This document shows positions 1 to 28,488 of a stretch of 28,488 bases of DNA, piece by piece. This DNA is from a bacterium (GTDB taxonomy: Bacteria; Zhuqueibacterota; Zhuqueibacteria; Oceanimicrobiales; Oceanimicrobiaceae): the NCBI GenBank assembly GCA_046757165.1, contig JBHHXT010000048.1, positions 1-28,488 of the forward strand, written 5' to 3'. The position numbers and the translations under genes are program-made. Every line of letters begins with the position of its first letter. Position 1 is the stretch's first letter. The notes below the pieces were generated by a model. That model ran no database searches, had not been told where the DNA came from, and saw only the letters and a program-made list of their open reading frames with translations.

Positions 1-276
1 TATCGACAATACTTTGTCGATGTCTGGCGCCAAGCGCCCAAAAGAAACTCTGGTTTTGCACCCCCAAAGATGCGCCACGTGATCGAGAGCATGAAAGCTA
101 AGGCCAGTCGAACGCTGGAAGAAAAAATTGCCCTGAGCCCCTTTCAAACTTCAGAGGCACTCAAGAACGAAATTGGGCTGAGAGTTAGAAATCGCATTGA
201 GCAAGATTGGGATTTTGTAAAACTAGCCAGCCGCGGCCCCTATCTCCTGCTGATTTTCAAGCAGGGTGAAGATTAA
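1..276 (+). CDS. Hypothetical protein, 3' part (5' end lies outside the window)
   Basis: Frame of ORF 70..276 is open back to base 1 (YRQYFVDVWRQAPKRNSGFAPPKMRH...IFKQGED, TAA 274-276). No recognisable motif. Confidence 0.6.
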   Translation, partial: YRQYFVDVWRQAPKRNSGFAPPKMRHVIESMKAKASRTLEEKIALSPFQTSEALKNEIGLRVRNRIEQDWDFVKLASRGPYLLLIFKQGED

Positions 277-353
277 CGCGCGGCTGGCCTGTGGGAGGAA
301 TCATCGTTACAAGCGGCACTATGCCGAGGTGCTCGAGAAGGGTAAAGAGCACG

Positions 354-695
354 CTATAATGCCGTCTCGCCCGTGATCATAAACGAAATCTCTCTGATGA
401 GCGACCCGCCGGTGGAAGACCACTTGATCACCAGCGTATTCTTGTTTGCGAAGTGATCATCGATTGAGAACATATCTGTCTCGCTTCCCCCGAAAAAGTT
501 GTTCTTGTCTGCAACCGTAATCTTCTTCAACGAGAGAATGCGCGCCGGGAAAGTTGTGTAGTCCGCAGAGTTACCGAGGGTTTTGGGGTCCGTGACCTCG
601 GCATCCCCTGTGACGCTGAAGGGATTGAATGTAATGGTGGCGACCCCCTGGTTGAGTTTTGGCACCAGCGTCCCGGTCAATATCCTTATGTTCAT
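354..695 (-). CDS. Small hypothetical beta-rich protein (113 aa), possibly H-type-lectin-like fold
   Basis: Start moved from 770 to ATG 695 because AGGAGG lies at 707-702 and a promoter at 770-742. Protein MNIRILTGTL...LVIKWSSTGGSLIREISFMITGETAL, no signal peptide. Fold is a pattern impression only. Confidence 0.7.
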   Translation of the reverse strand: MNIRILTGTLVPKLNQGVATITFNPFSVTGDAEVTDPKTLGNSADYTTFPARILSLKKITVADKNNFFGGSETDMFSIDDHFANKNTLVIKWSSTGGSLIREISFMITGETAL

Positions 696-741
696 CTTTA
701 ACCTCCTGTTAAACAGACGGGTCTTCGTGTACCCATTTCGT

Positions 742-770
742 AGTATACGTGCAATTCCTTGTAAATGCAA
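742..770 (-). promoter_or_regulatory. Sigma70-type promoter for the 113-aa gene
   Basis: Minus strand TTGCAT (770-765), 17-nt spacer, TATACT (747-742). Confidence 0.55.
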
Positions 771-861
771 AATTTAAGTTTTCTTCAAATCGATTGCATT
801 TGGTTTATTAATTCCATAATGATGGTCCGTGGTTCAATTCATAAGCAGGAGATCAAGTAAG

Positions 862-2457
862 GTGCAGACGACAAAAGTGAGAGTGGCGTGTCAGGACGAG
901 ACCGGCGCGCTGCCGCCCATCTGGCGGTCGTTCGGCTATGACGAGATCAACTGGACCACCACGCCGCGCGGCAAGCAGCTCTTGCATGAAATCGGGCAAT
1001 TATCCCGCACGCCTTGTTACATCCGCTGCCATCACACCTTTACCTCCGGCAATGGCCTGTCATTCCCCACCAGGGGATCCACCAATATTTGCCGCGGGGT
1101 CGAGCGGGACGGGCTGCGGTTGGACTTCACCATTCTGGACCAGGTGATCGAAACGTTGCTGCAAAACAATTGCAAGCCCGTCGTCGAACTGGGGTTCATG
1201 CCGGATGTGCTCTCCAGAGGTCCGGCGAGGAAACCCGCCTATGACTACAGCCTTGGTGATCTGTGGCGCTATCCCCCGAAAGACTACAAAAACTGGCAGG
1301 AGCTGGTTTACCGGACGGTCGAGCATTACACCGAAAAATTTGGCGCAGAAGAGGTCAGCACGTGGTACTGGGAGCTGTGGAACGAGCCGGACAATCCCGG
1401 GTTTTTCGCCGGTTCGTTCAAAGAGTACTGCAAGATGTATGATTTCGCCGTCGCTGGCGCTGAGGCGGCCCTGGCCCGTGTCAAGATTGGCGGGCCAGCC
1501 CTGGCCACGGATGCGAAGTTTCTCGACAAATTCCTGCGCCATTGCTCGCGAGACAAGAATTTCGCGACCCATGCCCGGGGCGCGCGACTGGATTTCATTT
1601 CGTTTCACGCCAAAGGCACGGAGTGGCCGCTGAAAGGCAAGCCGTTCCCCATGCCTTCCCTGCGAAAGATCTTCATGCACCTCAAGGAGTATGACCGGGT
1701 GTTGCAGAAATATCCCCACTACCGCGAGCTGCCAGTCCTGTTTGACGAGTGCGATATGGCGGTGGCCACCAACTTCGGCGTCTATGATTTTCCCGAATTC
1801 GAAATCAACAACACCGAGTACTTTGCCATTTTCGTTCTCCGGCTGGCGAAGTATCTGTCCGACTTCATCTCAGAGACCCACATGCCCATACAGTTTTTTA
1901 CCACCTGGGCTTTTTATTTTGAAGGCAAGCGGTTTTTTGAGGGCAACCGGGCGCTGTTCACAAACGAGAATATCAAGAAGCCCGTTTTCAACGCCTTCGC
2001 TCTGTTTGAGCTGCTGGGTGAGCGCCGTTTGCAATTGCACCTCGAGCCTGCCAGCCCATCTGGCAGGGACTACGAAACATTCCCGCAAATCGATGGCATG
2101 GCCTCCGCCCATGCTGACGGTAGCATTTCTGTTCTGCTGTGGAATTTCGACGAACAAGGCCAGACGGATTCGAGAAACGTGGTTTTGGAGCTGAGCCAAC
2201 TGCCGGGTTCACAGAAGAAGGTTTACGTGCAACGCATTCAAATCGACCATTCACACAGCAACGCCCATACTGTCTGGAAAAGTCTCGGCGGCCCTCTGGA
2301 TCCGACGCCGCAGCAAATTGCGTTGATCAAGCGGTGTGCAAGCCTGGACAAGAGCGAGCCAGCCCGGGAAGTGGCCGTCGAATCGTCAAGCGCTGAAGTA
2401 GAGGTGAACTTGCCTGGTCAGAGTGTTTGTCTGATAACCGTCTCCTTTAGTAAATGA
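862..2457 (+). CDS. Glycoside hydrolase family 39 (beta-xylosidase / alpha-L-iduronidase-like)
   Basis: LDFTILDQVIETLL, PVVELGFMP, PPKDYKNW, acid/base motif WELWNEPD, KIGGPA, DFISFHAKG, nucleophile region LFDECD, IKKPVFNAF, and C-terminal beta-sandwich (HSNAHTVW). GTG 862 preferred over 829 because of AGGAG at 847-851. No signal peptide. Confidence 0.88.
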   Translation: MQTTKVRVACQDETGALPPIWRSFGYDEINWTTTPRGKQLLHEIGQLSRTPCYIRCHHTFTSGNGLSFPTRGSTNICRGVERDGLRLDFTILDQVIETLLQNNCKPVVELGFMPDVLSRGPARKPAYDYSLGDLWRYPPKDYKNWQELVYRTVEHYTEKFGAEEVSTWYWELWNEPDNPGFFAGSFKEYCKMYDFAVAGAEAALARVKIGGPALATDAKFLDKFLRHCSRDKNFATHARGARLDFISFHAKGTEWPLKGKPFPMPSLRKIFMHLKEYDRVLQKYPHYRELPVLFDECDMAVATNFGVYDFPEFEINNTEYFAIFVLRLAKYLSDFISETHMPIQFFTTWAFYFEGKRFFEGNRALFTNENIKKPVFNAFALFELLGERRLQLHLEPASPSGRDYETFPQIDGMASAHADGSISVLLWNFDEQGQTDSRNVVLELSQLPGSQKKVYVQRIQIDHSHSNAHTVWKSLGGPLDPTPQQIALIKRCASLDKSEPAREVAVESSSAEVEVNLPGQSVCLITVSFSK

Positions 2458-2498
2458 AGGGTTGATGGTCTCTGCAATTGCTGGCATTAAGATTTCCA

Positions 2499-2527
2499 TT
2501 GCAATTGGTTGATTTAGTCCATATATT
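2499..2527 (+). promoter_or_regulatory. Sigma70-type promoter for the AAA ATPase gene
   Basis: TTGCAA (2499-2504), 17-nt spacer, TATATT (2522-2527); same hexamers as the yitJ promoter. Confidence 0.55.
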
Positions 2528-2591
2528 CTATTCACAATGGAGATTATCTTGTTGATCTATTATTCTGAATAGAAATTAGATAGCCCATCAC

Positions 2592-3845
2592 ATGAAAAGC
2601 TCAGATTTGAAATCCGTGATCGTGGAACAAAACAGCCTGCCGCTCGAAGCTCACCTGATTTCACGAGATAAATTCCGTCAGGTCGTTCAATGGCACAGTG
2701 ATGCGGCAGTGGTGGTTATCTCCGGGCTACGACGGTGCGGCAAATCTACATTGTTGTCCCAACTGCGTGACAAGTTCAAAGGCTATTATTTGAATTTTGA
2801 CGATGAGCGGCTGGTTTCATTCACGATCGAAGACTTCCAAAAGGCGGATGAGATTTTCCACGAGTTGTACGGCGACCGCACTGTTTATTATTTTGACGAA
2901 ATCCAAAACGTGCCGGACTGGGAACGATTCGTTCGACGGTTGCGCGATTTTCGCAAGAAAGTATACATCACCGGCTCGAATGCGCGCCTGATGAGCCGTG
3001 AGTTGGGCACGCATCTCACTGGCCGTTACCTGGAGTGTACGTTGTTTCCATTTTCTTTTCGTGAATTCTTGCAATTCAAACGCCTCAATTTTGACGAGGA
3101 AGATTCTCATACCACAGCCGGGCGCGCCAAACTGAAGCGGGCTTTGAACGGCTATTTCGAATCAGGAGGCATGCCGGAATATCTCAAAACGGAAAATCGA
3201 GAATACCTCAAAACGCTGTACGAAAGCATTTTGTACAGGGACATTCTGGTCAGAAACAAAGTCGCCAATGAAACAGCGATGAGAGAGTTGATGTTGTTCG
3301 TTTTTAGCAATATCGGCAAGCTCGTCAGCTTCAACAAGCTCAGAAGCATGCTCGGCCTGAAAAGCCCTACGACGGTCAAGGATTATTTTCAATACCTGCG
3401 CAACAGCTTCCTGGTTTTCTTATTGCCGAAGTTATCCTATTCCTTGAAAAAAAACATCTACGCCGATAAGAAAGTCTATCTCATCGATACCAGTTTTGCC
3501 CGCTGTCTCGGTTTTCGGCTGAGCGAAGACCTTGGCCGGTTTCTAGAGAATCTGGTTTTTATCGAGTTGCTCAGGCGAGAGCAGACGGTGTTCTATTTTC
3601 ATGAAAAGTACGAGTGCGATTTCGTGGTCACAGCCCATGCCTCGGTAGAGCAGGCCATACAGGTCTGCTACGAAATCAACCGCGACAATGAAGCGCGTGA
3701 GATCAACGGCTTGCTGGGGGCGATGCAGACCTATCATCTCAACGAAGGGTTACTCCTGACTTACGAACAGGAAGAAGATCGGCTTATCGACAACAAAAGT
3801 ATTCGAATCGTGCCAGTGTGGAAGTGGCTGCTCGACTGTGGATAG
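2592..3845 (+). CDS. AAA+ superfamily ATPase (AAA_14 + DUF4143 type) with C-terminal nuclease-like domain
   Basis: Walker A GLRRCGKST, YLNFDDER, Walker B YYFDEIQ, ITGSN, LTGR, PFSFREF, GGMPE, KKVYLIDT, LENLVFIEL, ECDFVV...AIQVC. Confidence 0.88.
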   Translation: MKSSDLKSVIVEQNSLPLEAHLISRDKFRQVVQWHSDAAVVVISGLRRCGKSTLLSQLRDKFKGYYLNFDDERLVSFTIEDFQKADEIFHELYGDRTVYYFDEIQNVPDWERFVRRLRDFRKKVYITGSNARLMSRELGTHLTGRYLECTLFPFSFREFLQFKRLNFDEEDSHTTAGRAKLKRALNGYFESGGMPEYLKTENREYLKTLYESILYRDILVRNKVANETAMRELMLFVFSNIGKLVSFNKLRSMLGLKSPTTVKDYFQYLRNSFLVFLLPKLSYSLKKNIYADKKVYLIDTSFARCLGFRLSEDLGRFLENLVFIELLRREQTVFYFHEKYECDFVVTAHASVEQAIQVCYEINRDNEAREINGLLGAMQTYHLNEGLLLTYEQEEDRLIDNKSIRIVPVWKWLLDCG

Positions 3846-3879
3846 AGATGGGTCACAGCAGAAGATTATCGATTTTTGC

Positions 3880-3936
3880 TCCACACGGATCAAAAAACCA
3901 CACGGAAAACATCTTAATCAAAAAAATCCGTGTGGA
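3880..3936. repeat. Intergenic inverted/direct repeat element between convergent genes
   Basis: TCCACACGGAT (3880-3890) and its perfect reverse complement ATCCGTGTGGA (3926-3936), plus a direct copy CCACACGGA (3898-3906). Confidence 0.7.
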
Positions 3937-3961
3937 ATATGTTCCGGGTTGAGCGTGGGAT

Positions 3962-6900
3962 TCAGCGACGCTGACTGAGTTTTGGCAAGCGCTTTTCCAC
4001 CGGGTCGATGAGAATCTCGATGCGGCGGTTGATCTGTCTGCCGAACGGCGTGTTGTTATCGCTTTCGATAAAGATCGTGTCCCCTTGTAAGCGGAACGTG
4101 AACGGAAAGCGCCGGTCGTGTTTCTGACCGCTGACCAGCTCGTAGGTGATTCGATTGAATTCGTCCGGGTTGTGTTTGCGCAACGTTTTCAGGAAGAGTT
4201 TTCTGTCGACGGCCATGTTGAAGGATCCGTTTTCGCCCTCGCCGATCACCCCGATGTTGTGGAATTGTCGCTTGATGCCCCGAACCAGTTTGGGATACCT
4301 TCTTGCAAACTCCTTGTAAAAGTTCTGCGCCCGCAGCAACGACAGGTCATGATTGTACACCGAGTCGCCGATGGCACAGGCGTGACCGACAAAATCGAGA
4401 TTCCGGATGGCCTGGCGTCGCAGCCTGTTTTCGACCTTTTGGGCCACACTTTGCCAATCCAGGTTGGATTCCGGCCTATCCTTCCTGAATTCTGCCACGC
4501 CGATGATGATCTTCTGGTCGAGAAGATTTCTTTTTTCCGTTGCCAGAAGCGCCTGCCGCGGTTTTGTCCGGAAGATGCGCCCGTGCACATCCTGGAGGGA
4601 AATAGAGTAGGTCACGGTCCGGTTCTGCAGGTCGCGTCGCAGGACGTCGTCCAGTGTCCAGATGACGTGTTCCGTGTCAGCGGTGGCGTATGTGAAGTCA
4701 AGCGCTGTATATTGCCGGGCATCCGAATAGATGGCGAGTCTGCCCGTTTGGAGCGCTACAAAGCCGCGCACGGAGGAGGTAAACGTCACCGGCAGAAACG
4801 TCTTGGATTTTGGCAGTGAGACCGGCACGGAGTAGAAAAGCCGGACTTCCTCCTGCTGCCGCCCGGTGCCCCGGGCGCTAAACACAGAGATTCGCACAAA
4901 CCGGCGCTCCTGGGCCACCCATTTTCGGTCGGGGTCAGCGGCGGCGTCGCCGCTGCCGAGGGTGACGTCGGGTCGCCTTCCCTTTGCAATGTCGATGAGG
5001 GTTGGGTCGATACCGAGCCGTACCAGCTCTTGCTTCACTTCCTGCGCGCGTGCTTGCGCCAGAGGTTTCGGTTCTCCGTTTTCCAGATCCACAAAGCCAC
5101 GCAGGCGCAGGCGTAAATTTTTCTCCTTCTTGAATCTGGTCGCCAGCACTTGCAGCGGTGAATAGATGAGCGATGAGCCCAAGCGCTTGATGTCCGCGCG
5201 GCCGTGCTCAAAGTAAATTTTGGGGATAAACGGCAGCTCGTACTCGTAGAGAGAGTCGATTTGCGTCACCGCTTCTGCCGAGGTCAGGAAGATGCCGCGC
5301 GGGATGGTGTAGAAACTGCCGTCCTGGTCGTTGTTGCTCTCGTCATATTCAGGTAGCGTGTTGTGCGGGTCCAGCTTTGCTGTGATGCGATACAGGCCGG
5401 GCGCGTCGGTGCGCCAGGGGACGATAATCGTGGTATCGGTGTCCACTGCCAGCTTAGAAATAACCACCTGTTCAAACCATTTGGCTTCGTGGGCCCCATT
5501 GCCACCGTTCAAAGCGGATTCACCATTTGAACCATTCGCAGCACGCCCGCTCGAAGAGCCGAGACTCGTCGGCGGCGCACCGGCGCCGGTAGACTCGAAG
5601 GTCTGTGTGAGCATGGAGTCATAGATGGCCAGCGTGGCCTCTTCGGCAACGGTCTTGCCCTTGTTGGAAATCGTGATCGCCAGATCCCCCTGATAGCTGC
5701 TTTCTTCAATCCAGGGATGGGGGTGAAAGCGCAGATCCGTAATGTACAGGTCGGGCAGGACCTTGAAATGTCCCAGGGGCAGCCCCTTTTTGTCGGCGAA
5801 GCGCACATGGTTATCCTGGTCGTACGCTGCCACGGTCCAGTAATAGACGCCCGGCAAGAGGTCCTTGTGAACGTAGTGCACGCGCCCATTCTCCATCGAA
5901 ACCTCTGCTGTGACATCCCGTGCGAAGGATGCTTTTGTGTGACTATCGTCCGGCAGTCTCAGCTGATCTGTTCGTTCCCTGGTGGCGACATCGGCAAGTG
6001 CAGCGATGACCACACTATCTTGCGTGGCCGGCTCGACTCTTTGCAGCAAGAAGATGTACCCAACCTCGTCATAGAGATCCGGATCCTGCGCCGCCGTCCA
6101 GATGAACTCCACCTCGCCGTTGCCCATGTTTTCGCCCGAGAGCGGCGCGACAAAGTGGAACGCCTCTGGCGCAGTGGGAAAGTGGCTGAGAGCGGCCTGG
6201 TAGGTGGTTTCGAAGATTTCCTTCTTGCCAACGCCGGCGAAATCGACCCGCAGGGCTTTGTTCCGGCCCGGGAAGCTGTGCAGCGGCGAAGCATGGTCGT
6301 CGAGTCGCAGACTGAATCCAAAAGAAAATCTGTTCAACGACCGGCGACTGAAGGTGTAGCCGCCGCGCAACGCCAGCCGGTAGTTCCAGGATAGCTCGGA
6401 CCCGAGGCTGAAATGCGCCTTTTCGTCACGGACTTTCTTATAATCCGCCGACAGTTGCAGCTGCACGCCCCGATGCGAACCAAGATTCACCGAAATGCCC
6501 GTTTGAACAGAGCGCGGAAGGGGCGTCTCGCTGTTGATGAACGTGAGGGGTTTGCCCAAATTGGTGACGGAGAGGCCAGCCGACAGAATGGCGTACTTTA
6601 GAAACGGCACGTCGAGCTCGAAACGCCGGGAGCGATAAAGCACGCCAACATCGAAGACCCAGGAGCTGGCGCTGAATTGGTCCAGCTCGCTTCTGAAATA
6701 TTTGACATTGCCACCCAGAGCAAGACGTTTCGAGAAGGCGGTCAAGGGCGTACCCATGCTCAAGGTCAGCAACAGGTCGTTGGCAGAGGCCGCCGGCTGA
6801 CCGCGGTTGGTGCTGTCAAATTCGCGCACGCCTTGATACTGGAGACCCATCGCGACATTCATTCGCCGGCTCCAGGGCGTTCGCAGTCGCCGACCGTAGG

Positions 6901-7198
6901 AGAGCGAAAGCTGGTAAGAGTCCGCAATCCATTCCGTGTAGGTGGTCGACCATTGCCATTCGCGCAAGGTGGCGGTGGCCGCCGGATTGGCGTACAGGGC
7001 GTGCATGTCATCGATGACCCCAGTGACGGTGCCGGCCATCCCCTGATGGCGTGCGCCCGGCAGCACTTTCAAGAAGGCTGCACCTGAATTGATTTGCGCA
7101 AAGGCCGGGCGCAGGGGGACAAAACATGTCCAGAGCACCAAAAGAGCTAAACTCGATGCCGGCTGCCTGCGCGAACGTTGTGTTTTGCCAGAGCTCAT
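3962..7198 (-). CDS. PorV/PorQ-family outer-membrane barrel fused to FN3/Ig-like, CARDB and two OmpA-like domains (1078 aa)
   Basis: Signal peptide ending AFA-Q; GAAFLKVLPGARHQGMAG and ALYANPA at the N-terminus, ALGGNVKY, FDVGVLY, NLG..PLP and LALRGGY (PorV/FadL-like barrel); LPDLYITDL...ISNKG and LDPHNTLPEYDESNN (CARDB); GHACAIGDSVYNHDLSLLRA and GRQINRRIEI (OmpA_C). ATG 7198 overlaps the upstream TGA (ATGA). Confidence 0.8.
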   Translation of the reverse strand: MSSGKTQRSRRQPASSLALLVLWTCFVPLRPAFAQINSGAAFLKVLPGARHQGMAGTVTGVIDDMHALYANPAATATLREWQWSTTYTEWIADSYQLSLSYGRRLRTPWSRRMNVAMGLQYQGVREFDSTNRGQPAASANDLLLTLSMGTPLTAFSKRLALGGNVKYFRSELDQFSASSWVFDVGVLYRSRRFELDVPFLKYAILSAGLSVTNLGKPLTFINSETPLPRSVQTGISVNLGSHRGVQLQLSADYKKVRDEKAHFSLGSELSWNYRLALRGGYTFSRRSLNRFSFGFSLRLDDHASPLHSFPGRNKALRVDFAGVGKKEIFETTYQAALSHFPTAPEAFHFVAPLSGENMGNGEVEFIWTAAQDPDLYDEVGYIFLLQRVEPATQDSVVIAALADVATRERTDQLRLPDDSHTKASFARDVTAEVSMENGRVHYVHKDLLPGVYYWTVAAYDQDNHVRFADKKGLPLGHFKVLPDLYITDLRFHPHPWIEESSYQGDLAITISNKGKTVAEEATLAIYDSMLTQTFESTGAGAPPTSLGSSSGRAANGSNGESALNGGNGAHEAKWFEQVVISKLAVDTDTTIIVPWRTDAPGLYRITAKLDPHNTLPEYDESNNDQDGSFYTIPRGIFLTSAEAVTQIDSLYEYELPFIPKIYFEHGRADIKRLGSSLIYSPLQVLATRFKKEKNLRLRLRGFVDLENGEPKPLAQARAQEVKQELVRLGIDPTLIDIAKGRRPDVTLGSGDAAADPDRKWVAQERRFVRISVFSARGTGRQQEEVRLFYSVPVSLPKSKTFLPVTFTSSVRGFVALQTGRLAIYSDARQYTALDFTYATADTEHVIWTLDDVLRRDLQNRTVTYSISLQDVHGRIFRTKPRQALLATEKRNLLDQKIIIGVAEFRKDRPESNLDWQSVAQKVENRLRRQAIRNLDFVGHACAIGDSVYNHDLSLLRAQNFYKEFARRYPKLVRGIKRQFHNIGVIGEGENGSFNMAVDRKLFLKTLRKHNPDEFNRITYELVSGQKHDRRFPFTFRLQGDTIFIESDNNTPFGRQINRRIEILIDPVEKRLPKLSQRR

Positions 7199-9732
7199 CT
7201 TGCCAGGATAACTTTTTTCCAGCATTGCAGGTTGTCCGAGCGCAACACGATAAGGTAAACTCCGCTGCCCGTCTCTTGCCCGTTTGCGCTCAGCCCGTCC
7301 CAGAGAAAACGGTTGCGGCCGCGGTCGAACGTCCGCTCAACCAGCGTCTTGACGTGGTACCCGCTCAGGTCATACACATCCAGCCGCACGCTTTGAGGTT
7401 GCTGCAATTCGAAGTCGATTCCCAGGGGAACGCCTCTCCCCGGCCGATACACATTGAAATCGAGTGTGAAGAAACCGCATCCTTCCCGGAACTGCGAATC
7501 TGGTACGTGAGTCATGTCAGGCGCGGGGATGGCGAATACACTCTCGAGCTGAACCGAAACATTGTTGGAGAGCTTGGTAGAATCCTCGTTGTCGGCGTGA
7601 ACAAGGGCGCGATTGACGAGCGCCAAATTGGGCTGCGTGATGTGCCGCGAAACAACGGCCACAAAGGCGAACGTCGTATCTGCCAGCGGGGCCAGATTGC
7701 CGAGACGCCAGACCAGCGTGTCTCCGCCGGCCAGGCCCCCCACCTGCACCGAGTCCGGCAGCACATCCTGCACGACAACCTGCTGCGCTTCAAGGGCTTC
7801 TTCGTTGCGCACCGTTACACGATAGGTGATGGACTCACCGGCGATGGCATACCAAAGCGTGTCTGCGTCGCGAACTTCAAACGAATCAGTTTTCACAGAT
7901 TGCGAGATGGAAAGGTCGGTTAGCCTGGTGACCGGCGGTCGTCTGAGCGCAAACGTGGTGTCCACCGCCAGGTTGTTTTCGAGAAGACCGGGCGTCTCGT
8001 TCCGGGCCTGCACGCCGACGATGTTGACGAGGGGGTGAAGGCCAACCGGCACATCATCAGCCACGACGGCATCAAAAGTGAGGATTGTGTCAGCAAACGC
8101 TGGCAGCTTTGGTAAGCGCCAGTCTATCGTTGCTGACACCGGGTTTGTTACAGCCGAGACGAAGGTCGGCAGCGAGTCTTGAATCATCACCTGACTGGCG
8201 GCCCGGTTGCCGAGATTGTGCACAAAGAGGGCGTAGGAAATCGTACCCCCTGGTTTCGCGAACCAGACGGTGTCTTCACCAGAGAGGGCGAAAGAGTCTG
8301 TTCTTGCCGACTGCGATACCGACAAATCGACGATCCTGAGTTTCACGAAATTGAACACCGTGTCCGCCGCCGAGTTGTTCTGGAGCTTTTCGGGATCATC
8401 ATTGTCCGATTCTACCGATACCGTGTTGATCAGAAGGTTTGTCCCGGTGGGCATCTGTGGCGCAACAGTCACCGCGATTCTCAGAGTTGTATCTGCCAGA
8501 GGCGGAAGTGTGCCCAGGGTCCAGTTCAGCGTGTCGCCGGCCATACCGTCCGTTGCTTGAACCGAATCCGGGAGCGCATCCTGGACGGTGACGTTCTCGG
8601 CAGCCACCTGGCTCGAGTTGGTGATGGTGAGAAAATATGAGAAGGTCTCCCCTGCCCTGGCAAACCAGATGGAATCCTGGCCCTGTACGACAAGTGAATC
8701 GGTGCGGATGCGCTCGCTCACCCCCACGTCGGTCATCGGAGGGGGCGCAAACAAGACAACCGTGGCGTTGTCGATGTTGTTTGCATCGGTCGTATCACAG
8801 GCAGAAGCGACCATACCTATCGAGTGAATCTGACGCGGTAAGGAGTCTTCTGCCTGCATTTGCGCAGCTTTGCCGGTAAGTTCGATAGTCAGCATTTGCG
8901 CCACGGCAAGTGAATCGACATGCCAGAATATGATTTGACTTTGCTCGCTGGCGACGATGGAATCAGGCGGCAAGGTAAAGGCGGTCGCATCGAATTCCAA
9001 CCGCTCTGAGACCTCATCGGTGATGGTCATGTCGCGTGCCGTCCCCGGCCCATGGTTGGTGACCTTCAAGGTCAAAGAAAACGGGTGGTCGACAGCGGCT
9101 GAATCGCTGTTGGCAGTGTGAATGATTTCTAAGTCGAACGTCCGTTTGTTGACAAAGTGGAGGACAAGTTCAAACAGGTGAACACTCTCGGGCCCGTCAA
9201 AACCATCGCTGTCCGGATTGATGAACTCAGGATACTCGTCAGCGATCAAGGCATAGTGATTCAGGATGATGCGGTTGATTCCCTCGCGGAAATAGAAGAC
9301 ACCGGCATCGCGGGTGGTGTCAAATTCAGCCTTTGGCAAATCTCCAACGATATTGACGACCCTGAATTCACCCGCATTCGGGTCACACAGTCCAGCGGAG
9401 GAGCTGTCCGGGTAGGCGACTTGCAAAAAGAAACTCTCGTTGGATTTGCCGCCAGAGTATTCGACCCCGGCGAAGATTCGATAGTAGCCAGCCGTGCTAA
9501 TCTCGACGCACGCGGCCTCGATGGTCATCTCGTCTTCCCCTTTGTCCACACGCACGACGATCTCGTCCCGGTCCAATTCGATGCCAAACGTATCGCCCGG
9601 CGTCGAGACGGGCACAGGAAGGCAGTCATCTGATTGGCTCAAAAGAGGGAGGGGCAGGAGAAGGAACGTCGGGAGAAGAAGAATGTAGAGCGCTCCTGCA
9701 AGCAGGGCAAATTTTGGTGCTCGTGTTCGCAT
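7195..9732 (-). CDS. Secreted DUF11-repeat surface protein with C-terminal FlgD-Ig / T9SS-type sorting domain (845 aa)
   Basis: Long hydrophobic signal; four repeats of D(L/V)x(I/V)...(Y/L)xLxVxN...V.vQD.LP...W.LG.L...N...NN; C-terminal VRLDVYDLSGYHVKTL...WDG....G....SGVYLI......KKVILAR. Confidence 0.82.
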   Translation of the reverse strand: MRTRAPKFALLAGALYILLLPTFLLLPLPLLSQSDDCLPVPVSTPGDTFGIELDRDEIVVRVDKGEDEMTIEAACVEISTAGYYRIFAGVEYSGGKSNESFFLQVAYPDSSSAGLCDPNAGEFRVVNIVGDLPKAEFDTTRDAGVFYFREGINRIILNHYALIADEYPEFINPDSDGFDGPESVHLFELVLHFVNKRTFDLEIIHTANSDSAAVDHPFSLTLKVTNHGPGTARDMTITDEVSERLEFDATAFTLPPDSIVASEQSQIIFWHVDSLAVAQMLTIELTGKAAQMQAEDSLPRQIHSIGMVASACDTTDANNIDNATVVLFAPPPMTDVGVSERIRTDSLVVQGQDSIWFARAGETFSYFLTITNSSQVAAENVTVQDALPDSVQATDGMAGDTLNWTLGTLPPLADTTLRIAVTVAPQMPTGTNLLINTVSVESDNDDPEKLQNNSAADTVFNFVKLRIVDLSVSQSARTDSFALSGEDTVWFAKPGGTISYALFVHNLGNRAASQVMIQDSLPTFVSAVTNPVSATIDWRLPKLPAFADTILTFDAVVADDVPVGLHPLVNIVGVQARNETPGLLENNLAVDTTFALRRPPVTRLTDLSISQSVKTDSFEVRDADTLWYAIAGESITYRVTVRNEEALEAQQVVVQDVLPDSVQVGGLAGGDTLVWRLGNLAPLADTTFAFVAVVSRHITQPNLALVNRALVHADNEDSTKLSNNVSVQLESVFAIPAPDMTHVPDSQFREGCGFFTLDFNVYRPGRGVPLGIDFELQQPQSVRLDVYDLSGYHVKTLVERTFDRGRNRFLWDGLSANGQETGSGVYLIVLRSDNLQCWKKVILAR

Positions 9733-9987
9733 GGTGTTTTACCAAAGAGCCATTTACACCTCGGGACGCTGGCCGCACGTCCGGTTCTAAAGGATGTATT
9801 ATATAATTAGGAACAGTTTCCCCGGAATGCGAACTTTTGTTGCGAAAATTTAATAGCATATTTGCCGAGGTGAACCTGACTGGCACTAAATTTGAGACCG
9901 CCCGGGTCAAATGCGTGGTGAAAGCGCTGAGCCTGCCCGTTCCCGCGCCATGATTGGCAAAACGGTTAGATTTGACAGAAATATTGC

Positions 9988-10016
9988 TTGCAATCCGTCA
10001 GGCTTCTGGTTATATT
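9988..10016 (+). promoter_or_regulatory. Sigma70-type promoter for yitJ
   Basis: TTGCAA (9988-9993), 17-nt spacer, TATATT (10011-10016); AAGGA just upstream of ATG 10058. Confidence 0.55.
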
Positions 10017-10057
10017 TCTGAAATTATTAATGTTAACCTCCTCACATAGAAGGACCT

Positions 10058-11929
10058 ATGAAGCGAAAAAACTTTCTGGACGAAGTTGCAACTCGCGTCA
10101 TCCTTTTCGATGGCGCCATGGGCACCATGCTCTACAATCGCGGAATTTTCATCAACCAGTGTTTTGACCACGTCAATCTCACCAATCCCAAGCTCGTCAA
10201 GGAAATCCATGCGGCTTACGCCAACGCCGGTGCCGACGTGCTGCAGACCAACAGTTTCGGTGCCAACCGCTTCAAACTGAAAAAACACGGGCTGGAAGAG
10301 TCGCTGGAATCGATAAATTATCAGGCGGCAAAGCTGGCGCGTGAGGTCGCGGGCGAACAGCTCTACGTCGCGGGCTCCATCGGTCCGCTGGGTATCAGAA
10401 TCGAGCCCTGGGGAAAGACCAGCCACAAAGAGGCGCTGGAGGCGTTCCGCATGCAAGGCGAAGCGCTTCTGAACGGCGGCGTCGACCTGTTCGTGCTGGA
10501 AACGTTTTCTGACTTGAGCGAGATCGAGCAGGCTATCCTGGCCATTCGCGACCTGTGCGATTTGCCCATCATCGCGGAGATGACCATTGACGAATCTGGC
10601 GCGTCGCTCTACGGCGCCTCGACAGAAACGTTTACGTTCCGTCTCGACCAGTGGGCCGCCGACATCATCGGCATCAATTGTTCTGTTGGCCCGCCGGCCA
10701 TGATGGACGCGCTGGAAAAGATGGTCCATGTCACCAAGAAGCCGATTATCATTCAGCCCAACGCCGGCACACCGCGGGTGGTGGAAGAACGGAACATCTA
10801 CCTGGCCAGCCCGGAGTACATGAGCGAATATGCCATGCGGTTCATCAAAACCGGCGCGCGGCTGGTGGGAGGATGCTGCGGCACCACGCCAGAGTACATC
10901 AAGGCCGTGGAGAAAACGGTGCGGATGCAAAGCCCGCGCCAGCACAACTTTACCATCACCGTCCCGAGAGTGGCCATGGATGAAGCAGAACCCTTGCCGC
11001 GTGTCAAGAAGAGCAAATTTGCGGCAAAGCTGGTCAAGGGAGAACTCGTCACCAGCGTCGAGATTGTGCCTCCACGTGGCAGTGATGCCAGCAAGATCAT
11101 CGCGGCCACGCGCAAATTGCAGGAGTTTGGCGTCGATGCCATCAACGTGCCGGACGGCCCGCGGGCCATGTGCCGTATGGGCGCACAACATCTCAGCATC
11201 ATCATCGAGCAGCAAGTCGGCATCGAAACCATCCTGCACTACTGCTGCCGGGACCGCAATCTGCTCGGCATGCAATCGGATATCATGGGCCTGGCTGCGG
11301 TTGGCTTGCGCAACATCCTCATCATCACAGGCGATCCCCCCAAAATGGGGGACTATCCGGACGCCACGGCGGTCTTCGACGTCGATTCCATCGGCCTCAC
11401 CAACATGGTCAACCACATGAACCATGGCCTGGATCTGAGCCGCACGTCACTTGACGCCCCCACTGCGTTCCACATCGGCGTTGGCCTCAATCCTGGCGCC
11501 ATCGATGCCGAGCGCGAAATCAAACGTTTTGAATGGAAGGTGGATGCTGGCGCCGAGTTTGCCATCACGCAGCCGGTCTTCGATCCGGATATTCTGCTCG
11601 ATTTTCTGCCGAAGATCAAGCACATTGATATTCCCATCATCGCCGGCATCTGGCCGCTGGTCAGCCTGCGCAATGCGGAATTCATGAACACGGAAGTGCC
11701 AGGCGCCTCAGTCCCGCAGCGCTACATGGAGCGCATGCGTCAGGCACAGGAAATCTCCAAAGAAGCCGCGCGCGCCGAAGGCATTCGCATCGCTCAGGAA
11801 GCGATGGAACAGAGCATCGAGCATGTTAGAGGCTTTCAGGTCAGCGCCCCGTTTGGCCGGGTGGAATACTCGATGGAGGTCTTATCCGTGCTGAAAAAGT
11901 TTGGGGGGAACGAGGAAGAACCCGGGTAG
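10058..11929 (+). CDS. yitJ: Bifunctional homocysteine S-methyltransferase / 5,10-methylenetetrahydrofolate reductase
   Basis: N-terminal DGAMGT, AGAD...TNSFGAN, AGSIGP, and Zn ligands GINCSVGP and GGCCGTTP; C-terminal MTHFR with VEIVPP, HYCCRDRN, ITGDPPKMGDYP, KVDAGAEFAITQPVFD. Confidence 0.93.
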   Translation: MKRKNFLDEVATRVILFDGAMGTMLYNRGIFINQCFDHVNLTNPKLVKEIHAAYANAGADVLQTNSFGANRFKLKKHGLEESLESINYQAAKLAREVAGEQLYVAGSIGPLGIRIEPWGKTSHKEALEAFRMQGEALLNGGVDLFVLETFSDLSEIEQAILAIRDLCDLPIIAEMTIDESGASLYGASTETFTFRLDQWAADIIGINCSVGPPAMMDALEKMVHVTKKPIIIQPNAGTPRVVEERNIYLASPEYMSEYAMRFIKTGARLVGGCCGTTPEYIKAVEKTVRMQSPRQHNFTITVPRVAMDEAEPLPRVKKSKFAAKLVKGELVTSVEIVPPRGSDASKIIAATRKLQEFGVDAINVPDGPRAMCRMGAQHLSIIIEQQVGIETILHYCCRDRNLLGMQSDIMGLAAVGLRNILIITGDPPKMGDYPDATAVFDVDSIGLTNMVNHMNHGLDLSRTSLDAPTAFHIGVGLNPGAIDAEREIKRFEWKVDAGAEFAITQPVFDPDILLDFLPKIKHIDIPIIAGIWPLVSLRNAEFMNTEVPGASVPQRYMERMRQAQEISKEAARAEGIRIAQEAMEQSIEHVRGFQVSAPFGRVEYSMEVLSVLKKFGGNEEEPG

Positions 11930-12000
11930 CGCACGCCATCTGTGGGGACAAACCGGCCTGGCACCTGAATGTCAAACCCAGCAAAACATGGAGAATGGTT

Positions 12001-12882
12001 ATGCTGCTATGCAAATCCCACCCTGCACGATTCACCGTGATCGCAATCACCCTGTTAAGCTGCGCTGTCGTCAGCCCAGGCCAAATGGTGGCAGCGGCCC
12101 CTGTTCAAAAATCCGTCGTCCGCGCGTGGTTCACCACCAAGATAGTCGATCGCGAGCCCGTGGACAACATTGACACGCTCACCACCGAAGCCTCCAAAAT
12201 CTACTACTTTACGGAGCTTCAAGGTCTGAGCGGCAAAACCATCAAACATCGCTGGCTTTTTGACGACAAAACTCTCGCAGAGGTCTCCTTTATGATCAAA
12301 GGGTCGAGATGGCGGGTGAATTCCAGCAAGAATCTGATCAAGGACTGGCTGGGCGAATGGACGGTCGAGGTCGTCGACGAGGCCGGTACCGTTCTCCATA
12401 CCGACCGGTTCTTCTTTGCGGAAAAGCCAGGAGGTGCAGCCATCGATAGCCAACCTCCCGAACCTGCACCTGCGCATACAAGCGCCCCACGGACGGCCGA
12501 AGCGCGGGCGCGGGAGAGCGCAGAAACCACCGGGAGGGCAGAAAGCGCGCCAGCCTCCAGCCATATCAAGAGAGCCGCATTTGCCACCGCGATTGTCGAC
12601 CGGGAGCCTGTGAACACGGTCGACACCTTGTATACGGATGTCACAAGAATATTTTTCTTCACGGAAGTCAAAGATATGGCCGGCCAGAGGATCATGCATC
12701 GCTGGCTGCATGGCTCGGAAGGCAAAGCCGAGGTTTCGTTCAACATCGGCGGGGCCAGGTGGCGGGTGCATTCCAGCAAGAATTTGCTCCCTGAGTGGAC
12801 CGGCGAATGGCGGGTTGAAGTCCTCGGCCCGGACGGCTCCGCTCTGATAGAAAAAAAGTTCATCTATCTCAAAAAACCCTAA
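12001..12882 (+). CDS. Exported protein with two tandem DUF2914-like domains
   Basis: Signal peptide; two copies of F.T.IVDREPV...(Y/F)FTE......I.HRW......VSF.I.G.RWRV.SSKNL...W.GEW.VEV, joined by a Pro/Ala/Glu-rich linker. GGAG at 11990-11993 favours ATG 12001 over 11995. Confidence 0.82.
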   Translation: MLLCKSHPARFTVIAITLLSCAVVSPGQMVAAAPVQKSVVRAWFTTKIVDREPVDNIDTLTTEASKIYYFTELQGLSGKTIKHRWLFDDKTLAEVSFMIKGSRWRVNSSKNLIKDWLGEWTVEVVDEAGTVLHTDRFFFAEKPGGAAIDSQPPEPAPAHTSAPRTAEARARESAETTGRAESAPASSHIKRAAFATAIVDREPVNTVDTLYTDVTRIFFFTEVKDMAGQRIMHRWLHGSEGKAEVSFNIGGARWRVHSSKNLLPEWTGEWRVEVLGPDGSALIEKKFIYLKKP

Positions 12883-12922
12883 GCCGGACAAGCCCCGCAG
12901 AAGGCGCGGGATTTGACAACCG

Positions 12923-12963
12923 GAAATCCGAAATCCTAAACTCGAAACTCAAACTCGAAACTC
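12923..12963. repeat. Degenerate heptamer tandem repeat
   Basis: GAAATCC GAAATCC TAAACTC GAAACTC AAACTC GAAACTC. Confidence 0.75.
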
Positions 12964-13050
12964 GAAAAAAAGTGTGCCACCAAAAAGTCTTGTCAAAAAA
13001 GTGACAGAAAAGAACTCGTCAGGGATTAAACTCTGCCGGGATAAATTGAC

Positions 13051-13078
13051 TTGACTTTTTTGTGAATTCTGCTATATT
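13051..13078 (+). promoter_or_regulatory. Sigma70-type promoter for the tRNA
   Basis: TTGACT (13051-13056), 16-nt spacer, extended -10 TG-c-TATATT (13070-13078). Confidence 0.6.
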
Positions 13079-13153
13079 GGGACTGCAATTTCCCGGGCGC
13101 GAAAAAGTGGCCAGGGGAAGTGTTTTTGATTCTTCGAAAACATGAACATCATC

Positions 13154-13227
13154 GGCGGTGTAGCTCAGTTGGCTAGAGCAGCGGAATCATAATCCGCGAG
13201 TCCGGGGTTCGAGTCCCTGCACCGCTA
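13154..13227 (+). tRNA. tRNA-Met(CAT), probably elongator; CCA not encoded
   Basis: Acceptor stem GGCGGTG/CACCGCT, D arm GCTC..GAGC, anticodon stem GCGGA/TCCGC with loop ATCATAA (CAT 13188-13190), T loop GGTTCGAGTCC, discriminator A followed by CGA. Initiator hallmarks are absent; Ile2 is not fully excluded. Confidence 0.93.
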
Positions 13228-13243
13228 CGACGGGCTTCTTGCC

Positions 13244-13273
13244 AAAAAAGGCTTACGATTAAGCCTTTTTTTT
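13244..13273 (+). terminator. Intrinsic terminator after the tRNA, potentially bidirectional
   Basis: AAAAAAGGCTTA-cgat-TAAGCCTTTTTTTT. Confidence 0.85.
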
Positions 13274-13295
13274 ATTTCAATAACCGGAGAGACAA

Positions 13296-13586
13296 ATGAC
13301 GACTCGAAGAAGACTGACCGAAGCGGAAATTACCGCCAGAGTTGCTACGCTACCGGGCTGGTCCATTCAAAATAGCAAGCTGATCAAGATGTTTCAATTT
13401 GACACCTTTGTGGATGCTTTTGGGTTCATGACCAAAGTGGCGCTCGTAGCTGAAGGGATGAATCACCACCCCGAGTGGCAAAACGTCTACAACAAAGTTG
13501 CGGTAGAGTTGACAACGCATGACCTCGGTGGCCTGAGCACCTTTGATTTCGAGCTCGCCACCCGGATCGAGTCCTGTTTGAAATAG
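13296..13586 (+). CDS. phhB: Pterin-4-alpha-carbinolamine dehydratase (4a-hydroxytetrahydrobiopterin dehydratase)
   Basis: LPGW, F.F..F..AFGFM..VA..AE, catalytic motif NHHPEW.N.YN.V, LTTHDLGGLS..D..LA; GGAG upstream. Confidence 0.92.
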   Translation: MTTRRRLTEAEITARVATLPGWSIQNSKLIKMFQFDTFVDAFGFMTKVALVAEGMNHHPEWQNVYNKVAVELTTHDLGGLSTFDFELATRIESCLK

Positions 13587-13927
13587 CGCTGCTTTGCGGC
13601 CCCGTCTCATTCGTTGCACACCATTAAGATGTATTGAGGTCATTTAATTTGGTTTATTTGGAAAGGATGTCTATTTTGCCTACAAAGGACGGAATCTTCC
13701 GGCAGGATAAGGAGCTTGGAATATGGAGGTTCCAAAGAGGTCATCACTGTTCATCAAAACAAAAACCATGCGACTGCGCTGGCAGCTCCTTCTCCTCGCT
13801 TCCTTGCTCCTCTTTCTAGGTCTTCTCATAAAATCACTCCCAGGCTTCCCCTTTGTCTTTCCGGTTTTTTTGCGAAAGCGGGCAGACAGGTCGATCCGGA
13901 AATTCTGATTTATGTTACGCTAGGGTC

Positions 13928-13956
13928 GTGACGTTTTTCGCAAATAATCATATATT
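13928..13956 (+). promoter_or_regulatory. Possible sigma70-type promoter for the c-di-GMP operon
   Basis: GTGACG (13928-13933), 17-nt spacer, TATATT (13951-13956). Confidence 0.35.
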
Positions 13957-14052
13957 TACACCTTGTGATTTTTGATTCTTTCCCGATAAAAGGGTTAAGA
14001 GCGCGAGACCGATTTTTTCCCGACGTGGTTAGCATGAGACGAAACTGGCTGA

Positions 14053-15792
14053 ATGAGCAACAAGAAGATTACGGCATTCCTGTTTGACTCAAATCCTGAT
14101 CTGAAAGAAATCTTATGTAGTCTGAGTTTACAGGAGGAGGGCTGCTCCATCGAGATCGAGACCTCGGGCCAGCTTCAACTCGGTCTGGCCCGTGTCGCAA
14201 GTGGCGAGATCGATGTTGCGTTTATCGATTTGACTTCTCAAACCGGACGTCTCGGCAGCCTCGCAAACGAGATGAAGACCGTGGCCAGATGTTGCCCGGT
14301 CATCGCCTTGATCGATGGCGATGAGAACAGCAAGGTTGTGGCGAAACAGCTTGGCGCGTCGGACTTGCTCACCCGGCGCGAGCTCGATGAGAACACCATA
14401 ATGCGCACGATCCGGTATGCCCTGGAACGACATCGGCTGATTCGGCAGTTGGAATCGTCCAGGCAATATGATTTCCTGACCGGCCTGTCGAACCGGGTCT
14501 TGTTTCGCACGATTTTCAGCCGCGTGGTCCAGCAGGCGGGGTGCAGTCATCGTAAAGTTGCCCTGTTTTTTCTCGACCTGGACAAGTTCAAGCGTATCAA
14601 TGATACGCTCGGTCACGATACAGGCGACAGCATTCTCGTTCTGGTTGCTGAGCGCCTCAAATCAGTGGTACATGAGACGGATACGGTAGCCCGTCTCGGA
14701 GGCGACGAATTTGCGGTGATTCTCGATGGCGTTGACGATCGCGAAGAGGTCTGCTCGCGCGCGCAACTGATTCTGGACGCTCTGTCTGCCCCCTTCCGCG
14801 TCGAACAGCACGAGATTTTCATGACGGTCAGCATTGGGATCTGTGTGTATCCCGGTGATGGCAACGACGCCAGCACATTGTTCAAGAAAGCGGACGTCGC
14901 CATGTACCGGGCGAAAAGTAGTGGCAGAAACAACTACCAACATTACCAGCACTCGATGGATGCGAGCTTCAAAGAGCATTTGAGTTTGGAGAGTGACCTG
15001 CGCAGAGCCATTGAGAACAACGAGCTGGTCGTCTACTACCAGCCACAGGTTGACTTGCAAACAGGCAGAATAATCGGCGTAGAGAGTCTGGTGCGCTGGC
15101 ATCACCCAGAACTCGGTCTCATGGCACCTGCAAAGTTTGTTCCCCTGGCAGAGCAAACGGGTATCATTGTCAGCATTGACCAGTGGGTCTTGTCCCACGC
15201 CTGCACGCAGGTGAAAGACTGGCTGGACAATTTAACCGAACATCTCGAGCTGTCGGTCAATCTCTCGGCAAAACAGTTTCGTCGCCGCAGTTTACCACAA
15301 TTGGTGAACCGCATTCTCGCCCAGACCGGGTTTTCGCCAAAGAACCTCTGTCTTGAAATCACCGAAAGCTCCGTCATGCGTCAGGTGGAGGCGAGCATTG
15401 CAATTCTGGACTCGTTAAAGCAAATCGGTTTGAAGTTATCACTGGACGATTTCGGAACGGGATATTCTTCGCTGAACTATCTGAAACGGTTTCCGCTGGA
15501 CAAGCTGAAAGTCGACCGCTCGTTCGTTATGGACATCCCGGCGGACCGTCACGACATGGCCATCTCGACGGCCATTGTGGTCCTGGCGCAAAGCATGGCG
15601 CTCGAGGTTGTTGCCGAAGGCGTAGAGACGCCGGAGCAGCTTGCTTTCTTTAGATCTCTCAAGTGTGATTCGTTTCAGGGATACATCTTCAGCCGGCCAG
15701 TGCCGGCCAACGAGATCACCCGCATGCTCGAAACGGATAAGCGGATCATTTTCGATGACGTCCCCCAGACTTTCGCGGAAGTTGAACAATGA
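14053..15792 (+). CDS. Atypical REC - GGDEF - EAL diguanylate cyclase/phosphodiesterase
   Basis: Degenerate receiver (IDVAFIDL); [66 protein letters not shown]. Confidence 0.92.
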
Positions 15793-17372
15793 CGAGGAAA
15801 GAAACGGCAAGATGGGTGTTGATTGGCCTGCCAACTGTCGGGCTGGCCAGTTCGATGGTTGTGCAGAGCAACGGTCGGGCAAGTTCAGACTTGCTTATCG
15901 CGCTGCAGTGGATTTCGGCCAATGCGGTTTTGTTTGCCAGCGTCCTGGCTATTTTGAGCTTTGTGGTCAACAAATCTCGCTTTCATCTCTGCCTGGCGAT
16001 CATCCTGTTCGCTGCCGCGGTATTCGAGATGGTGCAGGCCGTAAACCTTGCACGCATGTTCTCGCCGTGGGTGGCAGGCACTCCACCAGGGACCTCCCTC
16101 CTGCAAGTGCTGAACTGTTTTGCTTATGTTGGCGTTCTAAGCAGCTTGATTGGCCAGCTTTATGCTTCACTGAAACATGCAGCCCGCCGGGCTCAGAATC
16201 TCTTTCTCGCTCACGAGGAAGTTCAGGATCAGATCGAGGAGAGAAAATGGACCGAGGAGCTGTTGCAGGAATCGCGATTGTTTGCAGAAAGCATCGTCGA
16301 GTCGATTCGCGAGCCCCTTCTTGTGATGGACTCGGAGCTGCGCATTATTCGCGCCAATCGCTCGTTTTACACCACGTTTGGTCTGGCACCAGAGAAAACA
16401 TTGAACCAGTTCCTGGGCGCTTTGGGCCATGGTGAATGGAACGAGCCGGAACTGCTCGTACAGTTGAAGCAAATCATCACCGCAGAAGGACTGCTCGAGA
16501 ACTATGAGGTGACGCAAAGCTTCAACGGCGTGGGCGCCAAGACGCTCTTGCTGAGTGCCCGGCGGATCAACCAGAAGGATGTTCAAACCAATCTTATCTT
16601 GCTGGCGATGTTCGATGTCACCGAGCAAAACCTGGCGCAGCAAGAGCTGGCGCGGCGAGCGGATGAGCTGGCACGCTCGAACGCAGAACTGGAGCAATTC
16701 GCCTACATCGCCTCGCACGATTTGCAGGAGCCTTTACGCATGGTCTCCAGCTATTGTCAGCTTCTGAAACGGCGATACCAGGACAAGCTCGACGCCGATG
16801 CCAACGAGTTTATCGAATTTGCCGTTGATGGCGCCAAGCGAATGCAAACCTTGATCAACGACTTGCTGGAATACTCACGCGTCGGCACCTGCGGCCAGCC
16901 ATTCCAGCCGACGGATTGCGGCAAAGTGGTGGAGCAGGCGCTTGACAACCTCAGACTCTCTATCGATGATTGCGAAGCCAGAATCCAGAAGAGCCGGATG
17001 CCAATGGTCCTGGCCGACGAAATCCAGCTTGTGCAATTATTCCAAAACCTGGTCGCCAACGCGCTCAAGTTCAGAAAAGGAAAGGCCCCGGACATCGCGA
17101 TCAAGGCCCGTCGGAAAAATGGCACATGGATCTTCTCGGTAAAGGACACTGGCATTGGCATCGAACAGGAATTTCTGCAGCGCATTTTTGTCATTTTTCA
17201 ACGGCTGCACAATCCAAGAAATTATCCGGGAACCGGAATTGGACTGGCGATCTGCAAGAAGATCGTTGAGAGACATGGGGGCCAGATTTGGGTGGAGTCC
17301 AAAGTTGGTAAAGGCTCGACCTTTTGTTTTACGCTGCCAGCAGTGGATAGGGAGGATATCAATTCTGGATGA
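15789..17372 (+). CDS. Membrane-bound PAS sensor histidine kinase (Cph1/BphP-type HisKA)
   Basis: About four N-terminal hydrophobic segments; PAS (IREPLLVMD...ANRSFY); H box [47 protein letters not shown] overlap with the upstream gene. Confidence 0.92.
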
Positions 17373-17803
17373 ATAGCCGGGCGATGGACATTCTCCTGGT
17401 GGAAGATAACCAGGGCGACGTGCGGCTTACCAGGGAAGCCTTCAAAGAGGGTCATGTGCCAAGCCGCTTGAATGTTGTGGGAGATGGCATTGAAGCGATC
17501 ACCTATCTAAGACAGGACGCCCCCTTCGGCAGCGCCACGCGCCCGGACCTCATTCTGCTGGACTTGAATCTGCCCAGGAGAAACGGTCGCGAGGTCCTGG
17601 AAATCATAAAGAACGATGAGGACCTGCGGCGGATTCCAGTCGTGATCCTCACAACATCGAAAGCGGAGCAAGACATTATCAACTCCTACGATCTCCATGC
17701 TAACTGTTACATTACCAAGCCGGTAGACCTCGAGCAATTTATGCGCGTGGTTCGAATGCTGCAAGACTTCTGGTTTACGACAGTCAAGTTACCGCAGAAA
17801 TAG
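17369..17803 (+). CDS. Single-domain response regulator, Rcp1 type
   Basis: ILLVEDNQGD, PDLILLDLNLP, IPVVILTTS, SYDLHANCYITKP, FWF; ATGA overlap with the kinase. Confidence 0.93.
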   Translation: MNSRAMDILLVEDNQGDVRLTREAFKEGHVPSRLNVVGDGIEAITYLRQDAPFGSATRPDLILLDLNLPRRNGREVLEIIKNDEDLRRIPVVILTTSKAEQDIINSYDLHANCYITKPVDLEQFMRVVRMLQDFWFTTVKLPQK

Positions 17804-17813
17804 GCATTGCATC

Positions 17814-19574
17814 ATGGAAGAGACTGAAACCAAGATACTGCTCGCTGAGGATGACTGCGGAGATGCCCGGCTCCTGCGTGAAATGCTTTCAGAGGTCAGG
17901 CATCTCAACTTTTCCTTGCACCATGTCGAAACGCTGACTGAGACCGTGGAAGCATTGAGAAAATTCACCTTTGATGTGGTCTTCCTGGACTTATCTTTGC
18001 CGGACAGCCACGGCTTTACCACCTTTTGCCGCGTGCACGACCAGGCGCCGAACGTTCCGATCATCCTGATGACAGGGAATGATGATCAAACGCTGGTGGC
18101 AAGAGCCCTGAACCGGGGGGCACAAGACTATCTCGTCAAGGGAAAGTTCGATAGTGAGCTGCTCGTGCGCTCGACGCGCTACGCCATCGAGCGACACCGG
18201 CTGCGGGTTGAGATGGAGAAAGCGCGGGCATTGGAACAGCACCTGGCCTACCATGATGCCTTGACCAGCTTGCCGAACCGGCTGCTTTTTATGGAACGGT
18301 TACAGCAGGCCCTGGTTTATGCCAAACGCTACGATAGCTTACTGGCCGTCCTCTTCATGGATCTGGATGGACTCAAGCAGATCAATGATACCAAAGGGCA
18401 TGCTGCTGGCGACGAGCTGTTGCAGGCAGTTGCTCGGCGCCTGACCCACAACGTGCGGGAAAGCGATACAGTGGCGAGACTGGGCGGGGACGAGTTCATC
18501 ATTTTGCTGAAAGGCATCAAGAAAGTGGAGGACGTCACCAAAGTCGCGAGCAAAATTTTGCGCGCTGTCTCGACACCGTGCTCGATCGTTGGCGAGAAGA
18601 TTGAAGTGACTGCCAGTGTTGGCATCAGTGTTTTTCCCTACGATGGCTCAGACAACGAAGACCTGATCAAGAAGGCAGACTTCGCCATGTACCGGGCCAA
18701 GAGCAAAGGTAAGAATAGGCACCAGCTCTTCAACATGTTCGTCAATATCGACTCCGGCCGTCAAGTTTCGCTGGAGAGCAGTTTGCGCCAGGCGGTTGAG
18801 AATAAATCGCTCAGACTTTTCTTCCAGCCGCAGGTTGCTTTGCAGAGCGGAAACCTTATCGGAATGGAAGCGTTGCTGCGCTGGCAGCTGGATGATCTGG
18901 TGATGCTGCAGCCAGCGGACTTTATGCCAATGGCTGAAGACACCGGCTTGATCGTCCCGATTGGGAAGTGGGTCTTGCGGGAAGCGTGCTTGCAGAACAG
19001 ACGCTGGCAGGAATCCGGATACCCGCCCATTCCCGTGGCGGTCAACCTCTCTGCACGCCAGTTTCGCGAGGTCAGCCTGGTAGAGACCGTTGCCAGTGCA
19101 ATCCGTGATACCAGGTTGAGCCCAAGCCATCTGGTGCTGGAAATCACAGAAACCAGTGCCATGGAGGACATCGAATTCACCATTACCACGCTAAAAGCGC
19201 TGAAAGAGATGGGGGTCCGAATTGCACTGGACGATTTTGGCATTGGGTATTCCTCTCTCAGCTACCTCAAACGGCTTCCAATTGATTTTCTCAAAGTCGA
19301 CAAATGTTTTGTCAGGGATGTGCCCAAGAATCCTGATGATGTTTCGATCATCAAGGCCATTGTCGCGCTAGCTCAGAATCTGGGCATAAAAGTGATTGCG
19401 GAAGGCGTGGAGAAGAAAGATCAGCTTTCGTTCCTGAAGTCCATTCGATGTGAGCAAGTGCAAGGCTTCTATTTCAGCCCGGCCTTGTCCCCCGCCAGAT
19501 TTCGTGAGCTGCTGGCCTCTAACAAAGGGTGGCGGGAGAAGGGAATCCCGGAATTGGAAGTACACGTCGTGTGA
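17814..19574 (+). CDS. REC - GGDEF - EAL diguanylate cyclase/phosphodiesterase
   Basis: Canonical receiver (LLAEDD, FLDLSLPD, LMTG, YLVKG); RESD I-site and RLGGDEF; EALLRW, DDFGIGYSSL, LKVD, AEGVE, QGF. Confidence 0.93.
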   Translation: MEETETKILLAEDDCGDARLLREMLSEVRHLNFSLHHVETLTETVEALRKFTFDVVFLDLSLPDSHGFTTFCRVHDQAPNVPIILMTGNDDQTLVARALNRGAQDYLVKGKFDSELLVRSTRYAIERHRLRVEMEKARALEQHLAYHDALTSLPNRLLFMERLQQALVYAKRYDSLLAVLFMDLDGLKQINDTKGHAAGDELLQAVARRLTHNVRESDTVARLGGDEFIILLKGIKKVEDVTKVASKILRAVSTPCSIVGEKIEVTASVGISVFPYDGSDNEDLIKKADFAMYRAKSKGKNRHQLFNMFVNIDSGRQVSLESSLRQAVENKSLRLFFQPQVALQSGNLIGMEALLRWQLDDLVMLQPADFMPMAEDTGLIVPIGKWVLREACLQNRRWQESGYPPIPVAVNLSARQFREVSLVETVASAIRDTRLSPSHLVLEITETSAMEDIEFTITTLKALKEMGVRIALDDFGIGYSSLSYLKRLPIDFLKVDKCFVRDVPKNPDDVSIIKAIVALAQNLGIKVIAEGVEKKDQLSFLKSIRCEQVQGFYFSPALSPARFRELLASNKGWREKGIPELEVHVV

Positions 19575-19730
19575 GGGTCACAGGACCATCAAAATCGCGG
19601 GGCTAACGATTTCTATATTATGATAAGGCGCCACAGTGGGCCGGAACGCACGAAGCTTTCAAATAGATTGAAGTTATACTATCCATACCAACGATCATTT
19701 AATAGCTCTCTACTTTTTGTTTTATTTCTT

Positions 19731-19757
19731 CTTTGCGTCCTTTGCGGCTTTGCGTGA
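19731..19757. repeat. Short tandem CTTTGCG repeat in a convergent intergenic region
   Basis: CTTTGCG at 19731, 19740 and 19748. Confidence 0.6.
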
Positions 19758-19794
19758 TCAAAAAGCTTTGCAAAAAAATGCAAAGGATGACAGG

Positions 19795-19953
19795 CTAGTC
19801 CCACTTTTGATCATCGAACAACCGCAGAAACTCGAGTTTCTGCTCCATCGTCAGGTCATACTGGTCGATGATACGCCACAGGTGCTCGCCTTTTTGCAAG
19901 CGCTGTTGAATCTCCTGGAGGATCTTCGAGTCTGGATGGGCAGAATCCATCAT
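19795..19953 (-). CDS. Small hypothetical protein (52 aa), absent from the ORF track
   Basis: MMDSAHPDSKILQEIQQRLQKGEHLWRIIDQYDLTMEQKLEFLRLFDDQKWD*, starting 24 nt after the ACT gene stop on the same strand; GC-rich third positions like the neighbours; GAAGAG upstream. Confidence 0.7.
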   Translation of the reverse strand: MMDSAHPDSKILQEIQQRLQKGEHLWRIIDQYDLTMEQKLEFLRLFDDQKWD

Positions 19954-19977
19954 GATTCTCTTCGGGCAGCAACGACA

Positions 19978-20364
19978 TCACCCGTTGAGGACGCTGTTTG
20001 CCTTCTTATCATCTGTCGTGGAAAGGACGACGATGGTGTTGGAACCGGTGGCTGTTGCAAAGGCTTGCTCAATGTTGATCTTCTTCTTGGCTAACTTCTT
20101 TGACATGTCCGCCAGCGAGCCCGGATGGTTTTGTAACTCAACCGTCAGAACCTGGCTCTCGCCATACATCATGCCCAGATCCTGCAAAATGGTTTTGGTT
20201 CTTTCAGTATCATCAACAATCAAACGCACGATGCCCCATTCCAGATCATCGACGACGGAGAGCGCTCGAATGTTGACCTTCGCGCTTGCCAGGTTTGTGC
20301 ACAGCTCGCCGAGACTTCCCACCTTGTTCTGAACAAAGATTGAGAATTGCTTTTCGATTGCCAT
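19978..20364 (-). CDS. Tandem ACT-domain protein (amino-acid-binding regulatory protein, BT0572-like)
   Basis: QFSIFVQNKVGSLGELC..LA...VNIRALS and ELQNHPGSLA...KKLA...INIE; GGAGGGAG upstream. Confidence 0.88.
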   Translation of the reverse strand: MAIEKQFSIFVQNKVGSLGELCTNLASAKVNIRALSVVDDLEWGIVRLIVDDTERTKTILQDLGMMYGESQVLTVELQNHPGSLADMSKKLAKKKINIEQAFATATGSNTIVVLSTTDDKKANSVLNG

Positions 20365-20417
20365 GACTCTCCCTCCCTTTCTATGGCGAGGTAAGCTGCA
20401 ATTCTTGCCGTCATTTA

Positions 20418-20446
20418 ATTATAGCCAATCACCCCTGAAAAATCAA
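20418..20446 (-). promoter_or_regulatory. Sigma70-type promoter for the ACT gene
   Basis: Minus strand TTGATT (20446-20441), 17-nt spacer, TATAAT (20423-20418). Confidence 0.62.
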
Positions 20447-20491
20447 GCGAAAAAGTCAGGGACATGCAAACGACGAACAGAGAAAAGGGTC

Positions 20492-20520
20492 TTGCTTTTT
20501 TGCGGTGATTCCCCTATTTT
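20492..20520 (+). promoter_or_regulatory. Possible sigma70-type promoter for the nuclease/ATPase pair
   Basis: TTGCTT (20492-20497), 17-nt spacer, TATTTT (20515-20520). Confidence 0.45.
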
Positions 20521-20552
20521 TAGCCAATTCCTGACCCCGAAAAGGAGGACGT

Positions 20553-21617
20553 TTGAAAATTGCGATCACTGCGGATCTGCATCTGACCACGCAGAAGAAA
20601 AATCCGGACCGATTTCATGCCTTGCAAGCCATTCTGGAGAGGTTGGTGCAATCCGCCGTCCGAGTGCTGATTCTCGCTGGCGATACCTTCGATGAGTCAA
20701 GCCGCAATTATGCCGAGTTTGAAAGGGTTTGCCAGCAGCCAGAGTTCAGGCACATTCGTCTCCTCCTGATTCCAGGAAACCACGACCACGACCTCGATGC
20801 CAATGCGCTGGCGGCAGAGAATGTCGAGGTCATCACCGAGGGGCGGACGGAGATGTTTTCCCGCGACGGGCTGCCCTTCCTGCTCTTGCCCTATGTTCCG
20901 GCCAAAACCATGGGCGAGGAAATTGCGCGCCACGCCGGCGGCCTCCCAACCAACCGTTGGGTGTTGGTCGGCCACGGGGATTGGACCGCAGGAATGCACG
21001 AACCGGATCCGGTTGAACCAGGCACTTACATGCCCCTGACGCGAGTCGATATCGAGAAGTTCAAGCCGCGGCTGGTGGTCCTGGGCCACATTCACAAGCC
21101 GACGGACAGCAACAGGGTTATCTATCCTGGCTCGCCGTGCGGGCTGGACATTCGCGAAACCGGCCGGCGCCGCTTTGTGCTCATCGATGCCGACAGCGGT
21201 GACGTGCAGTTGCAAGCGGTAACTTCGGATTTCATTTACTTTAACGAAGCGTTCGTGGTTGTGCCAGGCGAGCACGAGCTCGAGTATGTCACAGGTCAGA
21301 TCGAGAAGTGCATCGGCAATTGGTCGCTTGCAGACTCCGAAATCGACAAAGTGCGCATCCAGGTCAAGTTTTCAGGATATACCTCGAACAAGCGCGCCCT
21401 GCTGGACACTGTTCAGCAGAGCTTGCAAAAGTTTCACTTCTACAAAGACGGCGAGCCAGATTTGTCCGAAGTGTTTGTCGCCGACGATCCGAACCGCGCC
21501 GAGATCGCCCGGCGCGTGTCCGAAAGAATTGAGCGCATGAACCTCGCGCCATTTCATCGTCCGCCGACAAAGGCCGCAATCCTGCTGCAAGCGCTTCATG
21601 CCATCTACGGGGAGTAA
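20553..21617 (+). CDS. Mre11/SbcD-like metallophosphoesterase nuclease (YhaO-like)
   Basis: TADLH, AGDTFD, PGNHD, VGHG, LGHIHK, YPGSP; TTG start with AGGAGG at 20543-20548. Confidence 0.88.
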   Translation: MKIAITADLHLTTQKKNPDRFHALQAILERLVQSAVRVLILAGDTFDESSRNYAEFERVCQQPEFRHIRLLLIPGNHDHDLDANALAAENVEVITEGRTEMFSRDGLPFLLLPYVPAKTMGEEIARHAGGLPTNRWVLVGHGDWTAGMHEPDPVEPGTYMPLTRVDIEKFKPRLVVLGHIHKPTDSNRVIYPGSPCGLDIRETGRRRFVLIDADSGDVQLQAVTSDFIYFNEAFVVVPGEHELEYVTGQIEKCIGNWSLADSEIDKVRIQVKFSGYTSNKRALLDTVQQSLQKFHFYKDGEPDLSEVFVADDPNRAEIARRVSERIERMNLAPFHRPPTKAAILLQALHAIYGE

Positions 21618-21618
21618 C

Positions 21619-23763
21619 ATGGCAGTTTTTATCAAGGAGGTCAGTGTACAAAATCTCGGACCCCATATTCGTCTGGCGTTCCAGCTCGGCCGGTTCAATC
21701 TCATTTACGGCCACAACGAAAACGGCAAAACCTATCTGGTGGAGTTCATCATTCGCTCTCTCTTCAAACACGTGAAACAATGGAGCCTGCGGGAGAATGA
21801 AGGTCGCGGCAAGGTCAGCGTCGCAGGTCTGGAGCCAGGCGGGCTGGTCGAGTTTTCGCCGGCCTCAGAAAACAAGCTGGAGGACTACTGGCAAGAGGCG
21901 CAACCCGGCTTGCCGGCAGACTTTTCCAGGCTGCTGGTGGTGAAGGGCGCCGAAGTCGACCTGGCGAAAGTCGCCGGCGGTATTGACAAGAACGTCCTGA
22001 AGCGACTGCTCTCCAACCGGGCCGTCCTGGATAGCATCCAGAGAACCATTTCCAAGACGATTCAAGAGTCGGCGATGGAGAACGGCATTCTGACGGGCCC
22101 CAGGCGGGGTGAGATGAAAGAAAGAACAGAGCTCGAAGAAAGGCTCAGGAGGTTCGAACGCTTATTTGCGCAGTTGGACGACAGCTACTCCGGCGGAACG
22201 CGAAAAGAGCTCGAAGATGAAATGAAACGGCTGCAAGCGAAAAAGAGTCAAATGGAATTGGCGCGCCGGCACCTGGCCTTCAAAACAGATGCGGATGTTC
22301 GCAAGTTGAACGGGGAGCTGAGTCAGCGGTCAATGGACAAGATCATCGAGCTGCGCAGCGATTTGTCCATCTACAGGAACAAACGTCTCGAGCATAGCCA
22401 AAAACAAAGCCGCCAAAAGGAGGCGGCGCGCAGGAGCGAGCATTACGACTGGCTCAAGAGCGCGCAGAGAGTTTATCAAGAAACCCTGGCGAGCGTGGTG
22501 GCACAGCCGCCCCGGACCCCGGTCGTGGCTGCGGTCGCGTTGATCGTGGGGGCCGGGATTCTTTCGTATTTGCGCCTGCCACTCTACGCGGTCATCTGCC
22601 TGGCCGGCGCCCTGGCAGCCGGCACATTCTATTTCAGAAGATACCGTGACCTGTTGCAGCACGCCGCTGAAAATCAGGAGCTCGAGACGATCCGAAAAGC
22701 ATTCTTCGACTATTTCAAGACCGAGCTGACCGGACTCGCAGACATTGTGCACCATCTACAAGGGATGGAAGAGGACTACAACACGGCGCAACTGCTGGAC
22801 AAACAACTGCAAGATGACCAGGTGCAACTGCAAGCCGCCAGATTGAAGCTCTCCGAGCAAATCTACCAATTGACGGGAGAAAAGACGGAGCCTGAGGCGT
22901 GGGATGATGTATTGCGCGAGCTCGAAGCCCGGGCCAGGGCTCTGGAGGCCCGTGTTCGCGACAAGGAGCTGGATTTGGCGCAGCTGAATGTGGATGCTTC
23001 CGATTACCTGGAGACGGACCCGTGGGTGGAGTTCAGCAAACAAAAGCTGGCAGAAGCGGAACAGGAACTAATGCGCACCAGGCAGAGGCTCGATGACGAG
23101 ACGCACAAGCTCGACAGTCTCAAGCATATGATTTGCCAACAGACCGGGGACGATATCTCGGCCTCATGGGACAGGATCATTCCAAGATTGCGGGAAATGC
23201 AACAGACAACTCTGGCCGCGTACCAGTCCAGGACCGCTGAGATTCTGGGGAAAATTGCGGTCAACGAGGTGGTGCAGGAGCTGCGAAAAGATGAGGACAG
23301 CAAGATACTCGAAAACCTGCAATCAGAAATCGTGCAGAAACCCATCTACGAGCTGACTCGCCGTTATGACCATTTGACCCTGGAGTCGGAGAGGCTGGTC
23401 GTTTCCGACCGGTACAACATCTTCACCCTCAGCGAGCTGAGCACGGGAGCGCAGGAGCAAATTCTGCTCGCTCTGCGCATTGGGCTGAGCAAGAAACTGA
23501 TGCGAGAGGAGAGCCTGTTTTTGATCCTCGATGATGCCTTCCAATACTCCGATTGGCAGCGGCGCCAGTGGTTGGTCGACCAGGCGGCGAAGCTGGCGCA
23601 GGATGGCTGGCAGATCATCTATTTTACCATGGATGATAATATCCGCACGCTCTTTGAGCAGAAGGCCGCGCAGTTCGGTGAGGAGTATCGCCTAATCAAC
23701 CTCAATCGCAGCAGGAAAGCCCTCGAGCAGATCGATCTGCTCAGTCGAGATTTGGGTTATTGA
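21619..23763 (+). CDS. Rad50/SbcC-like SMC-family ATPase (YhaN-like) with a central hydrophobic hairpin (714 aa)
   Basis: Walker A GHNENGKT, long coiled coils, signature LSTGAQEQ, LALR, Walker B LILDDAF, QIIYFT. ATG 21619 follows GGAG and the nuclease stop. Confidence 0.87.
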   Translation: MAVFIKEVSVQNLGPHIRLAFQLGRFNLIYGHNENGKTYLVEFIIRSLFKHVKQWSLRENEGRGKVSVAGLEPGGLVEFSPASENKLEDYWQEAQPGLPADFSRLLVVKGAEVDLAKVAGGIDKNVLKRLLSNRAVLDSIQRTISKTIQESAMENGILTGPRRGEMKERTELEERLRRFERLFAQLDDSYSGGTRKELEDEMKRLQAKKSQMELARRHLAFKTDADVRKLNGELSQRSMDKIIELRSDLSIYRNKRLEHSQKQSRQKEAARRSEHYDWLKSAQRVYQETLASVVAQPPRTPVVAAVALIVGAGILSYLRLPLYAVICLAGALAAGTFYFRRYRDLLQHAAENQELETIRKAFFDYFKTELTGLADIVHHLQGMEEDYNTAQLLDKQLQDDQVQLQAARLKLSEQIYQLTGEKTEPEAWDDVLRELEARARALEARVRDKELDLAQLNVDASDYLETDPWVEFSKQKLAEAEQELMRTRQRLDDETHKLDSLKHMICQQTGDDISASWDRIIPRLREMQQTTLAAYQSRTAEILGKIAVNEVVQELRKDEDSKILENLQSEIVQKPIYELTRRYDHLTLESERLVVSDRYNIFTLSELSTGAQEQILLALRIGLSKKLMREESLFLILDDAFQYSDWQRRQWLVDQAAKLAQDGWQIIYFTMDDNIRTLFEQKAAQFGEEYRLINLNRSRKALEQIDLLSRDLGY

Positions 23764-24949
23764 TGCGCTCGACCAGCGGAATGGGCAAGTACTGCCAGAC
23801 CCCCTCGAGGTGAAACTCACCAAATCGTCTCTGGTCGACCAGCCTCAGGCCTCGCGCAAAGAGCGTTTTGTCCCGCTCGGCCTTGATATCTTCGAGAAGC
23901 AGCGTCTGAAGGGAAGAGAGGCCGAAAGCGGCGCGCACCCTGTTCACCCGGCCCAATGCAGATGGAACCCCGCCGGTATTGAATTCCAGCTCGGCCAGCA
24001 TGAGCTCATTTTCCTGCCACGAGATGAAAGGAATGGGGGAATCGACGCGCGGATAGCGTGCCTGTCGCCAAAAAACCGTCTCTTCGTCCAGTCCCAGAAT
24101 CGGCTCAATTTTGATTCGTGTCGTTTCGGCCGGGTCCGTGGTGACGCAGTCGACCAGGAGAGAGTCGACCACGAACTGTGTTTGTCCGCGCCCGGCTTGC
24201 GACCAGTAGAAGTTGGCGGACTCGGAGTTGTAAAGGGCCTGAAAAGGGGGATCTCCTTCTTGCAATCCGTCCCGGGCAGAAGACCGCGCTGCCGATTGAT
24301 TGCCGTTGAAAAGATGGCATCGGGCAATAAGGGAGTTGAGCATTCGACGCTCATAGGCGCTGTTGGTATGGTCGAGCGCTTCTTGCAGGGATGCGAGGGC
24401 GAGGGCGTACATTTCATCGGAAGGAATGAACGGTCCGTTGTCGATGACTCCGCCGCCCTCCGTTTCTGACAAGCCGGTGTAGGTGGCATAGAGATATCTG
24501 GCAATGCCGCCATAGAGATGGCCGGTGAAGAAGACTTGTCGCCGTAGCTCCAAATCGACAAATTCAATCTGGCGCGCCCGTCGCAGCAAATCATCGGCGA
24601 GGAACCTCAGCTCACCGAGCTGCAGGAATTGCGCTTCGACTGCGCTGTTGTCGAGCTCGATCTCGCCAAAATCGATATCCTCGAAACTGACGAATGTCGC
24701 GCCAGGCACGTTGGGGTCGAAGAAAAATGCATCGGACAAGGCATCTGCGAGCAGGATCGTTTGATCGTAGGTGGTCGCGAAGCGTTGCTGCACCCCGGCG
24801 ATGAGAAAACTCATCTGACTCTCGTCCGTGAGCTTGTCGCTATCGATCTCGTCGATCGGGGGGGTGACGTTGTCGACAAAGTCGCTACAGGACAGGGAGA
24901 TCGCGATGAGGAGATAAACCGCAACAGAAATGAGGATTGATTGCTTCAT
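23741..24949 (-). CDS. SusD/RagB-like outer-membrane lipoprotein
   Basis: Lipoprotein signal ending SLSC (Cys21); helical TPR-like body (LIARCHL), ENELMLAE, VNRVRA, ERDKTLFARGLRLVDQRRFG, LPIPLVERINNPN; lies downstream of a SusC-like gene. Confidence 0.85.
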   Translation of the reverse strand: MKQSILISVAVYLLIAISLSCSDFVDNVTPPIDEIDSDKLTDESQMSFLIAGVQQRFATTYDQTILLADALSDAFFFDPNVPGATFVSFEDIDFGEIELDNSAVEAQFLQLGELRFLADDLLRRARQIEFVDLELRRQVFFTGHLYGGIARYLYATYTGLSETEGGGVIDNGPFIPSDEMYALALASLQEALDHTNSAYERRMLNSLIARCHLFNGNQSAARSSARDGLQEGDPPFQALYNSESANFYWSQAGRGQTQFVVDSLLVDCVTTDPAETTRIKIEPILGLDEETVFWRQARYPRVDSPIPFISWQENELMLAELEFNTGGVPSALGRVNRVRAAFGLSSLQTLLLEDIKAERDKTLFARGLRLVDQRRFGEFHLEGVWQYLPIPLVERINNPNLD

Positions 24950-25114
24950 AATACGTGCGCCGCCTTAGGCTAGTTGACAGAACGCGATCTTACACAGTTT
25001 GTAACTATGTATTTCTTGTCGTCTGAACATCGATCTTTTCGAGTCTCAACTTCTGATTTCAAAAATACGGTTGCAAGCCGTGCTGGAGCAGGTCATATCT
25101 GAGCTCAGTACCAG

Positions 25115-28100
25115 CTAAAATGAAACGCTCAAGGTCATGGCATACGTCCTCGGATTCTGCAAGGTGAAATAATCCTGCCCGCGCTCCAGATCGCGTGCGC
25201 CGGACCAGTTGACCTCCACTTCCGGGCCACTGTACCTGGTGACGGTCAGAAGATTGTGCGCTGACAGCGTAATGGCGATGTCCTGAACCAGTTGGCGACC
25301 GCGCAGGGCTTTCGACAGCAAGCCTTTGAAACTGTAACGCAGGCTCACTTCCCGCAGTTTGACGAAGTCGCCCTGCTCGATGAAATTCGCATCCAGCAGG
25401 GGATCCATTCTGGCGAACTCTTCGGCAGCGGCGATATACTCCGGCGTGCCCGGCGTGAACGGAATGACGTCCTCGACCGGCTCGACATCCAGAGCGACGC
25501 CGTCCGCCTCAAAGGTTCCGGCGAGGCCGAGCTGAGTCGCGAGCAGGTTGTATTTCGGGTTGTTCCCGGCCAGGTAGGTGAGCGATTTGCTGCCGTTCCA
25601 GATTTTGTGACCGGTCGCCCAGTCAGCCAGAGCGTAGAGGCTCAGGTTCTTGAAGAGACGGAGATTGAGAGCAAGCGAGCCGGTGTAAGGGGGCACAGGA
25701 TTGCCCAGCGCCACAGGTGCCTCGCCAAAATCCGGGCCGAAATACGTGCCGTCGTCATTGAAGAGCGCCCCCAGAAAGGGCTCGGTGTAGAATTCATGCT
25801 TCGGCAGCCCCTCCTGGATCACGTTCAACGCAAAACTGTCGAACACCGGCTGGGCGGCGCCGAGATCGACCACTTCGTTTTCCTGCCAGTTGTTGATCAG
25901 CGTCAGGGAGAGATCGAAATCGCGTCGGTGGACGACGGAGGCATGCAGCAGCGTCTCGATTCCGCTCCCCGTTATTTCGCCGATGTTCACCGGCGTGGGC
26001 GGCAGTCCGGTCGAGGGCGAGTTGATGAATTCAAAGATGCTGTCTTTTGCCTTTTGTTTATAGTAGGTAAATTCCACCGCAAAATGGTTCAAGAACTCGG
26101 CATCGAAGCCGATCTCGATCTCTTTTACCCGCTCGGGTTTGATCTTGTCATTGCCGCCCGTGCCGGGCACACCGCCAGCGCCATAAGCACCCGATTCCGG
26201 CCGGAAATGCAGATTGATGCCATCCAGGGAGTTCGGGAGAATGCCTGTTTCGCCATAAGCCGCTCTGAGCTTGAACAGCCCGAAGAAAGCCGGCACGTGC
26301 CGGAATTTGTCCAGGCGCACGGCAAAACTGGCGCCCGGATAGAAAATCGAAGACGCCTTTCGCCCGATACGGCTGGCGTAGTCGCGTCGCAATTTCAAAG
26401 AGAGATAGTATCGGTCGGAAAAGGCGAGGTTGGCTTCCCCGAAGAGGCCCGCCTGCCGTTCGTGCAGCGTGGTCTCATCGATGGTGGCCTGTTGCGTGCC
26501 AGCCTTGATCGTGGTGACCAACTGGGTCAGAAAATCATAGCGCTGGGTTGAAAAGGTGTTCACTTTGCGGTCGAAAAGTTGCACGCCGCCCACCAGAGAG
26601 AGGTGCAGATCAGACAGCGGGTGGAGGTCGAGTCTGCTATCGAAACTGTAGGTCACCAGCCGGCCCTGGCGCGTGAAGTGGTTGCGCAGCCCGGAATCGA
26701 AGCGCTCCTGCTGGTAAGTTTCATTGACGGGATAGTTCTGGTCCTGGCGCAAGTCGTGATCATCGATGCCGAGACTCATGCGCGCTGAAAAGATGGGAAT
26801 CGGCTGGTATTCCGCCCGTACCGAGGCAACAAAGCGGTTCGATTCGTTCTCGTCCTCGATATTCTCGATGGCAGAGCGGCCGCCGCCAACGAACAAATAG
26901 GACGTGGGATTGATGGTCGTGTTGATCAGATAGCCGAACAGGTTGTTGTCATTGGAAGGTCGTTCCACGGTACTAAAAGTGTAGCTCGAGCTGAGGCTGA
27001 GCGTCAATTTGTCGTTCGGAACGACATCAAAGTTGGCACGAACGTTCTTGCGGTCCAGACGATTGGGTTCGAGAATGCCTTCTTCCACCCGGCTGTCAAG
27101 GGCTGCAAAATAACGGATGAAATTCGAGCCGCCGGAGGCGCTCAGGCTATTCTGAACGATCGTGCCCGTTCGGAAGATATCGTTGGCGTCGCGCGCGGAG
27201 AGATAATCTTTGCGGCTATAATCGAAGGATTGTTTGTTCCAACCGGCGGTGAGTTTATAGTTGAAAAACACCCCGCCCGCATTTCCGGCACGGTAGTGCC
27301 CCCGTTTGGTGGTGATCAGGACCACACCGTTGGCGCCATCGGTGCCATAGGAGACCGCGCCGGCCGGCCCTTTCAGCACCTCGATGCTTTCGATCTCCTC
27401 CGGGTTGAGGTCGGCCAGCAAACTGATGCCCTGGCCGCCGACTTCAAAGCCGAGCACTTCAGCGTTGTCCACGCGCACGCCGTCAACGTAGATAACCGGC
27501 TGCTCATCGCCATTCAAGCCTCCGCCGGAGCGCATCGTGAACCTGAAACCTGCGCCGACATTGCCGGATGCTCGCTTGACCTGTACACCCGCGAGCTTGC
27601 CACGGATCAGCTGCGACGTGGTTCTGTAGTTGCTCTGGCTGGTGTAGCCGCTGGCCGGGATGCGCGAGACGGCGACTTCTGCCACGGCCTTCGAGGTCGT
27701 CGAGGCGATGCCGGTCACAACGATCTCCTCGCCCCGAAGAATATCTTCCCTCAGGGCGAAGTCAACCTCGTTTGCTTTGACCGACACACTTGATTCCAGC
27801 GGCCGGTACCCTTCCTTCATCACTTGGAGGATGTATTCACCCGGGGAGAGATCGGCGAACAGATAGGAGCCATCCCTGCCTGTCTTCACAATGCGACTCG
27901 TCCCTTTGATGGAAACCCGAATCCCGGCAAGCGGCCGGCCGGTTTTGTCATCAACGATCTTGCCTGAAATCGCACCGGTCAGTTTGATCTCGATTTCAGT
28001 TTTCTCGGTGTGATAGCCGATGAACGAGGCGGTCAATGTATAGTTGCCAGGCGGAATGCGTGCGATGAGAAAGGAGCCGTCCTGCCTGGCTGCGGCTCCA

Positions 28101-28294
28101 AGCCGTGTTCCCTTGACGACGACATTGGCGCCAGTCAGCGGGGCCCCGGTGCGGCTGTCGACGACTGTGCCGGAAACAGAAGAGGTCGCCTGGCCGAAGA
28201 GGGTGTGAGCCAGAAAAATTTGAATGCAGGTCGAGGCGAGGGAGAGTAGAAGATTGGCACGGCTTGCCGTAAGGAAAGCTCTCCTTAAGTCCAT
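25115..28294 (-). CDS. SusC/RagA-like TonB-dependent receptor with two N-terminal carboxypeptidase-regulatory-like domains
   Basis: Signal peptide; EEIVVTG; plug PVIYVDGV and DLNPEEIESIEVLKGPA...YG..GANGVVLITTKRG; KLRAAYG, IKPERVKEIEIG, FVKLREVSL, PRTY, terminal Phe; AGGAGG upstream. Confidence 0.92.
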   Translation of the reverse strand: MDLRRAFLTASRANLLLSLASTCIQIFLAHTLFGQATSSVSGTVVDSRTGAPLTGANVVVKGTRLGAAARQDGSFLIARIPPGNYTLTASFIGYHTEKTEIEIKLTGAISGKIVDDKTGRPLAGIRVSIKGTSRIVKTGRDGSYLFADLSPGEYILQVMKEGYRPLESSVSVKANEVDFALREDILRGEEIVVTGIASTTSKAVAEVAVSRIPASGYTSQSNYRTTSQLIRGKLAGVQVKRASGNVGAGFRFTMRSGGGLNGDEQPVIYVDGVRVDNAEVLGFEVGGQGISLLADLNPEEIESIEVLKGPAGAVSYGTDGANGVVLITTKRGHYRAGNAGGVFFNYKLTAGWNKQSFDYSRKDYLSARDANDIFRTGTIVQNSLSASGGSNFIRYFAALDSRVEEGILEPNRLDRKNVRANFDVVPNDKLTLSLSSSYTFSTVERPSNDNNLFGYLINTTINPTSYLFVGGGRSAIENIEDENESNRFVASVRAEYQPIPIFSARMSLGIDDHDLRQDQNYPVNETYQQERFDSGLRNHFTRQGRLVTYSFDSRLDLHPLSDLHLSLVGGVQLFDRKVNTFSTQRYDFLTQLVTTIKAGTQQATIDETTLHERQAGLFGEANLAFSDRYYLSLKLRRDYASRIGRKASSIFYPGASFAVRLDKFRHVPAFFGLFKLRAAYGETGILPNSLDGINLHFRPESGAYGAGGVPGTGGNDKIKPERVKEIEIGFDAEFLNHFAVEFTYYKQKAKDSIFEFINSPSTGLPPTPVNIGEITGSGIETLLHASVVHRRDFDLSLTLINNWQENEVVDLGAAQPVFDSFALNVIQEGLPKHEFYTEPFLGALFNDDGTYFGPDFGEAPVALGNPVPPYTGSLALNLRLFKNLSLYALADWATGHKIWNGSKSLTYLAGNNPKYNLLATQLGLAGTFEADGVALDVEPVEDVIPFTPGTPEYIAAAEEFARMDPLLDANFIEQGDFVKLREVSLRYSFKGLLSKALRGRQLVQDIAITLSAHNLLTVTRYSGPEVEVNWSGARDLERGQDYFTLQNPRTYAMTLSVSF

Positions 28295-28401
28295 TTAACC
28301 ATCCCCTCCTGAAGATGTAACAGATGAATGCCAAGGAATGAGGGCAGGCTCTACTGCGGGGCAAAACAACCGTCCGCCCGTTTTATCATCCCCTGAGTAG
28401 C

Positions 28402-28429
28402 AATGTAGAAGAAAATAAAAAAAAATCAA
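28402..28429 (-). promoter_or_regulatory. Possible promoter for the susC-like gene
   Basis: Minus strand TTGATT (28429-28424), 16-nt spacer, TACATT (28407-28402); a T9 run spans the -35/spacer. Confidence 0.35.
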
Positions 28430-28488
28430 CAGATAAACGTCCCAGCAAACGCATTTGAACAATTTTTTCAAACGCTCCGCCCCCCGAA

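Follow-up and report, generated by a model that had tools for sequence, protein, structure and literature searches.

A two-gene module that couples a DUF11 cargo to a PorV-family barrel fused to OmpA-like domains: a candidate dedicated carrier of type IX secretion

In secretion systems of type IX (T9SS), the C-terminal tails of type A all use PorV, and type B cargos are followed downstream by the genes of their cognate carriers (PMC12618676); only type B tails are said to have cognate PorP/SprF carriers (PMC12618676, PMC10994853). The mode of binding between PorV and the C-terminal domain (CTD) and its energy requirement have been described (PMC10994853). A complex of PorE, PorP and PG1035 is known from Porphyromonas gingivalis (PMC9143113), and the genes Fjoh_3952-3951-3950 and four similar operons of Flavobacterium johnsoniae each encode a type B cargo, a PorP/SprF barrel and PorE (PMC12618676). 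Static, wall-anchored trios of cargo, carrier and PorE were put forward there as a speculation (PMC12618676). Among PorV-family barrels, the pairs PorQ-PorZ and PorV-PorU retain the tail, and the tails of PorU and PorZ are known to be uncleaved (PMC5562754).

The window, i.e., the whole stretch of 28,488 nucleotides analyzed here, carries two genes that resemble these systems in layout, and all features of this module lie on the minus strand. The cargo gene (gene 1, 7195..9732) encodes 845 aa with a predicted signal peptide, a tip domain, four DUF11 repeats and a cognate CTD. The gene for the barrel-stalk-OmpA fusion (gene 2, 3962..7198) encodes 1078 aa if translation begins with the ATG of position 7198, and the first ATG, at 7225, is an alternative start that gives an ORF of 1087 aa (3962-7225). 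Stop and start overlap in ATGA (7195..7198, tcat in the letters of the forward strand), which likely results in translational coupling of the two genes. A secreted DUF11 protein with a sorting-type CTD that overlaps the next gene had been described in the first-pass annotation, and both ORFs and the overlap were confirmed. Among 75 related loci, the two genes overlapped in 27 (24 by -4, as in the window), lay up to 30 bases apart in 36 and farther apart in 12. Signal peptides were predicted by eye for both proteins, and the Gln at position +1 of the fusion was invariant in all 29 aligned homologues. The architecture of the fusion is not a product of chance, since 28 further proteins aligned across 98-100% of its length with 31-54% identity. 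Scans of the module for promoters and terminators stayed at chance level. Elsewhere in the window, a GH39 glycoside hydrolase gene lies downstream of the module on the opposite strand (829-2457, +) and was not seen beside the module in nine related loci listed. Two DUF2914 domains were matched in another product of the window, which is predicted to be secreted (11995-12882, +). In a SusC/SusD-like pair (23741-28294, -), a TonB-dependent receptor is accompanied by a lipoprotein that matched SusD weakly.

The first part of the fusion is a barrel of the PorV/PorQ family with an N-terminal plug (6176..7096). The family model NF033709, with a cut-off of 90 bits, matched the barrel alone at 136.8 bits and the whole fusion at 132.7 bits (residues 38-300), and it matched the barrels of all 79 related loci at E<=0.001. 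Unlike the orthologues PorV and PorQ, the barrel scored far below their own cut-offs (NF033710, 47.9 vs 250 bits; NF033711, 74.7 vs 220 bits). TIGR03519 did not match the window barrel and gave weak matches in 4 of 79 relatives, so membership in PorP/SprF was rejected. Of the domains that had been proposed for an HMM scan, PorV (at the level of the PorV/PorQ family), CARDB and OmpA were recovered and PorP/SprF was not. The AlphaFold2 model of the fusion was built from 29 sequences (mean pLDDT 79.8, pTM 0.50); it shows the 14 strands anticipated for the N-terminal part, as long strands in mature residues 47-307 together with the plug, followed by separate beta-sandwich and OmpA-type domains, whose packing is unreliable because of the low pTM. 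As the structure searches showed, PorV of F. johnsoniae was the closest match to the barrel (Z 32.9, rmsd 3.0, 281 aligned residues) and ranked first with both Foldseek and VIA-align. FadL came next (Z 28.6), and FadL and BAM-associated barrels have the same fold (Z 25-28.6). The outer loops of the barrel are short. A barrel with an even number of strands has its C-terminus in the periplasm. The even strand count and the OmpA and LysM content of the family both point to an extension that would lie in the periplasm, as had been supposed, and not outside the cell. The C-terminal tail of SprF is likewise periplasmic (PMC12635249). Short matches that consist of a barrel only resemble truncated fragments by eye.

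The remaining part of the fusion forms a predicted stalk with two OmpA-like domains. An FN3/Ig-like domain (5756..6172) directly follows strand 14 and was found in 80 of 80 loci, with a query that itself contained this domain; the FN3-like label comes from the predicted strand pattern, with no HMM match. A CARDB domain with a low-complexity insert follows (5306..5755; PF07705, match at residues 576-624; Z 12.7 to 3idu). OmpA-like domain 1 (4871..5233, residues 662-741) matched PF00691 at 28.8 bits against a cut-off of 27.2, and its strand-helix pattern in the model fits the OmpA fold. The secondary structure of the model places a beta-sandwich (4523..4834) between this domain and OmpA-like domain 2 (3998..4519), which was matched by NF053585 and NF053612 around residues 904-966. 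A PorV/PorQ-like barrel followed by about 740 residues of FN3/Ig-like, CARDB and two OmpA-like domains, as first described, was thus borne out by HMMs and the structure model.

The residues of PorE that bind peptidoglycan are Asp576, Asn584 and Arg591 (PMC7192894), where neither Asp nor Asn is dispensable (PMC12773672). Neither OmpA-like domain of the window fusion holds the complete triad, each lacking one residue. Asp and Arg are invariant and Asn is missing in domain 1. Asn and Arg are invariant in domain 2, and Cys takes the position of Asp in all 29 main-subtype homologues. This Cys, at the Asp position of the peptidoglycan pocket, is the sole Cys of the mature fusion. The complete Asp/Asn/Arg motif was present in variants such as L109, L151, L153-L155 and L161-L163. 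An OmpA domain was found in 78 of 80 fusions, the exceptions being L169, which runs into a contig end, and L122. The L122 fusion has an in-frame stop past the FN3-like domain (465 aa), which is either a split gene or a sequencing error. In a scan of 36 deliberately divergent fusions, all retained an OmpA match (two of them below the cut-off) and seven added LysM; one of these proteins, P0162, may lack the barrel. From these sequences, stalks appear to be reshuffled across relatives while the OmpA domain is retained. The 36 of 36 OmpA matches, the added LysM domains and the full motif in several variants indicate that the anchor is under selection. Binding to the cell wall is likely for the family and, because of the degenerate OmpA motifs, less sure for the window member; the degenerate motifs of the main subtype would count somewhat against strong binding to peptidoglycan.

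The cargo begins with a tip domain of about 165 aa (9142..9636), for which no family match in Pfam and no structure match in the PDB was found. A homologue of this domain scored 0.87-0.89 against CBM6/CBM35 in the Atlas, below the threshold of 0.9, and this is taken as a lead. Among the cargos of 78 relatives, a good part of them incomplete in sequence, the tip domain occurred in 25. In the same genome, a second copy (E 4e-20) lies at the C-terminus of a 595-aa protein (G000:C228:5921-7708), and database matches of similar size to this protein carry PEGA domains. The tip is followed by four DUF11 (Ig-like) repeats with approximate boundaries (7534..9141; PF01345, E 5.7e-44, four stretches; TIGR01451), which are predicted to form a stalk. 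DUF11 was present in 43 of the 45 cargos scanned, among 56 complete cargos in all, and a vWA domain in 19 of the 45; two further cargos are built of tandem-95 repeats. Both cargo length and tip vary widely between loci. These sequences would fit a build common in adhesins, in which the repeat stalk varies in length and the tip can be exchanged.

The last 98 aa of the cargo form the cognate C-terminal sorting domain (7198..7491), which overlaps a FlgD_ig match (cargo residues 767-832). As in type A, this C-terminal domain of about 100 aa is predicted to be an Ig-like beta-sandwich, and a Lys close to its end, in the terminal strand, is conserved (K93, invariant in 79 of 79 tails). The type A model TIGR04183 gave the window tail 18.4 bits against a cut-off of 23, and two of eight related tails passed when scanned alone. 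Type B membership was rejected, as TIGR04131 had no match at E<=0.1 among nine tails. The PNPF motif occurred in 0 of 78 cognate tails, and 72 of 79 had a terminal Arg. The tail model (pLDDT 96.5) was closest to PorU (Z 11.3) and PorZ (Z 10.6), matches that lie within 1 Z of unrelated Ig folds. Cys752 and Cys837 of the window tail have counterparts as a pair in part of the family: 23 tails hold the pair, one holds a single Cys and 55 hold none, which suggests a disulfide staple in one subgroup.

An HMM of eight foreign cognate tails ranked the window cargo first among 145 C-terminal matches, with 105 bits vs 57 for the next. In tails outside the training set, with training loci excluded and five duplicate loci dropped, the cognate HMM outscored the canonical HMM in 73 of 73 cases (median 121 vs 49 bits). 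By these scores, the tail belongs to a private subtype, which a genome mostly has once beside many ordinary tails. Shared tails partly reflect orthology, because most cargos belong to one DUF11 family. Most cognate tails adjoin the preceding domain with little Pro-rich linker (Pro 2% vs 10%). The window cargo has a short Pro-rich linker ahead of its tail, so this cargo may be cleaved by PorU.

To follow the module across the phylum, 167 genomes were searched with two markers. Both were found in 139 genomes, a fusion match only in 8, the tail only in 0, and neither in 20; these counts include kin and are not independent. The FN3-CARDB region was matched in 147 of the 167 genomes, and CARDB by itself may account for the weakest of these matches. 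Thirty candidates were scored in each genome with the cognate-tail profile, which was matched in 139 at E 1e-22, mostly once per genome. From 150 matches listed, 80 loci were picked by hand for spread over families and for paralogues, one of them without upstream DNA. A cognate-tail gene lay directly upstream of the fusion in 78 of the other 79, and in the last (L171) it lay one gene farther upstream. Homologous fusions therefore do stand beside CTD genes, as the first-pass annotation had expected, and the module is real and phylum-wide, a wider range than that annotation had allowed for. Some genomes hold two to four paralogous modules. SprA was present in the majority of the 20 genomes that lack the module, among them G071, G152 and G166, which are roughly 100% complete. 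One locus (L045) has a title naming Cyclobacteriaceae; 301 genomes of the corresponding phylum gave two weak partial matches. Named homologues were mostly labelled KSB1, which makes KSB1/Zhuqueibacterota the likely phylum of the window. The NCBI labels Calditrichaeota and Cytophagia were not counted as a wider range, since one 90% cluster mixes labels. The module also appears to be unpublished: no characterized example had been known at the outset, and a full-text search of openly accessible main texts found no paper on such a fusion and none linking KSB1 with type IX secretion. A list of FCB phyla that may have a T9SS does not name KSB1 in the passage concerned (PMC11285876), and a term search of PMC11683472 gave no mention of secretion.

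The T9SS genes that had been named for a search of the host genome were found in part. Genes for SprA and PorU were present, GldL, GldM and GldN were not found, and GldK matched only below the cut-off. SprA_N was matched in 154 of the 167 genomes at a strict E of 1e-20, which missed the window genome, whose SprA was found by a separate search. GldL, GldM and GldN were matched in 0 of 4 genomes of the phylum, with the positive control detected, and GldM in 0 of 167. The phylum thus has SprA but no detectable GldLMN motor, although remote homologues may exist.

The window genome also holds 16 PorV-family genes above the cut-off and 163 C-terminal tail matches, 130 of which have the canonical motif. 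With a motif definition set after the data had been seen, 13 of 18 PorV-family loci followed a gene with a non-canonical tail, and canonical tails preceded such a locus in 0 of 106 testable cases. These numbers point to private barrel-tail pairs as a general habit of this genome, among which the present module is the one with OmpA. On six contigs (C114, C119, C49, C10, C72 and C47; loci L002, L005, L006, L007, L008 and L003), the same three-gene layout is repeated, in the order of a large TonB-dependent-receptor-like gene (judged by eye from its C-terminal end), a protein with a non-canonical tail and a stand-alone PorV paralogue. Four further PorV-family barrels carry C-terminal extensions (C17:22636-24591, C70:8819-10927, C8:36469-38772 and C51:16474-17718), three of them helical or TPR-like and one SH3-like by eye, and three of the four follow a gene with a non-canonical tail. 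At C89:8395-13633, the one PorP-like barrel of the genome (39.5 bits), which is extended by about 300 aa, directly follows the gene with its sole type-B-like tail (28.5 bits, under the cut-off).

Pairing of barrel and tail was also examined by covariation. In 79 paired rows, a sample of low power, the maximal z was 6.15 against a mean of 6.26 in 30 shuffles, so that true pairs gave no signal above shuffled ones. The similarity matrices of barrels and tails were correlated (Spearman 0.54, reached by 0 of 2000 permutations), and a test with paralogues gave 19 of 21. Since the genes are adjacent, both results show co-inheritance only and were rejected as signs of co-evolution.

We consider it fairly probable that the fusion acts as a dedicated T9SS carrier that is not recycled, binding the tail encoded upstream, holding the cargo on the surface and tethering the pair to peptidoglycan. 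Sec would export both proteins across the inner membrane, judging from signal peptides seen by eye, and they would be made in a ratio of about 1:1 if the overlapping genes are coupled. The barrel with its 14 predicted strands would insert into the outer membrane, its extension reaching into the periplasm. SprA would let the cargo out, and the private tail of the cargo would be bound by the outer loops of the barrel, by analogy with PorV and PorQ-PorZ and from the gene linkage. The tail would then escape cleavage by PorU and the OmpA domains would bind the wall, so that the DUF11 stalk with its vWA or CBM-like tip would be fixed on the surface, where adhesion is a likely role. Passage of the cargo through SprA, its capture by the barrel, retention of the uncleaved tail, peptidoglycan binding and adhesion are the steps that we infer. 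Display is supported by the linkage in 78 of 79 loci, the absence of tail-only genomes (0 of 167), the private tail, the preference of PorV-family loci of this genome for non-canonical tail genes and the retained OmpA domain. Further support comes from the similarity of the tail model to two known uncleaved tails, from the scarcity of Pro-rich linkers before most cognate tails, and from the precedent of the cargo-PorP-PorE complex and operons. Against display, covariation of barrel and tail stayed at the level of shuffled pairs, neither OmpA-like domain of the subtype has the full triad, the window cargo has its Pro-rich linker, and the PorU and PorZ matches are close to those of unrelated Ig folds. 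In addition, shared tails partly reflect orthology, adjacent genes can be co-inherited without binding, and a carrier tethered to the wall must still reach SprA in a genome where no GldL/M/N motor was detected. A far-reaching version of display, which we regard as doubtful, describes the phylum as having a T9SS without GldLMN, a private-tail code and one PorV-type barrel per tail; the module would then be a wall rivet, and an adhesin caught at SprA would be fastened across the outer membrane to peptidoglycan, perhaps by a covalent bond of the invariant Cys that stands in for the binding Asp.

The same genes could also serve as a shuttle only, in which the barrel takes the cargo from SprA, PorU cleaves the tail, the cargo goes free or becomes linked to LPS, and the stalk holds the barrel near the translocon. 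PorU is indeed encoded in the genome, the tail keeps the terminal Lys of type A, the window cargo has its Pro-rich linker and PorV itself recycles (PMC5562754). However, that linker is missing in most relatives, and the overlap of the two genes, with a single barrel for each cargo, suits stoichiometric use, an argument also made for type B pairs (PMC12618676), which makes a mere shuttle unlikely. It is rather unlikely that the fusion and its partner are a structural part of the T9SS that anchors or assists the whole machine at the wall for many cargos, like PorE-PorP in P. gingivalis: a widespread, mostly single-copy module would suit that role, but SprA persists in most genomes without the module, including complete ones, paralogous modules occur in some genomes, and cargo length and tip vary widely. 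Display without a wall link in this subtype, with degenerate OmpA domains used for oligomerization or protein contacts, possibly via the lone Cys, would explain the missing Asn of domain 1 and the Cys for Asp in domain 2. It appears improbable to us, as both domains keep an invariant Arg and the motif is intact, or LysM is added, in sister architectures. A FadL-like transporter or general outer-membrane tether, with the extension perhaps outside and the neighbouring gene incidental, would agree with the fold shared by FadL and BAM-associated barrels. This last reading is highly improbable and is largely refuted by the linkage; in addition, PorV exceeds every other match by more than 4 Z, the barrel has short outer loops, and an even number of strands leaves the C-terminus on the inner side.

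In published work, one PorV serves all type A tails, whereas PorV-family barrels here pair one-to-one with type-A-like tails. The natural fusion of such a barrel with a putative wall anchor lends independent evolutionary support to the speculative static anchor of cargo, carrier and PorE, and the module offers a two-gene unit for testing it. With 78 natural barrel-tail pairs, including paralogues of the same genome, the code of specificity is open to tests. How carriers are freed from SprA becomes a question too, in a phylum without a detectable GldLMN motor.

In comparison with known systems, the PorV shuttle of F. johnsoniae (6h3i/8gl6) has the same fold with a plug, and its cargos share the conserved terminal Lys of the tail (PMC10994853). 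However, PorV is recycled and serves all type A cargos, whereas here one barrel stands beside each tail subtype and carries an extension of 740 residues. PorQ-PorZ is the closest precedent for a PorV-family barrel that holds an uncleaved tail (PMC5562754). PorQ-PorZ and PorV-PorU are housekeeping parts of the sortase or attachment complex of P. gingivalis, with stand-alone barrels and no wall anchor, and differ from the module in this respect. Fusion of carrier barrel and OmpA domain recurs in databases without publication, in clusters of PorP/SprF-CARDB-OmpA (commonest taxon Zixibacteria) and PorP/SprF-OmpA (Bacteroidota). In the Atlas, one cluster matched the present fusion family with a score of 0.99, and clusters of PorP/SprF-OmpA fusions stood at ranks 2 and 14; the latter differ in their PorP-type barrels, and their taxa rest on two to three members each. 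In the cargo-PorP/SprF-PorE systems, as at our locus, the cargo gene lies just upstream of the gene for its barrel; there, the barrel keeps the cargo, and an OmpA_C domain has been proposed to anchor it to the wall (PMC9143113, PMC12618676). A single polypeptide combines barrel and anchor here, where Bacteroidota have separate proteins, and a PorV/PorQ-family barrel with a type-A-like tail stands in place of PorP and TIGR04131. The stalk here is FN3-CARDB-Ig, whereas PorE is a TPR/WD40 lipoprotein, and an HMM domain scan of the fusion found none of the PorE-type domains. The module would thus work like the cargo-PorP-PorE anchor, yet it is not a member of that family.
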